From the NCBI RefSeq assembly GCF_003334815.1, contig NZ_QOWO01000030.1: a stretch of 51,530 nucleotides of DNA; one strand, given 5' to 3'. Under the pieces are notes generated by a model. That model saw only the letters and a program-made list of their open reading frames with translations. It had not been told where the DNA came from and did not search any database. Origin of the DNA: Escherichia coli. GTDB lineage: Bacteria > Pseudomonadota > Gammaproteobacteria > Enterobacterales > Enterobacteriaceae. Below, one piece after another: positions 1 to 51,530 of this stretch. The position numbers were made by a program, and so were the translations under genes. Position 1 is the stretch's first letter. The number at the start of each line of letters is the position of its first letter.

Positions 1-197
1 CGTGTCAGTGGTGGCGCATTATAGGGAGTTATTCCGGCCTGACAAGAGGAAATTTAAAATAATTTTCTGACCGCGCATTTTTTCAGCAAAAGCCCCGTTA
101 ATGTGCCATAAAACAAGCAATTTGCCGTTTTTGCAACCGTAATCACACTTCCTGGTGGCATACTAAGGAGGAATAAAAAGAAAAAGGAAGATAAGTA

Positions 198-890
198 ATG
201 CCTTTAAGCGCACAACAGTTAGCTGCACAGAAAAACCTTTCGTATGTTCTGGCTGAGAAGCTGGCGCAACGGATCTTAAAAGGTGAATATGAACCCGGCA
301 CCATTTTGCCCGGTGAGATTGAGCTGGGCGAGCAATTTGGAGTGAGTCGTACAGCGGTACGCGAAGCGGTCAAAACGTTAACGGCAAAAGGGATGGTTTT
401 ACCGCGACCGCGAATTGGTACTCGGGTCATGCCACAATCGAACTGGAATTTTCTTGATCAGGAATTGCTTACCTGGTGGATGACAGAAGAGAACTTTCAT
501 CAGGTCATCGATCACTTTCTGGTTATGCGTATCTGTCTGGAGCCGCAAGCCTGCCTACTGGCAGCAACGGTTGGCACCGCGGAACAGAAAGCGCATCTCA
601 ATACGTTAATGGCCGAAATGGCGGCATTAAAAGAGAACTTTCGCCGTGAACGCTGGATCGAAGTCGATATGGCCTGGCATGAGCATATCTATGAAATGAG
701 CGCCAATCCGTTTTTGACCTCATTCGCCTCGCTATTCCATTCGGTTTATCACACTTACTTCACGTCAATTACCAGCGACACAGTGATAAAGCTGGATCTG
801 CATCAGGCGATTGTCGATGCGATTATCCAAAGCGATGGCGACGCGGCATTTAAAGCTTGTCAGGCGCTGCTACGCTCACCTGATAAGTGA
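198..890 (+). CDS. yieP: GntR-family transcriptional regulator YieP
   Basis: 230-aa ORF; N-terminal winged-HTH (GVSRTAVREAVKTL) followed by an FCD-type C-terminal domain; purine-rich SD (aaggaag) about 7 nt upstream of ATG; position upstream of hsrA as in E. coli. Confidence 0.9.
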   Translation: MPLSAQQLAAQKNLSYVLAEKLAQRILKGEYEPGTILPGEIELGEQFGVSRTAVREAVKTLTAKGMVLPRPRIGTRVMPQSNWNFLDQELLTWWMTEENFHQVIDHFLVMRICLEPQACLLAATVGTAEQKAHLNTLMAEMAALKENFRRERWIEVDMAWHEHIYEMSANPFLTSFASLFHSVYHTYFTSITSDTVIKLDLHQAIVDAIIQSDGDAAFKACQALLRSPDK

Positions 891-912
891 TAACCCGATA
901 ACAGGACATTGA

Positions 913-2340
913 ATGAGCGATAAAAAGAAGCGCAGTATGGCGGGTTTGCCGTGGATCGCGGCGATGGCCTTCTTCATGCAGGCACTTGATGCCACTATTC
1001 TTAATACCGCCTTACCCGCAATCGCTCATAGCCTTAATCGTTCTCCTCTCGCGATGCAATCAGCCATCATCAGTTATACGCTGACGGTGGCGATGCTTAT
1101 TCCGGTAAGCGGATGGCTAGCCGATCGCTTCGGTACGCGTCGCATTTTTACCCTTGCCGTGAGTCTGTTCACATTGGGTTCTCTGGCCTGCGCACTTTCT
1201 AATTCGCTACCACAGCTGGTTGTCTTCCGGGTTATTCAGGGGATAGGCGGCGCAATGATGATGCCTGTTGCTCGGCTGGCCTTACTGCGCGCTTATCCTC
1301 GTAATGAACTTCTTCCAGTATTGAATTTTGTCGCCATGCCGGGTCTGGTGGGGCCAATTTTAGGCCCCGTTCTTGGCGGCGTGCTGGTCACCTGGGCAAC
1401 CTGGCACTGGATATTTTTAATCAATATCCCCATAGGTATTGCGGGCCTTCTTTACGCGCGCAAACATATGCCCAATTTCACCACCGCACGACGCAGATTC
1501 GATATCACTGGCTTTTTGCTGTTTGGCCTCAGCCTTGTTCTCTTCTCAAGCGGAATAGAGCTATTCGGGGAAAAGATTGTCGCCAGCTGGATTGCCTTGA
1601 CGGTAATTGTCACCAGCATCGGGTTACTGCTTCTCTATATTCTCCATGCACGACGCACGCCAAACCCATTAATTTCATTAGATTTATTTAAAACCCGCAC
1701 TTTCTCGATCGGTATCGTAGGCAATATTGCAACCCGTCTGGGGACCGGCTGTGTACCGTTCCTTATGCCATTGATGTTACAGGTAGGATTTGGTTATCAG
1801 GCGTTTATTGCTGGCTGTATGATGGCACCGACAGCGTTAGGTTCCATTATTGCAAAATCGATGGTTACCCAAGTCTTACGTCGTCTGGGCTATCGCCATA
1901 CGTTAGTGGGGATCACGGTGATTATTGGGCTAATGATCGCTCAGTTCTCTTTGCAATCACCAGCAATGGCTATATGGATGCTGATCTTGCCGTTGTTTAT
2001 ATTAGGGATGGCTATGTCGACGCAGTTTACCGCGATGAATACCATCACACTTGCCGATCTGACCGATGACAATGCCAGCAGCGGTAACAGTGTTCTGGCG
2101 GTCACGCAGCAACTGTCGATTAGTTTAGGCGTTGCTGTAAGTGCGGCCGTCCTTCGCGTTTATGAAGGAATGGAAGGCACAACGACTGTCGAACAATTCC
2201 ACTATACGTTTATCACAATGGGCATTATTACTGTTGCTTCAGCAGCAATGTTCATGCTTCTGAAAACAACCGATGGTAATAATTTGATCAAAAGACAGCG
2301 TAAATCTAAGCCGAACCGCGTTCCATCAGAATCGGAGTAA
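913..2340 (+). CDS. hsrA: MFS transporter HsrA (YieO), 14-TMS drug:H+ antiporter-like
   Basis: 475-aa ORF, highly hydrophobic with MFS signature ([11 protein letters not shown]); 22-bp spacing after yieP suggests co-transcription. Confidence 0.9.
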
Positions 2341-3298
2341 GTTGTAATCGTTGTTGCTGAAGGGTCGGCTGGGTTATCCGATGGATGAGTACATCAATCG
2401 CCAGCTCCCCCAGTTCATCTTTCGGTTGGTGGATAGTGGTTAATGGTGGCGTCATAAAGCTTGCCAGTTCGATATCGTCATAGCCAATCACCGCGATATC
2501 CTGCGGAACCTGTAACTCTGCCTGATATAACGCCTGGTAAACGCCAACAGCCATAGCGTCATTTCCGGTAAAGACGGCCTGAGGACGCAGCGGATGTGAT
2601 AGCAGTTGGCGCATAGCGTCAAACCCGCCGTTAAATTCAAAATCACCAGTGACTTCATAGCCATCAGGAATGTTGAGACCCGCACGTTTCATCGCCGCCC
2701 GATAACCTTCCAACCGCAGGCGCGCCGGAGTTTTATCCAGCGGGCCGGTAATACAGGCGATACGGGTATGACCTTTATCGATCAGATATTGCGTTGCTAA
2801 GTCTCCGCCCAGCAACGAGTTATCCTGAATAAGATCGCTGTCGCCATCGAACGGAGCCCAGTCCATCATCACAGTAGGCACTGTCGGATAACGTTGCATG
2901 ATTTCACGCGAAGGTTGATGCGTTTCGGTGCACAGTAACAGCAAGCCATCAACGCGTTTTTGCATCAGCGTTTCCAGATTGCGATTCATCCGCTGTTCAT
3001 CGCCTTCGGTATTGCAAAGGACGAGACTATAACCGCGTTCGAAGCAGCTGCGTTCAACGCCACGCACCAGTTCTGAATAGAAAGGATTGGTACTGGCAGT
3101 GATCAACATGCCAATGGTATGTGTTTGATTGAGTTTGAGGCTACGCGCCAGAGCTGATGGCGCGTAATTGAGTTCTTTAATCGCCGCTTCAACTTTGGCG
3201 GTAATCGCTTCACTGACGAAGCGATCTTTATTGATAACGTGAGAAACTGTTGAGGTAGAAACGCCCGCCAGGCGGGCAACATCTTTCATTGTAGCCAA
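2306..3298 (-). CDS. rbsR: ribose operon repressor RbsR (LacI family)
   Basis: 330-aa ORF; N-terminal LacI-type HTH ([23 protein letters not shown]); last gene of the rbs cluster; 3' end overlaps hsrA 3' end convergently. Confidence 0.95.
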
Positions 3299-3301
3299 GC
3301 G

Positions 3302-4231
3302 TCACCTCTGCCTGTCTAAAAATGCGTCGATCTCTTCACGCCACGGTACGGAAGGTTGTGCGCCTTTACGTGTTACGGCAATCGCAGCGGCAGCATGGGC
3401 AAAACGAATCGCCTCTGGCAATGGTTTTTCTTCCAGCAATGCCGTGATTAACGCACCGTTAAAGGTATCTCCGGCAGCAATGGTATCGACAGCCTGCACC
3501 CGGAATCCAGGAACGCGCTGACCTTCACCATTCACGCTAGCCCATACACCACGACTTCCTAAAGTAATCAGTACAGTACGGATACCTTTTTCATGCAGTA
3601 CCTGCGCCGCCTTCGCTGCATCTTCATCATTTTCAACACGAATACCGGTGAGCTTTTCTGCTTCCGTTTCGTTTGGCGTAATAATGTCCACCAGCGCCAG
3701 CAGTTCGTCAGGAAGTTCGCGAGCCGGAGCCGGGTTAAGCGCAACGATAGTCTTATTTTGATGGGCGATTTTCGCCGCTGCCATCACACTTTCGAGTGGT
3801 GATTCCAGCTGCATTAATAATGCTGACGCGTTGGCAATACGCTCACGTTGCGCTTCCACCAGCGCCGGGGAAAGGGCAGCATTAGCGCCGGCATGAATAC
3901 CGATGACATTCTCACCTTCGCCATTAACAAAAATCAGCGCCACACCTGTTGATTCGCCTTTGATCACGCTGACCGGAGTAATATCAATGTTATCAGTGGC
4001 GAGCTGCTGGCGAACGCTCTCACCAATGCTGTCATCACCCGTACAGGCAATAAACGCGATATTCGCACCGCTACGCCCAGCAGCCACAGCCTGATTCGCG
4101 CCTTTGCCGCCAAATGCAACCTGATAGTGGTTACCGGTTACGGTTTCGCCTGGAGTAGGAAAAGATTGAAGATTAAGAATGTGGTCAGCATTAATGCTGC
4201 CAAGAACAACGAGGCTGCCTGCGTTTTGCAT
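3302..4231 (-). CDS. rbsK: ribokinase RbsK
   Basis: Track ORF 3302..4258 (318 aa); start placed at internal Met (MQNAGSLVVLGSINADHIL) giving 309 aa as for E. coli RbsK; PfkB-family GG and DTxxAGD motifs present. Confidence 0.92.
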   Translation of the reverse strand: MQNAGSLVVLGSINADHILNLQSFPTPGETVTGNHYQVAFGGKGANQAVAAGRSGANIAFIACTGDDSIGESVRQQLATDNIDITPVSVIKGESTGVALIFVNGEGENVIGIHAGANAALSPALVEAQRERIANASALLMQLESPLESVMAAAKIAHQNKTIVALNPAPARELPDELLALVDIITPNETEAEKLTGIRVENDEDAAKAAQVLHEKGIRTVLITLGSRGVWASVNGEGQRVPGFRVQAVDTIAAGDTFNGALITALLEEKPLPEAIRFAHAAAAIAVTRKGAQPSVPWREEIDAFLDRQR

Positions 4232-4356
4232 ATTCGGGATGTCCATAAAATGCGCCACCGTGTTAGGGTGGCGCGTGCCCTGCTTTTCTTTATATTACAC
4301 GTTCATCTGTCGATGACGTATTTATGTCACCATCAGGTCATACAACCTGATTAAAA

Positions 4357-5247
4357 CTACTGCTTAACAACCAGTTTCAGATCAACCGGATACTTAGCCT
4401 GAACTTTCTCGCCTTTCAGCACTTTATCTGCGGTTTCGACGCCTTTCGCGCCAATCTGATCGGGTAGCTGAGCGATAGTCGCTGCTAGTTTGCCATCATT
4501 CACCGCTTTTTCGCCATCCGGTGTACCGTCAAATCCGACGACCATCACATCCGATTTACCGGCAGTTTGCAGTGCGCGCAGCGCGCCCAGCGCCATTTCA
4601 TCATTCTGCGCGAATACAGCCTGAACATCCGGATGAGCGGTCAACAGGTTCTGCATTACGTTCAAACCTTTAGTGCGATCAAAATCTGCTGGCTGGCTGG
4701 CAAGAACATTAAACTTGTGAGCAGCAACGGCCTGCTGGAAGCCTTCGCCACGTTCACGGGCTGCGGATGTACCAGCAATGCCTTGCAGCTCGATAACTTT
4801 GGCACCTTCACCCGCTTTCTTCGCGATGTAATCACCAGCGATTTTGCCGCCCAGTACGTTATCAGAAGCAATGTGGCTCACCACTTCACCTTTCGTTGCC
4901 TGGCGGTCAAGAGTGATAACCGGGATGTTCGCCTGGTTAGCCATCTTCACAGCATTACCCACTGCGTCGGAGTCGGTCGGGTTAATCAGCAGAATTTTTG
5001 TGCCGCGAACGGTTAAGTCCTGCACGTTCGCCAGCTCTTTCGCCGGGTTGTTCTGGGAGTCCAGCACCACCAGGTTATAGCCAAGTTTATCCGCCTCTTT
5101 CTGCGCGCCATCTTTCAGCGATACAAAGAACGGGTTGTTAAGCGTGGAGACCACCAGCGCGATGGTGTCTTTTGCCATCGCATTCGCACTGACGGTGGCG
5201 CTTAGCGCAACAGCGGAAACCAGGGTAGCCAGTTTTTTCATGTTCAT
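4357..5247 (-). CDS. rbsB: ribose ABC transporter periplasmic binding protein RbsB
   Basis: Track ORF 4357..5253; start set at the third codon ([23 protein letters not shown] signal peptide) giving 296 aa. Confidence 0.93.
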
Positions 5248-5271
5248 ATTCAAGATGTCCTGTAGTCGTTA

Positions 5272-6237
5272 TTACTGCTTTTTGTTGTCTACCAGCACCG
5301 CCAGCAAAATCACCACCGCTTTGACGATCATCTGGTAATAGGAGGAAACACCTAACAAATTCAATCCATTATTAAGGAAGCCAAGAATTAATGCGCCGAT
5401 CAACGTCCCAACAATGCGACCTTTTCCGCCCGCCAGACTCGTACCGCCCAGAACCACCGCAGCAATAGCATCCAGCTCATAGCCAGTCCCCGCCGTGGGT
5501 TGTGCGGAGGAGAGACGCGCCACTTCAATGATCCCGGCCAGCGATGCCAGCAGACCACAAAGAGAATAGACGATGATTTTGATTTTATTGACGTTGATAC
5601 CAGAAAGACGCGTTGCCGCTTCGTTGCCGCCCAGCGCGTAGATGTAACGCCCCAGACGCGTGTGATGCAGCATGTACCAGGCCGCGAGGAAGACAATCCC
5701 CATGATCCAGACTGGCGTCGGTACGCCCAGCGGACGACCAATACCAAACCAGCCAAACAGATCGGCGTTCTCAGTAAAGCCGGTATTCACTGGGCTACCG
5801 TTGGTATAAACCATGGTCACGCCGCGCAGTAAAAGCATCATAACCAGCGTAGCGATAAACGCCTGGACGCGACCTTTCGCTACAATCACCCCGGTTACCG
5901 CACCAATTGCGGCACCTAACGCGAGAGCAGCAGCGACAGCCACCAGCGCATTGACTTCAATGCCGACGATAGATGCAGCAACTGCGCCGGTCAGCGCCAA
6001 CAGAGAACCTACCGATAAGTCGATGCCCGACGTCAGGATCACCAGCGTCATCCCGACCGCCATAATGGCGTTCACTGAGGTTTGCTGGAGAATATTGAAT
6101 AAGTTATTGATGGTGAAAAAGTTCGGGCTTAACGTCGAGACAATCGCGATCAGCACCAGCAGAGCGATAAGCGATTTCTGCTCCATCAGCCACGCTTTCG
6201 TGAAATAACGGCGACCAGAGACAGTCTGGGTTGTCAT
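5272..6237 (-). CDS. rbsC: ribose ABC transporter permease RbsC
   Basis: 321-aa polytopic membrane ORF between rbsB and rbsA; matches RbsC. Confidence 0.95.
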   Translation of the reverse strand: MTTQTVSGRRYFTKAWLMEQKSLIALLVLIAIVSTLSPNFFTINNLFNILQQTSVNAIMAVGMTLVILTSGIDLSVGSLLALTGAVAASIVGIEVNALVAVAAALALGAAIGAVTGVIVAKGRVQAFIATLVMMLLLRGVTMVYTNGSPVNTGFTENADLFGWFGIGRPLGVPTPVWIMGIVFLAAWYMLHHTRLGRYIYALGGNEAATRLSGINVNKIKIIVYSLCGLLASLAGIIEVARLSSAQPTAGTGYELDAIAAVVLGGTSLAGGKGRIVGTLIGALILGFLNNGLNLLGVSSYYQMIVKAVVILLAVLVDNKKQ

Positions 6238-6241
6238 TTTT

Positions 6242-7747
6242 TTACTCCTGATTCACGCGATTAAGCTTGCCCACAGCGGCAGCCATTAACACTTCCTGGG
6301 TGGCCTGCTCACGAGTAAATTCCCCGCTGAGATGCCCTTCATGCATGACGATGATGCGATCGCTCATGCCTAATACTTCTGGCATCTCCGATGACACCAG
6401 AATGATGCTCAAGCCATCGGCTTTGAACTGGTTAATCAGTTGATAGATCTCTTTTTTCGCGCCGACATCTACGCCACGGGTAGGTTCATCAAGGATCAAC
6501 ACTTTGGGGCGTGTCATCAGACCGCGGGCAATCGCCACTTTTTGCTGATTGCCACCGGAAAGCAGACCAATTGCCTGTTCCATCGACGGAGTTTTCACAT
6601 TAAACAGACGAATGAAATCACTCACAGCCTGCTGTTCATCGGCATGCTTCAAACTGCCGCCAGCGCGGCTGAAGTAGCGCAGCGCTGTCAGCGACATGTT
6701 CTCTTTTACTGACATGCCCAACACTAAACCGTCACGTTTACGGTCTTCGGAGATATACACAATGCCGTTTGCCAGGCCATCCTGCGGTGAACGGGTAACG
6801 ACTTCATGCCCATCCAGGGTGACGTAACCGCTGGTGCGCGGTAGTGCGCCGTAGAGCACTTTCATCAGTTCGGTACGACCTGCGCCCATCAAACCAGAGA
6901 CGCCAAGAATTTCGCCTTTGCGTAAAGTAAAAGAGACATCGTTAACGCCAGGTCCGCAGAGATTATCGACTTTCAGGCGGATATCTCCCGGCGCTTTGTC
7001 CAGGTGCGGATATTGATCTTCCAGCTTGCGACCCACCATCATCTCAATCAGCGAATCTTCGGTCAGTGATGCCACTTCGCGCTCAGCAATAAATTGCCCA
7101 TCACGAAAAACGGTAACGTCATCGCAAATCTCGAAGATTTCTTTCATGCGGTGGGAGATATAGACAATACCGCGGCCTTGCGATTTCAGCTCGCGGATGA
7201 CGCGGAACAGGGATTCGGTTTCGGTATCGGTCAGCGCATCGGTCGGTTCATCCATAATGATGACTTTCGACTCAAAGCTCAGCACTTTGGCGATTTCAAC
7301 CATTTGCTGGTCACCGATGGAAAGATCGCCCACCAGCTTGTCGCTTTTAAAGCGCAGGTTAAGTTTAGCCAGCAATTTATCCGCTTCGGCATACATGGTT
7401 TTCCAGTCAATTTTGCCAAAGCGATTAACAAACTCACGACCGAGGAAAATGTTTTCGGCAATGGTCAACTGCGGGATCAGGTTCAGTTCCTGATGGATAA
7501 TCCCAATCCCGGCTTCCTGGGAAGATTTTGGCCCGGTAAATGTCGTTTCTTTCCCCAGCCATAAAAGCGTACCGGCATCGCGAGTATAGATGCCAGTAAG
7601 CACTTTCATCATGGTGGATTTACCCGCGCCGTTTTCGCCCACCAGCGCCATCACGCGGCCCGGATAGACATTTAACGCTGCGCCCGAGAGGGCTTTTACG
7701 CCCGGGAAGGCTTTATCGATGCCTTTAAGCTGAAGTAATGCTTCCAT
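6242..7747 (-). CDS. rbsA: ribose ABC transporter ATP-binding protein RbsA (tandem ABC domains)
   Basis: 501-aa ORF with two Walker A motifs (GENGAGKST and GLMGAGRTE) and ABC signature LSGGNQQK. Confidence 0.95.
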
Positions 7748-7754
7748 GACGGCC

Positions 7755-8174
7755 TCAGAACGTCACGCCAGCACAGAGAATGATATTCGCATACGGAGAA
7801 CATTCTCCGCTGCGAATTACCGCCTGACTTTCTGCGGTTTGTTGTTTGAATTGTTCATGCGTGGTGTAACGAATTTCAATGGTATTTCCCTGGTGTTTTT
7901 GCAGCTGCTCAAGGTGAGTGAGCAACGTTTCGTGGAGTTGCGGATTATGGTGTTTGATCTCTTCCGCGATAATGGCCGCCTCGACCTGCATTTCATTTGT
8001 GACGACGCCCAGCACCTGCATAAAAGAAGGTACACCCTGGGTTAATGCCATATCGATACGCGTTGTACTTTTGGGGATGGGTAAACCAGCATCACACACC
8101 ACCAGCGTATCGGTATGTCCCAGACGGGAGATCACCGATGAAATATCAGAATTAAGAACGGTGCCTTTTTTCAT
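7755..8174 (-). CDS. rbsD: D-ribose pyranase RbsD
   Basis: Track ORF 7755..8210 (151 aa); start placed at internal Met ([16 protein letters not shown]) giving 139 aa; first gene of rbsDACBKR; the RbsR operator palindrome lies immediately upstream. Confidence 0.92.
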
Positions 8175-8186
8175 TTTTTTCTCCAT

Positions 8187-8206
8187 CAGCGAAACGTTTC
8201 GCTGAC
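8187..8206. promoter_or_regulatory. RbsR operator (perfect 20-bp palindrome) in the rbsD leader
   Basis: tcagcgaaacgtttcgctga is a perfect inverted repeat of the LacI-family operator type, 10-15 bp upstream of the rbsD start codon. Confidence 0.8.
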
Positions 8207-8299
8207 CCACAGTTTAATCCTGACTGAGTTGGGAAAACCATCGTGACGTTACGGAAATGTGATCAACCTCGAAACGTTTTACATGGTGATTAACCATGA

Positions 8300-8337
8300 A
8301 AACAAAAACGCCCCCTTATGAAGAAAGGAGGCGTCTG
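8300..8337 (-). terminator. kup rho-independent terminator
   Basis: On the minus strand, a GC-rich hairpin (gacgcctcc...gggggcgt) followed by a T-run immediately after the kup stop. Confidence 0.6.
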
Positions 8338-8340
8338 GCG

Positions 8341-10209
8341 TTAGATTTCGACCTGAGTACCCAGTTCGATAACCCTGTTTGGCGGGATTTCAAATTGATC
8401 TGGTGCACGCAGCGCATTACGTTGCAGCAGCAAGTACAGCTTGCCGCGCAGACGCAAATACCACGGGCGTTTGCCGAGGATCAACGACTCATGCGACATA
8501 AAGAAGGAGGTTTCCATCATCCGGCAACTTAATCCTTCCAGACCGCAGCGGTGGAAAACTTCTTCTACGTTTGGCGTTTCTCGCCAACCATAACTTGCCA
8601 CCACGCGCCAGAAAGTGGGCGACAGTTGTTCAATCTGTACCCGACGGACGTTATGGACATATGGAGCGTCTTCGGTGCGCAGAGTTAACAGAATCACCCG
8701 CTCATGCAATACCTTGTTATGTTTAAGGTTATGCATCAGCGCAAAGGGAATGACGTTGATTGCACGCGACATATACACCGCGGTCCCGGGCACGCGAACA
8801 GGCGGTGATTTCTCCAGCGAAGCAATCATCGCTTCCAGAGAGTTACCATGTTCATGCATCCGCCGCAGCAAGCGGAAACGCTCGCTCTTCCAGGTGGTCA
8901 TCACGATAAACATCACAGTACCGAGGCTCAATGGCAACCAGCCGCCGGAGAGCAGTTTATCGAGGTTAGCGGTGAACAATGGAATATCGACACAAAGGAA
9001 AGCAATCAGGATCAGCGCAACAAAATACTTATTCCAGTGCCAGTTCTGACGTGCCACGGTAGTCGAGAGAATAGACGTCAGCACCATGGTTCCGGTCACC
9101 GCAATCCCGTACGCCGCCGCCAGGTTGCTGGAGTGCTCAAAGCTGACAATCACAATCACGACCGCGACATAGAGCATCCAGTTCACAAACGGAATATAGA
9201 TTTGCCCTGACTCCATTTCGGAGGTGTGAATAATGCGCATCGGCGACAAATATCCCAGACGTACCGCCTGACGCGTCAATGAGAAGACGCCAGAGATAAC
9301 CGCCTGCGAGGCAATTACCGTCGCCAGTGCGGCGATGATCAGCAGCGGGATCAGCGCCCAGTCCGGTGCCAACAGGAAGAACGGGTTCTTAATCGCTTCC
9401 GGGTTCTTTAACAACAGCGCTCCCTGACCGAAGTAATTAAGGGTCAAGGAAGGTAATACGACGGTGAACCACGCCAGGCGAATAGGGAACTTACCAAAGT
9501 GCCCCATATCAGCATACAGCGCCTCGACCCCCGTAATCGACAACACCACTGCCCCTAATGCAATAAAAGAAACCGTTTTGTATTCAAGGAAGAAATGCAC
9601 CGCCCACATTGGATTCAGCGCATGCAGCACTTCCGGGTTAGCAATAATGCTACGTAACCCCAGTCCTGCCAGAATCAAAAACCAGGTCAGCATGATCGGC
9701 GCAAACAGCTTACCGACCATAGCCGTGCCATGTTTTTGAATCATAAATAATAAAGTGAGAACGATAATTGAGAGGGGAACTATCCAGGTATCCAGCTGCG
9801 GGGCGACGATTTCCAGACCTTCAATGGCTGACATCACCGAAATAGCGGGTGTTATGACGACTTCACCATAGAAAAAGCTGCCGCCGATTAGCCCCATAAT
9901 CACCAGCATTGATGTGGTTCGCGCCGACGTATTACGCCCGGCAAGCGACATCAACGTCAGGATCCCCCCCTCACCGGCGTTATCTGCCCGCATCACGAAG
10001 GTGAGATATTTAATGGAAACCACAAAGATTAGCAGCCAGAAGATCAGCGATAAAAAGCCAAACACGGCATCGCGTTCAACGCCAAAACCAAACTGGCCGG
10101 ACAAACATTCACGAAGTGTATATAACGGGCTGGTACCAATATCGCCGTAGACAACTCCAATCGCCGCGAGGGTAATCGCGGGCAATGATTGCTTATTATC
10201 AGTGCTCAT
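8341..10209 (-). CDS. kup: low-affinity K+ uptake protein Kup (TrkD)
   Basis: 622-aa ORF, N-terminal polytopic membrane domain plus C-terminal cytoplasmic domain; matches Kup. Confidence 0.95.
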
Positions 10210-10431
10210 AGACTAGTCTTTCGTTGAAATATGAAATGTGTGCTTAGTCCCTTGGCCCACAAAAAAGCGCACAGTATGCACGATTAACGGCAAAATCGTA
10301 CTCCTAAATGCGGCCACATTAACCTGGCTCAAAGAAAAATACCCCCCCTTTGAGACTATTTTAGCCACCAGCAAGAAACGTCTATACTCGCAATTTACGC
10401 AGAACTTTTGACGAAAGGACGCCACTTCATT

Positions 10432-11928
10432 ATGGCTCACCCTCATTTATTAGCGGAAAGAATTTCCCGCCTGAGCAGTTCGTTGGAAAAGGGGCTTTAT
10501 GAACGTAGCCACGCCATCCGCTTGTGTTTATTAGCGGCATTAAGTGGTGAAAGTGTGTTCCTCCTTGGCCCGCCAGGTATTGCCAAAAGTTTGATCGCCC
10601 GGCGCTTAAAATTCGCCTTTCAGAATGCCCGCGCGTTTGAATATCTGATGACCCGCTTCTCCACGCCGGAAGAAGTTTTTGGTCCCCTTTCTATTCAGGC
10701 GCTAAAAGATGAAGGGCGCTATGAACGTTTAACCAGCGGTTACCTGCCGGAAGCAGAAATTGTCTTTCTGGATGAGATCTGGAAAGCGGGCCCGGCAATT
10801 CTTAATACCTTGCTCACCGCCATTAACGAGCGCCAGTTCCGCAACGGTGCACACGTAGAAAAAATCCCGATGCGTCTGCTGGTGGCGGCCTCCAACGAGC
10901 TGCCGGAAGCAGACAGCAGTCTGGAAGCGTTATATGACCGCATGCTGATTCGTCTGTGGTTAGATAAAGTGCAGGATAAAGCGAATTTCCGCTCCATGCT
11001 GACCAGTCAACAGGATGAAAACGACAATCCGGTTCCTGATGCCTTGCAGGTCACAGATGAAGAATATGAACGCTGGCAGAAAGAGATTGGTGAAATTACG
11101 CTGCCCGATCATGTATTTGAGCTGATTTTTATGCTGCGCCAGCAACTGGATAAATTACCGGATGCGCCTTATGTCTCGGATCGTCGCTGGAAAAAAGCGA
11201 TCCGATTATTGCAGGCCAGCGCCTTTTTTAGCGGTCGCAGTGCTGTTGCCCCGGTAGATCTCATTTTGCTGAAAGATTGCCTGTGGTATGACGCGCAAAG
11301 CCTGAATTTGATACAACAACAAATTGATGTATTGATGACCGGTCACGCCTGGCAACAGCAAGGGATGTTGACTCGCCTTGGCGCGATTGTGCAACGTCAC
11401 CTGCAACTCCAGCAGCAACAAAGCGATAAAACAGCCTTAACGGTAATTCGTCTGGGCGGCATTTTCAGCCGTCGTCAGCAGTATCAACTTCCTGTTAACG
11501 TTACTGCTTCCACTCTGACTCTACTGCTGCAAAAACCGTTAAAACTGCATGATATGGAAGTGGTTCATATCTCCTTTGAGCGTAGCGCGCTGGAACAGTG
11601 GCTGAGCAAAGGTGGTGAAATTCGCGGTAAACTGAACGGTATCGGCTTTGCCCAGAAACTGAATCTGGAAGTTGATAGCGCCCAACATCTTGTCGTTCGC
11701 GATGTAAGTTTACAAGGCAGTACGCTGGCACTTCCCGGTTCATCGGCTGAAGGTCTGCCTGGTGAAATAAAACAACAACTGGAAGAGCTTGAAAGCGACT
11801 GGCGCAAGCAACACGCTTTATTCAGCGAACAGCAAAAATGTCTGTTTATCCCTGGCGACTGGTTAGGTCGCATTGAAGCCAGCCTACAGGATGTCGGTGC
11901 ACAGATTCGCCAGGCACAACAATGCTAA
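10432..11928 (+). CDS. ravA: MoxR-family AAA+ ATPase RavA
   Basis: Track ORF 10408..11928; start placed at [12 protein letters not shown] giving 498 aa; Walker A GPPGIAKS and Walker B VFLDEI present. Confidence 0.93.
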
Positions 11929-13373
11929 CGCTGGATACGCTTAATGTGATGCTGGCCGTCAGCGAAGAGGGATTGATCGAAGAGATGATCATCGCACTGC
12001 TGGCCTCACCGCAGCTGGCGGTCTTCTTTGAAAAATTCCCACGCCTGAAGGCGGCAATCACTGATGATGTTCCCCGCTGGCGTGAAGCGCTGCGCAGTCG
12101 GCTGAAAGATGCCCGAGTCCCGCCGGAACTCACCGAAGAGGTGATGTGCTATCAGCAAAGCCAGCTCCTCTCCACGCCACAGTTTATTGTGCAGCTACCA
12201 CAGATCCTGGACTTACTGCATCGTCTGAATTCTCCATGGGCAGAACAAGCCCGACAGTTGGTTGATGCTAACAGCACGATCACTTCAGCGTTACACACGC
12301 TTTTTCTCCAGCGTTGGCGTTTAAGTCTGATCGTGCAAGCAACGACGTTAAATCAACAGCTATTAGAAGAAGAACGCGAACAACTGTTGAGTGAAGTTCA
12401 GGAACGCATGACGCTGAGCGGACAACTTGAACCGATTCTCGCAGATAACAATACTGCAGCTGGTCGTCTGTGGGATATGAGCGCCGGTCAGCTTAAACGT
12501 GGCGACTATCAGTTGATTGTGAAATACGGTGAATTTCTTAACGAACAGCCGGAACTGAAACGCCTGGCAGAGCAGCTGGGGCGTTCTCGGGAAGCCAAAT
12601 CAATACCGCGCAACGATGCGCAGATGGAAACCTTCCGCACCATGGTGCGCGAACCGGCGACGGTTCCTGAGCAGGTTGATGGTCTGCAACAAAGCGATGA
12701 TATTTTACGTCTCCTGCCGCCAGAACTGGCGACACTAGGGATAACGGAACTGGAGTATGAGTTTTACCGTCGGCTGGTGGAAAAACAGTTGCTCACCTAT
12801 CGCCTGCACGGTGAGTCGTGGCGTGAAAAAGTGATCGAACGTCCGGTGGTACATAAAGATTACGATGAACAGCCGCGCGGGCCGTTTATTGTCTGTGTGG
12901 ATACTTCCGGCTCAATGGGCGGCTTTAATGAACAGTGTGCGAAAGCGTTCTGCCTGGCCTTGATGCGCATTGCTCTCGCAGAAAACCGGCGCTGCTATAT
13001 TATGCTATTTTCCACCGAGATCGTCCGTTATGAGCTTTCAGGCCCACAAGGCATCGAACAAGCAATCCGTTTTTTAAGCCAGCAGTTTCGTGGCGGCACC
13101 GATCTTGCCAGTTGTTTTCGCGCCATTATGGAACGCTTGCAAAGCAGGGAATGGTTTGATGCCGATGCGGTGGTGATTTCTGATTTTATCGCTCAGCGGT
13201 TGCCTGACGACGTGACGAGTAAAGTGAAAGAGCTGCAGCGGGTACATCAGCATCGCTTTCATGCCGTGGCGATGTCGGCACACGGCAAACCCGGCATCAT
13301 GCGCATTTTCGATCATATCTGGCGCTTTGATACCGGGATGCGAAGCCGCCTGCTCAGACGCTGGCGGCGATAA
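11922..13373 (+). CDS. viaA: von Willebrand factor A domain protein ViaA
   Basis: 483-aa ORF whose ATG overlaps the ravA stop (ATGCTAA, 7-nt overlap), indicating translational coupling; VWA MIDAS-like motif DTSGSM. Confidence 0.93.
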
Positions 13374-13377
13374 ATTA

Positions 13378-14370
13378 TTACAGCAGAGAAGGGACGCTCT
13401 CGCGAACAGCAGCTGGCCATACTCCACACTGAACCTGGCCGATATGCGGCAGTTGCAGCAGCAGCATAGTCAAACGAGACTGGCCGATACCGCCGCCGAT
13501 GGTCTGCGGCATTTCACCGCGCAGCAGCGCCTGATGCCACTCCAGCTCCAGGCGATCTTCGTCACCGGTCAGCGCCAGTTGATGCTTCAGCGTGTCGGCA
13601 TCTACACGGATCCCCATGGAGGAAAGCTCAAACGCATCTTCCAGTACCGGGTTCCACACCAGAATATCGCCGTTCAGACCCGCATGGCCCAGCTCTGACG
13701 GGGTGCTCCAGTCATCATAATCCGGTGCGCGCACGTCGTGGCGATGACCATCGCTCAGCTTGCCGCCAATCCCGACAAGGAATACCGCGCCAAGATCTTT
13801 CGCTATCGCCCGCTCACGCCCTTTGGCATCAAGATCCGGATAACGAGACAGTAACTCCTGGCTGTGTACGAAGTGGATCTGATCCGGCAGGAACGGTGCC
13901 AGGCCAAACTCTTCGCTAACCGCAGCTTCGGTTGCTTTAATTCCCGCCCAGATCGCCTCTACCGTGCTTTTCAGAGTCGAGAATTGACGCTCACCGTCGC
14001 CCATTACGCGTTCCCAGTCCCACTGGTCAACATAGACCGAGTGCAACGGAGAAAGACGGTCTTCATCGGGGCGAAGGGCTTTCATGTGCGTGTACAGCCC
14101 TTCGCCCGCGCTGAAGTCGTGTTGCCCTAAGGTCTGACGTTTCCACTTCGCCAGTGAATGAACCACTTCGAACTGGGCATCAGGCAGAGCTTTCACTTTT
14201 ACCTGCACCGCTTTTTCACAGCCCGACAAGTTATCCTGCGTGCCATCCCCCACACGGCTAAGAATCGGCGCCTGGACTTCGATCAGCCCCAGACGTTCTT
14301 CCAGTTGACGAGAAAAGTGAGATTTCACGAAGCTAATTTGACGTTGTTTGGCAATGTAAGCGGTTTTCAT
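13378..14370 (-). CDS. asnA: aspartate--ammonia ligase AsnA (asparagine synthetase A)
   Basis: 330-aa ORF matching AsnA; divergent from asnC across a 151-bp control region. Confidence 0.95.
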
Positions 14371-14521
14371 TTTTTATACTCCTGCGTCCTGTTGCTTATG
14401 ATTAAGCAACAAAAACCGACACACATGCAATAATCATTCAATAAAAAGCCTAACTCACTTTTGATTCATTAAAAAAGAAGGCTAAAATAGAATGAATCAT
14501 CAATCCGCATAAGAAAATCCT

Positions 14522-14980
14522 ATGGAAAATTATCTGATCGACAATCTGGACCGTGGCATCCTGGAAGCATTAATGGGCAATGCGCGCACCGCTTACGCCG
14601 AACTGGCGAAACAATTTGGCGTCAGTCCGGGGACGATTCACGTTCGAGTAGAGAAAATGAAGCAGGCGGGGATCATTACCGGGGCGCGTATTGATGTCAG
14701 CCCGAAGCAGCTCGGTTATGACGTAGGCTGCTTTATCGGCATTATATTAAAGAGCGCCAAAGACTACCCTTCCGCGCTGGCAAAGCTGGAAAGCCTTGAT
14801 GAAGTCACTGAAGCCTATTACACAACCGGCCACTACAGCATCTTTATAAAAGTGATGTGCCGTTCGATCGACGCTCTCCAGCATGTACTTATCAACAAGA
14901 TCCAAACAATTGATGAAATTCAGTCCACCGAGACATTGATCGTCCTGCAAAACCCGATCATGCGTACCATCAAGCCCTGA
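14522..14980 (+). CDS. asnC: Lrp/AsnC-family transcriptional regulator AsnC
   Basis: 152-aa ORF; HTH (NARTAYAELAKQFGVSPGTIHVRV) plus RAM domain. Confidence 0.95.
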   Translation: MENYLIDNLDRGILEALMGNARTAYAELAKQFGVSPGTIHVRVEKMKQAGIITGARIDVSPKQLGYDVGCFIGIILKSAKDYPSALAKLESLDEVTEAYYTTGHYSIFIKVMCRSIDALQHVLINKIQTIDEIQSTETLIVLQNPIMRTIKP

Positions 14981-15001
14981 TCGGCTTTTTTAATCCCATA
15001 C

Positions 15002-15051
15002 TTTTCCACAGGTAGATCCCAACGCGTTCACAGCGTACAATACGCCACTCT
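15002..15051 (+). promoter_or_regulatory. mioC promoter region with DnaA box
   Basis: ttttccaca 9-mer (DnaA-box-like) followed by tacaat -10-like hexamer about 20 bp upstream of the mioC ATG. Confidence 0.6.
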
Positions 15052-15069
15052 TAATAAAGGTGGCGGTTT

Positions 15070-15513
15070 ATGGCAGATATCACTCTTATCAGCGGCAGCA
15101 CCCTCGGCGGTGCCGAATATGTAGCAGAACACCTGGCTGAAAAGCTGGAAGAGGCGGGTTTTACCACCGAAACGCTGCACGGTCCGCTGTTAGAAGATTT
15201 ACCTGCCTCAGGGATCTGGCTGGTTATCAGCTCCACCCACGGTGCCGGAGATATTCCGGACAACCTTTCTCCTTTCTATGAAGCATTGCAGGAACAGAAG
15301 CCCGATCTTTCTGCAGTCCGCTTTGGCGCAATCGGTATTGGCAGTCGTGAATATGACACCTTTTGTGGGGCTATCGATAAACTCGAGGCAGAACTCAAAA
15401 ATTCCGGTGCAAAACAGACAGGCGAAACACTGAAGATCAACATTCTTGATCACGACATTCCGGAAGATCCGGCAGAAGAATGGCTGGGATCGTGGGTTAA
15501 TTTACTCAAATAA
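15070..15513 (+). CDS. mioC: FMN-binding flavodoxin-like protein MioC
   Basis: 147-aa ORF; flavodoxin signature (ISGSTLGGAEYVAEH); directly flanks oriC and is transcribed toward it. Confidence 0.95.
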   Translation: MADITLISGSTLGGAEYVAEHLAEKLEEAGFTTETLHGPLLEDLPASGIWLVISSTHGAGDIPDNLSPFYEALQEQKPDLSAVRFGAIGIGSREYDTFCGAIDKLEAELKNSGAKQTGETLKINILDHDIPEDPAEEWLGSWVNLLK

Positions 15514-15535
15514 GTATACAGATCGTGCGATCTAC

Positions 15536-15544
15536 TGTGGATAA
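15536..15544. promoter_or_regulatory. DnaA box R4 (TGTGGATAA)
   Basis: Exact consensus 9-mer at the mioC-proximal end of oriC. Confidence 0.85.
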
Positions 15545-15715
15545 CTCTGTCAGGAAGCTTGGATCAACCGGTAGTTATCCAAAGAACAACTGTTGTTCAG
15601 TTTTTGAGTTGTGTATAACCCCTCATTCTGATCCCAGCTTATACGGTCCAGGATCACCGATCATTCACAGTTAATGATCCTTTCCAGGTTGTTGATCTTA
15701 AAAGCCGGATCCTTG

Positions 15716-15724
15716 TTATCCACA
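15716..15724. promoter_or_regulatory. DnaA box R1 (TTATCCACA)
   Basis: Exact consensus 9-mer adjacent to the 13-mer region. Confidence 0.85.
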
Positions 15725-15737
15725 GGGCAGTGCGATC

Positions 15738-15781
15738 CTAATAAGAGATCACAATAGAACAGATCTCTAAATAAATAGATC
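15738..15781. repeat. oriC DNA-unwinding element: three tandem AT-rich 13-mers
   Basis: ctaataagagatc / aatagaacagatc / aaataaatagatc, the reverse complements of the canonical GATCTnTTnTTTT 13-mers. Confidence 0.9.
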
Positions 15782-15891
15782 TTCTTTTTAATACCCAGGA
15801 TCCCAGGTCTTTCTCAAGCCGACAAAGTTGAGTAGAATCCACGGCCCGGGCTTCAATCCATTTTCATACCGCGTTATGCGAGGCAATCACC

Positions 15892-17781
15892 ATGTTTTAT
15901 CCGGATCCTTTTGACGTCATCATCATTGGCGGGGGTCATGCAGGCACCGAGGCCGCGATGGCCGCGGCGCGTATGGGTCAACAGACTCTGCTTTTGACAC
16001 ACAATATCGACACTCTGGGGCAGATGAGCTGCAACCCGGCGATCGGCGGTATTGGGAAGGGACATCTGGTAAAAGAAGTGGATGCACTCGGCGGTCTGAT
16101 GGCGAAAGCGATCGATCAGGCGGGTATCCAGTTTAGGATACTAAACGCAAGCAAAGGACCGGCGGTTCGCGCTACCCGAGCTCAGGCGGATCGTGTGCTC
16201 TACCGTCAGGCGGTACGTACGGCGCTGGAGAACCAACCGAACCTGATGATCTTCCAGCAGGCGGTTGAAGATCTTATTGTCGAAAACGATCGCGTGGTCG
16301 GTGCTGTTACCCAAATGGGACTGAAGTTCCGTGCCAAAGCCGTCGTGCTCACCGTTGGGACGTTCCTCGACGGTAAAATTCATATCGGTCTGGATAATTA
16401 CAGCGGTGGCCGTGCTGGTGATCCGCCGTCCATTCCGCTTTCTCGCCGTTTGCGTGAACTGCCGCTGCGCGTTGGTCGTCTGAAAACCGGGACACCACCG
16501 CGTATTGATGCTCGAACCATCGACTTTAGCGTACTGGCGCAACAGCATGGCGATAACCCAATGCCGGTATTCTCGTTTATGGGCAATGCGTCCCAGCATC
16601 CCCAGCAGGTGCCGTGTTATATCACTCATACCAACGAGAAAACCCATGATGTGATCCGCAGTAACCTCGATCGTAGCCCAATGTACGCAGGGGTGATCGA
16701 AGGTGTCGGCCCACGCTACTGCCCGTCGATCGAAGACAAAGTCATGCGCTTCGCCGACAGAAATCAGCATCAGATCTTCCTTGAACCGGAAGGACTGACC
16801 TCTAATGAAATTTATCCGAACGGTATCTCCACCAGCCTGCCGTTCGATGTGCAGATGCAAATCGTCCGCTCTATGCAGGGGATGGAAAACGCGAAGATCG
16901 TGCGTCCGGGTTATGCCATTGAGTATGACTTCTTCGATCCTCGCGACCTGAAACCGACGCTGGAGAGCAAGTTTATCCAGGGGCTGTTCTTTGCTGGTCA
17001 GATTAACGGCACTACCGGTTACGAAGAAGCCGCTGCGCAAGGTTTGCTGGCCGGTCTTAACGCTGCCCGTCTGTCTGCTGACAAAGAAGGTTGGGCTCCG
17101 GCACGTTCTCAGGCGTATCTCGGCGTACTAGTTGATGACCTGTGCACTTTAGGAACCAAAGAACCGTATCGTATGTTTACTTCGCGCGCAGAATATCGTC
17201 TGATGCTACGCGAAGATAATGCGGATCTGCGTTTGACTGAAATCGGTCGTGAACTGGGCCTGGTGGATGACGAACGTTGGGCGCGCTTTAACGAGAAACT
17301 TGAGAATATCGAGCGTGAGCGTCAGCGTCTGAAATCGACCTGGGTAACCCCGTCGGCGGAAGCTGCAGCCGAAGTGAATGCTCACCTGACTGCGCCGCTT
17401 TCCCGTGAAGCCAGTGGTGAAGATCTGCTGCGTCGTCCGGAAATGACTTATGAAAAATTAACCACGCTGACGCCGTTTGCCCCTGCGTTGACAGACGAAC
17501 AGGCGGCGGAACAGGTTGAGATTCAGGTTAAATACGAAGGTTATATCGCGCGCCAGCAAGATGAGATCGAAAAGCAGCTGCGTAACGAGAACACCCTGCT
17601 ACCCGCGACACTGGATTACCGCCAGGTATCCGGTCTTTCTAACGAAGTGATCGCCAAACTTAACGATCACAAACCAGCCTCTATCGGCCAAGCTTCGCGT
17701 ATTTCTGGCGTCACGCCTGCGGCCATCTCCATTCTGCTGGTGTGGCTGAAAAAACAGGGTATGCTGCGTCGTAGCGCATAA
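15892..17781 (+). CDS. mnmG: tRNA uridine 5-carboxymethylaminomethyl modification enzyme MnmG (GidA)
   Basis: 629-aa ORF; FAD-binding [10 protein letters not shown] motif; directly flanks oriC. Confidence 0.96.
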
Positions 17782-17844
17782 CGCATTAAAAATGCCTGGT
17801 AAGCACCCGCTTACCAGGCAACGCATCAAGAACAGGTAATCACC

Positions 17845-18468
17845 GTGCTCAACAAACTCTCCTTACTGCTGAAAGACGCAGGTATTTCGCTTACCGATCA
17901 CCAGAAAAACCAGCTTATTGCCTACGTGAATATGCTGCATAAATGGAACAAAGCGTACAACCTGACTTCGGTCCGCGATCCTAATGAGATGCTGGTACGC
18001 CATATTCTCGATAGCATTGTGGTGGCACCGTATCTGCAAGGTGAACGGTTTATCGATGTCGGCACCGGACCAGGACTGCCAGGCATTCCACTCTCTATCG
18101 TGCGTCCTGAAGCCCATTTCACTCTGTTGGATAGCCTTGGTAAACGCGTGCGTTTCCTTCGTCAGGTGCAACATGAGCTTAAACTGGAGAATATTGAACC
18201 AGTACAGAGCAGGGTAGAAGAGTTTCCTTCAGAGCCGCCATTTGATGGCGTAATTAGCCGCGCTTTTGCCTCTCTGAACGATATGGTGAGCTGGTGCCAC
18301 CATCTTCCTGGTGAGCAAGGCCGTTTCTACGCGCTGAAAGGGCAAATGCCGGAAGATGAAATCGCTTTGTTGCCCGAAGAATATCAGGTCGAATCAGTGG
18401 TTAAACTTCAGGTTCCAGCCCTGGATGGCGAACGTCATCTGGTGGTGATTAAAGCAAATAAAATTTAA
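17845..18468 (+). CDS. rsmG: 16S rRNA m7G527 methyltransferase RsmG (GidB)
   Basis: 207-aa ORF starting at GTG; SAM-binding [10 protein letters not shown] motif. Confidence 0.95.
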
Positions 18469-18555
18469 TTTTTATCAAAAAAATCATAAAAAATTGACCG
18501 GTTAGACTGTTAACAACAACCAGGTTTTCTACTGATATAACTGGTTACATTTAAC

Positions 18556-18600
18556 GCCACGTTCACTCTTTTGCATCAACAAGATAACGTGGCTTTTTTT
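18556..18600 (+). terminator. rsmG terminator
   Basis: Inverted repeat gccacgtt...aacgtggc followed by eight T residues about 90 bp downstream of rsmG. Confidence 0.6.
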
Positions 18601-18959
18601 GGTAAGCAGAAAATAAGTCATTAGTGAAAATATCAGTCTGCTAAAAATCGGCGCTAAGAACCATCATTGGCTGTTAAAACATTATTAAAAATGTCAATGG
18701 GTGGTTTTTGTTGTGTAAATGTCATTTATTAAAACAGTATCTGTTTTTAGACTGAAATATCATAAACTTGCAAAGGCATCATTTGCCAAGTAAATAAATA
18801 TGCTGTGCGCGAACATGCGCAATATGTGATCTGAAGCACGCTTTATCACCAGTGTTTACGCGTTATTTACAGTTTTTCATGATCGAACAGGGTTAGCAGA
18901 AAAGTCGCAATTGTATGCACTGGAAAAATATTTAAACATTTATTCACCTTTTGGCTACT

Positions 18960-18995
18960 TATTGTTTGAAATCACGGGGGCGCACCGTATAATTT
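18960..18995 (+). promoter_or_regulatory. candidate atpI promoter
   Basis: tataat hexamer about 90 bp upstream of the atpI ATG with a weak -35-like element 17 bp upstream; position fits the known atp operon promoter. Confidence 0.45.
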
Positions 18996-19084
18996 GACCG
19001 CTTTTTGATGCTTGACTCTAAGCCTTAAAGAAAGTTTTATACGACACGCGGCATACCTCGAAGGGAGCAGGAGTGAAAAACGTG

Positions 19085-20289
<1,205 letters not shown>

Positions 20290-20317
20290 TTTACCAACAC
20301 TACTACGTTTTAACTGA

Positions 20318-20592
<275 letters not shown>

Positions 20593-20636
20593 TAAAGAGC
20601 AATATCAGAACGTTAACTAAATAGAGGCATTGTGCT

Positions 20637-21107
20637 GTGAATCTTAACGCAACAATCCTCGGCCAGGCCATCGCGTTTGTCCTGTTCGTTCTGTTCTGCA
20701 TGAAGTACGTATGGCCGCCATTAATGGCAGCCATCGAAAAACGTCAAAAAGAAATTGCTGACGGCCTTGCTTCCGCAGAACGAGCACATAAGGACCTTGA
20801 CCTTGCAAAGGCCAGCGCGACCGACCAGCTGAAAAAAGCGAAAGCGGAAGCCCAGGTAATCATCGAGCAGGCGAACAAACGCCGCTCGCAGATTCTGGAC
20901 GAAGCGAAAGCTGAGGCAGAACAGGAACGTACTAAAATCGTGGCCCAGGCGCAGGCGGAAATTGAAGCCGAGCGTAAACGTGCCCGTGAAGAGCTGCGTA
21001 AGCAAGTTGCTATCCTGGCTGTTGCTGGCGCCGAGAAGATCATCGAACGTTCCGTGGATGAAGCTGCTAACAGCGACATCGTGGATAAACTTGTCGCTGA
21101 ACTGTAA
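20637..21107 (+). CDS. atpF: F0F1 ATP synthase subunit b
   Basis: 156-aa ORF with GTG start; single N-terminal TMS followed by a long charged helix. Confidence 0.95.
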
Positions 21108-21121
21108 GGAGGGAGGGGCTG

Positions 21122-21655
21122 ATGTCTGAATTTATTACGGTAGCTCGCCCCTACGCCAAAGCAGCTTTTGACTTTGCCGTCGAACACCAAAGTGTAGAAC
21201 GCTGGCAGGACATGCTGGCGTTTGCCGCCGAGGTAACCAAAAACGAACAAATGGCAGAGCTTCTCTCTGGCGCGCTTGCGCCAGAAACGCTCGCCGAGTC
21301 GTTTATCGCAGTTTGTGGTGAGCAACTGGACGAAAACGGTCAGAACCTGATTCGGGTTATGGCTGAAAATGGTCGTCTTAACGCGCTCCCGGATGTTCTG
21401 GAGCAGTTTATTCACCTGCGTGCCGTGAGTGAGGCTACCGCTGAGGTAGACGTCATTTCCGCTGCCGCACTGAGTGAACAACAGCTCGCGAAAATTTCTG
21501 CTGCGATGGAAAAACGTCTGTCACGCAAAGTTAAGCTGAATTGCAAAATCGATAAGTCTGTAATGGCAGGCGTTATCATCCGAGCGGGTGATATGGTCAT
21601 TGATGGCAGCGTACGCGGTCGTCTTGAGCGCCTTGCAGACGTCTTGCAGTCTTAA
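21122..21655 (+). CDS. atpH: F0F1 ATP synthase subunit delta
   Basis: 177-aa ORF in canonical operon position. Confidence 0.95.
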
Positions 21656-21667
21656 GGGGACTGGAGC

Positions 21668-23209
21668 ATGCAACTGAATTCCACCGAAATCAGCGAACTG
21701 ATCAAGCAGCGCATTGCTCAGTTCAATGTTGTGAGTGAAGCTCACAACGAAGGTACTATTGTTTCTGTAAGTGACGGTGTTATCCGCATTCACGGCCTGG
21801 CCGATTGTATGCAGGGTGAAATGATCTCCCTGCCGGGTAACCGTTACGCTATCGCACTGAACCTCGAGCGCGACTCTGTAGGTGCGGTTGTTATGGGTCC
21901 GTACGCTGACCTTGCCGAAGGCATGAAAGTTAAGTGTACTGGCCGTATCCTGGAAGTTCCGGTTGGCCGTGGCCTGCTGGGCCGTGTGGTTAACACTCTG
22001 GGTGCACCAATCGACGGTAAAGGTCCGCTGGATCACGACGGCTTCTCTGCTGTAGAAGCAATCGCTCCGGGCGTTATCGAACGTCAGTCCGTAGATCAGC
22101 CGGTACAGACCGGTTATAAAGCCGTTGACTCCATGATCCCAATCGGTCGTGGTCAGCGTGAATTGATCATCGGTGACCGTCAGACAGGTAAAACCGCACT
22201 GGCTATCGATGCCATCATCAACCAGCGCGATTCCGGTATCAAATGTATCTATGTCGCTATCGGCCAGAAAGCGTCCACCATTTCTAACGTGGTACGTAAA
22301 CTGGAAGAGCACGGCGCACTGGCTAACACCATCGTTGTGGTAGCAACCGCGTCTGAATCCGCTGCACTGCAATACCTGGCACCGTATGCCGGTTGCGCAA
22401 TGGGCGAATACTTCCGTGACCGCGGTGAAGATGCGCTGATCATTTACGATGACCTGTCTAAACAGGCTGTTGCTTACCGTCAGATCTCCCTGCTGCTCCG
22501 TCGTCCGCCAGGACGTGAAGCATTCCCGGGCGACGTTTTCTACCTCCACTCTCGTCTGCTGGAGCGTGCTGCACGTGTTAACGCCGAATACGTTGAAGCC
22601 TTCACCAAAGGTGAAGTGAAAGGGAAAACCGGTTCTCTGACCGCACTGCCGATTATCGAAACTCAGGCGGGTGACGTTTCTGCGTTCGTTCCGACCAACG
22701 TAATCTCCATTACCGATGGTCAGATCTTCCTGGAAACCAACCTGTTCAACGCCGGTATTCGTCCTGCGGTTAACCCGGGTATTTCCGTATCCCGTGTTGG
22801 TGGTGCAGCACAGACCAAGATCATGAAAAAACTGTCCGGTGGTATCCGTACCGCTCTGGCACAGTATCGTGAACTGGCAGCGTTCTCTCAGTTTGCATCC
22901 GACCTTGACGATGCAACACGTAAGCAGCTTGACCACGGTCAGAAAGTGACCGAACTGCTGAAACAGAAACAGTATGCGCCGATGTCCGTTGCGCAGCAGT
23001 CTCTGGTTCTGTTCGCAGCAGAACGTGGTTACCTGGCGGATGTTGAACTGTCGAAAATTGGCAGCTTCGAAGCCGCTCTGCTGGCTTACGTCGACCGTGA
23101 TCACGCTCCGTTGATGCAAGAGATCAACCAGACCGGTGGCTACAACGACGAAATCGAAGGCAAGCTGAAAGGCATCCTCGATTCCTTCAAAGCAACCCAA
23201 TCCTGGTAA
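21668..23209 (+). CDS. atpA: F0F1 ATP synthase subunit alpha
   Basis: 513-aa ORF; P-loop GDRQTGKT. Confidence 0.97.
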
Positions 23210-23259
23210 CGTCTGGCGGCTTGCCTTAGGGCAGGCCGCAAGGCATTGAGGAGAAGCTC

Positions 23260-25532
<2,273 letters not shown>

Positions 25533-25552
25533 CGCCTTAATCGGAGGGTGAT

Positions 25553-25972
25553 ATGGCAATGACTTACCACCTGGACGTCGTCAGCGCAGAGCAACAAATG
25601 TTCTCTGGTCTGGTCGAGAAAATCCAGGTAACGGGTAGCGAAGGTGAACTGGGGATCTACCCTGGCCACGCACCGCTGCTCACCGCCATTAAGCCTGGTA
25701 TGATTCGCATCGTGAAACAGCACGGTCACGAAGAGTTTATCTATCTGTCTGGCGGCATTCTTGAAGTGCAGCCTGGCAACGTGACCGTTCTGGCCGACAC
25801 CGCAATTCGCGGCCAGGATCTCGACGAAGCGCGAGCCATGGAAGCGAAACGTAAGGCTGAAGAGCACATTAGCAGCTCTCACGGCGACGTAGATTACGCT
25901 CAGGCGTCTGCGGAACTGGCCAAAGCGATCGCGCAGCTGCGCGTTATCGAGTTGACCAAAAAAGCGATGTAA
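25553..25972 (+). CDS. atpC: F0F1 ATP synthase subunit epsilon
   Basis: 139-aa ORF, last gene of the operon, followed by a hairpin plus T-run. Confidence 0.96.
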
Positions 25973-25992
25973 CACCGGCTTGAAAAGCACAA

Positions 25993-26024
25993 AAGCCAGT
26001 CTGGAAACAGGCTGGCTTTTTTTT
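25993..26024 (+). terminator. atp operon rho-independent terminator
   Basis: aaaagccagtctggaaacaggctggc hairpin followed by tttttttt just downstream of atpC. Confidence 0.85.
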
Positions 26025-26324
26025 GCGCGTGTGACCCGTCCTGAATAGCGTTCACATAGATCCTGCTGATATAAAACCCCCCTGTTTTCCTGTTTATTCA
26101 TTGATCGAAATAAGAGCAAAAACATCCACCTGACGCTTAAATTAAGGTACTGCCTTAATTTTCTGCAGACAAAAGGCGTGACGATGGTCGAAAATGGCGC
26201 TTTCGTCAGCGGGGATAATCCGTTATTGAACAATTTATCCTCTGTCCATTTCACGATGAAAAAAATGTAGTTTTTTCAAGGTGAAGCGGTTTAAATTCGT
26301 TCTCAAATTACAGTCAGGACGCGT

Positions 26325-27695
26325 ATGTTGAATAATGCTATGAGCGTAGTGATCCTTGCCGCAGGCAAAGGCACGCGCATGTATTCCGATCTTCCGAAAG
26401 TGCTGCATACCCTTGCCGGGAAAGCGATGGTTCAGCATGTCATTGATGCTGCGAATGAATTAGGCGCAGCGCACGTTCACCTGGTGTACGGTCACGGCGG
26501 CGATCTGCTAAAACAGGCGCTGAAAGACGACAACCTTAACTGGGTGCTTCAGGCAGAGCAGCTGGGTACGGGTCATGCAATGCAGCAGGCCGCACCTTTC
26601 TTTGCCGATGATGAAGACATTTTAATGCTCTACGGCGACGTGCCGCTGATCTCTGTCGAAACACTCCAGCGTCTGCGTGATGCTAAACCGCAGGGTGGCA
26701 TTGGTCTGCTGACGGTGAAACTGGATGATCCGACCGGTTATGGACGTATCACCCGTGAAAACGGCAAAGTTACCGGCATTGTTGAGCACAAAGATGCCAC
26801 CGACGAGCAGCGTCAGATTCAGGAGATCAACACCGGCATTCTGATTGCCAACGGCGCAGATATGAAACGCTGGCTGGCGAAGCTGACCAACAATAATGCT
26901 CAGGGCGAATACTACATCACCGACATTATTGCGCTGGCGTATCAGGAAGGGCGTGAAATCGTCGCCGTTCATCCGCAACGTTTAAGCGAAGTAGAAGGCG
27001 TGAATAACCGCCTGCAACTCTCCCGTCTGGAGCGTGTTTATCAGTCCGAACAGGCTGAAAAACTGCTGTTAGCAGGCGTTATGCTGCGCGATCCAGCGCG
27101 TTTTGATCTGCGTGGTACGCTAACTCACGGGCGCGATGTTGAAATTGATACTAACGTTATCATCGAGGGCAACGTGACTCTCGGTCATCGCGTGAAAATT
27201 GGCACCGGTTGCGTGATTAAAAACAGCGTGATTGGCGATGATTGCGAAATCAGTCCGTATACCGTTGTGGAAGATGCGAATCTGGCAGCGGCCTGTACCA
27301 TTGGCCCGTTTGCCCGTTTGCGTCCTGGTGCTGAGTTGCTGGAAGGTGCTCACGTCGGTAACTTCGTTGAGATGAAAAAAGCGCGTCTGGGTAAAGGCTC
27401 GAAAGCTGGTCATCTGACTTACCTGGGCGATGCGGAAATTGGCGATAACGTTAACATCGGCGCGGGAACCATTACCTGCAACTACGATGGTGCGAATAAA
27501 TTTAAGACCATTATCGGCGACGATGTGTTTGTTGGTTCCGACACTCAGCTGGTGGCCCCGGTAACAGTAGGCAAAGGCGCGACCATTGCTGCGGGTACAA
27601 CTGTGACGCGTAATGTCGGCGAAAATGCATTAGCTATCAGCCGTGTGCCGCAGACTCAGAAAGAAGGCTGGCGTCGTCCGGTAAAGAAAAAGTGA
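26325..27695 (+). CDS. glmU: bifunctional GlcNAc-1-P uridyltransferase / GlcN-1-P acetyltransferase GlmU
   Basis: 456-aa ORF; N-terminal nucleotidyltransferase motif ([10 protein letters not shown]) and C-terminal left-handed beta-helix hexapeptide repeats. Confidence 0.96.
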
Positions 27696-27856
27696 TTCTG
27701 GCCGGCTAACCCGGTCACATGGGATGAGGAGATAACATAATCTCCCTCCCACAAGCAGTAACTATAAAAATAACCCCACTCTCTACAAGGCTCGGGGCGC
27801 CCGAAAAAACGGGCATACAGGTTGACCGACAACGATATAAATCGGAATCAAAAACT

Positions 27857-29686
27857 ATGTGTGGAATTGTTGGCGCGATCGCGCAACGTGATGTAGCAGA
27901 AATCCTTCTTGAAGGTTTACGTCGTCTGGAATACCGCGGATATGACTCTGCCGGTCTGGCCGTTGTTGATGCAGAAGGTCATATGACCCGCCTGCGTCGC
28001 CTCGGTAAAGTCCAGATGCTGGCACAGGCAGCGGAAGAACATCCTCTGCATGGCGGCACTGGTATTGCTCACACTCGCTGGGCGACCCACGGTGAACCTT
28101 CAGAAGTGAATGCGCATCCGCATGTTTCTGAACACATTGTGGTGGTGCATAACGGCATCATCGAAAACCATGAACCGCTGCGTGAAGAGCTAAAAGCGCG
28201 TGGCTATACCTTCGTTTCTGAAACCGACACCGAAGTGATTGCCCATCTGGTGAACTGGGAGCTGAAACAAGGCGGGACTCTGCGTGAGGCCGTTCTGCGT
28301 GCTATCCCGCAGCTGCGTGGTGCGTACGGTACAGTGATCATGGACTCCCGTCACCCGGATACCCTGCTGGCGGCACGTTCTGGTAGTCCGCTGGTGATTG
28401 GCCTGGGGATGGGCGAAAACTTTATCGCTTCTGACCAGCTGGCGCTGTTGCCGGTGACCCGTCGCTTTATCTTCCTTGAAGAGGGCGATATTGCGGAAAT
28501 CACTCGCCGTTCGGTAAACATCTTCGATAAAACTGGCGCGGAAGTAAAACGTCAGGATATCGAATCCAATCTGCAATATGACGCGGGCGATAAAGGCATT
28601 TACCGTCACTACATGCAGAAAGAGATCTACGAACAGCCGAACGCGATCAAAAACACCCTTACCGGACGCATCAGCCACGGTCAGGTTGATTTAAGCGAGC
28701 TGGGACCGAACGCCGACGAACTGCTGTCGAAGGTTGAGCATATTCAGATCCTCGCCTGTGGTACTTCTTATAACTCCGGTATGGTTTCCCGCTACTGGTT
28801 TGAATCGCTAGCAGGTATTCCGTGCGACGTCGAAATCGCCTCTGAATTCCGCTATCGCAAATCTGCCGTGCGTCGTAACAGCCTGATGATCACCTTGTCA
28901 CAGTCTGGCGAAACCGCGGATACCCTGGCTGGCCTGCGTCTGTCGAAAGAGCTGGGTTACCTTGGTTCACTGGCAATCTGTAACGTTCCGGGTTCTTCTC
29001 TGGTGCGCGAATCCGATCTGGCGCTAATGACCAACGCGGGTACAGAAATCGGCGTGGCATCCACTAAAGCATTCACCACTCAGTTAACTGTGCTGTTGAT
29101 GCTGGTGGCGAAGCTGTCTCGCCTGAAAGGTCTGGATGCCTCCATTGAACATGACATCGTGCATGGTCTGCAGGCGCTGCCGAGCCGTATTGAGCAGATG
29201 CTGTCTCAGGACAAACGCATTGAAGCGCTGGCAGAAGATTTCTCTGACAAACATCACGCGCTGTTCCTGGGCCGTGGCGATCAGTACCCAATCGCGCTGG
29301 AAGGCGCATTGAAGTTGAAAGAGATCTCTTACATTCACGCTGAAGCCTACGCTGCTGGCGAACTGAAACACGGTCCGCTGGCGCTAATTGATGCCGATAT
29401 GCCGGTTATTGTTGTTGCACCGAACAACGAATTGCTGGAAAAACTGAAATCCAACATTGAAGAAGTTCGCGCGCGTGGCGGTCAGTTGTATGTCTTCGCC
29501 GATCAGGATGCGGGTTTTGTAAGTAGCGATAACATGCACATCATCGAGATGCCGCATGTGGAAGAGGTGATTGCACCGATCTTCTACACCGTTCCGCTGC
29601 AGCTGCTGGCTTACCATGTCGCGCTGATCAAAGGCACCGACGTTGACCAGCCGCGTAACCTGGCAAAATCGGTTACGGTTGAGTAA
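27857..29686 (+). CDS. glmS: glutamine--fructose-6-phosphate aminotransferase GlmS
   Basis: 609-aa ORF starting MCGIVGA (Ntn-hydrolase Cys after Met) with two SIS domains. Confidence 0.97.
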
Positions 29687-29689
29687 TAA

Positions 29690-29720
29690 ATGGATGCCCT
29701 GCGTAAGCGGGGCATTTTTC
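29690..29720 (+). terminator. glmS terminator, which includes the attTn7 insertion point
   Basis: atgccctgcgtaagcggggcat hairpin followed by a T-run within about 30 bp of the glmS stop; in E. coli Tn7 inserts at this position. Confidence 0.8.
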
Positions 29721-29791
29721 TTCCTGTTATGTTTTTAATCAAACATCCTGCCAACTCCATGTGACAAACCGTCATCTTCGGCTACTTTTTC

Positions 29792-29821
29792 TCTGTCACA
29801 GAATGAAAATTTTTCTGTCAT
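29792..29821 (+). promoter_or_regulatory. upstream Pho box pair
   Basis: ctgtcacagaatgaaaatttttctgtcatc contains two CTGTCA half-sites at about 11-bp spacing. Confidence 0.65.
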
Positions 29822-29893
29822 CTCTTCGTTATTAATGTTTGTAATTGACTGAATATCAACGCTTATTTAAATCAGACTGAAGACTTTATCTCT

Positions 29894-29933
29894 CTGTCAT
29901 AAAACTGTCATATTCCTTACATATAACTGTCAC
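29894..29933 (+). promoter_or_regulatory. pstS promoter Pho boxes (PhoB binding sites)
   Basis: ctgtcataaaactgtcat and ttacatataactgtcac, direct repeats of the CTGTCAT Pho-box consensus about 70-100 bp upstream of pstS. Confidence 0.85.
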
Positions 29934-29981
29934 CTGTTTGTCCTATTTTGCTTCTCGTAGCCAACAAACAATGCTTTATGA

Positions 29982-31040
<1,059 letters not shown>

Positions 31041-31049
31041 TAAAACTCC

Positions 31050-31085
31050 AGGCCGGGTACGGTGTTTTACGCCGCATCCGGCATT
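31050..31085. repeat. REP (repetitive extragenic palindromic) element
   Basis: ggccgggtacggtgttttacgccgcatccggc in the pstS-pstC spacer matches the REP consensus (GCCGGATGCGGCG...). Confidence 0.75.
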
Positions 31086-31123
31086 ACAAAATGACTTTGT
31101 AAACGCGTTTAACTGAAGAGTAA

Positions 31124-32976
<1,853 letters not shown>

Positions 32977-33073
32977 TATTGCTGACACGGTTTTCCCCTC
33001 ACCCTAACCCTCTCCCCAGAGGGGCGAGGGGACCGACCGAGCGCCTTTTTGACTCTGTACACGGTTAACACTT

Positions 33074-33109
33074 TGCCGGATGCGGCGTGAACGCCTGATC
33101 CGGCCTACG
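33074..33109. repeat. REP element
   Basis: gccggatgcggcgtgaacgcctgatccggcctacg in the pstA-pstB spacer; preceded by a second GC-rich palindrome (ctccccagaggggcgagggg) and a T-run. Confidence 0.8.
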
Positions 33110-33119
33110 GTAAGCCTGA

Positions 33120-33932
<813 letters not shown>

Positions 33933-33946
33933 TTCAGGAGTGCGTT

Positions 33947-34672
33947 ATGGACAGTCTCAATCTTAATAAACATATTTCCGGCCAGTTCAACGCCGAACTG
34001 GAAAGTATCCGCACGCAGGTGATGACCATGGGCGGCATGGTGGAGCAGCAGCTTTCTGATGCAATCACCGCGATGCATAACCAGGACAGCGATCTGGCGA
34101 AGCGCGTCATCGAAGGCGACAAGAACGTCAACATGATGGAAGTGGCGATCGATGAAGCCTGCGTGCGCATTATCGCCAAACGTCAGCCGACGGCGAGCGA
34201 CCTGCGACTGGTTATGGTGATCAGTAAAACCATTGCCGAGCTGGAGCGTATTGGCGACGTGGCGGACAAAATCTGCCGTACTGCGCTGGAGAAATTCTCC
34301 CAGCAGCATCAGCCGTTGCTGGTAAGTCTGGAGTCGCTGGGCCGTCATACCATCCAGATGCTGCACGACGTGCTGGACGCGTTCGCGCGGATGGACATTG
34401 ACGAAGCGGTACGTATTTATCGTGAAGATAAAAAAGTCGATCAGGAATACGAAGGTATTGTTCGTCAACTGATGACCTACATGATGGAAGATTCGCGTAC
34501 CATTCCGAGCGTACTTACTGCGCTGTTCTGCGCGCGTTCTATCGAACGTATTGGCGACCGCTGCCAGAATATTTGTGAGTTTATCTTCTACTACGTGAAG
34601 GGGCAGGATTTCCGTCACGTCGGTGGCGATGAGCTGGATAAACTGCTGGCGGGGAAAGATAGCGACAAATAA
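33947..34672 (+). CDS. phoU: phosphate signalling regulator PhoU
   Basis: Track ORF 33929..34672; start placed at [13 protein letters not shown] giving 241 aa. Confidence 0.93.
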
Positions 34673-34681
34673 TTCACCAGA

Positions 34682-34712
34682 CAAATCCCAATAACTTAAT
34701 TATTGGGATTTG
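34682..34712 (+). terminator. phoU terminator
   Basis: caaatcccaataacttaattattgggatttg perfect hairpin about 10 bp after the phoU stop. Confidence 0.75.
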
Positions 34713-34867
34713 TTATATATAACTTTATAAATTCCTAAAATTACACAAAGTTAATAACTGCGAGCATGGTCATATTTTTATCAATAGCGCATTGCTATTT
34801 TCTCTGCACGCAATTAAATTAATTTCCGAACCTGGATGTTCGTTATAAAAACCATTAATAAATGACT

Positions 34868-43551
<8,684 letters not shown>

Positions 43552-44019
43552 TTAACTTAAAGAGTCTGTTTCAGGACATGAAATATCCAATCCGGGTAGA
43601 CGGGTAATGATTCTGCTCATCACCACACCTGCCAGCAATGCAGGAATGATGCGGACAACGAGACTGTCACCAGAAAGAATGTTTTCAAACAACTCCGAGG
43701 AAGCCATGCCCTTAATATGTACAATAACTGCACAATAGATCTCGGTGATAACGACGCCACCTATGCCACCAGCCAGACAACGATAACGTTTCTGTGACCC
43801 GATCTTTTCCGGCAGACAGGCAACCATTACACCGGTTAACAACGCAGGAATAGCTCCCGTAGTTATCGACAATAAGAGAAAAATTGGATGTATTATCACC
43901 CAAAGAACCAGCGGTTCTTTTGCGAAGAATATGTAGAGGACAAGAAACAGAACACCAATTAACGGTCCTAAAACTGCAAAATAAAGTCCGTGATGTATTA
44001 CCCGACGTGAAACAGACAT
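43552..44019 (-). CDS. cbrB: inner-membrane protein CbrB
   Basis: 155-aa strongly hydrophobic ORF immediately upstream of cbrC on the same strand. Confidence 0.88.
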   Translation of the reverse strand: MSVSRRVIHHGLYFAVLGPLIGVLFLVLYIFFAKEPLVLWVIIHPIFLLLSITTGAIPALLTGVMVACLPEKIGSQKRYRCLAGGIGGVVITEIYCAVIVHIKGMASSELFENILSGDSLVVRIIPALLAGVVMSRIITRLPGLDISCPETDSLS

Positions 44020-44085
44020 ATCAAACTCCCTTTACTTACCTTTGAGCGCCAATTTAAGCGGGGTAAGTGAAGGGAGTGTGAAGAA

Positions 44086-44751
44086 CTATGCCGTAATATC
44101 CCAACCACGCGCTTTCCACAGTTCAGGTAACTGCGAAAGATGGGTAAAGGTGGTGACTTTCGGGTGAACGATCGGCTTATTGTGCGGGTCGGCGCAGAAG
44201 TAGAACACTTCCATACCTGCGTCGATACCAGATTGTGCACCGGCAACTGAGTCATCAACCAGAATGCAGTTTTCTACATTTACATTCATCGCTTTTGCCG
44301 CATGGAACATTAACGCCGGGTCTGGCTTCCAGCGCTGAATATCGTAGCCGCTGAACAGTTTATCCGGGAAGTAGTGCAACATATTCAGCTTGCCCATAGA
44401 ATGCTGCATTTTGTTATTTGGGCCGTTAGATACCACACACATTGGCGCAGTGATCGCTGACAGGAGCGCTCCAGCCCCTTCGATGGCTTCCAGTTCTGAA
44501 TCGAACAGCCGAGCGACTTCTGCACGGTAAACGTGTTCAGCTTCTGTTTTCGCTAACGTAACACCATGTTCAAGGGAAACAATATCGATAATTTCGTACA
44601 GTTTTACACCTTTGAAACGTTTGAATACCTCTTCAGGATCGAGCGTAATACCAAATTCCTGAAACATCGTTACATATGCGCGAGAGCAAATGACTTCACT
44701 GTCGACCAGCGTACCGTCGCAGTCGAAAAATACCGCTTCTATCCGGGACAT
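44086..44751 (-). CDS. yieH: HAD-superfamily sugar-phosphate phosphatase YieH
   Basis: 221-aa ORF; HAD motif I FFDCDGTLVDSE near the N-terminus. Confidence 0.9.
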   Translation of the reverse strand: MSRIEAVFFDCDGTLVDSEVICSRAYVTMFQEFGITLDPEEVFKRFKGVKLYEIIDIVSLEHGVTLAKTEAEHVYRAEVARLFDSELEAIEGAGALLSAITAPMCVVSNGPNNKMQHSMGKLNMLHYFPDKLFSGYDIQRWKPDPALMFHAAKAMNVNVENCILVDDSVAGAQSGIDAGMEVFYFCADPHNKPIVHPKVTTFTHLSQLPELWKARGWDITA

Positions 44752-44915
44752 GCCTTTCCTTTTTAATCAGTTTAACGTTTTCGTAGAGCCGATTTGCGCA
44801 ACGCAATCGTTGCCGTATAAGTAAATCCAATAAAAAAGTCTCTCACAAACGCGCCTATTGTCGCATTTTGGTATACGATAGCGACGGATTTTCCCTCCTT
44901 GTTCGGAAATAGATA

Positions 44916-46253
44916 ATGAGTCATCAACATACCACCCAGACTTCTGGTCAGGGGATGCTGGAACGCGTGTTTAAACTGCGCGAACATGGCACGACGGCAC
45001 GGACCGAAGTGATCGCCGGTTTTACCACCTTCCTGACGATGGTTTACATCGTTTTTGTTAACCCGCAAATTCTTGGCGTTGCTGGCATGGATACCAGCGC
45101 CGTCTTCGTCACTACCTGTCTGATCGCTGCATTCGGCAGTATTATGATGGGACTGTTTGCTAACCTGCCAGTTGCACTGGCACCCGCTATGGGCCTGAAT
45201 GCGTTCTTCGCTTTTGTCGTTGTACAGGCGATGGGCTTGCCGTGGCAGGTCGGGATGGGCGCAATCTTCTGGGGCGCGATAGGTCTGCTGTTACTGACGA
45301 TTTTCCGCGTTCGCTACTGGATGATAGCCAACATTCCGGTGAGTCTGCGTGTGGGTATTACCAGCGGTATCGGTCTGTTCATTGGCATGATGGGGCTGAA
45401 AAACGCAGGTGTGATTGTCGCTAACCCGGAAACGCTGGTGAGCATCGGTAATCTGACTTCTCACAGCGTACTTCTGGGTATCCTCGGCTTCTTCATCATT
45501 GCTATTCTGGCCTCGCGCAACATTCACGCAGCGGTGCTGGTTTCTATCGTGGTGACGACGCTGCTGGGCTGGATGCTGGGTGATGTGCACTACAATGGCA
45601 TCGTTTCTGCGCCGCCGAGCGTAATGACAGTTGTGGGTCATGTAGATTTAGCCGGGTCGTTTAACCTCGGGCTGGCAGGGGTGATTTTCTCTTTCATGTT
45701 GGTCAACTTGTTTGACTCCTCCGGTACGCTGATTGGCGTGACCGATAAAGCAGGTCTGGCGGATGAGAAGGGGAAATTCCCGCGCATGAAGCAGGCGCTG
45801 TATGTCGACAGTATCTCTTCCGTGACCGGTTCGTTTATCGGTACTTCTTCCGTTACGGCTTATATTGAGTCCTCTTCCGGCGTATCGGTTGGCGGTCGTA
45901 CCGGTCTGACGGCAGTGGTTGTTGGTCTGCTGTTCCTGCTGGTTATCTTTCTGTCGCCGCTGGCGGGGATGGTGCCAGGCTACGCTGCAGCTGGTGCGCT
46001 GATTTACGTTGGCGTGCTGATGACTTCCAGTCTGGCACGCGTGAACTGGCAGGATCTTACTGAATCTGTTCCGGCGTTTATTACCGCCGTGATGATGCCG
46101 TTCAGCTTCTCGATTACCGAAGGTATCGCGCTGGGCTTTATCTCCTACTGCGTGATGAAAATCGGTACCGGACGTCTGCGTGATCTAAGCCCGTGCGTAA
46201 TCATCGTTGCGCTGCTGTTTATCCTGAAGATTGTCTTTATCGACGCTCACTAA
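44916..46253 (+). CDS. adeP: adenine permease AdeP (NCS2/AzgA family)
   Basis: 445-aa polytopic membrane ORF. Confidence 0.92.
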   Translation: MSHQHTTQTSGQGMLERVFKLREHGTTARTEVIAGFTTFLTMVYIVFVNPQILGVAGMDTSAVFVTTCLIAAFGSIMMGLFANLPVALAPAMGLNAFFAFVVVQAMGLPWQVGMGAIFWGAIGLLLLTIFRVRYWMIANIPVSLRVGITSGIGLFIGMMGLKNAGVIVANPETLVSIGNLTSHSVLLGILGFFIIAILASRNIHAAVLVSIVVTTLLGWMLGDVHYNGIVSAPPSVMTVVGHVDLAGSFNLGLAGVIFSFMLVNLFDSSGTLIGVTDKAGLADEKGKFPRMKQALYVDSISSVTGSFIGTSSVTAYIESSSGVSVGGRTGLTAVVVGLLFLLVIFLSPLAGMVPGYAAAGALIYVGVLMTSSLARVNWQDLTESVPAFITAVMMPFSFSITEGIALGFISYCVMKIGTGRLRDLSPCVIIVALLFILKIVFIDAH

Positions 46254-46270
46254 AATCGATAGCGCGTTAA

Positions 46271-46306
46271 AAACCCGCCATGCATGATTGCTGGCGGGTT
46301 TTTTAT
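46271..46306. terminator. bidirectional terminator between convergent adeP and chrR
   Basis: aaaaacccgcca...tggcgggtttttt: hairpin flanked by A-run and T-run. Confidence 0.75.
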
Positions 46307-46873
46307 TTAGATCTTAACTCGCTGAATAAACTCACCAAATGCGGTCAATTGCCCGGTCAGGTGGTCCAGCGTACCCTGATCAATCACTTCTCCGGTTTGC
46401 GGATCAACTTTGTTCTGAATCACGCCGCCCATAAATTCCGGCTTGTTCATCACCATTGCATCGAGGAAAACCAGAATCTGGCGCAGGTGATACTGACAGC
46501 GCGCGCCGCCAATCACGCCCATTGAGCTGGTCTGAATCAATACCGGTTTACCGGCCAGCGGTTGATCCGGCAGGCGGGAAAGCCAGTCGATGGCATTTTT
46601 CAGCCCACCCGGTACCGAGTAGTTATATTCCGGCGTGACGATCACCACACCGTCAGCCTGACGGATCTGTTCCGCCAGAGCTTCAACCGTTGCTGGAAAA
46701 CCTTCTTCCTGCTGTACGTCAGCGTCATACAAGGGAATGTCGGCAATGGATGGTAACGCATTGACTTCCATGCTCGCCGGAGCAATTTTCGGCAGGGTAC
46801 GTGCAACCATGCCATTAAATGAGCCTTTGCGCAGGCTCCCCAGTAACGTAACCACCTGCAATTTTTCAGACAT
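46307..46873 (-). CDS. chrR: NAD(P)H-dependent FMN reductase / chromate reductase ChrR (YieF)
   Basis: 188-aa ORF; flavodoxin-like NADPH-dependent FMN reductase motif (LLGSLRKGSFN). Confidence 0.9.
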   Translation of the reverse strand: MSEKLQVVTLLGSLRKGSFNGMVARTLPKIAPASMEVNALPSIADIPLYDADVQQEEGFPATVEALAEQIRQADGVVIVTPEYNYSVPGGLKNAIDWLSRLPDQPLAGKPVLIQTSSMGVIGGARCQYHLRQILVFLDAMVMNKPEFMGGVIQNKVDPQTGEVIDQGTLDHLTGQLTAFGEFIQRVKI

Positions 46874-46894
46874 GATGACTCCTGTGGTTGTCTA

Positions 46895-47656
46895 TCAATT
46901 TGGCGAAAAAGCCTTCACGGTAGAGAGTTGGGCAAAACGCATCATCCGGCTGGTAGGATTGTTGGCGCGGCTGTGAATATCCGGCAGGCTTTTCCAGCCG
47001 TGTTTGCCATCTAACTCCCAGACACTGAGCTTTTCAATCGTGGGCGTGACCGCCACGGACCACACCAGCACGTCTTCCGCGTCGCATAACGCTTCTACAT
47101 GATTTACATGAGCACATTTCAGGCGTCCGGCAATGGGCAGCAGCTGCAGATCGCGCGGATCGTCATTCAAAACATCACCGGTTAGTTTTAGCACGCTTCG
47201 GCGCAGCGTGATGAGCTGCGCCCGCGCTTCGTTAGGATCGTTTTGTTTACTGATCCATAGCGATTCATTGCTGGAAAAGGTGTGGTTATCGGGCGCGTGT
47301 GGGCTATGAAACCCGCGCGTCGCACGCTGTAGTTCCATATCGAGGCCACATTCACCTTCGGTTGTTAACGCCACGCCAACCATATTCCCGGCATAGGAAA
47401 TGGAAAACGAAGGCAAATTTTTATCACTGAAAACCGGTTTACCTTTCGGCAGGGTGACGATTTCCGGCAATTCGCCAATGCCATACAGCATGAACATCAG
47501 TTCTGCGAGTAAACCTCTGGACGCCAGAAAACGGCTTTGACGATGAGGGGGAATGTTTCGGGCTTCTTGATGACACTGGGAGGGGAGACGAACAGAAATC
47601 AGATGTCCTTCCGTTAAAATCCCTCGGGCAAAGTGAGTCGCCATTTTTCGCTCCAT
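46895..47656 (-). CDS. yieE: 4'-phosphopantetheinyl transferase superfamily protein YieE
   Basis: 253-aa track ORF; an in-frame Met four codons downstream (MATHFARG) is an alternative start; co-directional with and 21 bp upstream of chrR. Confidence 0.82.
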   Translation of the reverse strand: MERKMATHFARGILTEGHLISVRLPSQCHQEARNIPPHRQSRFLASRGLLAELMFMLYGIGELPEIVTLPKGKPVFSDKNLPSFSISYAGNMVGVALTTEGECGLDMELQRATRGFHSPHAPDNHTFSSNESLWISKQNDPNEARAQLITLRRSVLKLTGDVLNDDPRDLQLLPIAGRLKCAHVNHVEALCDAEDVLVWSVAVTPTIEKLSVWELDGKHGWKSLPDIHSRANNPTSRMMRFAQLSTVKAFSPN

Positions 47657-47800
47657 GCTTAATGGTCCATTATGAATACAAGAGTAATCATTTACTGGAA
47701 TGATGGACAGACTAAAGCGGCTAAAAGTTCGATTCAGACAAGCTTATTACAACTTTTTTACATTTTATTGTGAAATTGGGTCGCGTTTCATACGATTCGG

Positions 47801-48760
47801 TTATGCCATCGACGCGTAAAGGTTTTTAATGGTTTCCCGTAACCAGACGATCTTCGGATTATGGCTGTTCCGTTTATGCCACAGCAGGGTAAAAGGAACT
47901 TCCAGCTTTTTTTGCTGGCTTTCGTCAAACGGGAGAGGAAGAGCAACCAACGGCAGTTGATGGAGTTGATTGTAGTACTGACAGTAGCGCGGCGCGGTCG
48001 CCAGTAGCAGATTGTCGGGTTGCGCTGCCATAAACAGTGACTGCTCGAATTCCGGCAGGCTCATAGCAATCGTGCGTTCGCGTCCCAGCTCCTGTAACAC
48101 ATTGTCCAGCGCCCAGGTATCGCTCTGTTCCCAGCAAATGCTGATATGCGGATAACGTAAGAAGGTGTCCAGATTCCACGTTTGATGCAGTGCCGGATGA
48201 TCTTTGCGTAACCAGACGCAGGGCACATCACTAAACAGCACTTCATAATCAATGGCTAACGGTAGCGAGCTTAACAGCTCCCGCGAGCGAGGATGGCTTT
48301 CGCGACCGGAAAAACCGATATCCACTTCACCACGAGTAATGGCATCTAAGGAATCGTAATCCCAGTTACGTAATTTGATGGTCGCCTGCGGGTAACGTTG
48401 GTAGATCTGTTTCGACAGCGCATTAAGCATGATCATCATCAGCGGTGATTCCGCCGCCAGCTCAAACTTCAGGCCGCGCGGTGTCTGGTGGTGCGGTTTA
48501 TCCAGCAGCAGGTTGCTCATTTGCATCCACTCCGCCAGATTTTGCTCCATGCTGACCATCAGCGGTGTGGGCGACAGACCCAGCGGTGAGTTCACAAAGA
48601 GCGGGTCGTCAAACCACGCTCTTAACTTTGCCAGCGACTTACTCACCGCCGAAGGTGTCACGTTTATCCGCTTCGCCGCTTTGGTTACGCTGCGCTCCTG
48701 CATCAGCAGTTGCAGACAAAGCAGCAGATTGAGATCAAGCGTGGTGATGGATTTCTTCAT
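47801..48760 (-). CDS. yidZ: LysR-family transcriptional regulator YidZ
   Basis: Track ORF 47801..48769; start placed at [16 protein letters not shown] giving 319 aa; LysR HTH and substrate-binding domain; overlaps the 3' end of mdtL. Confidence 0.88.
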
Positions 48761-49910
48761 GAGCGGCAACGGGGCGTCCAGGCGCGACGAACATAATCAG
48801 CAACAGGCTCACTATGCTACAGGCAATCAGAATCCCGATCAGCATATTCCATGCGCCGATACCAACCACCGCTGCCAGCCAAATCCACAGTGACGAACCG
48901 CAAACCTGCGCAATACCTAAGGTCGAGCTGGCTACGCCCGCGCGTAATGAAAACGGCCCTAACGCCTGACTCATCGCCACACCAAAACCTACCGAGAAAC
49001 CGGCGCAAATCAGCGTGATACCAAACAGAGAAACCGCATGGGAAGGTGAAACGGCAAGAGTGATCCCCGCCGCCAGGAATAACACCTGCGAGGTGATCAT
49101 CAACGTACGTGGCTTAAAAATTCCCAGCGCAAATGGCGTGGAGAATGAAACGGTCATGCTGACGCCAGCGGTCAGCGCCATAATGGTGGCGTATTCACCG
49201 CGCTCAAACCCCATGATTTCCATCAGCAATACCGGTGACGTGTTGACGAAAGTGAGGATCACCGAAACGCTGAGGGTGGTGATAACAACACGGCTGAGGA
49301 AAAAACGGTTAAGCAGCGACTCGCTATTTTCTCGTGGTTTATCCGAAGCTGCGGGGGCCGCTGGGCGCGTTTCTTTTAAAATAAACAAAGACAACATCAG
49401 TACCGCGATGCCCATCATTGCCATCGCCCAGAACAGACTCTGCCACGGGAATTTAAGCATAATCAGATGTCCGAGCACTGGCGCTAACACCGGAATGATG
49501 CAGGTAATACCGTTGAGTAATGACAGCACTTTAGCCCGACGTCGATCATCCAGCGTGTCGCGCAAAATAGCGAACGCCACTACGTAACAACAGCCTGCGC
49601 CCAACCCCTGTAGAAATCGGCCTGCAAGAAATAACGTGCTGGTTTCAGCCAGTGAACAGAACACCGAGGCAATAATAAATAGCGCCGCGCCGGGTATGGC
49701 GACCGGCTTTCTCCCTGAACGATCGGCCACTTTACCGGCAAATAACATCGCAGCTGCCATCCCCGCCAGATATACGGAGAACGCAATATGCAACTGCGCT
49801 TCGCTGGCATTGAGATCGGCGGCGATGCGCGGTAAACCAACGAGGTACATATCAATCCCGGCGGGATAAAGTAAAACCAGGGCAAAACTACAAATCAAAA
49901 AGCGGGACAT
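48735..49910 (-). CDS. mdtL: MFS multidrug efflux transporter MdtL
   Basis: 391-aa 12-TMS ORF. Confidence 0.92.
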
Positions 49911-50041
49911 GGGCTAAAGCGTCCTGATAGTAAGGTGACGCAAAGCATACGTGGTGAAGGAGGATCAGGCGAGTTGCCATTTGGACATAAGTGATTTCCT
50001 GAGAGGCAAGAAGCCAGCGAATGGCTGGCTTCTTGAAGGAT

Positions 50042-51289
50042 TTAGCCAAATTTAGGTAACACGTTAAAGACGTTGCCGAACCAGCACAAAATCACGGTTA
50101 TACCAAAGAGAATGACAATCGCCGGAATAAGATTGCCGCCCCAGACCGTGAACATCTGATTGGGAAACTTCTTGCGAGCTTTGATTGCAAGCACTGCGGG
50201 AATAATGACCGCCCAGATGGTGGCGCACAGCCCGGCACCGCCGATCCCGTAAATAAAGCCGTTCGGGAAGATCAGATACAACAACGCAGGTGGCAGGAAG
50301 GTTAACAGCACGGTTTTGAAACGCCCGCCGTGGGAGTTATCAATCTTAAACAGGTCCGCCAGATAATCGAACAACCCCAGCGTGACACCAAAGAACGAAC
50401 TGGCAACAGCTAAGTTAGAGAACACCAGCAGGCAAAACTCGATAATGCCGTGCTGTTTGGTGCCGAGGAACGATTTCACCAGCGAATCAACGTTGCCGCC
50501 TGAGGAGATAATCGCCTTAAAGCTTTCTCGCGGAATATTCCCCATGGTGCAATAGAGCCAGAAGAGATAAATCACCAGCGCCAGCAGCGAACCAAATACC
50601 ACGCTTTTGATTAACTTATCTTTGCGTTTTCCATAGCAAATAATCAGGCTGGGAATATTGCCGTGGAAACCAAATGACGCCAGACACACCGGCAAAGCCA
50701 TAAAGATATACGGGAAGTAAGACGTTCCCGCAGTGGAGCTGGTGGCGTCGCGCAGAATGGAGTAATCGACCTGGAAGAAAAAAGAACCAAACACGATCAC
50801 AAAGGAGATAATCTTCAGCCCGAGGAACAATGAGGTAATACGACTGGCGGCTAACGAACTTAACCACAATACGCTGGCAACGAAAATGGCTGTGCAGATC
50901 CCGACAATACGTGGATTAGCGTGATAACCCAAATTCATTGATATCGTTTCACTAATGATCGCACCATTAGCAGAGATATAGGCATAAGTGAGGATATAGA
51001 GAACGAAGGCAACGGTAATACCGCTGATAATGTTCCAGGTGTTACCGATTAAATCTTTGGTGATGGTGTTAAAACTGGAGCCGACGGGATAATTTAAATT
51101 TGCTTCTAATAACAATAACCCGGAATGAAGCATTGAAAACCAGGCAATGATAAGGATAAAGGCACCCCAGAAAAACCAGGCACCGGCAAGATCAACAGGT
51201 AAAGCAAACATACCTCCACCAATTACTGTACCTGCTATAACCATAACACCCCAAAATGCAGAGTGCTTTTTTTCAGCTTGATCAGTCAT
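50042..51289 (-). CDS. tnaB: low-affinity tryptophan permease TnaB (HAAAP family)
   Basis: 415-aa ORF starting MTDQAEKKHSAFWGVMVIAG; aromatic amino acid permease family; separated from mdtL by about 130 bp. Confidence 0.93.
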   Translation of the reverse strand: MTDQAEKKHSAFWGVMVIAGTVIGGGMFALPVDLAGAWFFWGAFILIIAWFSMLHSGLLLLEANLNYPVGSSFNTITKDLIGNTWNIISGITVAFVLYILTYAYISANGAIISETISMNLGYHANPRIVGICTAIFVASVLWLSSLAASRITSLFLGLKIISFVIVFGSFFFQVDYSILRDATSSTAGTSYFPYIFMALPVCLASFGFHGNIPSLIICYGKRKDKLIKSVVFGSLLALVIYLFWLYCTMGNIPRESFKAIISSGGNVDSLVKSFLGTKQHGIIEFCLLVFSNLAVASSFFGVTLGLFDYLADLFKIDNSHGGRFKTVLLTFLPPALLYLIFPNGFIYGIGGAGLCATIWAVIIPAVLAIKARKKFPNQMFTVWGGNLIPAIVILFGITVILCWFGNVFNVLPKFG

Positions 51290-51340
51290 GATGCCACCTT
51301 TAGAGGAAGGCTATTTTTGTTATTGAGGATGTAGGGTAAG

Positions 51341-51369
51341 AGAGTGGCTAACATCCTTATAGCCACTCT
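51341..51369 (-). other. stem-loop in the tnaB upstream region
   Basis: agagtggcta / tagccactct perfect 10-bp inverted repeat with a 9-nt loop, about 55-80 bp upstream of the tnaB ATG. Confidence 0.5.
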
Positions 51370-51530
51370 GTACTGAGAGATCCCCTCATAATTTCCCCAA
51401 AGCGTAACCATGTGTGAATAAATTTTGAGCTAGTAGGGTTGCAGCCACGAGTAAGTCTTCCCTTGTTATTGTGTAGCCAGAATGCCGCAAAACTTCCATG
51501 CCTAAGCGAACTGTTGAGAGTACGTTTCGA

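Follow-up and report, generated by a model that had tools for sequence, protein, structure and literature searches.

The convergence of hsrA and rbsR in Escherichia coli raises the question of how two genes that meet tail to tail, with no DNA between them, come to be arranged in this way and where their transcripts end. We analysed a 51,530-nucleotide stretch of contig NZ_QOWO01000030.1 (the window). Within it, hsrA occupies 913..2340 on the plus strand (475 amino acids; stop TAA at 2338-2340), as given by its open reading frame, its translation and the K-12 annotation. The rbsR coding sequence runs on the minus strand from a TTG start and occupies 2306..3298 (330 amino acids). Its TAG stop appears as CTA at 2306-2308 on the plus strand. 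The two coding sequences therefore share 35 bp (2306..2340, both strands), the tail-to-tail overlap that an initial annotation of this DNA had described, and about the last 11 codons of hsrA lie inside rbsR. In this phase the third codon position of rbsR is the second codon position of hsrA.

Our reading is that the overlap is, with high probability, real but incidental, a by-product of drifting gene ends, and that each transcript ends inside the partner gene.

Reality of the overlap and its constraints

The window was compared with the reverse complement of MG1655, from which it differs by 1 mismatch in 11,001 bases, and K-12 coordinates are obtained as 3941525 minus the window position. RefSeq K-12 contains the identical overlap (rbsR 3938227..3939219, plus strand; hsrA 3939185..3940612, minus strand). 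Of 5426 complete E. coli genomes, 5414 carry the junction sequence. The overlap is thus already known: it is in the reference annotation, and the pair has already been studied.

HsrA is an MFS transporter of 475 residues; in most strains its RefSeq PGAP name is 'mdtD'. The Pfam MFS_1 matches span residues 17-406 and 381-461 and do not reach the tail, residues 462-475. RbsR is a 330-residue LacI-family ribose repressor. Its residues 2-330 are identical to the solved 'Ribose operon repressor' 9ny7, and its alignment with PurR extends to residue 328. An overlap of this kind could come from a misread frame, an error in sequencing or a gene end called wrongly, and the final 10 residues of HsrA, which are unconserved and outside the Pfam match, would fit such an artefact. 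Against this, the position of a stop is set by its reading frame, and the hsrA frame is continuous with the conserved last transmembrane segment. The rbsR frame passes through the conserved RbsR C-terminus, the full 330 residues are in the solved RbsR chain, and thousands of genomes sequenced independently of one another show the 35-nt state, as do 35 loci of several genera. We consider an artefact to have next to no chance of being the explanation. Because both frames are supported by homology as far as their stops, no other start or stop codon removes the overlap, and hsrA and rbsR are a genuine convergent overlapping pair.

The two proteins are unequally constrained where they share DNA. 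Among the Enterobacteriaceae loci compared, the RbsR tail (...LTP.L..RGS[AV]*) is near-invariant and the HsrA tail is variable. Entropy within the overlap is 0.17, 0.26 and 0.61 at rbsR codon positions 1, 2 and 3, respectively. Variability therefore tracks the rbsR codon positions, so that the most variable sites of the overlap are hsrA second positions, and with its peak at rbsR third positions the extended HsrA tail is less constrained than the RbsR coding sequence. Third-position variability in rbsR is somewhat lower in the overlap (0.61, over only 10 sites) than over the preceding 90 nt of rbsR (0.98), which may reflect some constraint from the HsrA tail or the RNA. The C-terminal residues of RbsR, part of the conserved LacI-family core, would thus dictate the shared sequence. 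The last ~10 residues of HsrA would be a passively encoded tail beyond the last transmembrane helix, probably cytoplasmic.

A series of junction states in Enterobacteriaceae

To the window we added 80 further Enterobacteriaceae loci. hsrA and rbsR adjoin in all 81, the extremes being a 3-nt gap and a 53-nt overlap. Gaps are few (3 nt in one locus, 2 nt in seven). Overlaps measure 4 nt in 26 loci, 9 nt in six, 24 nt in one, 35 nt in 35 and 53 nt in five, so that the commonest states are the 4-nt overlap, in which the stop codons interlock, and the 35-nt overlap. The interlocked state, of TTAA/CTAG type, is found in many genera. We infer that 4 nt is ancestral and 35 nt derived from the genera carrying each state, not from a rooted tree.

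Three separate routes of extension are visible in the junction sequences: a frame change, a stop loss and read-through of the rbsR stop. The frame change leads to the 35-nt overlap. It would have occurred in the last hsrA codons, in a lineage that includes Escherichia, Salmonella, Citrobacter and part of Enterobacter, and would have skipped the interlocked stop. The hsrA frame would then stay open over 35 nt of rbsR antisense, where it meets an in-frame stop for the first time. In one Kosakonia, stop loss by a TGA-to-GGA change takes a 9-nt overlap to 24 nt. In Lelliottia and Huaxiibacter, read-through of the rbsR stop takes the 35-nt overlap to 53 nt. The series also includes a case in which both genes are extended.

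The length reached is the length expected. When an antisense frame enters the 3' end of a window gene in the phase of hsrA/rbsR, it meets a stop after a median of 33.5 nt (interquartile range 20-59; 42 genes), so 35 nt represents no excess. The three antisense phases of rbsR itself run 42, 4 and 35 nt. Such overlaps are also frequent. E. coli has 663 overlapping adjacent gene pairs, 75 of them convergent and 586 co-oriented (PMC4161906), and at the level of transcripts, overlapping 3' ends with a mean of 286 nt have been published for 276 of 370 convergent operons.

These features agree with a model of 3' extension proposed by Kingsford, Delcher and Salzberg (2007) and summarised in PMC3887535. 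In the model as in hsrA/rbsR, the genes lie tail to tail, relatives show minimal 4-nt interlocked stops, the added tail is unconstrained, and extension runs on for a random length to the first in-frame stop. We see no essential difference between the two. The states at this one junction (gaps of 2-3 nt and overlaps of 4, 9, 24, 35 and 53 nt) make an unusually clean illustration of that model.

Transcript ends at the three junctions

The second convergent pair in the window, viaA and asnA, is almost as tight. viaA occupies 11922..13373 on the plus strand (483 amino acids, 482-483 across genera; stop TAA at 13371-13373), and asnA occupies 13378..14370 on the minus strand (330 amino acids; stop at 13378-13380, TTA on the plus strand). 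Between them lies only ATTA (13374-13377), confirming the 4 bp first reported for this spacer, which measures 0-5 nt in 7 genera. It was also correctly noted that hsrA/rbsR has no room for an intergenic terminator, and viaA/asnA has none either. It follows that the two transcripts of each pair must overlap. Overlapping transcription at both junctions is supported by published data. rbsR-hsrA and asnA-viaA are among the 165 convergent excludons of the MG1655 'excludome' (PMC12288877), rbsR-hsrA being seen in at least 50% of 58 RNA-seq sets, and RNase III products captured with p19 map to both loci (PMC7373196). At hsrA/rbsR the captured product (row 'hsrA rbsR' of Table S3; 1.85 and 2.72 RPM) is a 22-bp duplex with 2-nt overhangs. 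When its positions are transferred to the window, it maps inside the overlap at 2305..2328 (hsrA-sense 2307-2328, rbsR-sense 2305-2326).

The initial annotation proposed shared termination signals, which in their simplest form would be a single bidirectional intrinsic terminator within the overlapping coding sequence that stops both transcripts. At the very end of viaA, a GC-rich hairpin (GCCGCC...GGCGGC, about 13345-13368) sits beside the A/U-rich spacer. At hsrA/rbsR nothing in favour of such a terminator was found. Neither strand has a terminator-like hairpin with its U-tract within about 380 nt of 2306-2340, the junction RNA folds no better than shuffled sequence (z = -0.98 and -1.05 for the two strands), and Term-seq data from three growth conditions list no 3' end here (PMC7815308 Supplementary file 1). 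Scans for terminator and promoter consensus sequences returned nothing at the hsrA/rbsR or viaA/asnA junctions, and Rfam gave no RNA family at these two or at mdtL/yidZ. Bicyclomycin-sensitive regions sit 136-293 nt beyond the stops instead (PMC7815308). A shared terminator is therefore very improbable. On the rbsR-sense strand, E. coli has a long hairpin at about 2224-2283, which we separately considered as an embedded rbsR terminator and rejected. It has no U-tract, its fold is non-significant, and its outer stem relies on E. coli-specific codons for 'DGNN' that are absent in other genera.

Instead, each transcript appears to end separately, inside the open reading frame of its partner. For the hsrA strand, antisense to rbsR, a published Rho termination region falls at 2602 on the plus strand (K-12 3938923, minus strand; PMC7815308), 262 nt past the hsrA stop; since the scoring works with 800-nt windows, this position is approximate. 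In untreated cells, coverage there falls from 102 upstream to 32 downstream; with bicyclomycin the two values are 164 and 143 (Rho score 2.78, p = 7.6e-6; PMC7815308 Supplementary file 2). Ahead of this region, in the untranslated hsrA-sense RNA, lies a stretch with more C than G (2461..2580, plus strand; 121-240 nt past the hsrA stop), where C/G reaches 1.62 in 80-nt windows. It is a candidate rut-like region that may load Rho. Past each of the four stops (hsrA, rbsR, viaA and asnA), at a distance of 100-300 nt, there are windows in which C/G is 1.2-1.8, although RNA antisense to a coding sequence is commonly rich in C in any case. For rbsR-sense RNA inside hsrA, neither a 3' end nor a Rho region is mapped (PMC7815308).

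The viaA/asnA pair would work in the same manner, with the addition of a 3'-end hairpin for asnA embedded in the viaA reading frame. The Rho termination region of viaA-sense RNA lies at 13509 on the plus strand (K-12 3928016, minus strand), 136 nt past the viaA stop (Rho score 3.91; PMC7815308 Supplementary file 2). It coincides with a p19-captured RNase III duplex inside asnA (13508..13531, 135-158 nt past the viaA stop; PMC7373196 Table S3). For the asnA-sense RNA, which is antisense to viaA, the Rho region follows the asnA stop by 293 nt and lies at 13085 on the minus strand (K-12 3928440, plus strand; Rho score 4.92, p = 5.5e-11; PMC7815308 Supplementary file 2). This RNA also has a Term-seq 3' end at K-12 3928243 (plus strand; PMC7815308 Supplementary file 1), which is window position 13282, 96 nt past the asnA stop and 8 nt after the main stem of a hairpin at 13285..13341 (minus strand). 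This hairpin is embedded in viaA codons 455-472, folds with z = -2.0 and has a consensus fold in 7 genera. viaA nucleotide identity is 95.8% at the hairpin, as against 76% over the whole gene, and 10 of 16 codons are invariant there, as against 9.5% elsewhere. This is the lowest variation of 297 windows (resampling P < 5e-5). The hairpin probably either terminates the asnA transcript or shields its 3' end.

Termination inside the partner gene would be mainly the work of Rho acting on RNA that is no longer translated. For this step there are published data on the hsrA, viaA and asnA strands, and we infer it for the rbsR strand. The arrangement resembles the Rho termination of antisense and untranslated RNA described by Adams et al. 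2021 (PMC7815308, where an earlier genome-wide Rho study, Peters et al. 2012, is cited). As there, termination falls in antisense RNA, here antisense to the partner gene; C outnumbers G in this RNA, as is common opposite a coding sequence. It differs in that the rbsR-sense strand has no mapped region and that asnA-sense RNA has, in addition, a hairpin-associated 3' end.

The third tight junction is of another type. mdtL and yidZ overlap on the same strand by 26 bp (48735..48760, minus strand), between the mdtL stop (TGA, 48737-48735) and the yidZ start (ATG, 48760-48758). This overlap too had been claimed and is borne out, the annotation of another strain agreeing. All three junctions stand as such in the RefSeq annotation. 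Besides ATG 48760, yidZ has in-frame starts at codon 20 (ATG) and codon 34 (GTG). The codon-20 start is the only one inside or just after the overlap, and its use would lose the beginning of the LysR HTH_1 domain (residues 10-66), so no alternative start would leave the domain whole. Unlike the convergent pairs, mdtL/yidZ is an ordinary within-operon junction at which a terminator is not expected. As in the within-operon overlaps associated with translational coupling (PMC4161906), the downstream start precedes the upstream stop on the same strand, but 26 nt is longer than the usual operon overlap of 1 or 4 nt. No Shine-Dalgarno-like motif was seen just upstream of the yidZ ATG.

Coupling or by-product

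The hsrA and rbsR mRNAs are complementary by necessity, and some double-stranded RNA forms and is cut by RNase III, as the duplex mapped to the overlap shows. A cut within the overlap would, by our reasoning, remove the stop codon of both mRNAs and so dampen both. With transcription of both genes being weak, the dampening is probably small. A stronger proposal is that the pair is a selected convergent excludon. Transcription of the ribose operon through rbsR would suppress hsrA, or the reverse, as polymerases collide and RNase III cuts the duplex that the two mRNAs must form, and selection would maintain the absence of a spacer. The adjacency and tightness kept in 81 of 81 loci fit this proposal, as do the place of rbsR-hsrA in the published excludome, in which excludon pairs show higher synteny (PMC12288877), and the RNase III duplex within the overlap. 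Yet genes without a spacer stay adjacent trivially, since no break can fall between them without harm to a gene; an ISEc52 insertion in strain 1162C truncates both hsrA and rbsR. Neither the length nor the sequence of the overlap is conserved, the duplex is rare (about 2-3 RPM; PMC7373196), and published signals of premature termination inside rbsR and hsrA suggest that little transcription reaches the junction (PMC7815308). Sliding synonymous-site variability of rbsR and hsrA over the 81 loci gave no clear embedded element. At the rbsR 3' end it does not drop (1.41, against a family-wide gene mean of 1.13), and in hsrA the dips at codons 417-441 and 447-466 are modest (0.87-0.96, against a mean of 1.30) and lie in and around the last transmembrane segment. 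In the literature we found no reciprocal expression data for the pair. Taken with these points, a selected excludon seems unlikely.

Convergent excludons (ExcludonFinder, PMC12288877; Conway et al. 2014, PMC4161252; mscL-arfA, PMC10070815) share with hsrA/rbsR the opposite strands, the overlapping transcripts and the duplex cut by RNase III, but here the complementarity goes beyond the 3' UTRs to include coding sequences. A functional excludon is defined by reciprocal regulation, whereas rbsR-hsrA and asnA-viaA are listed by overlapping transcription only. Any regulatory role of the hsrA/rbsR junction is putative. That the junction, lacking spacer and terminator, is a selected device by which expression of the HsrA transporter and of the ribose repressor limit one another is, in our estimate, a slightly longer shot still. 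If it were true, full-length hsrA and rbsR mRNAs would pair over their last codons and RNase III cleavage would strip both stops. The 35-nt extension of the Escherichia/Salmonella/Citrobacter lineage would then strengthen the effect, making the duplex longer than the ~22 bp that RNase III needs. More likely than such coupling is purifying selection at synonymous sites on the asnA hairpin within viaA codons 455-472.

We regard the drift of gene ends as the preferred reading of hsrA/rbsR and its significance as low, since the overlap is annotated, the excludon listing, the Rho regions and the RNase III duplex have all been published, and E. coli has some 75 such overlaps (PMC4161906). What the present analysis adds is the comparative series from 4-nt interlocked stops to overlaps of 35 and 53 nt, with rbsR dictating the sequence. 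At these junctions the lack of room for a terminator would be solved by terminating within the neighbouring gene. The asnA hairpin within viaA would be a small example of a transcription signal that constrains the codons of a neighbour, which is relevant to any recoding or refactoring of this region.

The hsrA/rbsR overlap and its setting

The reading frames of hsrA (913..2340, + strand) and rbsR (2306..3298, - strand) share 35 bp at 2306-2340. This tail-to-tail overlap, reported in the initial annotation, is borne out by the sequence and is identical in RefSeq K-12. Read directly, hsrA ends ...AAA TCT AAG CCG AAC CGC GTT CCA TCA GAA TCG GAG TAA, and rbsR, on the other strand, ends ...CTT ACT CCG ATT CTG ATG GAA CGC GGT TCG GCT TAG. 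Only the stops matter in such an overlap, and their position is set by the reading frame. Alternative starts or stops, which had been held out as a way to remove the overlaps, fail to do so; the hsrA, rbsR and yidZ frames are all backed by homology or domains. Over residues 2-330, RbsR matches the solved 'Ribose operon repressor' (chain 9ny7) without a difference, and it aligns with PurR to residue 328 (PurR side of the alignment, ...VHPRLIERRS). The hsrA frame is continuous with the last hydrophobic segment, and Pfam MFS_1 matches extend to HsrA residue 461. The overlap is an ordinary, already documented feature.

The window is a piece of the E. coli chromosome, and its first 6 kb have matches in all 5,426 complete E. 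coli genomes of the collection. Apart from one mismatch, window 525-11525 is the reverse complement of MG1655 NC_000913.3 3930000-3941000, and coordinates were converted accordingly (K-12 coordinate = 3941525 - window position). Gene order is yieP-hsrA, rbsRKBCAD and kup (- strand), ravA-viaA, asnA (- strand) and asnC-mioC, followed by mnmG-rsmG, the atp operon, glmUS, pstSCAB-phoU, bglGFBH, yieLK and, further on, yidZ, mdtL and tnaB. For most E. coli genomes RefSeq PGAP gives 913-2340 the name 'mdtD: multidrug transporter subunit MdtD', and the K-12 name is hsrA; this looks like a naming quirk, not a different gene. Rfam has a single match in the window, STnc410 (26084-26241, - strand, 188 bits), an enterobacterial sRNA between atpC and glmU.

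Overlap length, remodelling and constraint

An overlap of 35 nt is not beyond chance. When the antisense strand was read inward from the 3' ends of 42 window genes to the first stop, run-on in the hsrA phase (overlap length mod 3 = 2) had a median of 33.5 nt (interquartile range 20-59). The three antisense phases of rbsR itself reach a first stop after 42, 4 and 35 nt, so 35 nt is the length expected for a frame that has missed its first stop. PMC3887535 summarises missed-stop run-on as the account of convergent overlap lengths given by Kingsford et al. 2007.

An HsrA scan of one genome per species gave 80 Enterobacteriaceae loci, and rbsR lies directly downstream of hsrA on the opposite strand in 80/80. 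From a conserved anchor inside the gene, overlaps were counted to the next in-frame stop. With the window added (81 loci), the junction is a 3-nt gap in 1 locus, a 2-nt gap in 7, and an overlap of 4 nt in 26, 9 nt in 6, 24 nt in 1, 35 nt in 35 and 53 nt in 5. The 4-nt state consists of interlocked stop codons (e.g. ...gcT TAG on the + strand with CTA/TTA as rbsR stop) and is carried by Pseudocitrobacter, Pluralibacter, Franconibacter, Siccibacter, Yokenella, Trabulsiella, Buttiauxella, Raoultella and others. Judged from which genera carry it, this state is probably ancestral. Escherichia, Salmonella, Citrobacter, several Enterobacter, Leclercia and Intestinirhabdus have the 35-nt state. Sequence comparison places a shift of the hsrA frame just ahead of the junction in these species relative to the 4-nt species (...cac aaa aCT AAA CCG versus ...cac aag aaa gcT TAG), so the frame no longer meets the old stop. 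A stop-codon point mutation in one Kosakonia (TCAGGCGGA versus TCAGGCTGA in relatives) takes 9 nt to 24 nt. In the five 53-nt loci (Lelliottia, Huaxiibacter and related loci), the rbsR stop is lost and six more codons follow (...ERGSVSAGGDL*), adding 18 nt of rbsR extension into hsrA to the 35, so that both genes are lengthened. Given these several distinct states, the junction has been remodelled several times, always remaining essentially spacer-free.

Within the overlap, it is RbsR that is conserved. Its tail hardly varies across loci (QRLQLTP[VIE]L[MVI]xRGS[AV]*), whereas the HsrA tail beyond ...DGRNLIKERHK differs among genera. Second positions of hsrA codons coincide with third positions of rbsR codons. 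Among the 35 loci in the 35-nt state, per-site entropy is 0.17, 0.26 and 0.61 at rbsR positions 1, 2 and 3, and variability thus peaks at hsrA second positions, the opposite of the pattern of a constrained protein. The invariant HsrA residues (K-P, P-S and the final E) are accounted for by invariant RbsR codons. As a caveat, entropy at rbsR third positions is lower in the overlap (0.61, a figure from only ten sites) than in the adjoining 90 nt of rbsR (0.98). With all 81 loci included, variability in the last rbsR window is not lowered (1.41 versus a gene mean of 1.13).

In E. coli 1162C (NZ_CP051659.1, locus 4102-5352) an IS3-like ISEc52 lies inside the overlap, equivalent to window ~2338. 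RefSeq labels both hsrA and rbsR 'missing C-terminus' there, so one insertion damages two genes.

The mdtL/yidZ and viaA/asnA junctions

The 26-bp overlap of mdtL (end 48735) and yidZ (ATG 48760) is real, and both genes are on the same strand. In-frame yidZ starts near the 5' end are ATG 48760, ATG at codon 20 and GTG at codon 34. The LysR HTH_1 domain of YidZ starts at residue 10, model position 1, so beginning translation further downstream would cut into the DNA-binding domain. The two genes form one unit and overlap on the same strand, as several hundred E. coli pairs do (PMC4161906), and a terminator between them is not expected. By eye, no Shine-Dalgarno-like motif was seen immediately 5' of the yidZ ATG, so its translation may rely on ribosomes that have just completed mdtL. 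At the very start of mdtL (window 49908-49910 region; K-12 3891617, + strand) lies a published Rho termination region, a hint of premature termination at the 5' end of this gene. Two further same-strand overlaps, absent from the initial annotation, are ravA/viaA (7 nt, 11922-11928) and pstC/pstA (1 nt, 32086), both placed by RefSeq annotation of another strain.

Between viaA, whose stop ends at 13373, and the asnA stop codon from 13378, only ATTA intervenes, the 4-bp gap first described. ViaA is 482-483 aa across genera, and spacers in six further genera are 0-5 nt (Citrobacter, Klebsiella and Buttiauxella 3, Kluyvera 5, Cronobacter 2, [Enterobacter] lignolyticus 0), so tight spacing is ancient here as well. 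Beyond the viaA stop, a Rho region is mapped at 136 nt (K-12 3928016, - strand, window 13509; score 3.91), and beyond the asnA stop another is mapped at 293 nt (K-12 3928440, + strand; score 4.92) (PMC7815308). A p19 duplex, double-stranded RNA cut by RNase III (PMC7373196), maps to 13508-13531 and coincides with the former.

The asnA-sense RNA contains a long hairpin (CCCGGUAUCA...UGAUGCCGGG, then UUUGCCGU) at 13285-13341 (- strand), inside viaA codons 455-472, with a fold z of -2.0. It ends 8 nt before a Term-seq 3' end (K-12 3928243, + strand, window 13282; PMC7815308). Nucleotide identity of this segment (54 nt) across seven genera is 95.8% versus 76% for all of viaA, and invariant codons for conserved residues make up 10/16 there versus 9.5% elsewhere. 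It has the lowest synonymous variability of 297 18-codon viaA windows (amino-acid-matched resampling, P < 5e-5), and one-sided stem changes retain G-U pairs possible on the asnA-sense strand only. From these sequence comparisons, the hairpin appears to serve asnA as a terminator or to protect its 3' end, and being embedded in the viaA reading frame it would constrain viaA synonymous sites. A literature search found no published description of it.

Transcript ends and RNA duplex at hsrA/rbsR

A shared termination signal had been proposed for this junction. A consensus scan found no terminator-like site near 2306-2340 on either strand, folds of 131 nt per strand do not outdo shuffled sequence (z = -0.98 and -1.05), and no Rfam family was found at the junction; a shared intrinsic terminator is therefore unsupported. 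Published maps supply part of the picture. Adams et al. 2021 (PMC7815308) report a Rho region antisense to rbsR (K-12 3938923, - strand), where coverage falls from 102 to 32 untreated and from 164 to 143 with bicyclomycin (Rho score 2.78, p = 7.6e-6). It corresponds to window 2602, 262 nt beyond the hsrA stop, a coarse position since the score is built on 800-nt windows. A stretch with C > G (C/G up to 1.62) lies just upstream, 121-240 nt beyond that stop. Their tables list another Rho region inside hsrA (K-12 3940281) and, within the first 160 nt of rbsR (+ strand, K-12), a Term-seq 3' end at 3938325 plus a Rho region at 3938387; for rbsR-sense RNA inside hsrA they give neither a 3' end nor a Rho region. 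This suggests that little transcription gets to the junction from either side under their conditions.

That Term-seq end is 98 nt into rbsR (window ~3200, - strand), just past a hairpin (ATCGCTTCGTCAGTGAAGCGAT, 3204-3225) that the terminator scan also flagged on the + strand. The Rho region lies ~60 nt beyond, and together they suggest premature termination within rbsR. The start codon of rbsR is TTG (3296-3298, - strand), three bases past the rbsK stop; such a rare start so close to the upstream gene suggests that the repressor is translated at a low level, possibly by coupling. The small RNA RbsZ (K-12 annotation; 4247-4480, - strand) derives from the 3' end of rbsB together with the spacer between rbsB and rbsK. 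It has a strong Term-seq 3' end (K-12 3937278) and probably limits transcription getting to rbsK and rbsR.

The two RNAs do meet, according to published excludon and duplex data. Both rbsR-hsrA and asnA-viaA are among 165 convergent excludons (neighbouring opposite-strand genes with overlapping transcripts), each seen in 50% or more of 58 MG1655 RNA-seq sets (PMC12288877). Table S3 of Huang et al. 2020 (PMC7373196) lists p19-captured, perfectly paired 22-nt duplexes with 2-nt overhangs and at least 1 RPM on both strands. Its 'hsrA rbsR' row (AUGGAACGCGGUUCGGCUUAGA / UAAGCCGAACCGCGUUCCAUCA; 1.85 and 2.72 RPM) maps to 2305-2326 (- strand) and 2307-2328 (+ strand), inside the 35-bp overlap. Duplex formation needs no read-through, because each strand sits within the coding sequence of its mRNA. 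Cleavage here would strip the stop codons from both mRNAs, and the low read numbers suggest that this is a minor fate.

The initial interpretation, that tight junctions imply transcriptional interference or shared termination signals, is thus half right. Overlapping transcription stands, on the excludons and p19 duplexes; a shared terminator is not supported, with no site and no significant fold, and functional interference is hypothetical. Most likely, hsrA was extended neutrally at its 3' end into rbsR, a neighbour that it would always have abutted. Transcripts would terminate inside the partner gene, and the low level of RNase III-processed duplex would be a side effect of the overlap.

What the first reader, a model, noticed from the sequence alone, without database searches (positions are those of the whole stretch)
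10432..13373. Translationally coupled MoxR AAA+ ATPase and VWA protein pair (ravA-viaA)
The viaA start codon overlaps the ravA stop by 7 nt (ATGCTAA). RavA carries Walker A/B motifs and ViaA a MIDAS-type VWA motif (DTSGSM). MoxR-VWA pairs act as chaperone-like modules, and the physiological role of this pair remains incompletely understood.
Basis: partly seen in the sequence, partly recalled or inferred. Interest (0 to 1): 0.25.

Follow-up and report, generated by a model that had tools for sequence, protein, structure and literature searches.

The report
E. coli ravA-viaA operon, already known

Summary
ravA (10432-11928, 498 aa) and viaA (11922-13373, 483 aa) overlap by the 7 nt ATGCTAA. The stretch is 100% identical to E. 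coli K-12 MG1655, where both genes carry these names.

Both proteins match their NCBIfam equivalog models far above cutoff. RavA has the MoxR/AAA_5, AAA-lid, LARA and RavA_C domains. ViaA has a C-terminal VWA domain with DTSGS, T393 and D421. Structures exist for identical sequences: RavA 3NBX and 6Q7L, and the ViaA N-terminal domain 7UGC.

New detail on the overlap comes from 80 Enterobacteriaceae species. The exact 7-nt form is not universal: 49 have 7 nt (ATGYTRA), 18 have 4 nt (ATGA) and 13 have 1 nt (TAATG). None has a spacer, and all keep the same frame offset. More distant relatives range from -4 to +113 nt.

The viaA Shine-Dalgarno match is among the weakest in the window, and the junction RNA is unstructured. 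This fits termination-reinitiation coupling, and so does the published ratio of about 350 RavA to 90 ViaA per cell. Coupling itself remains an inference; no experiment on it was found.

Novelty: already known. Interest: low.

Side observation: a nearly invariant, unannotated block of about 70 nt lies in the kup-ravA intergenic region.

The parts
10382..10387 (+). Putative -10 hexamer TATACT of the ravA-viaA promoter, preceded by C at 10381 (a sigma-S-like CTATACT). It ends 44 nt upstream of the ravA ATG.
   Evidence: A TATA[AC]T hexamer ends 40-45 nt upstream of the ravA ATG in 75 of 76 Enterobacteriaceae loci, and most have C just upstream (alignment). Sigma-S dependence of the operon is reported in PMC3893208. 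The transcription start was not mapped here, so the assignment is inferred.
10432..11928 (+). ravA coding sequence (498 aa + TAA): MoxR-family AAA+ ATPase RavA.
   Evidence: ORF and sequence; RefSeq annotation; Pfam; NCBIfam equivalog NF010054 at 993 bits; identical to PDB 3nbx, 6q7l and 6sza.
10567..10590 (+). Walker A / P-loop, GPPGIAKS (RavA residues 46-53).
   Evidence: Motif search on the translation. It lies inside the AAA_5 match, residues 42-171. A K52Q Walker A mutant is reported as ATPase-inactive in PMC3893208.
10759..10776 (+). Walker B, IVFLDE (RavA residues 110-115).
   Evidence: Motif search; sequence read directly.
11434..11739 (+). LARA domain of RavA (residues 335-436), the LdcI-binding domain.
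   Evidence: Pfam LARA_dom, 2e-39. PDB 4upf and 5fl2 contain this fragment. The LdcI-binding function comes from PMC10585395 and PMC4145799.
11922..11928 (+). Stop/start overlap ATGCTAA. ATG is the viaA start and TAA is the ravA stop. viaA is in the -1 frame relative to ravA.
   Evidence: Sequence. 80 of 80 Enterobacteriaceae loci overlap: 49 by 7 nt, 18 by 4 nt, 13 by 1 nt. SD duplex energy is -2.5 kcal/mol, the 4th weakest of 46 genes in the window.
11922..13373 (+). viaA coding sequence (483 aa + TAA): VWA-domain partner of RavA.
   Evidence: ORF; annotation; NCBIfam equivalog NF008230 at 879 bits; Pfam.
11922..12494 (+). N-terminal helical domain of ViaA (residues 1-191, the 'VAN fold').
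   Evidence: Identical to PDB 7ugc chain A over residues 1-191, E = 6e-117. The NMR structure is described in PMC10585395.
12879..13292 (+). VWA domain of ViaA (residues 320-457).
   Evidence: Pfam VWA_CoxE 5.8e-10 and VWA_2 5.5e-8.
12900..12914 (+). MIDAS motif DxSxS, DTSGS (ViaA residues 327-331). The further MIDAS-type residues T393 and D421 are also present.
   Evidence: Motif search. D327, S329, S331, T393, D394 and D421 are invariant in the 12-species ViaA alignment.
13341..13370 (+). Arginine-rich C-terminus of ViaA ([10 protein letters not shown], residues 474-483).
   Evidence: R474, R476, R479, R480 and R483 are invariant in alignment A1. An R476E/R479E lipid-binding-deficient mutant was used in PMC9489729.

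Best explanation
The region is the chromosomal ravA-viaA operon of E. coli K-12.

What the two proteins are. RavA is a hexameric MoxR-family AAA+ ATPase made of an AAA+ core, a lid, a triple-helix bundle, a LARA domain and a C-terminal helix. ViaA has an N-terminal helical 'VAN' domain, a middle region, and a C-terminal VWA domain with a MIDAS site.

What the literature reports:
- ViaA binds RavA and stimulates its ATPase.
- The pair associates with the inner membrane and anionic phospholipids, and with respiratory complexes (fumarate reductase, Nuo).
- RavA also forms a cage with lysine decarboxylase LdcI.
- The operon sensitises cells to aminoglycosides under low-energy anaerobic conditions in a pmf-dependent way.
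- The operon is transcribed as one unit, dependent on sigma-S and Fnr.

What is shown here: gene identity, domain content, motifs and the overlap.

What is inferred here: viaA is translated mainly by ribosomes that have just terminated at the ravA stop (termination-reinitiation coupling). The reasons are that its ATG sits 4 nt upstream of that stop, it has almost no Shine-Dalgarno sequence, the junction is unstructured, and every Enterobacteriaceae species examined keeps a stop/start overlap. Inefficient reinitiation would explain why ViaA is made at about a quarter of the RavA level.
For: Identity: 100% DNA identity to MG1655, with ravA and viaA annotated; NCBIfam equivalogs; Pfam domains; identical solved structures; motifs.

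Coupling:
- ATGCTAA overlap.
- SD duplex energy of -2.5 kcal/mol against a window median of -5.6, the 4th weakest of 46.
- All 49 loci with the 7-nt overlap have -2.5 to -3.6 kcal/mol.
- The 100-nt junction RNA folds less well than 196 of 200 shuffles (z = +1.72).
- 80 of 80 species keep an overlap of 7, 4 or 1 nt, and the classes are scattered among genera: Escherichia, Kluyvera, Kosakonia and Enterobacter each have more than one class.
- No alternative in-frame start lies upstream of the viaA ATG in any of the 80 loci.
- About 350 RavA and 90 ViaA molecules per cell are reported (PMC3893208).

Function: PMC9489729, PMC9973319, PMC10585395, PMC3893208.
Against: - No experiment on viaA translational coupling was found. 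No paper in the library contains both 'viaA' and 'translational coupling'.
- PMC3893208 reports that the ViaA level is unchanged in a marker-free ravA deletion. If the scar does not keep translation running to the ravA stop, this argues for independent initiation. The primer design of that deletion was not available to me.
- More distant ravA-viaA pairs have spacers of 3, 9, 18 and 113 nt as called, so overlap is not required for the system.
- The molecular mechanism of RavA-ViaA is disputed between laboratories. Direct FrdA/Nuo binding was not reproduced in PMC9489729, and RavA lipid binding was not seen by the authors of PMC10585395.
Confidence: 0.9

Rival explanations
1. The overlap is only genome compaction. 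viaA is initiated independently by free 30S subunits at its own weak site, and its low level simply reflects that weak site. The overlap has no regulatory role.
For: - The junction RNA is unstructured, so the ATG is accessible.
- ViaA is reported unchanged in a clean ravA deletion (PMC3893208).
- Distant relatives have spacers of +3 to +113 nt. Some of them carry a real SD: GGAG in L086, GGAGG in L085.
Against: - The SD match is near the bottom of the window's distribution, and it stays that weak in all 49 species with the 7-nt overlap.
- 80 of 80 Enterobacteriaceae species retain an overlap despite repeated switches between the 7-, 4- and 1-nt forms, and never a gap.
Confidence: 0.3
2. The pair belongs to the MoxR-vWA-beta-propeller ternary (conflict or defence-type) systems, as suggested by the best Pfam hit, bpMoxR.
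For: bpMoxR (PF20030) is the top Pfam match of RavA, at 2e-56.
Against: - No third gene is present. The neighbours are kup (divergent) and asnA (convergent, with the two stops 4 nt apart).
- There is no PADLOC hit for either protein.
- The locus is core chromosome, present in 5423 of 5426 E. coli genomes at one copy, with conserved synteny across the family.
- The RavA-specific LARA and C-terminal domains are present.
Confidence: 0.02
3. A programmed -1 frameshift near the end of ravA produces a RavA-ViaA fusion protein.
For: viaA is in the -1 frame relative to ravA. One database protein, P0007 from Salmonella Infantis, is a RavA-ViaA fusion.
Against: - The viaA frame is open for only 15 codons upstream of its ATG.
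- There is no X XXY YYZ slippery heptamer in the last 150 nt of ravA.
- No stable structure lies downstream.
- P0007 is an in-frame deletion joining RavA 1-314 to ViaA 8-473, not a frameshift product.
- Western blots in the literature report separate proteins (PMC3893208).
Confidence: 0.01

Closest known systems
E. coli K-12 RavA-ViaA (b3746-b3745; formerly yieN-yieM)
   Same: Identical DNA and proteins, the same neighbours (kup upstream and divergent, asnA downstream and convergent), and the same overlap.
   Different: Nothing. This is the locus itself.
NorQ-NorD, the MoxR AAA+/VWA pair that inserts non-heme iron into nitric oxide reductase (PMC9976466; seen only in the listing)
   Same: A MoxR-class AAA+ ATPase is encoded next to a VWA/MIDAS partner that acts as an adaptor, with a chaperone or maturation role for a respiratory membrane complex.
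   Different: NorQ lacks the LARA and RavA C-terminal domains, and NorD lacks the ViaA VAN domain. NorQD has a defined client (cNOR FeB insertion), whereas the RavA-ViaA client is still debated. This comparison rests on the literature and was not tested here.
MoxR-vWA-beta-propeller ternary systems (Pfam bpMoxR, PF20030)
   Same: The AAA+ core of RavA scores best against this Pfam model, and a VWA partner gene is adjacent.
   Different: No beta-propeller gene is present. The locus is a conserved core-genome locus with RavA-specific LARA and C-terminal domains, and there is no PADLOC hit.
Classical overlapping stop/start junctions (ATGA, TAATG) that mediate translational coupling in bacterial operons; the general mechanism is established knowledge
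   Same: The stop codon of the upstream gene lies within a few nucleotides of the downstream ATG. In related species the junction is literally ATGA or TAATG.
   Different: In E. coli the stop lies 4 nt downstream of the ATG (a 7-nt overlap), so a terminating ribosome would have to scan back a few nucleotides. Coupling has not been tested for this pair.

Membership tests
MoxR AAA+ ATPases, RavA subfamily | AAA+ core with Walker A (GxxGxxK[ST]) and Walker B (hhhhDE) | tested here: met
   GPPGIAKS at 46-53 and IVFLDE at 110-115. AAA_5 9e-28 and bpMoxR 2e-56.
MoxR AAA+ ATPases, RavA subfamily | AAA lid, LARA domain and RavA C-terminal domain in this order | tested here: met
   AAA_lid_8 at 227-298, LARA_dom at 335-436, ATPase_RavA_C at 444-497.
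MoxR AAA+ ATPases, RavA subfamily | Full-length match to the curated RavA equivalog model above its cutoff | tested here: met
   NF010054: 993 bits against a cutoff of 681, covering 1-498 of 498. Identical to PDB 3nbx, 6q7l and 6sza.
MoxR AAA+ ATPases, RavA subfamily | Hexamer formation and ATPase activity stimulated by the VWA partner | not testable with these tools
   Reported for this exact protein in PMC6987120, PMC10585395 and PMC3893208.
MoxR AAA+ ATPases, RavA subfamily | Adjacent gene encoding a VWA-domain protein | tested here: met
   viaA overlaps the ravA stop. The same order is found in all 80 species loci and in the 8 more distant loci; in 2 of the 8 the truncated upstream gene has no Pfam record and is taken to be ravA.
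ViaA (VWA partner of RavA) | C-terminal VWA domain with MIDAS residues DxSxS...T...D | tested here: met
   VWA_CoxE and VWA_2 at 320-457. D327, S329, S331, T393 and D421 are present and invariant in 12 species. Metal binding itself was not tested.
ViaA (VWA partner of RavA) | N-terminal VAN-fold helical domain | tested here: met
   Residues 1-191 are identical to PDB 7ugc.
ViaA (VWA partner of RavA) | Full-length match to the curated ViaA equivalog model | tested here: met
   NF008230: 879 bits against a cutoff of 500.
Translationally coupled gene pair | Downstream start within a few nucleotides of the upstream stop, on one mRNA with no terminator between them | tested here: met
   7-nt overlap. 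The only terminator-like hits between the genes are chance-level hairpins inside viaA. The operon status comes from the literature.
Translationally coupled gene pair | Weak or absent independent ribosome-binding site for the downstream gene | tested here: met
   -2.5 kcal/mol, the 4th weakest of 46 genes. The range is -2.5 to -3.6 in the 49 species with the 7-nt form.
Translationally coupled gene pair | Downstream translation depends on upstream translation | not testable with these tools
   No published test was found. The published clean ravA deletion leaves ViaA unchanged, but its scar design is unknown to me.
MoxR-vWA-beta-propeller ternary systems | A third, beta-propeller-encoding gene in the same cluster | tested here: not met
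   The neighbours are kup and asnA. There is no PADLOC match.

The most novel reading that the evidence does not exclude
viaA translation in Enterobacteriaceae depends on termination-reinitiation at the ravA stop, and this fixes a sub-stoichiometric ViaA:RavA ratio.

Selection acts on the overlap itself and not on its sequence. Lineages have switched repeatedly between 7-, 4- and 1-nt overlaps by single small changes: CAA to TAA, loss or replacement of the Leu2 codon, and TAA to TGA or back. None of them ever opened a gap.

In addition, the nearly invariant, unannotated block of about 70 nt located 120-195 nt upstream of ravA would be an uncharacterised regulatory element of kup and/or ravA-viaA.
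Probability: 0.35. Interest if true: 0.25.

Novelty: already known. Interest (0 to 1): 0.08.

Why it matters
Confirming this locus adds nothing new about what it is. RavA-ViaA has been studied since 2006, with crystal, cryo-EM and NMR structures and several functional papers.

The open question in the field is the molecular client and mechanism: respiratory complexes, membrane lipids, or aminoglycoside uptake. Sequence analysis of this window does not bear on that.

The small added value here is threefold:
- The stop/start overlap, not its 7-nt form, is what is conserved across Enterobacteriaceae, together with a consistently weak SD. This gives a testable explanation for the low ViaA:RavA ratio.
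- Anyone engineering ravA deletions should keep translation running to the native stop.
- There is an unusually conserved non-coding block upstream that nobody seems to have annotated.

Tried and rejected
- **FNR site.** A consensus scan with TTGATNNNNATCAA at up to 3 mismatches gave only one 3-mismatch hit in the kup-ravA intergenic region (10319-10332), which is chance level. TTGAG-N4-TTTTA at 10350-10363 is at best a poor match. The published Fnr control could not be tied to a site.
- **Sigma-70 promoter.** The scan found nothing upstream of ravA. This is consistent with a non-canonical, sigma-S- or activator-dependent promoter, but it is not evidence for one.
- **Occluding RNA structure at the viaA start.** Rejected, because the junction folds worse than shuffles.
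- **Programmed frameshift fusion.** Rejected.
- **Defence-system membership.** Rejected (and the gene neighbourhood).
- **Conserved intergenic block as a structured RNA.** There is no Rfam match even at E <= 10. RNAalifold on the plus strand gives -2 kcal/mol with zero covariation. On the minus strand it gives only a weak terminator-like hairpin plus a U-run, at -7.1 kcal/mol. It is not coding, because the A-run length varies by 1 nt among species. What it is remains undecided.
- **Literature searches.** Searches for a mapped ravA transcription start and for 'viaA' together with 'translational coupling' found nothing usable.
Full report
**Observation**

The window between 10432 and 13373 holds two same-strand ORFs. 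The first, using the ATG at 10432, ends with TAA at 11926-11928 and encodes 498 aa. The second starts with ATG at 11922, ends at 13373 and encodes 483 aa. The shared 7 nt read ATGCTAA. The ORF lister also offers a TTG at 10408. The annotated start and the start seen in solved structures is the ATG at 10432.

- Walker A, GPPGIAKS, at residues 46-53.
- Walker B, IVFLDE, at residues 110-115.
- DTSGSM at ViaA residues 327-332.

**Identity**

- A megablast of 10210-13380 finds 100% identity to E. coli K-12 MG1655 and many other strains. The region is present once in 5423 of 5426 complete E. coli genomes, always on the chromosome.
- RefSeq annotates 'ATPase RavA' and 'ATPase RavA stimulator ViaA' at exactly these coordinates. 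They are flanked by kup (divergent) and asnA (convergent).
- Pfam gives bpMoxR, AAA_5, AAA_lid_8, LARA_dom and ATPase_RavA_C for RavA. It gives VWA_CoxE and VWA_2 at residues 320-457 for ViaA.
- Both proteins match the NCBIfam equivalog models over their full length, far above cutoff.
- RavA is identical to the chains of PDB 3nbx, 6q7l and 6sza. ViaA residues 1-191 are identical to 7ugc.
- Neither protein hits PADLOC.

**The overlap across species**

I scanned one genome per species (GTDB) with a ViaA alignment and kept 80 Enterobacteriaceae loci. In each I located the ravA stop and the viaA start.

| Overlap | Sequence | Species |
|---|---|---|
| 7 nt | ATGCTAA | 25 |
| 7 nt | ATGCTGA | 23 |
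| 7 nt | ATGTTAA | 1 |
| 4 nt | ATGA | 18 |
| 1 nt | TAATG | 13 |
| spacer | none | 0 |

- In none of the 80 loci is there an alternative in-frame start upstream of the ATG.
- All three overlap classes keep viaA in the same (-1) frame relative to ravA.
- The classes are interconvertible by single small events. CAA to TAA truncates RavA by two residues. Loss or replacement of the ViaA Leu2 codon gives ATGA. TAA and TGA interchange within the 7-nt form (tails listed).
- The classes are mixed within genera: Escherichia, Kluyvera, Kosakonia and Enterobacter each show more than one. Switching has therefore happened repeatedly, and an overlap was kept each time.
- Within E. coli, the 61-nt junction is at least 95% identical in 5417 of 5426 genomes.

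Farther out, I looked at ViaA relatives of 34-64% identity. They were found with a representative search and located on contigs. An upstream gene lies directly before viaA in the same orientation in all 8 loci. It has RavA-type Pfam domains in 6 of them; in the other 2 it is cut by the contig end and has no Pfam record. The spacings, as called, are +3, -4, -1, +9, -4, +18, +3 and +113 nt. The overlap is therefore a family-level habit and not a requirement of the system.

**Is viaA translationally coupled?**

Evidence consistent with coupling:
- The best anti-SD duplex in the 18 nt upstream of the viaA ATG is -2.5 kcal/mol, formed by a bare AGG that is also the conserved Gln-Ala codon pair of RavA. 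The median over the window's 46 genes is -5.6, and viaA ranks 4th weakest.
- All 49 species with the 7-nt form have -2.5 to -3.6 kcal/mol.
- The 100 nt around the junction fold less stably than 196 of 200 shuffles. The start is therefore not masked, and a terminating ribosome would find an open ATG 4 nt behind its stop.
- The viaA frame is open for only 15 codons upstream, and no slippery heptamer is present, so a frameshift fusion is not indicated.
- Published quantitative westerns give about 350 RavA and 90 ViaA molecules per cell (PMC3893208). This is what inefficient reinitiation would produce.

Evidence against, or missing:
- No paper in the library contains both 'viaA' and 'translational coupling'.
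- The same paper states that the ViaA level is unchanged in a marker-free ravA deletion, and raised in the cat-marked one. Whether the scar preserves translation to the ravA stop could not be established.

I therefore treat coupling as likely (about 0.6) but unproven.

**How the system works (from the literature, not tested here)**

- RavA is a hexameric MoxR AAA+ ATPase. ViaA binds it and stimulates its ATPase (PMC10585395).
- Both proteins localise to the inner membrane and bind anionic lipids: RavA binds PG, and ViaA binds PA and CL. Lipid-binding mutants, including ViaA R476E/R479E, lose the gentamicin-sensitising effect (PMC9489729).
- The operon increases pmf-dependent gentamicin uptake under fumarate respiration or fermentation, but not under nitrate or oxygen respiration (PMC9973319).
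- Links to fumarate reductase, Nuo, Fe-S biogenesis and persistence are reported (PMC3893208, PMC10585395).
- RavA also cages LdcI through its LARA domain (PMC4145799, PMC6987120).
- Expression depends on sigma-S and Fnr.

In the sequence, a CTATACT-type -10 element sits 44 nt upstream of the ravA ATG. It is conserved in position in 75 of 76 species loci, which fits sigma-S. I could not find a convincing FNR box or a sigma-70 consensus promoter.

**Comparison and novelty**

This is the type locus of the RavA subfamily of MoxR ATPases and is already known. It resembles NorQ/NorD and CbbQ/CbbO in logic: an AAA+ motor with a VWA adaptor that acts on a dedicated complex. It differs from them in having the LARA and VAN domains and an unresolved client. 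It is not a MoxR-vWA-beta-propeller ternary system, because no third gene is present. The interest score is low.

**Things seen in passing**

1. *Conserved intergenic block.* The 222-nt kup-ravA intergenic region contains an almost invariant block at about 10237-10309. It is far more conserved than its flanks across 63 distinct Enterobacteriaceae sequences. It is single-copy and unannotated in E. coli and has no Rfam match. There is no covariation support for a structured RNA. It is not coding, because the A-run length varies. It includes a fixed-spacing palindrome, ACGATT-N8-AATCGT. On the kup strand it has a weak hairpin followed by T6. Its nature is unresolved; it may be an operator, a promoter or a kup leader.
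2. *IS4 insertion.* IS4 is inserted at 10343-10354, with a 12-bp duplication just upstream of the putative ravA core promoter, in 45 of 5426 E. coli genomes.
3. *Convergent stops.* The viaA and asnA stop codons are 4 nt apart. Across 74 species the distance is -4 to +17 nt, so there is no intergenic terminator.
4. *Fusion protein.* A Salmonella Infantis entry encodes an in-frame RavA(1-314)-ViaA(8-473) fusion.
5. *Rest of the window.* It contains the oriC region between mioC and mnmG, then the atp, pst and bgl operons, and an STnc410 sRNA match at 26084-26241.

Noticed in passing
window 10237-10309 (kup-ravA intergenic region): A nearly invariant non-coding block of about 70 nt: tgtgtgcttagtcccttggcccacaaaaaagcgcacagtatgcacgatta, then 8 variable nt, then aaatcgtacYcctaaat. 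It is conserved across 63 distinct Enterobacteriaceae sequences and partly in a more distant relative (L083). It is single-copy and unannotated in E. coli. There is no Rfam match and no covariation, and it is not coding. It contains the fixed-spacing palindrome ACGATT-N8-AATCGT and, on the kup strand, a weak hairpin followed by T6. Its spacing to the ravA -10 element is nearly constant, while its distance to the kup ATG varies (about 110 nt is inserted in Salmonella and Citrobacter). Function unknown.
   Followed up: partly
window 10343-10354; locus L082 646-2071: In 45 of 5426 complete E. coli genomes, a 1426-bp IS4 is inserted here with a 12-bp target duplication (cccccctttgag). The site is about 30 bp upstream of the putative ravA -10 element, so the insertion separates the core promoter from the conserved upstream block. 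Its effect on ravA-viaA or kup expression is unknown.
   Followed up: partly
window 13371-13380 (viaA stop / asnA stop): The convergent viaA and asnA genes end 4 nt apart, with no terminator-like hairpin between them. In 74 Enterobacteriaceae loci the distance is -4 to +17 nt, most often 0. Transcripts of each gene must therefore run into the other. asnA was one of seven genes whose mRNA changed in both the ravA::cat and the RavA-ViaA overexpression microarray sets of PMC3893208, which could be a cis effect.
   Followed up: partly
protein P0007 (Salmonella enterica serovar Infantis; not in the window): A 785-aa database protein is an in-frame fusion of RavA residues 1-314 to ViaA residues 8-473, which deletes the LARA and C-terminal domains. 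It is a single sequence on one contig and could be a real deletion or an assembly artefact.
   Followed up: partly
window 15514-15891: The gap between mioC and mnmG (gidA) is, from general knowledge of the E. coli map, the chromosomal replication origin oriC. The window therefore spans the origin region, followed by rsmG, the atp operon, glmUS, pstSCAB-phoU and the bgl operon. I did not examine it.
   Followed up: no
window 26084-26241 (minus strand): The only Rfam gathering-level hit in the whole window is the enterobacterial sRNA STnc410 (188 bits), between atpC and glmU.
   Followed up: no
window 2306-2340 and 48735-48760: Two other gene overlaps appear in the annotation. The convergent mdtD and rbsR ends overlap by 35 nt. 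The co-directional mdtL and yidZ genes overlap by 26 nt. pstC and pstA overlap by 1 nt at 32086.
   Followed up: no

Follow-up and report, generated by a model that had tools for sequence, protein, structure and literature searches.

The closest described system is the chromosomal origin of Escherichia coli K-12 MG1655, oriC, whose element order, 13-mer and DnaA-box consensus sequences, and AT-cluster are set out in PMC5742627, PMC5716108, and PMC9198467. For this sequence, both DnaA-dependent unwinding and autonomous replication have been demonstrated experimentally (PMC5742627, PMC5716108, PMC9198467). A wider family of enterobacterial origins, including those of Salmonella, Klebsiella, Enterobacter, Citrobacter, Kluyvera, Raoultella, Kosakonia, and other genera, shares the same architecture together with the gene order mioC-oriC-mnmG. 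Two further kinds of chromosomal site, datA and DARS1/DARS2, resemble oriC in assembling DnaA oligomers on clustered 9-mer DnaA boxes accompanied by an IHF site (PMC5835720); in the reviews consulted, they are set apart from oriC in that they act by changing DnaA's nucleotide state and do not serve as origins.

The locus analyzed here lies in a window of E. coli DNA, by which we mean the whole stretch of 51,530 nucleotides. Compared with the 245-bp minimal oriC of K-12 MG1655, it has the same element order, spacing, and flanking genes and no sequence difference; the window simply reads as the reverse complement. The other genera diverge from it in the spacers, box C1, and the IHF core, whereas the window carries the exact E. 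coli K-12 version. From datA and DARS, the locus appears to be distinguished by a 13-mer unwinding element, a dense GATC cluster, and its predicted function as an origin.

Genome context and identity to the K-12 origin

The non-coding region between mioC and mnmG occupies window positions 15514 to 15891 (378 bp). Direct comparison with K-12 MG1655 (NC_000913.3) revealed 0 differences over these 378 bp, in reverse orientation, and the flanking 5,501 bp were also 100% identical; the alignment to the K-12 minimal oriC that the earlier note had proposed as a check therefore runs without a mismatch over both stretches. Window positions were converted to K-12 positions by subtracting them from 3941525, and the "top" strand of oriC in K-12 corresponds to the minus strand of the window. 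By this conversion, the RefSeq MG1655 feature "origin_of_replication oriC" (3925744..3925975), located between mnmG and mioC, falls at window positions 15550 to 15781. At 232 bp, the RefSeq feature does not cover the full 245 bp of the classical minimal oriC: DnaA box R4 lies outside it, and the low-affinity box C1 is truncated.

On the E. coli K-12 map, the window is located at 84.6 min (MG1655 3,889,995-3,941,524, reverse orientation). Up to the junction with an insertion sequence, the window remains collinear with MG1655 3890153-3941524 over 51,372 bp and differs from it by only 6 substitutions, and the genes follow the native order yieP...rbs...asnA-asnC-mioC-oriC-mnmG-atp...bgl...tnaB. 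Neither oriC nor its flanking promoters carry any mutation relative to MG1655. The earlier note had described this DNA as core rather than accessory, and a genome survey bears that out: with a 551-bp query and an identity of at least 95%, the oriC segment was matched in 5,425 of 5,426 complete RefSeq E. coli genomes. Every match was chromosomal, the median was one per genome, and the features beneath were always mioC and mnmG. Among Enterobacteriaceae loci that were informative on this point, mioC and mnmG likewise flank the origin on the same strand in 63 of 63, at a median spacing of 383 bp.

As judged by this identity, window positions 15536 to 15781, with the AT-cluster extending to 15793, almost certainly constitute the single chromosomal oriC of a strain of the E. 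coli K-12 lineage, unchanged from the reference. Because the match to K-12 is base for base, the origin is textbook knowledge; the locus was already known and holds nothing novel.

GC skew, which the earlier note had proposed to plot on the full chromosome, was examined in the window as a further check. The skew changes sign from -0.034 over positions 1 to 15535 to +0.037 over 15782 to 51372, and within the 51.5-kb window cumulative G-C is lowest at 15924, some 140 bp away from the unwinding element. The cumulative curve has a flat bottom from 15.0 to 18.1 kb. In a block-permutation test, the switch was significant (9 of 2,000; P ~0.005); the best split lay at ~10.5 kb, not exactly at oriC, and the skew therefore places the origin only within a few kilobases. 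Thus, GC skew supports an origin here without pinpointing it.

Six single-nucleotide substitutions and one IS10 end, the latter ~35 kb from oriC, are all that sets the window apart from the reference. Relative to MG1655, the substitutions in 51.4 kb are at window positions 4673, 24296, 24456, 37058, 38701, and 43013. Four are non-synonymous (rbsB I192T, atpD G103S, bglB D293A, and cbrC D164A), and two are silent (atpD G49 and bglF L377). With a 19-kb query, no genome carrying all six was found among complete RefSeq genomes, and the set suggests that the source may be an unrecorded, possibly mutagenized K-12 laboratory derivative. The last 158 bases (51373-51530) are not K-12 sequence and belong to one end of an IS10/ISVsa5 (IS4-family) element, namely, the end adjoining the 3' end of its transposase gene. 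The element is inserted in the tnaA-tnaB spacer, 7 to 8 bp past the tnaA stop codon (K-12 position 3890153), and the tnaA-IS10 junction was not found in any complete RefSeq E. coli genome. Rfam yielded a single match for the window, to the enterobacterial small RNA STnc410 (26084-26241, minus strand, 188 bits) in the atpC-glmU intergenic region; RbsZ, an annotated K-12 small RNA at about 4247-4480 of the window, gave no Rfam match.

Elements of the origin and its flanks

The features of the locus are listed in Table 1. In the classical numbering, window position 15803, the G of the BamHI site, is position 1 and window position 15530 is position 274, from which the limits of the minimal origin follow. 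The earlier note had placed the origin at 15530-15803. Every origin element that it named is present at or within these limits, which correspond to the classical fragment running from the BamHI site to slightly beyond R4. The minimal origin itself is narrower: the interval adds 22 bp on one side, containing the AT-cluster and the BamHI site, and 6 bp on the other.

Table 1. Features of the oriC locus in window coordinates, with identity to the window across enterobacterial genera where available
Feature	Sequence	Position	Strand	Cross-genus identity	Remarks
Minimal oriC		15536..15781	-		Classical positions 23-268, from 13-mer L to DnaA box R4; 245/246 bp
BamHI site	GGATCC	15798..15803			Start of classical oriC numbering; holds the 12th GATC of 15530-15803
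AT-cluster	TATTAAAAAGAA	15782..15793	-	0.96 (mean)	Auxiliary unwinding element immediately outside the minimal origin; sequence and role from PMC9198467
13-mer L	GATCTATTTATTT	15769..15781	-		Part of the duplex-unwinding element; 1 mismatch to consensus
13-mer M	GATCTGTTCTATT	15753..15765	-		1 mismatch to consensus; carries TT[A/G]T(T) motif
13-mer R	GATCTCTTATTAG	15738..15750	-		2 mismatches to consensus; carries TT[A/G]T(T) motif
DnaA box R1	TTATCCACA	15716..15724	+		Consensus; high-affinity left anchor of the DnaA-oligomerization region
IHF-site core	GATCAACAACCTG	15685..15697	-	0.63	Between R1 and R5M
tau1		~15673..15683	-		Low-affinity box centered on GGATCA; approximate boundaries
R5M	TCATTCACA	15661..15669	+	0.98	Low-affinity DnaA box; role in PMC5716108
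tau2	AGGATCACC	15650..15658	+	0.98	Low-affinity, 2 bp from R5M; approximate, from the spacing rule
I1	TTATACGGT	15639..15647	+	0.89	Low-affinity; approximate, from the spacing rule
I2	CTGATCCCA	15628..15636	+	0.93	Low-affinity; approximate, from the spacing rule
DnaA box R2	TTATACACA	15610..15618	-		Moderate affinity, middle region; PMC5742627
C3		15581..15589	-		Low-affinity; overlaps R3; approximate, from the spacing rule
DnaA box R3	TTATCCAAA	15575..15583	+		Classical box, overlapped by low-affinity C2 and C3
C2		15570..15578	-		Low-affinity; overlaps R3; approximate, from the spacing rule
I3	TTGATCCAA	15559..15567	-		Low-affinity; approximate, from the spacing rule
C1	TTCCTGACA	15548..15556	-	0.50	Low-affinity; approximate; least conserved box across genera
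DnaA box R4	TTATCCACA	15536..15544	-	0.99	Consensus; high-affinity right anchor
mioC		15070..15513	+		FMN-binding flavoprotein, 147 aa; transcribed towards oriC
mioC-promoter DnaA box	TTTTCCACA	15002..15010	+		60 bp upstream of the mioC ATG
mnmG (gidA)		15892..17781	+		629 aa; transcribed away from oriC
Promoter-like TTCTCA-16-TAGAAT		15811..15838	+		Consensus scan; candidate gidA/mnmG promoter beside the GATC-rich left end of oriC

Three AT-rich 13-mers had been claimed for the origin, and they are present on the minus strand at 15738-15781, with one or two mismatches to the published consensus GATCTnTTnTTTT (PMC5742627). Lone matches to this consensus are not enriched in the whole window (18 with at most 2 mismatches versus 17 expected), so the argument rests on the tandem arrangement: three 13-mers in register on the same strand at a spacing of 15 to 16 bp occur nowhere else in the window. 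Together with the AT-cluster, the 13-mers make up 56 bp with 76.8% A+T, the 99.8th percentile of the window. In single-stranded form, the TT[A/G]T(T) motif of the M and R 13-mers is bound by DnaA (PMC9198467).

The DnaA boxes R1 to R4, likewise named in the earlier note, were all located within its interval. R1 and R4 match the consensus TTATNCACA and face opposite ways at either end of the DnaA-oligomerization region, with R2 between them; they form a perfect 11-nt inverted repeat whose arms are separated by 169 nt. Four DnaA boxes with at most 1 mismatch fall within 189 bp, compared to 0.07 expected (Poisson P ~1e-6). The phrase "complete initiator architecture" in that note was right about R1 to R4 and fell short as an inventory, since R5M, tau1 and tau2, I1 to I3, C1 to C3, the IHF site, and the AT-cluster belong to it and are all present. 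R3 does not figure among the 12 functional boxes counted in current reviews (PMC5716108).

The low-affinity boxes would form two opposed arrays whose sequences are identical to those of K-12, with a 2-bp spacing in both and a gap of 3 bp between C1 and R4. For tau1 and tau2, I1 to I3, and C1 to C3, the 9-mer boundaries were placed with the help of a 2-bp spacing rule and are approximate. The IHF core is presumably at 15685-15697, as assigned from the consensus WATCAANNNNTTR. A full-text search for the low-affinity 9-mer strings returned mostly unrelated papers and retrieved no published site table. The list and order of the sites, namely, R5M, tau1-2, and I1-2 on one side and C3, C2, I3, and C1 on the other, are those of PMC5716108. 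PMC10325909 and PMC5716108 locate the IHF site between R1 and R5M.

A dense GATC cluster had also been reported for the origin, with a site count proposed as a check. In the minimal origin we counted 11 GATC sites, in agreement with PMC5742627, compared to 1.34 expected from the density of the window (P = 1.8e-7, or ~4e-5 once all 246-bp stretches are allowed for). In 500 shuffles, no 246-bp stretch contained more than 8. The interval 15530-15803 has 12 complete sites, and a 13th straddles 15529-15532. The second-densest 246-bp stretch in the window, with 6 sites, lies inside mnmG at about 16108-16353. GATC is also enriched window-wide, beyond oriC, with 280 sites versus 200 expected, a number reached in 0 of 100 shuffles.

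As had been noted previously, mioC reads into the origin and mnmG reads away from it, and no terminator-like site was found between the mioC stop codon and R4. The remark that a DnaA-box-like 9-mer sits in the mioC promoter is correct, because the literature names TTTTCCACA the "mioC (R5) box" (PMC5835720). Through this box DnaA represses mioC transcription, and the same literature deals with cell-cycle transcription (PMC5835720, PMC4446571). A consensus promoter scan of the window did not recover the mioC promoter; by eye, a candidate comprises a likely -10 element, TACAAT, at 15036-15041 and a weak, GATC-containing -35 element, TAGATC, at 15013-15018. On the other side, the candidate gidA/mnmG promoter in Table 1 fits the published placement of the gidA promoter, which adjoins the sequestered left end of oriC (PMC4446571). 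Another promoter-like sequence, TCCACA-17-TATACT (15513-15541, minus strand), overlaps R4 and points out of oriC toward mioC, antisense to the gene; it is a match to the consensus only.

Conservation among enterobacterial relatives

Relatives of the origin were collected from data with one genome per species by scanning for an exact pattern composed of the M 13-mer, the R 13-mer, and R1, in which the spacer bases were left free. This core pattern was found in 75 Enterobacteriaceae species representatives (75 loci) of the genera Escherichia, Salmonella, Citrobacter, Klebsiella, Raoultella, Enterobacter, Kluyvera, Kosakonia, Leclercia, and others. The 70 loci of sufficient length were aligned, and they share 75 to 98% identity with the window over classical positions 1 to 268.

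Outside the part fixed by the pattern, conservation across these 70 loci was 0.86 at element positions versus 0.71 in spacers (Mann-Whitney P = 3e-9). R5M, tau2, R2, C2, and R4 each reached a conservation of at least 0.97. Among 14 GATC sites checked, 12 had every column at 0.96 or higher, and the minimal origin accounts for 10 of them, out of its 11; 4 of these 12 conserved sites fall in the pattern-fixed part. In Salmonella, 26 of 41 differences from the window lie in spacers, and in Klebsiella, 26 of 44. Across the family, R1, R5M, tau2, R2, C2, R4, and nearly all GATC sites are near-invariant. This is the classical picture of an enterobacterial origin, with protein-binding sites fixed at fixed distances and free spacers between them.

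Measured as identity to the window base in the 70 origins, C1 (0.50) and the IHF core (0.63) drift, whereas R5M, tau2, C2, and R4 stay at 0.98 or above. One of the 75 records with the enterobacterial oriC core, a contig (L074, CACSKA010000004.1), is labeled Chryseobacterium sp. 18061; the label is probably wrong or the assembly contaminated, because the same mixed-culture project yielded a Citrobacter isolate (L041).

Mechanism, alternative readings, and meaning

The mechanism considered here is the one established in the literature for the identical sequence (PMC5742627, PMC5716108, PMC9198467), and we infer origin activity of the window locus from its identity to K-12. R1 and R4, the boxes of high affinity, would be occupied by DnaA. 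Ahead of initiation, the opposed low-affinity arrays would fill with ATP-DnaA: R5M-tau2-I1-I2 next to R1 and C3-C2-I3-C1 next to R4, R2 lying between the two arrays. IHF would introduce a bend between R1 and R5M. The left DnaA oligomer would then open the A+T-rich 13-mers (M and R) and hold the T-rich strand via the TT[A/G]T(T) motifs, after which DnaC would load two DnaB helicases and bidirectional replication would begin. The 11 GATC sites are expected to serve as Dam methylation targets that, hemimethylated after firing, would be bound by SeqA, blocking re-initiation for about one-third of the cell cycle. The mioC promoter, which DnaA represses, would send transcription into the origin, transcription of mnmG/gidA would leave it, and both would modulate origin topology.

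Clustered DnaA boxes with an IHF site, next to a mioC promoter region that titrates DnaA (PMC5835720), could also belong to a titrating or regulating site of the datA or DARS1/2 kind, which would change how much DnaA is available or which nucleotide it carries and would not itself initiate replication. The sequence is, however, identical to the annotated K-12 oriC, and the three 13-mers with the AT-cluster, the 11 GATC sites, and the nearby GC-skew switch are features that the reviews consulted do not report for datA or DARS. We exclude such a site, whose probability we regard as vanishingly small, because of the oriC identity, the unwinding element, the GATC cluster, and the skew switch taken together.

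A different possibility accepts an intact origin and makes it non-native or inactive: the DNA could stem from a cloned minichromosome or synthetic construct or from an ectopic second copy, or initiation could take place elsewhere. The private changes of this laboratory-type K-12 derivative, namely, six substitutions and an IS10 end absent at that site from complete RefSeq genomes, lend it some color. Against it, the gene context is native, with no vector or ectopic site, the skew switch falls at the locus, and oriC and its flanking promoters are free of mutations. Collinearity with MG1655 over 51,372 bp, in which only six substitutions occur, excludes a cloned or ectopic origin, and the possibility as a whole is extremely improbable. 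That initiation control in the source strain is altered by changes elsewhere in the genome, with the origin itself being the reference one and harboring no hidden new element, is very unlikely.

The native, unchanged K-12 oriC thus remains the preferred reading of the locus, and the earlier note's identification of a canonical oriC is confirmed. It adds nothing to the knowledge of replication initiation, and its use is solely that of an anchor: it fixes the map position, the core-chromosome status of the surrounding DNA, and the direction of replication on each side, the last of which helps in interpreting other findings in the window.

Follow-up and report, generated by a model that had tools for sequence, protein, structure and literature searches.

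A probable phase-constrained control region upstream of the atp promoter in the rsmG-atpI spacer of Escherichia coli

Enterobacterial oriC is built of conserved protein-binding blocks with diverged spacers of fixed length between them. Among described promoters, guaB has a CRP site at -117.5 and rrnB P1 has Fis sites at -71, -102 and -143. The E. coli K-12 atp (unc) promoter, atpIp, was mapped in the 1980s (Nielsen et al. 1984, as cited in PMC1805755), and atp expression has been described as dependent on growth rate (Kasimoglu 1996, as cited in PMC1805755). The promoter described below is at the same locus as the classical atpIp and uses the same -35/-10 pair about 85-97 bp upstream of atpI, while the classical description is one of the core promoter only. 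A CRP site at the fixed position -167.5, the two upstream modules designated A and B below and an indel-free architecture were not described in the literature reached.

The rsmG-atpI spacer shared the block-and-spacer pattern of oriC. Like guaB and rrnB P1, atp has a strong housekeeping promoter with a Fis-like site near -70 and a CRP site that is well upstream of the class I positions and approximately in helical phase with them. Unlike at these two promoters, the CRP site at atp is farther upstream (-167.5) and extra invariant modules extend to about -390. The atp upstream sites may have a role in growth-rate control.

Length and conservation of the spacer

The window, meaning the whole 51,530-nucleotide stretch of E. 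coli DNA that was analysed, had two mismatches to MG1655 over 11.5 kb, which identified the spacer as the E. coli K-12 rsmG-atpI spacer. It occupied positions 18469-19084, exactly 616 bp, between the end of the rsmG stop codon at 18468 and the atpI ATG at 19085, and was 2.7 kb from oriC. An earlier reading of the sequence alone had described an AT-rich, ORF-free region that was the longest non-coding stretch present, and this description was confirmed. The spacer was the longest annotated intergenic gap of the window, followed by mioC-mnmG (378 bp, containing oriC) and atpC-glmU (341-352 bp), its overall GC was 0.357 and it included no ORF of more than 30 codons. In 200-bp windows GC was 0.30-0.36 over 18400-18900 compared with approximately 0.50-0.58 in the flanking genes. 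The spacer sequence was single-copy in 5425 of the 5426 complete E. coli genomes searched, which ruled out a repeat element or paralogue. Consistency with the atp promoter region, also claimed in the sequence-only reading, was borne out and the spacer additionally carries the rsmG terminator. The distal ~450 bp is not filler but includes deeply conserved blocks whose spacing is fixed, among them an experimentally verified CRP site.

Spacer length had a median of 615 bp and an SD of 3.2 across 90 Enterobacteriaceae-like sequences, a tighter relative constraint than that of the oriC-containing spacer of the same loci (374 ± 4.8 bp). The mnmG-rsmG and atpE-atpF spacers of these loci measured 102 ± 21 bp and 58 ± 9 bp, and neighbouring spacers varied by 15-20% in length. 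The spacers of 62 species aligned within 632 columns, in which invariant blocks alternated with fully diverged spacers of fixed length. Conserved blocks, taken as uninterrupted stretches of 6-21 columns at an identity of 85% or more, were found across more than 20 genera, against a background of only 44-51% identity to E. coli at the four-fold degenerate sites of rsmG and mnmG. A-tract periodicity, used as a test for curvature, had no clean peak at 10-11 bp, and since the z-scores were also inflated by the homology of the sequences the test was discarded. The spacer tolerated a 7-kb insertion, a cat insertion between modules A and B, an IS91 insertion and a 43-bp shortening, and its architecture is therefore not essential for viability.

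The AtpI homologue search gave only relatives at least 85% identical and was unsuited to deeper phylogeny. A replacement of an ancestral parAB pair by the spacer is a hypothesis only; in all of the more distant loci recovered, too, atpI came directly after rsmG. A scan of viral contigs with an RsmG alignment gave no match. The Rfam family STnc410, an enterobacterial sRNA, was found elsewhere in the window.

A replication-origin-like element related to oriC, DARS or datA was considered and rejected, as the spacer had no cluster of DnaA boxes (TTWTNCACA) and its only conserved near-match was the DnaA-box-like TTATTCACC at 18940-18948. A minus-strand match at 18516 occurred in 21 of 36 species, with E. 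coli not among them, and neither an AT-rich 13-mer unwinding element nor a replication function was evident in the spacer.

Terminator, promoter and leader at the spacer ends

The rsmG 3' untranslated region (18469-18600, plus strand) ended in an intrinsic-terminator-like hairpin and U7. The terminator-like hairpin with a T-run noticed earlier was located to GCCACGTT...AACGTGGC at 18556-18593, followed by T7 at 18594-18600. Its RNA fold had an energy of -14.3 kcal/mol (z = -3.7 relative to shuffles), and the arrangement at 18556-18600 was that of an intrinsic terminator, a stable GC-containing hairpin directly before a U-tract. A simple terminator scanner missed this hairpin because its loop is longer than 8 nt. 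A second, weaker hairpin was located at 18518-18546. The position of the terminator hairpin was lineage-specific, and other genera had a strong hairpin with a T-tail at about 18570. Published short RNAs at MG1655 3922927/8 (minus strand) correspond to window position 18597, within the terminator U-tract, and short RNAs of the spacer have been reported as abundant in E. coli culture supernatants. No 3' end within the spacer was listed by Term-seq. The conserved hexamers TGTTAA(A) (18509-18515) and TTTAAC (18550-18555) formed an inverted pair of GTTAAA spanning 18509-18555, with variable sequence between them. TTTAAC was retained in Erwiniaceae as GTTACATTTAAC and was the apical stem of the rsmG terminator in several genera. 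Judged by its sequence, the first ~130 bp is the 3' end of the mnmG-rsmG transcript with an intrinsic terminator in E. coli, for which in vivo support is partial.

The sigma-70 promoter atpIp (18966-18993, plus strand) consisted of the -35 element TTGAAA at 18966-18971, a 16-bp spacer and the -10 element TATAAT at 18988-18993. The -10 hexamer claimed about 90 bp upstream of atpI was thus found 92-97 bp before the ATG, with TTGAAA 16 bp further up. The two hexamers had 11 of 12 consensus matches with a spacing in the 16-18 bp range of sigma-70 promoters, and were invariant in position in all 36 thinned species. A transcription start near 19000 is inferred from the hexamer position and from the 1980s mapping, which reportedly placed the atp start 73 nt ahead of the GTG at 19073. 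This GTG is an alternative in-frame start of atpI in the ORF listing.

Column conservation delimited an invariant promoter-upstream region at 18921-18965, and 79% of the columns at 18921-19000 were at least 90% conserved. Within this region an imperfect palindrome of 26 bp, TGGAAAAATATTT/AAACATTTATTCA, had its centre at 18933.5 (about -66). A consensus scan placed a Fis-like 15-mer at 18923-18937, centred near -70, by a match that tolerates one mismatch, and an ArcA-like 15-mer on the minus strand at 18934-18948 that had at most four mismatches in 26 of 36 species. A match to the NarL heptamer consensus was located at 18956-18962, and the FNR-like TTGTTTGAAATCAC (18962-18975), present in 34 of 36 species, overlapped the -35 element. 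Candidate ArcA and Fnr sites have been mentioned as an unpublished observation (PMC1805755). ArgR gave a weak ChIP-chip signal at atpI that ChIP-exo did not reproduce. The atp mRNA leader (19000-19084, plus strand, ~85 nt) was nearly invariant, with 77% of its columns at least 90% conserved and a Shine-Dalgarno sequence GGGAGCAGGAG at 19063-19073. No conserved leader fold was detected, the alifold energy being -0.2 kcal/mol over 87 distinct sequences and the z-score of the E. coli fold -0.4. By sequence and conservation, the last ~165 bp comprises the atp promoter of the sigma-70 type, an invariant operator-like stretch upstream of it (-80 to -36) and the ~85-nt leader.

The CRP site and the distal modules

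The spacer was scanned with the consensus sequences of DnaA, IHF, FNR, CRP, ArcA, Fis, Fur, OmpR, CpxR, NarL, Lrp, H-NS, PhoB, LexA and Cra, and CRP was the only convincing match, the others being weak or located in the promoter-proximal invariant region. The CRP binding site TGTGATCTGAAGCACG (18825-18840), with conserved flanks at 18813-18844, had two mismatches to TGTGA-N6-TCACA and was conserved in all 36 of the 36 species. It is centred at 18832.5, which places it at about -167.5 relative to the inferred atp start. Genomic SELEX has shown CRP binding and atpI promoter activity was lower in a crp mutant, ETEC ChIP-seq for CRP yields exactly the 16-mer at 18825-18840, and an in vitro footprint centred at MG1655 3922697 had a Kd of about 2.2 nM.

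The distance from the start of the CRP site to the start of the -10 element was 162-164 bp in all lineages sampled and was unchanged with spacers of 364, 506, 636 or about 713 bp, and in the lineages with the 364-, 506- and 636-bp spacers AtpI identity was as low as 46-60%. In an alignment-free measurement, the CRP site and a -10 marker were 161 bp apart in 80 of the 81 Enterobacteriaceae-like sequences and in 28 of the 29 Erwiniaceae-like ones. A class I or class II CRP-dependent promoter, with CRP at -61.5 to about -103.5 or at -41.5 respectively, was rejected, given the centre at about -167.5, and no conserved -10 element at a class I or II distance from the site was found on either strand. 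This position is far outside the usual activating positions of CRP, and a looping or bending partner is only proposed.

Module A, a putative protein site at 18611-18648 (about -389 to -352 from the atp start), consisted of AATAgTCAac at 18611-18622 and GaAAATATCAG.ctGCTAaAa.T at 18625-18648. Its information content was near 2 bits per column in the 36 thinned species, and its internal spacing was 12 bp without exception in 57 sequences of the Enterobacteriaceae-like group and 24 of the Erwiniaceae-like group. Erwiniaceae retained ATAGTCA and the core GAAAATAT.

Module B, also a putative protein site (18672-18708, about -328 to -292), had the pattern TGTTAAat.tTTattA..aATGTCAAT....GGTTTT, which includes three 10-bp-phased repeats TGTTAA, TTATTA and TGTCAA. 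TGTTAA was 19 bp from ATGTCAAT in 81 of 81 sequences, and the module was retained in Erwiniaceae and in lineage L165 (AtpI 60% identical). Module B and the CRP site were 134 bp apart in Enterobacteriaceae, and in Erwiniaceae and L165 this distance was 145 bp, a difference of +11 bp that corresponds to one helical turn. Judged by eye, module B may be ArcA-like or OmpR-like. In 19-22 of 36 species, E. coli not included, positions 18673 and 18693 had ArcA 15-mers with at most four mismatches, scored as direct repeats matching GTTAATTAAATGTTA, and these matches were weak (10-11 of 15 positions). The factor names suggested for modules A and B are candidates based on weak consensus matches, and a literature search with the module sequences matched only recombineering primers.

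Lesser blocks included the moderately conserved ATATCAnAAnGATG (18757-18770), which by eye is IHF-like with one mismatch; the IHF scan gave no site common to 18 or more of the 36 species. Klebsiella OmpR shifts a fragment at -325 to -308 from the ATG, corresponding to about 18760-18777, and atp is de-repressed in a Klebsiella ompR mutant. The block tTT.cgcg...TttGCa.TTTTg at 18855-18878 was conserved in Enterobacteriaceae only and its E. coli sequence, TGTTTAcgcgtTATTTA, appears PhoP-box-like by eye.

Alternative explanations and the proposed control region

The sequence-only reading had also suggested that the spacer is large enough to hide a small RNA or small protein. Such a product, for example an sRNA derived from the rsmG 3' UTR, now has very little probability and is largely refuted. 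The spacer resembles the loci of 3'-UTR-derived and intergenic enterobacterial sRNAs in being long and intergenic, in its terminator hairpin and in giving rise to short RNA fragments, those at 18597 being the ones abundant in supernatants, and several ORFs of 20-30 codons are present in the E. coli spacer. However, the short RNA coincides with the terminator U-tract and therefore looks like a stable terminator remnant, and unlike those sRNAs the spacer lacked a covariance-model match, a conserved structure, a conserved terminator position and a discrete Term-seq 3' end. The only Rfam match in the spacer was Plasmodium RUF1 (E = 0.19, 21 bits with a gathering score of 70), a spurious one, in searches of the whole window at the gathering threshold and of 18300-19300 at E up to 10. 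RNAalifold gave a consensus energy of 0.0 on both strands over 18468-18814 in sliding 120-column windows, and per-species folds of six segments, among them the terminator segment and the inverted repeat of blocks 2 and 3, had no excess stability over dinucleotide shuffles (mean z -0.6 to +0.25). No sORF of 8-70 codons combined a Shine-Dalgarno sequence with conservation, since the best was intact in only 12 of 61 species and none of those had a Shine-Dalgarno sequence, and two sORF scans found no start or stop position consistently common to the species. Across complete E. coli genomes no RefSeq feature lies under the spacer and the MG1655 annotation is also empty there. A somewhat better, though still improbable, explanation is that the distal modules belong to a separate minus-strand unit, in which an extended -10 promoter in module A (TGATATTTT, 18635-18627) and an operator would give an RNA of ~830 nt across rsmG ending at a minus-strand terminator between mnmG and rsmG, and which would regulate rsmG or feed negative supercoils into the atp promoter by divergent transcription. 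The predicted extended -10 element (18627-18635, minus strand), with an inferred start near 18620 directed antisense toward rsmG, aligned to the same position in 30 of the 36 species, and the hairpin at 17793-17820 has a T-run on the minus strand only. A Term-seq minus-strand 3' end at MG1655 3923737/8 (+), which is window position 17787, indicates that an antisense transcript over rsmG exists in E. coli. Its signal was weak, however, at ~1.2-1.4 thousand compared with ~92-135 thousand for an atpI-internal end, and the terminator was not conserved, as in other genera the hairpins of the mnmG-rsmG spacer face in one direction or the other. Erwiniaceae have lost the TG of the extended -10 element but kept GAAAATAT, and conservation of module A extended ~14 bp past the needs of a promoter. 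Module B and the fixed distance to the CRP site are left unexplained by an antisense unit.

It is also unlikely, and slightly more so than the antisense unit, that the distal AT-rich part is a chromosome-structure element near oriC and not an atp regulator, for example a nucleation site for H-NS or another nucleoid protein or a 'promoter island', with a spacing constrained by the geometry of filaments or bridges. Blocks 2, 3 and 6 share the heptamer GTTAAAT/A, which by eye resembles the high-affinity motif of H-NS, and the GC of variable columns did not track genomic GC3 (r = 0.19, slope 0.12). The distal spacer shares with promoter islands an AT-rich composition, dense promoter-like signals and H-NS binding, and is itself listed as island 3920739_440 (U00096.2; about window positions 18370-18809 by conversion), over which H-NS was bound in two ChIP datasets with the H-NS category 'K' (Panyukov and Ozoline 2013, PMC3661553). 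In contrast to these features, most islands go with horizontally acquired genes, and islands and H-NS targets are typically poorly conserved, whereas the rsmG-atpI spacer is core genome with invariant blocks in more than 20 genera. The H-NS motif scan matched only the -10 region, and no chromosome phenotype has been reported for the large insertions in the spacer. The distal modules have, moreover, stayed in helical phase with both the promoter and the CRP site, which ties them to the atp promoter.

The explanation that we favour, and hold to be probable, is that the spacer is a composite non-coding control region without a gene, in which a phase-constrained array of several proteins lies upstream of the atp promoter. 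The middle ~320 bp would be a helically phase-constrained array of protein-binding sites acting on this promoter, comprising the high-affinity CRP site at about -167.5, some ten helical turns upstream of the classical class I position of -61.5, together with modules A and B far upstream and a number of lesser blocks. CRP and DNA-bending or bridging proteins, with Fis near -70, ArcA, OmpR, IHF and H-NS as candidates, would shape the upstream DNA into a single nucleoprotein complex, which would tune atp transcription to the carbon, respiratory and growth-rate state of the cell. Indels would be selected against, as each would turn the sites relative to one another and to RNA polymerase.

A stronger form of this proposal is possible but doubtful, namely that the ~535 bp at 18550-19084 form a single phase-locked nucleoprotein machine that predates the split of Enterobacteriaceae and Erwiniaceae, in which a CRP dimer at -167.5 and two sequence-specific factors at modules A and B would reach the atp promoter through wrapping or looping of the DNA. 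If true, this would be an enhancer-like architecture for the main energy-converting operon of the cell, and it would have escaped notice because the spacer has been treated as neutral and as a routine landing pad for transgenes.

Expression of ATP synthase is central to physiology, and the transcriptional control of atp in E. coli is known as little beyond one promoter. The fixed-position CRP site, the two invariant modules ~300-390 bp upstream and the rejection of indels over more than 500 bp provide handles on this control, by which the statement that atp is growth-rate regulated becomes directly testable. The spacer also matters in part because it is a widely used 'neutral' integration site (atpI-gidB). 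Insertions at atpI-gidB split a strongly selected architecture and may alter atp expression or the behaviour of the transgene.

Extent, length and coding content of the rsmG-atpI spacer

The gene order asnC-mioC-oriC-mnmG-rsmG-[spacer]-atpIBEFHAGDC-glmUS is that of the E. coli oriC region, and the window differed from MG1655 by 2 mismatches in 11.5 kb. The spacer covers 616 bp (18469-19084) between the end of rsmG (18468) and the start of atpI (19085). The sequence-only reading had described it as AT-rich and as the longest non-coding stretch in the window, and its observation was borne out in every element, the spacer being the largest gap by annotation with a GC content of 36% versus ~50-58% in the flanking genes. 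No ORF within it exceeded 30 codons, the curated MG1655 record holds no annotation there, and 5425 of the 5426 complete E. coli genomes carried it as a single copy without an annotated feature. The spacer is a correctly observed and already known locus. oriC was placed at 15550-15781 by coordinates transferred from the MG1655 annotation (3925744-3925975), consistent with a GC dip at ~15500-15800.

Spacer length was 612-621 bp in nearly all Enterobacteriaceae, and an alignment of 62 spacer sequences occupied 632 columns. Including metagenomic sequences recruited by the CRP-site/promoter pattern, the length was 615 ± 3.2 bp (n = 90), while control spacers from the same loci measured 102 ± 21 bp (mnmG-rsmG), 58 ± 9 bp (atpE-atpF) and 374 ± 4.8 bp (oriC-containing). 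Conservation of spacing as tight as or tighter than that of the oriC spacer is well supported and apparently undescribed. Invariant blocks were interleaved with completely diverged stretches, and alignment-free distances between block motifs confirmed the fixed spacing. In the same species, rsmG and mnmG retained only 44-51% identity to E. coli at four-fold degenerate sites, and the GC content of variable columns did not track GC3 in the adjacent genes (r = 0.19). Escherichia SNPs lay within 18485-18917 except for one (18976) in the promoter-leader part. The adjoining mnmG-rsmG spacer (17782-17844) measured 53-118 bp in Enterobacteriaceae (comparison loci L003-L155), with one case of 335 bp, in sharp contrast to the constant length of the spacer between rsmG and atpI.

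A small RNA or small protein had also been proposed to be hidden in the spacer, and a comparison with 61 other Enterobacteriaceae species from more than 20 genera gave no evidence for either. The Rfam covariance search returned nothing above noise in the spacer, the RNAalifold consensus energy for 36 non-redundant sequences was 0.0 on either strand over 18468-18814, and species folded one by one had excess stability nowhere in the spacer, the terminator segment included. No ORF of 10 codons or more had start and stop positions common across species, no E. coli ORF of 8-70 codons paired a Shine-Dalgarno sequence with conservation, and the best small ORF was intact in 12 of the 61 species. Elsewhere in the window, the enterobacterial sRNA STnc410 had a full-length Rfam match at 26084-26241 on the minus strand (188 bits, E = 1e-42) within the atpC-glmU spacer (~25973-26324), with no annotation in the RefSeq records examined.

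The terminator-like hairpin with a T-run noted from the sequence was located at 18556-18593, followed by seven T (-14.3 kcal/mol, z = -3.7), and in many genera was shifted upstream by ~25 nt. Published short RNAs assigned to the 'atpI/rsmG intergenic space' lie at MG1655 3922927/8 (-), equivalent to 18597. This position falls inside the terminator U-tract, consistent with the RNAs being a stable remnant of the terminator of the mnmG-rsmG mRNA. Published Term-seq data list no 3' end within the spacer.

The atp promoter and its distant CRP site

The sigma-70 promoter atpIp (TTGAAA-16-TATAAT, 18966-18993, plus strand) was the sole strong sigma-70 match in the region, and its hexamer pair was invariant in 36 of 36 thinned, non-redundant species. 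The sequence-only reading had noted the -10 hexamer and found the spacer consistent with the atp promoter region. Transcription probably starts near 19000, giving a leader of ~85 nt in which no conserved fold was found though the sequence was almost invariant. A strong RNA 3' end in published Term-seq data, at MG1655 3922387 (-) or 19138 (+) in the window, lies 53 nt into atpI with no obvious terminator after it; with a start at ~19000 it would mark a ~139-nt 5' fragment of atp mRNA. Within an invariant stretch from -80 to -36 is an imperfect palindrome of 26 bp centred near -66, which candidate Fis-, ArcA-, DnaA-box-, NarL- and FNR-like consensus matches overlap or adjoin.

The CRP site at 18825-18840 (TGTGATCTGAAGCACG) was found in published genomic SELEX, and a crp mutant had lower atpI promoter activity. 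Published ChIP-seq in ETEC recovered exactly this 16-mer, and genome-wide footprinting in vitro put the Kd at an estimated 2.2 nM. Its centre lies ~167.5 bp upstream of the presumed start, far beyond class I and II ranges. Between fixed markers, the distance to the -10 was 161 bp among both Enterobacteriaceae-like (80 of 81) and Erwiniaceae-like (28 of 29) sequences. Start to start, it was 162-164 bp in three lineages further removed, with AtpI 46-60% identical and spacers of 364, 506 and 636 bp. As this distance is kept in distant lineages, sequence comparison indicates that the CRP-promoter pair is the oldest layer of the region. That the site is unusually placed yet fixed is a well-supported and apparently undescribed property.

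A second CRP-like site (TGCATGATCGTTCACA; 18876-18891 equivalent, centre ~-117) was present in 19 of 36 species and absent from E. coli. In four distant loci (L164, L167, L168 and L170; AtpI 35-47% identical) rsmG was followed directly by atpI with no parAB between, with spacers of 364, 202, 251 and 506 bp, respectively; that of L168 (23% GC) contained TGTGAGTTAAATCACA, a perfect match to the CRP consensus, 187 bp ahead of atpI.

Distal modules and proposed upstream control

Far upstream of atpIp are two orphan invariant modules, A (18611-18648) and B (18672-18708), which are well supported, apparently undescribed and as conserved as the core promoter. Both were found in Enterobacteriaceae and Erwiniaceae, module B also in L165 (a distant lineage with AtpI 60% identical), and neither in the lineage with a 364-bp spacer. 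Internal spacings of 12 bp (module A) and 19 bp (module B) never varied, while the distance between module B and the CRP site measured 134 bp in Enterobacteriaceae versus 145 bp in Erwiniaceae and L165. This 11-bp difference is one helical turn, as expected where register on the face of the helix is important, and argues for a constraint at the DNA level.

In the main alternative, module A would hold a minus-strand promoter from which an antisense RNA over rsmG may start. On the minus strand, module A has an extended -10 element (TGATATTTT) conserved in 30 of 36 species, although its TG was lost in Erwiniaceae. An antisense transcript does cross rsmG in E. coli, as a Term-seq minus-strand 3' end (17787) coincides with a hairpin between mnmG and rsmG (17787-17820, minus strand; 12-bp stem) with a T-run on the minus strand only. 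This terminator was not conserved, however, and the antisense model leaves module B and the register with CRP unexplained. Hairpins between mnmG and rsmG in other genera were REP-like in appearance and in either orientation.

For modules A and B as protein-binding elements, the proteins named here are candidates. By eye, module B has three 10-bp-phased repeats (TGTTAA / TTATTA / TGTCAA) that recall the sites of response regulators such as ArcA or OmpR; a formal ArcA match was modest and failed in E. coli. Possible ArcA and Fnr sites that lie upstream of atp and are conserved in Enterobacteriaceae have been mentioned as an unpublished observation (PMC1805755). In Klebsiella, OmpR shifts a distal atp fragment and an ompR mutant has de-repressed atp. 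The distal part is H-NS-occupied and catalogued as a 'promoter island' (PMC3661553), while a weak ArgR ChIP-chip signal at atpI was not reproduced by ChIP-exo.

Disruption and probable regulatory class

The architecture is not essential, and strains were viable with large insertions, with IS91 inserted or with 43 bp deleted; a disrupted spacer occurred in only ~2 of 5426 E. coli genomes. E. coli UMNF18 carries an IS91-family element and a hypothetical gene at the ~18792 equivalent, between the block 18757-18770 and the CRP site, and in KR2009 43 bp are missing from within 18600-18780, leaving a spacer of 573 bp. The spacer also serves as a 'neutral' insertion site, with a cat cassette at 18651/18652 between modules A and B (primers, PMC5499823) and an atpI-gidB landing pad that takes 7-kb constructs, and both insertions split the conserved architecture.

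A parts list, the CRP site, conservation and a spacing constraint are established. The spacer would run from the rsmG terminator through a long upstream control region, bound by several proteins and constrained in phase, to the atp promoter and leader, with the distal modules presumably acting on atpIp by DNA bending or looping. The spacer would thereby belong among the complex phase-dependent regulatory regions known from bacteria.

Follow-up and report, generated by a model that had tools for sequence, protein, structure and literature searches.

The 161 nt that separate glmU from glmS in a 51,530-nt stretch of Escherichia coli DNA (hereafter the window) are almost certainly the 5' untranslated leader of E. 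coli K-12 glmS, which lies within the glmUS operon and is controlled by the small RNA GlmZ. A first-pass annotation had described this region as a cis-regulatory RNA element rather than empty spacer, and published genetics, pairing prediction and conservation all support that description. GlmS, whose synthesis the element controls, catalyses the first step in making cell-envelope amino sugars. The element has already been characterised in detail on this same sequence: a review (Gopel, PMC4152352) describes an intercistronic region of 161 nt that RNase E cleaves at the stop codon, with a stem-loop that masks the Shine-Dalgarno (SD) sequence, GlmZ pairing from -41 to -19, and two (ARN)3 Hfq motifs. 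Comparison with the E. coli K-12 GlmY-GlmZ-RapZ-Hfq circuit gave the same 161 nt, RNase E site, GlmZ residues, positions -27 and -36, and SD hairpin, with no difference. This is a textbook case of a small RNA that activates the downstream cistron inside an operon, and its rediscovery in K-12 adds nothing new; the residual novelty lies in an order-wide hairpin without a function in the accessible literature (hairpin A) and in the structural conservation of a second one (hairpin B).

In the open reading frame list, glmU (26325-27695, 456 aa) and glmS (27857-29686, 609 aa, beginning MCGIVGA) are both encoded on the + strand and form the glmUS operon. The glmU stop codon (UGA, 27693-27695) and the glmS start codon (ATG at 27857) leave a spacer at 27696-27856 of exactly the 161 nt given in the first-pass annotation; the RNA features placed in this region below all lie on the + strand. 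The gene order, taken from the RefSeq annotation of matching, identical DNA, is atpD-atpC-glmU-glmS-pstS. MG1655 positions 3,889,000-3,938,900 align to the window without gaps at 99.988% identity, with 6 mismatches in 48.7 kb, and judged by its sequence the window is E. coli K-12. All 161 nt of the spacer match MG1655 base for base, and published experiments on E. coli K-12 therefore apply directly; other groups have demonstrated the processing site, the GlmZ pairing, the Hfq dependence and the need for an ARN motif on this same sequence. Of 5,426 complete E. coli genomes, 5,425 carry the spacer, and its records fall into 1,540 at 99% identity or more, 3,867 at 95-99% and 19 at 90-95%.

According to the model that these data support, RNase E cuts between 27695 and 27696 and releases a glmS mRNA with a 161-nt leader from the glmUS co-transcript. 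In this mRNA the ribosome-binding site UCGGAAU (27842-27848) is partly masked by UUGACCGA (27822-27829). When glucosamine-6-phosphate is low, full-length GlmZ accumulates, and Hfq bound to the upstream A-R-N motifs helps the single-stranded GlmZ segments 150-157 and 163-169 to pair with 27828-27835 and 27817-27823, respectively. Pairing with GlmZ extracts the left arm from the masking hairpin, so that the ribosome-binding site is freed, translation rises and the mRNA is stabilised.

RNase E cuts the glmUS transcript directly after the glmU stop codon, between AAAAAGUGA and UUCU (PMC1885654; review PMC4152352), and the RNase E dependence of this processing was shown for E. coli glmUS (PMC1885654). 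The motif is present at 27687-27699, spanning the UGA at the end of the glmU reading frame, and matches the mapped 5' end (PMC1885654). The published cut thus falls between 27695 and 27696, and 27696, the start coordinate in the first-pass annotation, is the first base of the processed glmS mRNA. Processing of the glmUS transcript at this place, as that annotation claimed, was mapped experimentally on the identical K-12 sequence (PMC1885654, PMC4152352). A minor 5' end was reported between CACAU and GGG (PMC1885654), which in the window is between 27720 and 27721. The glmU stop codon itself is polymorphic at window position 27694: this sequence has UGA, and four of the six E. coli variants that were sampled have UAA. 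A long-range pairing of UGAUUCU (27693-27699, at the RNase E site) with GGAAUCA (27844-27850, at the SD) was seen in some folds and rejected as chance: it depends on the 3' end chosen, RNase E removes three of its bases, the UGA to UAA polymorphism common in E. coli breaks a G-C pair, and E. albertii is without the 5' partner.

In the interaction predicted by Urban and Vogel, the glmS leader pairs with residues 150-157 and 163-169 of GlmZ, and the pairing was proven with compensatory mutants, glmS C-27G and G-36C against GlmZ G155C and C165G (PMC2267818). In window coordinates C-27 is C27830, G-36 is G27821, and the published pairing covers -40 to -22 of glmS. The bipartite target lies at 27817-27835, with ACAGGUU (27817-27823) opposite GlmZ 163-169 and GACAACGA (27828-27835) opposite GlmZ 150-157. 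GlmZ is absent from the window in an Rfam scan at gathering threshold, where STnc410 is the sole match; its MG1655 gene is about 73 kb distant, beyond the window. Predictions were therefore made with the MG1655 copy (207 nt, RF00083, 218 bits), MG1655 being 99.988% identical to the window.

Interactions were predicted with a windowed scan corrected for accessibility, in which opening energies were counted for both RNAs. The optimum pairs 27816-27836 (-41 to -21) with GlmZ 149-170 at a hybridisation energy of -19.2 kcal/mol and a total of -11.6 kcal/mol, compared with -2.9 kcal/mol for the next-best GlmZ site within the leader. The predicted pairs are exactly those of the published residues, including G27821 with C165 and C27830 with G155. 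Among the controls, processed GlmZ (1-153) reached at best -2.9 kcal/mol, at an unrelated site in the coding region, and the best total for GlmY was +0.1 kcal/mol; 60 dinucleotide shuffles of GlmZ averaged -3.0 kcal/mol (SD=3.5), with one of the 60 reaching -11.6. When raw hybridisation energy is used, the glmS site is equalled or surpassed as a match to the GlmZ seed region at 70 distinct places on the two strands of the 51.5-kb window, so complementarity alone could not have identified the target, and the weight for it comes from conservation and the published genetics. RNAduplex applied to the whole molecules, leader against GlmZ, returned a meaningless 190-nt duplex, worse than shuffles, and was replaced by the windowed scan. 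The prediction of an RNA-RNA interaction with GlmZ, which the first-pass annotation had put forward as a check, was thus positive at 27817-27823 and 27828-27835 (-11.6 kcal/mol). Its claim that glmS is activated through GlmZ base pairing stands, given compensatory mutants made on the identical sequence (PMC2267818) and a scan that recovers the same pairs. The target is invariant in the six sampled E. coli variants.

The predicted inhibitory hairpin spans 27822-27851 and pairs UUGACCGA with UCGG (27842-27845) and UCAA (27848-27851). It overlaps the SD region UCGGAAU, whose GGA is at 27844-27846 and which is followed by the glmS AUG at 27857-27859 (27842-27859 in all, from sequence and reading frame list). 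Positions -27 and -36 flank the left arm of this hairpin, one base on each side, and the published statement that the inhibitory hairpin is preserved when these two positions are mutated (PMC2267818) fits the left arm as predicted. SD accessibility was computed for the processed mRNA with its 5' end at 27696 and its 3' end set at four positions. UCGGAAU has a mean unpaired probability of 0.42-0.48 in the free leader versus 0.57-0.81 when the GlmZ-paired bases are held open, and the cost of opening 27842-27859 is 3.6-4.6 kcal/mol in the free leader versus 1.2-2.2 kcal/mol when the GlmZ-paired bases are blocked. The predicted unmasking goes in the direction that the model requires, and the effect would be modest. 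In the predicted ensemble the SD is about half occluded, which agrees with the view that some of the glmS mRNA keeps its SD accessible and supports basal translation (PMC4152352). Sequestration of the SD, which the first-pass annotation had proposed to examine by folding, was borne out in part: the masking hairpin was found and blocking the GlmZ site frees the SD, but the hairpin is weak, with a local fold of -3.9 kcal/mol that 15% of shuffles equal, and in that respect is no better than shuffled sequence.

A close parallel in mechanism is the rpoS leader, activated by DsrA, RprA and ArcZ. There too an sRNA binds the 5' side of the hairpin covering the ribosome-binding site, and upstream A-rich (AAN) motifs recruit Hfq; the authors of the glmS studies drew this analogy themselves (PMC3439879, PMC2267818). 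The rpoS leader differs in its sRNAs and target and in a far longer inhibitory stem, whereas the glmS leader is made by RNase E inside an operon and carries a weak mask of -3.9 kcal/mol.

Conservation was examined in 120 glmS loci collected from one-genome-per-species contigs by a degenerate pattern for the conserved glmS N-terminus, a procedure that leaves the leader unbiased; 36 of the loci are from Enterobacterales. In other proteobacteria in which glmU precedes glmS, mostly 1-50 nt separate the two genes; in Enterobacterales the distance is 100-280 nt, except in two reduced symbionts. Joanny et al. noted "some sequence homology" of the region among close relatives (PMC1885654). Across Enterobacterales the 3' 100 nt of the leader form a conserved module which, from 5' to 3', consists of an A/U-rich tract, hairpin A, hairpin B, the bipartite GlmZ target, a hairpin C that E. 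coli and E. albertii do not have, and the SD. RNAalifold on a MAFFT alignment gave the stem of hairpin A alone, hairpins B and C being misaligned by length variation, and stems were therefore counted species by species. The GlmZ target is conserved as CAGGUY-N4-6-GACAWCG in about 32 species. Hairpin C, between the target and the SD, was found in 32 species with 25 different stems, Yersinia, Serratia and Enterobacter cloacae among them, and is missing at the corresponding place in the window (27836-27841). In several genera hairpin C is followed by a U-rich run and looks terminator-like.

Masking of the SD does not follow the same pattern. For most Enterobacterales other than E. coli, nearest-neighbour folding does not join the SD to the GlmZ target, and blocking the target leaves SD accessibility unchanged; no such pairing is predicted for the species that carry hairpin C. 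The sole leaders that behave as the model predicts are those of the E. coli type, with UUGACCGA...UCGGAAUC. Unmasking may therefore be confined to leaders of this type, or it may be poorly captured by nearest-neighbour folding, and the conserved effect of GlmZ pairing may perhaps be more than SD unmasking.

Upstream of the target, two (ARN)3 motifs in the glmS 5' UTR bind Hfq (PMC3439879; PMC4152352). Salim et al. reported that the leader binds both the distal and the proximal face of Hfq and that ARN-2 is essential for activation by GlmZ and GlmY (PMC3439879). Two A-R-N runs can be read in the spacer, AGC-AGU-AAC at 27754-27762 and AAA-AAU-AAC at 27766-27774, and these are candidates for the published ARN-1 and ARN-2, respectively, a coordinate assignment that we infer from the letters. 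An A/U-rich AUAAUAAY tract conserved across Enterobacterales lies directly 5' of hairpin A.

Hairpin A, CCCC-ACUCUCUACAAGGCUC-GGGG (27774-27797), is near-invariant, and it is its 4-bp stem that RNAalifold recovers. Its core, UCUACA(A)RGCUC, is found in 34 of 36 Enterobacterales species, each time as a single copy that lies 80-120 nt ahead of the AUG on the glmS strand, and in none of 85 loci from outside the order (about 1.1 Mb of fetched sequence in all). Invariant and nearly invariant alignment columns cluster in hairpin A, which is more conserved than the GlmZ target. The stem hardly varies and shows almost no covariation; Arsenophonus has CCCA/UGGG instead. Hairpin A matched no Rfam family at gathering threshold or at E ≤ 10. 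A partner for its loop was sought up to 600 nt downstream and 700 nt upstream in 34 species, and no consistent position emerged; a recurring site at +543 was rejected, being a G-rich stretch of glycine codons with ordinary energies, and interaction scans gave no partner in GlmZ or GlmY. The text of the accessible literature, later work on the leader included, yielded neither the sequence of hairpin A nor a function assigned to it, and the hairpin may already appear in published structure figures. Our favoured guess is that hairpin A, which adjoins the AAA-AAU-AAC run taken to be the essential ARN-2, is part of an Hfq-binding platform.

Hairpin B, GCCCG-AAAAAA-CGGGC (gcccgaaaaaacgggc, 27799-27814), has a 5-bp G+C stem, a loop of six A residues and a folding energy of -9.6 kcal/mol that is matched or beaten by 0.7% of 300 shuffles. 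Of 34 Enterobacterales leaders, 31 have a hairpin at this position; the stems come in 20 different sequences, A makes up 82% of the loops, and hairpin B is a real, selected element. The A-rich loop would suit the distal face of Hfq. The first-pass annotation had pointed to short GC hairpins ahead of the glmS ribosome-binding site; the example that it quoted is this hairpin, which is real and conserved at 27799-27814, but which lies 5' of the GlmZ target and outside it and is neither the GlmZ site nor the structure that masks the SD.

Any role for hairpins A and B is reached by reasoning from these patterns, and they raise the possibility, which we consider doubtful, that beyond the GlmZ switch hairpin A, together with the A-loop hairpin B, is a separate and undescribed module, and that the conserved mechanism is more than unmasking of the ribosome-binding site. 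Candidate roles for such a module are a docking platform for Hfq near the GlmZ target or a site for another protein or RNA. The conservation of hairpin A above that of the GlmZ target, its single occurrence per Enterobacterales leader and absence from the 85 outgroup loci, its position against the conserved A/U-rich tract assigned to ARN-2, and the binding of the leader to both distal and proximal Hfq faces (PMC3439879) all point this way, as do the structure of hairpin B, kept through 20 stems with A-rich loops, and the third hairpin that stands between SD and GlmZ target in most species, where the two are not predicted to pair. Against it, hairpin A may already be described (published figures; Kalamorz 2007; Frohlich and Vogel 2009), no partner was found in the scans, stem covariation is almost nil, and the conservation could reflect constraints on an Hfq site known in outline. 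The fuller proposal, that hairpins A and B form an undescribed module of essentially all Enterobacterales that docks Hfq or another factor for GlmZ action or provides a second input, with unmasking as a lineage-specific addition, seems to us unlikely; if it were true, unmasking of the ribosome-binding site in E. coli would be only the lineage-specific part of a conserved mechanism. Hairpin A, and the absence of predicted SD masking from most relatives, could be the starting point of a small mutational study.

The 5' half of the leader behaves differently from this 3' module. Of the two hairpins that adjoin the RNase E site, SL1, UGGCCGG-CUAAC-CCGGUCA (27699-27717, -10.3 kcal/mol, a stability reached by 0.7% of shuffles), comes first, and SL2, GGGAUGAGGAGAU...AUCUCCCUCCC (27720-27751, -15.4 kcal/mol, 0.3% of shuffles as good), follows it; a pair of adjacent stem-loops may aid recognition by RNase E (review legend, PMC4152352). 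The full spacer folds better than dinucleotide shuffles (z = -3.1). Polymorphisms of E. coli in SL1 are in the loop or keep the pairing. SL2 was found in relatives from the Enterobacteriaceae and is absent from more distant Enterobacterales, and the 5' half of the spacer, with the SL1 and SL2 region, is unconserved between genera. All substitutions among the six sampled E. coli variants are at 27681-27747, those of the spacer being at 27694-27747, in or near SL1 and SL2, and none is downstream of 27748, where the sole differences are the lengths of A runs in two loops. In the Enterobacter sp. Ag1 locus the spacer is 279 nt long, enlarged in its 5' half with the conserved 3' module unchanged, and the extra sequence consists of inverted repeats of the CCCUCUCCC/GGGAGAGGG type that resemble inserted REP-like elements.

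This variable half is also where a promoter would lie, if the difference between glmU and glmS were transcriptional and the spacer held an internal promoter or a terminator/attenuator, a reading we hold to be very improbable. One sigma-70-like match was found at 27714-27741, and the residual monocistronic glmS mRNA that persists after RNase E inactivation led the authors to raise a possible glmS-specific promoter (PMC1885654). However, a single match compares with 0.5 +/- 0.6 expected by chance, the scan found no terminator-like site, hairpin B is without a U tract, the promoter-like hexamers fall within the stretch that differs between E. coli strains and is unconserved between genera, and either kind of signal is at odds with the RNase E data (PMC1885654).

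The weakest alternative, that the leader is a GlcN6P riboswitch or ribozyme like the Gram-positive glmS ribozyme with hairpin A in its ligand pocket, could draw on the conserved structured core upstream of glmS at 27774-27814, which has no partner among the sites scanned, yet we give it next to no credence: no glmS ribozyme or other Rfam family beyond the unrelated STnc410 was matched in the window at gathering threshold and none at E ≤ 10 in 27500-28000, matches around the spacer being at chance level only (mir-9412, sucA); neither structural change nor cleavage was seen when the entire intergenic region of E. coli was probed in-line with Glc6P or GlcN6P (personal communication in PMC1885654); PMC7073468 assigns GlcN6P sensing to RapZ/GlmY/GlmZ; and the conserved part is small, with a 4-bp stem. 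The glmS ribozyme (RF00234) resembles the GlmZ-controlled leader in that GlcN6P feeds back on glmS through the 5' UTR, and differs from it in that there is no match in sequence or structure and control in E. coli is exerted in trans via GlmZ.

Beyond the contributions of others, the present analysis establishes the identity of the sequence, the pairing prediction with its controls and the conservation of the leader, and it also placed several neighbouring features in the window. The STnc410 match, an enterobacterial sRNA, is full-length at 26084-26241 on the - strand (188 bits, E = 1e-42) and sits in the atpC-glmU intergenic region, antisense to the glmUS promoter and leader region. The oriC lies at about 15550-15781, between mnmG and mioC, with coordinates transferred from the MG1655 annotation through the gap-free alignment. 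The spacer between glmS and pstS (29687-29999) is 313 nt long, the same length as in K-12, and aligns without gaps. This spacer contains the Tn7 attachment site in E. coli, and its K-12 length without gaps indicates that attTn7 is unoccupied.

Follow-up and report, generated by a model that had tools for sequence, protein, structure and literature searches.

YieE of Escherichia coli, a probable catalytically degenerate homologue of group II phosphopantetheinyl transferases encoded beside the FMN reductase YieF

What would a phosphopantetheinyl transferase (PPTase) act upon when no carrier protein is encoded beside it? The question is posed by yieE, a core Escherichia coli gene of unknown function that bears a PPTase family label in databases, RefSeq naming its product "4'-phosphopantetheinyl transferase family protein". 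In the window analysed here, i.e., the whole 51,530-nucleotide stretch of E. coli contig NZ_QOWO01000030.1 (assembly GCF_003334815.1), the annotation contains no acyl/peptidyl carrier protein, NRPS or PKS gene, in agreement with the original prediction, which had presented YieE as a PPTase merely missing its substrate gene. In K-12, AcpS is encoded apart from its substrates. As this also applies to AcpT of K-12 (PMC8253772), the lack of a carrier gene beside one that encodes a PPTase would not be odd in itself. The analysis covered the ancestry of YieE, its active-site residues and the history of its locus.

The yieE-yieF locus and its transcript

Gene order in the window is that of the K-12 chromosome, colinear from the rbs operon to tnaB (oriC region). 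The 1.6-kb yieE-yieF region is 100% identical to that of E. coli K-12 MG1655, and 5422 of the 5426 complete E. coli genomes (>99.8%) carry it. Two minus-strand open reading frames (ORFs) run through it in the same direction, listed as 46895..47656, which encodes 253 aa when counted from its first ATG, and 46307..46873, which encodes 188 aa. The latter is yieF (chrR; 46307..46873, minus strand), the "class I chromate reductase YieF" of RefSeq, encoding a class I chromate/quinone reductase of the NAD(P)H-dependent FMN reductase family; its product is identical over residues 1-188 to chain A of PDB entry 3SVL, "protein yieF" (E 6e-122), and matches the NCBIfam models for the FMN reductases SsuE, MsuE and ArsH, all below threshold. 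YieF is a tetramer, and its orthologues are ~90% identical, thus offering little co-variation. The ORFs, the RefSeq annotation and the identity to 3SVL together uphold the earlier description of yieE as co-directional with an FMN reductase gene 21 bp downstream.

The span originally proposed for the pair ended correctly at 46307 for yieF, but took yieE from an in-frame ATG at 47656 that lies upstream of the actual start. We place that start at 47644 on four grounds: (i) it is the RefSeq start; (ii) homologues all begin MxxHFAR, matching the MATHFAR... of the shorter product; (iii) a GGAG lies 6 nt upstream of the 47644 ATG; and (iv) the 47656 ATG would sit at +18 without a Shine-Dalgarno sequence, given a transcription start site (TSS) inferred at ~47673. 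The yieE coding sequence is therefore 46895..47644 on the minus strand, specifying a 249-aa divergent protein of predicted Sfp/AcpT-type PPTase fold. It would be preceded by a 5' untranslated region (UTR) of ~29 nt (47645..47673, minus strand) containing the GGAG Shine-Dalgarno sequence (47654-47651) and the presumably non-initiating upstream ATG (47656-47654).

The TSS derives from the primer sequences of Sun et al. 2021 and their stated 7-bp spacer (PMC7876045). Their mutagenesis primers also map the -10 element of the yieE sigma70 promoter, TACTCT, to 47681..47686 on the minus strand, the -10R primers (tgattacTCTtg -> ...cGCT.../...cTAT...) aligning to 47686-47681. In vitro transcription from this promoter has been reported, as has a sigma70-dependent promoter-proximal pause with a 17-nt RNA (PMC7876045), a site that falls in the 5' UTR. 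Our consensus promoter scan yielded a single promoter-like site, at 47791-47762, which was non-significant and did not coincide with the published promoter.

Between the two genes lies the 21-bp spacer (46874..46894, minus strand), which carries the yieF Shine-Dalgarno sequence (AGGAG, 46883-46879), spaced 5 nt from the yieF ATG, and in which, on reading the sequence, neither a promoter nor a terminator signal is evident; co-transcription of yieE and yieF fits such a spacer. Published tables give the pair as an operon, yieEF (PMC2648988), and report co-induction of yieE and yieF upon acid shock (PMC2270276). Another shows yieE rising upon sigmaE induction; the main text of Rhodius 2006 does not mention yieE. 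Downstream, a putative bidirectional intrinsic terminator (46269..46303), a GC-rich hairpin between A and T runs that begins four nucleotides past the yieF stop, would be common to the convergent genes adeP (plus strand) and yieF (minus strand). The free energy predicted for RNA folding is -22.6 kcal/mol (z -6.0) for the minus strand and -23.0 kcal/mol (z -4.3) for the plus strand; a consensus terminator scan missed this hairpin and called no terminator. Taken as a whole, the locus points to a joint yieE-yieF transcript that starts at the sigma70 promoter of yieE and ends at the shared terminator.

Ancestry and predicted fold of YieE

Profile comparisons and a structure model establish genuine homology of YieE to the AcpT/Sfp-type (group II) PPTases, whose two-lobed, pseudo-symmetric alpha/beta fold it is predicted to have. 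The family match is best, and clear, to AcpT (E. coli holo-ACP synthase 2), to which YieE is 34% identical by BLASTP over residues 20-107, i.e., in the N-terminal lobe up to and including the GxDxE strand. The AcpT model NF007676 is likewise the sole NCBIfam match, at 42.1 bits over residues 36-141 against a curated cut-off of 174 bits. Among 1.84 billion representative proteins scanned, only 296 YieE relatives reached E<=0.001; they consist of a small clade of full-length YieE proteins followed by ordinary Sfp-type PPTases of 210-250 aa at <=31% identity. When 46 YieE-clade sequences were compared by hhalign with 39 AcpT-like relatives plus AcpT, the two sets aligned at 100% probability (E 7e-44) over ~205 columns, spanning YieE residues 3-209. 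The segment beyond this alignment (residues ~210-249) is a C-terminal extension that is also conserved.

Homology to PPTases of known structure emerges only once AcpT-like intermediates are added to the profile. A PDB search with a profile of the YieE clade alone found no PPTase, and the matches given by that profile and by the single sequence (alarmin release inhibitor, AI-designed TIM barrels and L-asparaginase) were rejected as spurious. With intermediates from both groups, the profile reached Sfp (1QR0/4MRT) at E 2e-16 and human AASDHPPT at 9e-11. An AF2 model of YieE built on the same combined alignment (pLDDT 88.4, pTM 0.87) was then compared with the PDB by Foldseek: all 34 matches with E<=1e-3 were Sfp-type PPTases (Sfp, AASDHPPT, PptT, PptAb, PcpS and MuPPT), headed by Sfp 4MRT (E 6e-10, TM 0.64/0.70) and 2C43 (E 1e-8). 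B. subtilis Sfp and human AASDHPPT are thus the top structural matches to the model, at a sequence identity of only 13-20%. Fold and profile homology in this way support the initial assignment of YieE to the PPTase superfamily. The HMM search against ACPS that had been proposed as a check turned out differently: the Pfam ACPS model (PF01648) did not match E. coli YieE even at E<=10, whereas the AcpT control matched at 3.3e-11, and only 2 of the 46 YieE-clade members were matched at E<=0.001.

AcpT and YieE have in common the two-lobed architecture, the GKP loop, the GxDxE and FSxxE motifs and the Lys of motif 3. Unlike AcpT, YieE has Tyr in place of His73, Arg or Gln in place of Glu137 and Ile in place of Trp133 (AcpT numbering); it carries the conserved C-terminal extension of ~40 residues; it falls outside Pfam ACPS and, at 42 bits, below the 174-bit AcpT cut-off; and it adjoins an FMN reductase gene, not ACP or aryl-polyene genes.

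Active-site residues in E. coli and across the YieE clade

The profile that includes intermediates aligns YieE to residues 29-164 of Sfp, and this alignment is the basis of the residue equivalences given here (numbering of the 249-aa YieE). Four elements are kept: the adenine loop G68-K69-P70 (Sfp G74-K75-P76); D102 (Sfp D107), the first Mg2+ ligand, within GLDME; E104 (Sfp E109), the second residue of the GxDxE pair; and K153 (Sfp K155). Replaced are the His of the (N/S)xSH(S/T)G motif (Y84 for Sfp H90), F143 (R141), W147 (I145) and the third Mg2+ ligand, E151 (R149). Of motif 3, W(T/S)x(K/R)E(A/S)xxK, E. coli YieE therefore retains the Lys (K153) and has Ile145 for the Trp, and one helix face has changed together from F/W/E/K to R/I/R/K. 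In the Sfp-CoA structure, His90 contacts the CoA phosphate. Glu151 of Sfp is regarded as the general base in the Sfp/AASDHPPT literature.

For this Glu, the study of Wang et al. 2014 backs only the role of an essential Mg2+ ligand (PMC4103896). Therein, all 556 surveyed group II PPTases were classed as Asp-Xxx-Glu, with the middle residue alone being variable, and the SchPPT variants D105A and E151A showed no activity in vitro or in vivo, in contrast to mutants of the middle residue, which were functional; for E. coli K-12, only entD and acpT were named as group II PPTase genes (PMC4103896). For Mg2+ binding, Sfp and AASDHPPT rely on the first Asp together with the third Glu (PMC4103896), whereas in YieE the first and second are present and the third is missing. 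As read from the alignment, the YieE pattern is the opposite of the Asp-Xxx-Glu rule, its essential third ligand having been lost. Examination of the Mg2+-binding residues, suggested along with the original prediction, therefore gives a divided picture. D102 and E104 are present, but the third ligand is Arg149, the His site Tyr84 and the Trp site Ile145. Absence of the catalytic motifs, named in advance as the outcome that would count against a PPTase, is found in part, in that the GxDxE pair stays in E. coli and the other sites have changed clade-wide.

That these changes extend beyond E. coli is apparent from a survey of species, comprising the best 80 of 196 matching genomes (GTDB species representatives). 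At the Glu site, a recount of the per-locus rows for these best 80 of 196 gave Gln in 66, Arg in 10 (all six Escherichia included), His in 4 and Glu in none; the His site was Tyr in 80/80 of them. In 127 clade sequences the Glu site was occupied by Gln in 102, Arg in 18 and Lys, His, Asn or Ala in 6, the lone "Glu" belonging to a misaligned fragment, and the site of Sfp W147 was Ile, Leu or Val in most clade members. Among 50 more distant relatives, Glu was kept in 48, His in 44 and Trp in 48. Asp102 and Glu104 were retained in 76 of the best 80 of 196 genomes (95%). The Asp and/or the second Glu have been lost too in Pseudescherichia vulneris, Escherichia sp. ESNIH1, two Superficieibacter species and some metagenomic members, in which the aligned YieE region is uninterrupted and yieF is adjacent where the contig allows.

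History, maintenance and possible role of YieE

In 76 of the best 80 of 196 genomes, yieE has a yieF homologue downstream, at a distance (between tblastn ends) of ~80 bp or less in 75 and ~160 bp in one (L031). The other four of these 80 (L041, L048, L050 and L084) keep yieE with adeP directly downstream and yieF absent, so that the tie between the two genes is usual, not obligatory. The Serratia marcescens orthologue lies in the same mnmE...adeP-yieH neighbourhood and is followed by an FMN reductase gene; its key sites are occupied by Tyr, Asp, Glu, Trp and Gln. More distantly, a metagenomic relative at ~31% identity (P0150/L091) keeps Glu and Trp, has Tyr already and is followed by an FMN_red gene, and a yieF homologue lies 23 bp downstream of another distant metagenomic relative (L009); the relatives P0127, P0128 and P0136 are on contigs of 1-2.7 kb. 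A YieE-YieF fusion (P0094, Salmonella salamae, 397 aa) was set aside as evidence of linkage, being a single, N-terminally truncated, stop-loss sequence. Among canonical relatives, P0284 of Rahnella occupies the terminal position in an aryl-polyene-type cluster (KS/KR/ApeP/DUF3261/MMPL), such clusters being the known task of AcpT (PMC8253772). The likely order of events would be that (i) an AcpT-like PPTase became linked to yieF, (ii) its His changed to Tyr, (iii) its Glu changed to Gln with loss of the Trp, and (iv) Arg took the place of this Gln in Escherichia, Asp/Glu being lost sporadically.

Throughout, the gene has been maintained. No protein of its neighbourhood evolves faster than YieE (60-66% identity vs 87-93% for YieF and 91-97% for AdeP), with dN/dS values within Escherichia of 0.05-0.14, 3-7 times higher than the 0.02-0.03 of yieF, and rare deletion or fusion variants occur. 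The tblastn-aligned YieE region is free of stop codons in all of the best 80 of 196 genomes, and ~24 positions are invariant across the clade, the clade-specific ones including H4-F5-A6-R7, W130, Q134, Q143 and W195. The gene also appears in stress transcriptomes. In the literature searched, yieE and "phosphopantetheinyl" occur together in transcriptome tables only. We conclude that yieE is under purifying selection across the Enterobacteriaceae and is not a dead gene.

We judge it probable that YieE is a catalytically degenerate PPTase homologue (a pseudo-PPTase), which would have lost PPTase activity and been retained for a non-transferase role. Descended as a paralogue of AcpT-like group II PPTases, it would have kept the fold and lost the chemistry, and is most likely unable to load a carrier protein with phosphopantetheine from CoA; such an incapacity would account for the absence of a carrier gene beside yieE. 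YieE shows the pattern of pseudoenzymes in general, i.e., catalytically dead homologues kept for binding or regulation: a fold kept, purifying selection, an essential residue lost clade-wide and lineage-specific erosion of other ligands. Some latitude is left at the site itself, as a Gln in place of the Glu might still coordinate a metal and a compensating acidic residue may lie elsewhere in the cleft.

Three other explanations were weighed against this one. YieE might be an active PPTase with an unconventional site, formed by Asp102/Glu104 with water or another residue, that modifies a carrier whose gene lies elsewhere (AcpP, EntB/EntF, or aryl-polyene ACPs where a strain has the cluster). 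PPTases often work in trans, close canonical relatives such as Rahnella P0284 serve aryl-polyene-type clusters, and YieE combines the fold of, and homology to, AcpT with an Asp102, Glu104, Lys153 and GKP loop that are conserved in most species. We nevertheless hold an active enzyme to be unlikely. As entD mutants make no enterobactin and acpS is essential, YieE covers for neither gene in vivo; lineages with intact ORFs have lost the Asp and/or Glu, a loss that an active enzyme could not tolerate; and the His-to-Tyr and Trp-to-Ile changes come on top of the absence, from every YieE-clade species examined, of a third-ligand Glu that is essential in the group II PPTases tested (PMC4103896).

That conservation of Asp102/Glu104 in 95% of species (best 80 of 196) despite loss of the canonical Glu could alternatively point to new chemistry on the PPTase scaffold, with YieE cleaving or transferring part of an ADP-containing cofactor (FAD, NAD(P) or dephospho-CoA), possibly in the service of YieF. 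Purifying selection on yieE, the coherent F/W/E/K to R/I/R/K remodelling of one helix face and the adjacency of an FMN reductase since before the Glu was lost (L091, with its Glu and an FMN_red gene downstream) would all agree with this. It is, though, quite improbable: the position once held by Glu is unfixed (Gln, Arg, His, Lys, Asn or Ala), which argues against a new catalytic residue there, and among the best 80 of 196 genomes, four species without the Asp/Glu pair keep both yieE and yieF and four keep yieE without yieF. Precedent for such chemistry was not found in the literature searched, and we know of none for new cofactor chemistry on a PPTase scaffold. Retention of yieE in those four species lacking yieF (of the best 80 of 196) also weighs against its being a decaying, functionless relic carried along upstream of yieF in the same transcript. 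The pace of YieE evolution, the fastest in its neighbourhood, its eroding catalytic residues and the rare deletion or fusion variants might be expected of a relic. Conversely, dN/dS lies far under neutrality at 0.05-0.14, the aligned region is intact in 80/80 species (best 80 of 196), the yieE-yieF region is present in >99.8% of E. coli genomes, and the ~24 invariant positions have clade-specific ones among them, making a relic very improbable indeed.

If YieE is a pseudo-PPTase, what might it do? It would be a non-catalytic binding protein with a remodelled, more basic cleft, whose ligand may be CoA-like or another anionic nucleotide, or else an acidic partner protein, and whose role could be loosely linked to the YieF quinone reductase stress module. 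Given that Asp102/Glu104 are retained in 76/80 species (best 80 of 196), above unconstrained expectation, some Mg2+- or nucleotide-dependent function may persist. Exchange of Glu for Gln is a classic substrate-trapping change. In combination with the retention of Asp102/Glu104 in 95% of species (best 80 of 196), this change leads us to a more specific and decidedly tentative suggestion: YieE may be the founding conserved pseudo-PPTase, binding CoA/Mg2+ or an acidic carrier-like protein so as to sense or regulate, and possibly coupling CoA/acyl-carrier status to the YieF stress response.

The yieE gene, its family label and YieF were already known; new, as far as the literature searched shows, is the clade-wide lack of an essential catalytic residue. 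That literature yielded no statement that YieE lacks essential catalytic residues, no described pseudo-PPTase and no pairing of PPTase with "pseudoenzyme". Should the family label be taken as activity, the PPTase count would be inflated in E. coli and other Enterobacteriaceae, and could mislead work that depends on PPTase inventories, be it heterologous expression of NRPS/PKS carriers, the choice of inhibitor targets or the assessment of background phosphopantetheinylation. The initial view of YieE as a PPTase short of its substrate gene is not supported, in view of Arg149, Tyr84, Ile145 and the missing Pfam ACPS match, a pattern that holds clade-wide; as YieE is probably no working transferase, the missing carrier partner is not a real puzzle. 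Rather than revealing a new system, our analysis corrects a misleading annotation and dissolves the puzzle of an "orphan PPTase". The question thus shifts from the carrier protein of YieE to the role of a PPTase-shaped, non-transferring protein which, if a binding or regulatory role were found, would be the first described pseudoenzyme of the PPTase superfamily, as far as the literature searched shows.

Rare rearrangements of yieE and its occurrence without yieF

Among the relatives of YieE (window 46895-47644, minus strand) retrieved by protein search, P0011, P0012 and P0094 are rare variants, each of them single-member. In two E. coli proteins, the N-terminal part of either MdtL or YidZ is fused to YieE from approximately residue 50, with the joint falling at a common LM(F/I)ML microhomology, which implies that these proteins arose through deletions. 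One protein from Salmonella enterica subsp. salamae instead joins a truncated YieE to YieF through a stop-loss fusion.

yieE also occurs without its partner gene: it is kept and yieF (window 46307-46873, minus strand) is absent in four Enterobacteriaceae species representatives (loci L041, L048, L050 and L084), i.e., Enterobacter sp. BIGb0383, Bisph1 and ENT03 and the metagenome-assembled genome UBA3516; at these loci, adeP directly follows yieE.

Neighbouring genes in Serratia and a metagenomic contig

At the Serratia marcescens locus (L090), a gene of the Lys/Orn N-monooxygenase family (L090:4592-5905) comes before the yieE orthologue; the top model for this gene was histamine N-monooxygenase, at a below-cut-off score of 258 bits. 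Both here (L090:7532-8584) and on metagenomic contig L091 (L091:3122-4204), yieF is followed by a gene whose 350-360-aa product contains a TPR-end domain and weakly resembles PHB depolymerases/esterases. Neither the N-monooxygenase-family gene nor that for the TPR-end protein is present in E. coli.

Leader pausing, the expected replication origin and the window end

For promoter-proximal pausing of the sigma70-dependent, Gre-sensitive kind, the yieE leader (window 47645-47673, minus strand) is among the model sites: the backtracked RNA has 17 nt and, relative to a greAB deletion, downstream reads are 2.5-fold higher in the wild type (PMC7876045).

From colinearity with K-12, oriC, the chromosomal replication origin, should lie at window ~15514-15891, between mioC and mnmG. 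The final 158 bases (window 51373-51530), positioned where the tnaB-tnaA spacer would be expected to continue, do not align to MG1655. This junction is spanned in only one E. coli genome, where the annotation reads "IS4-like element ISVsa5 family transposase"; the window's strain thus seems to carry an IS10/ISVsa5-type insertion directly beyond tnaB.

Follow-up and report, generated by a model that had tools for sequence, protein, structure and literature searches.

The IS10 transposase is poorly translated, and in Tn10 biology Dam methylation has a role at the inside end of the element. In Tn10 of plasmid R100 (NC_002134.1), IS10-Left and IS10-Right differ at 15 positions, 6 of them in the 81 nt nearest the inside end. 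ISVsa5 is treated as a synonym of IS10R (PMC10885879), and a relaxed IS10 target consensus, N-Pu-C-N-N-N-G-Py-N, is quoted in PMC4574204. PMC11481808 places the promoters pIII and OUTIIp within IS10 nt 1000-1230, and that source and PMC4574204 describe them as reading outward and able to drive adjacent genes.

Solo IS10 insertions with 9-bp target duplications are common in Escherichia coli. IS10 matches number in the thousands in complete E. coli genomes, and both of the solo copies that we examined in detail (strains C9 and 2017.06.05CC) have clean 9-bp duplications; the copy in the 3' part of tnaA in 2017.06.05CC is a precedent. Strain 2017.06.05CC is a human isolate from Viet Nam, and its element represents an independent IS10 insertion at the 3' end of the tna operon (locus positions 2830-4158).

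Here we describe an IS10 junction in the same operon, found at the edge of a stretch of E. coli DNA that we refer to as the window and that is the complete draft contig QOWO01000030.1 (GCA_003334815.1; 51530 bp). The oddity on the tnaB side of the window is an ordinary insertion-sequence junction, neither a new gene nor a divergent tryptophanase. It involves a textbook insertion sequence that is already known, present as a 100% identical copy at a new but unremarkable site.

Results

Identity of the sequence beside tnaB

The window from 51372 down to 1 is colinear with MG1655 3890153 to 3941524, with six substitutions and no gaps, a stretch that holds tnaB, mdtL, yidZ, the bgl, pst and atp operons, oriC, the rbs operon and yieP. 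The MG1655 tnaA stop codon ends at 3890145, so that the alignment begins 8 nt after it; a normal tnaA 3' end, the ordinary outcome that the sequence-only reading had kept in view, is not what was found, as no part of the window aligns to MG1655 upstream of 3890153. The features of the junction are as follows.

50042..51289, minus strand: tnaB, low-affinity tryptophan permease of 415 aa, intact and with 100% DNA identity to MG1655
51290..51372, minus strand: native tnaA-tnaB spacer, 83 of 90 nt kept, identical to MG1655 3890153-3890235 and including the tnaB ribosome-binding region
51341-51369, minus strand: hairpin in the spacer predicted by RNA folding, with a 10-bp stem (AGAGTGGCTA / TAGCCACTCT) and a 9-nt loop
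51364..51372, minus strand: presumed 9-bp target TACAGAGTG, native to the tnaA-tnaB spacer and abutting the IS10 tip
51373..51395, no strand assigned: IS10 inside-end terminal repeat, CTGAGAGATCCCCTCATAATTTC on the plus strand, same as the R100 inside end
51373..51530, minus strand: match to the IS10-Right/ISVsa5 3' (inside) end, nt 1172-1329 of the 1329-bp element; the contig stops within the element
51386..51529, minus strand: C-terminal 47 codons and TGA of the IS10 transposase (IS4 family), 47/47 by BLASTP

Beyond the spacer, the stretch 51373-51530 (158 nt) matches the inside end of IS10-Right, named ISVsa5 at NCBI and ISfinder, from Tn10 on R100 without a single difference. The R100 copy matched at 100% is IS10-Right, the one that adjoins tetD, and the matched part is its inside end. 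At the six positions in this region that discriminate between the two IS10 copies (30, 49, 58, 59, 62 and 81 from the inside end), the window carries the R-type base in every case. The characteristic inside-end sequence CTGAGAGATCCCCTCATAATTTCCCC... is present as in the R100 IS10R, with its terminal base at window position 51373, and a GATC (Dam) site lies inside the terminal repeat at 51379-51382. A megablast search of plasmid sequences with window 51376-51530 as query found 1166 records spanning most of it, around 900 of them at 99% identity or more, and the matched plasmid records all fall under genes annotated as 'IS4-like element ISVsa5 family transposase'.

The protein-level comparison gives the same picture. 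A minus-strand open reading frame at 51499..51386 translates to MEVLRHSGYTITREDLLVAATLLAQNLFTHGYALGKL followed by a stop, and the frame remains open up to the window edge, reading RNVLSTVRLGMEV... (RNVLSTVRLG...) from 51529. Its TGA stop occupies 51388-51386 and the tnaB ATG is at 51289, with 96 nt between them. All 47 residues are identical by BLASTP to residues 356-402 of the 402-aa IS10R transposase of R100, and the 37-aa reading frame listed earlier is part of this frame, starting at an internal Met. The full-length R100 reference transposase matches the NCBIfam model NF033591 (IS4 family transposase) with 404 bits; the 47-aa fragment alone, which carries residues 356-402 only and has the catalytic region off-contig, matched no NCBIfam model.

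The sequence-only reading had described a minus-strand frame open to the edge and stopping shortly before tnaB, with stops in the remaining two minus-strand frames, and both points agree with our reading of the sequence. It had also remarked on rare codons, and cga, tta, cgg, ata, agg and cta can be read directly from the frame; these codons reflect a poorly expressed mobile-element gene. The TnaA C-terminus that it gave was correct, since MG1655 TnaA ends in ...TYEPKVLRHFTAKLKEV and the stop, and its doubts about its own reading and about this reference sequence were unnecessary, as both were accurate. In comparison with MG1655, the native TnaA C-terminus ...EPKVLRHFTAKLKEV with its stop is absent from the window. 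The mismatch with TnaA that had been noticed is thus real, the frame being the C-terminus of the IS10 transposase, and of the explanations offered it was 'a different gene or scar next to tnaB' that described the case, the reading frame being the last 47 codons of the IS10-Right transposase.

From these identities we conclude that the last 158 nt of the window are, with very high probability, the inside end of IS10-Right together with the last 47 codons of its transposase gene, lying beside tnaB. The junction cannot be that of an intact Tn10, since the inside end, not the outside end, faces host DNA.

The target site in the tnaA-tnaB spacer

The tnaA stop codon and the first 7 spacer bases (TTAATAC) are absent from the window and the retained spacer starts with TACAGAGTGGCTATAAGG. 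The IS10 tip is therefore placed 7 nt past the normal tnaA stop, in the 90 nt that separate tnaA from tnaB and at the base of the hairpin, and the transposase gene is co-oriented with tnaB. The hairpin has no T-tract after it, and the IS10 target overlaps its 5' arm; it may stabilise the 3' end of tnaA mRNA or be a site of its processing. A scan of the window against Rfam found nothing at the junction. The window's only Rfam match is the enterobacterial sRNA STnc410 (26084-26241, minus strand, 188 bits) in the atpC-glmU intergenic region.

In MG1655 and 52F4 the empty site is uninterrupted and lies between intact tnaA and tnaB genes, reading ...TTAATTAATAC TACAGAGTG GCTATAAGG..., with one copy of the 9-mer; the window also contains a single occurrence. 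The 9-mer fits the relaxed IS10 consensus, as would about 1/64 of random 9-mers. In strain C9 (NZ_CP010129.1) an IS10R between nagE and nagB (locus positions 1321-2667) is flanked by a direct duplication of the same TACAGAGTG, an example that surfaced by ranking matches on their extension into the flank and is hence supportive and not statistically clean. The duplication of TACAGAGTG at the C9 nagE-nagB site as well suggests that this 9-mer is a favoured IS10 target. Taken together, the consensus fit, the C9 duplication and the single occurrence indicate that the join was made by transposase, in the correct register.

The same junction is absent from 5426 complete E. coli genomes. The only full-coverage match to the junction among them is a different IS10 insertion, located inside tnaA.

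Contig ends

The window is bounded by two repeats, namely IS10 at one end and the rrnC upstream region at the other, where the contig ends 284 nt upstream of rrsC. The upstream region of MG1655 rrnB has an exact copy of positions 1-77, and for rrnA the shared stretch is 83 nt long. The innermost R/L difference lies 81 nt from the tip, and adding 77 to this gives the 158 nt of IS10 in the contig. At both ends the contig seems to have been broken at a repeat in the manner of a de Bruijn graph with k = 77, a value that rests on an assumed assembler setting and that sits beside a sharing of 83 nt, not 77, with MG1655 rrnA. If k is 77, another IS10 copy with a different base at position 81, like IS10-Left, would be present, and the genome would have the R-type inside end once only.

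Tryptophanase is not seen here because the window is a whole short-read contig that ends inside a repeated element; hence tnaA lies off the contig and is not shown to be divergent. A sibling assembly, DABAWY010000032.1, has the same private atpD alleles, covers window positions 85-51369 and stops 3 nt from the junction. An exact-protein look-up of TnaA (97,323 blocks) for a contig on the tnaA side returned standard tnaC-tnaA-tnaB contexts only. Similar look-ups of AtpD G103S and CbrC D164A returned contigs on the tnaB side only and none on the tnaA side, namely QOWO01000030.1, reached through the CbrC variant and matching the window exactly in its last 18.6 kb, and the contig of the sibling assembly.

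Strain background

Identity to MG1655 is 99.988% over the colinear part of the window. The nearest relative with a complete genome is 52F4, a Swiss calf isolate, with 5 substitutions in 51372 nt and the best 25-kb match. The six substitutions relative to MG1655 are as follows.

Window 4673: RbsB I192T, natural allele common to 52F4
Window 24296: atpD nt 147, silent, natural allele common to 52F4
Window 24456: AtpD G103S, private to the lineage or common only to a few draft assemblies
Window 37058: bglF silent change, private to the lineage or common only to a few draft assemblies
Window 38701: BglB D293A, natural allele common to 52F4
Window 43013: CbrC D164A, private to the lineage or common only to a few draft assemblies

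None of the 5426 complete genomes has both atpD changes together, and none has CbrC D164A. As three of the six non-MG1655 alleles are shared with 52F4, the strain, judged by its alleles, is a natural phylogroup-A relative of K-12, not K-12 itself. The draft genome GCA_039954105.1 (ABSPGA010000003.1) shares CbrC D164A and has an intact tnaC-tnaA-tnaB operon; it also has a premature stop in mdtL (Gln to stop near codon 330, locus positions 3594-4769) and five more private substitutions within 18 kb.

Discussion

Origin of the junction

We consider the most likely event, and a probable one, to be a simple insertion of a solo IS10R that left tnaA intact and uncoupled tnaB from the tna promoter. 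The IS10 transposase very probably joined the inside end to spacer DNA cut with a 9-bp stagger at TACAGAGTG; if this was a cut-and-paste insertion, the far side should show the IS10 outside end (CTGATGAATCCCC...) preceded by another copy of TACAGAGTG. The tnaA gene, if present, would then be found on another contig beyond IS10. The simple insertion predicts a partner contig with an intact tnaA and the 9-bp duplication, in which ...GAAGTTTAATTAATACTACAGAGTG is joined to CTGATGAATCCCC..., that is, ...AAAGAAGTTTAATTAATACTACAGAGTG to CTGATGAATCCCCTAATG....

The main rival, which we regard as unlikely, is that an intramolecular rearrangement mediated by Tn10, or inside-out transposition, gave rise to the junction. 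The inside ends of IS10R and IS10L would have attacked a nearby target with loss of the tet segment and with deletion or inversion of neighbouring DNA, in which some or the whole of tnaA may have been involved; alternatively, a replicon bearing Tn10 would have integrated. In either case tnaA would be truncated, displaced or absent, and the prediction is an IS10 end joined to a truncated tnaA, or an IS10L inside end joined to ...TTAATACTACAGAGTG. The finding that it is the inside end, not the outside end, that abuts the chromosome is what Tn10 deletions, inversions and inside-out events leave, but a solo IS10 also puts its inside end against the chromosome. Target choice follows the same rules in rearrangements, and a 9-mer that fits the consensus is therefore just as compatible with them. 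The 81 + 77 nt composition of the IS10 portion and the 77 nt shared with rrnB suggest one R-type inside end and an IS10L-like copy, a pattern that fits the product of a single-Tn10 inversion or inside-out event slightly better than a solo hop, and that is slightly unexpected for a solo IS10R hop from a still-intact Tn10; this argument, however, leans on the assumed assembler setting behind k = 77. Against the rearrangement, E. coli genomes hold far more solo copies than rearrangement products, a plain deletion leaves a single IS10 that the assembler should have crossed, and the window contains no tet or Tn10 interior sequence.

An origin in a laboratory K-12 strain with, or derived from, a tnaA::Tn10 linkage marker, the IS10 being a remnant of the marker, is very improbable. 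The near identity to MG1655 and the wide use of tnaA300::Tn10, which lies near dnaA, dnaN and recF, speak for such an origin. On the other side, RbsB I192T, the atpD nt 147 change and BglB D293A are shared with 52F4, which is closer than any K-12 genome, K-12 strains including C600 have the MG1655 atpD alleles, and the junction occurs in 0/5426 complete genomes, many laboratory strains among them. An intact Tn10, moreover, would show its outside end and not its inside end. We rejected the K-12 tnaA::Tn10 remnant on the grounds of the natural alleles common to 52F4 and of there being no closer K-12 genome.

An assembly chimera, in which IS10 was falsely joined to tnaB and the genome has a normal tnaA-tnaB junction, is barely credible. 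Mis-joins do occur at contig ends inside repeats, and the IS10 part amounts to just 158 nt, but the break falls exactly at the IS10 terminal base and beside a 9-mer that fits the consensus. The tnaA bases are absent, and the sibling assembly, whose contig ends differ, likewise breaks off no more than 3 nt from the junction without running into tnaA, which argues against a chimera.

A degraded or highly divergent tnaA 3' end, the latter an option of the sequence-only reading, has only its position upstream of tnaB in its favour and is rejected for the visible sequence, which has no alignment to MG1655 tnaA, is 100% IS10R at the DNA level and matches the transposase in 47/47 residues.

Possible effect on tnaB

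Under the preferred reading of a simple solo insertion, 1.3 kb of poorly translated IS10 DNA would part tnaB from the tna promoter and leader. As tna transcripts would need to cross this DNA, Rho-dependent polarity on tnaB is expected, and we infer that the normal tryptophan- and catabolite-controlled expression of tnaB should be reduced by it. What tnaB transcription is left would be due to read-through or to the IS10 promoters pIII and OUTIIp. Given the outward-reading promoters that the cited sources report near the IS10 inside end, tnaB may have low and unregulated expression; of IS10 nt 1000-1230, the window holds nt 1172-1230 only. A simple promoter scan found no consensus sigma-70 promoter at the junction, and a terminator scan found one weak terminator-like site within IS10R and no other. 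A hybrid promoter at the junction, also considered, is unsupported by these promoter and terminator scans.

We think it rather improbable that a Tn10-mediated deletion or inversion removed or displaced tnaA, giving an indole-negative isolate, or that tnaB is constitutively expressed from pIII/OUTIIp. If constitutive expression from these promoters were true, tryptophan uptake would be uncoupled from tna regulation. The tna operon is interrupted between tnaA and tnaB, with a possible drop in tryptophan uptake and indole output or a change in how tnaB is regulated. The significance of the locus is mainly one of annotation, in that an apparently missing or aberrant tnaA comes down to an insertion-sequence junction and a contig break. 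Where a draft contig ends in 100-200 nt of IS sequence, those nucleotides are not to be taken for the neighbouring gene.

Comparison with known IS10 copies

The closest described element is IS10-Right of R100, with which the window shares 158/158 nt, the terminal repeat, the GATC site, the six R-specific bases and the transposase C-terminus. The R100 inside end abuts tetD, whereas that of the window abuts the E. coli tnaA-tnaB spacer, and the contig shows no more than the final 12% of the element. The tnaA300::Tn10 marker is likewise an IS10-containing element at the tna locus, but there Tn10 is complete, the background is K-12 and both junctions show outside ends, in contrast to the inside end and the non-K-12 strain described here. 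The IS10R of C9 resembles the window in being an R-type element with TACAGAGTG as its flanking 9-mer, and differs in its unrelated locus and in that both of its junctions are visible. The tnaA IS10 of 2017.06.05CC (NZ_AP027790.1) is a full 1329-bp element in the same operon and the same orientation, its transposase gene running in the direction of tnaA and tnaB, and also in a natural isolate. It lies, however, 144 nt before the tnaA stop and so truncates tnaA, has the target duplication CGCAACATA, and is IS10-Left-like, with 2 differences from IS10-Left and 13 from IS10-Right.
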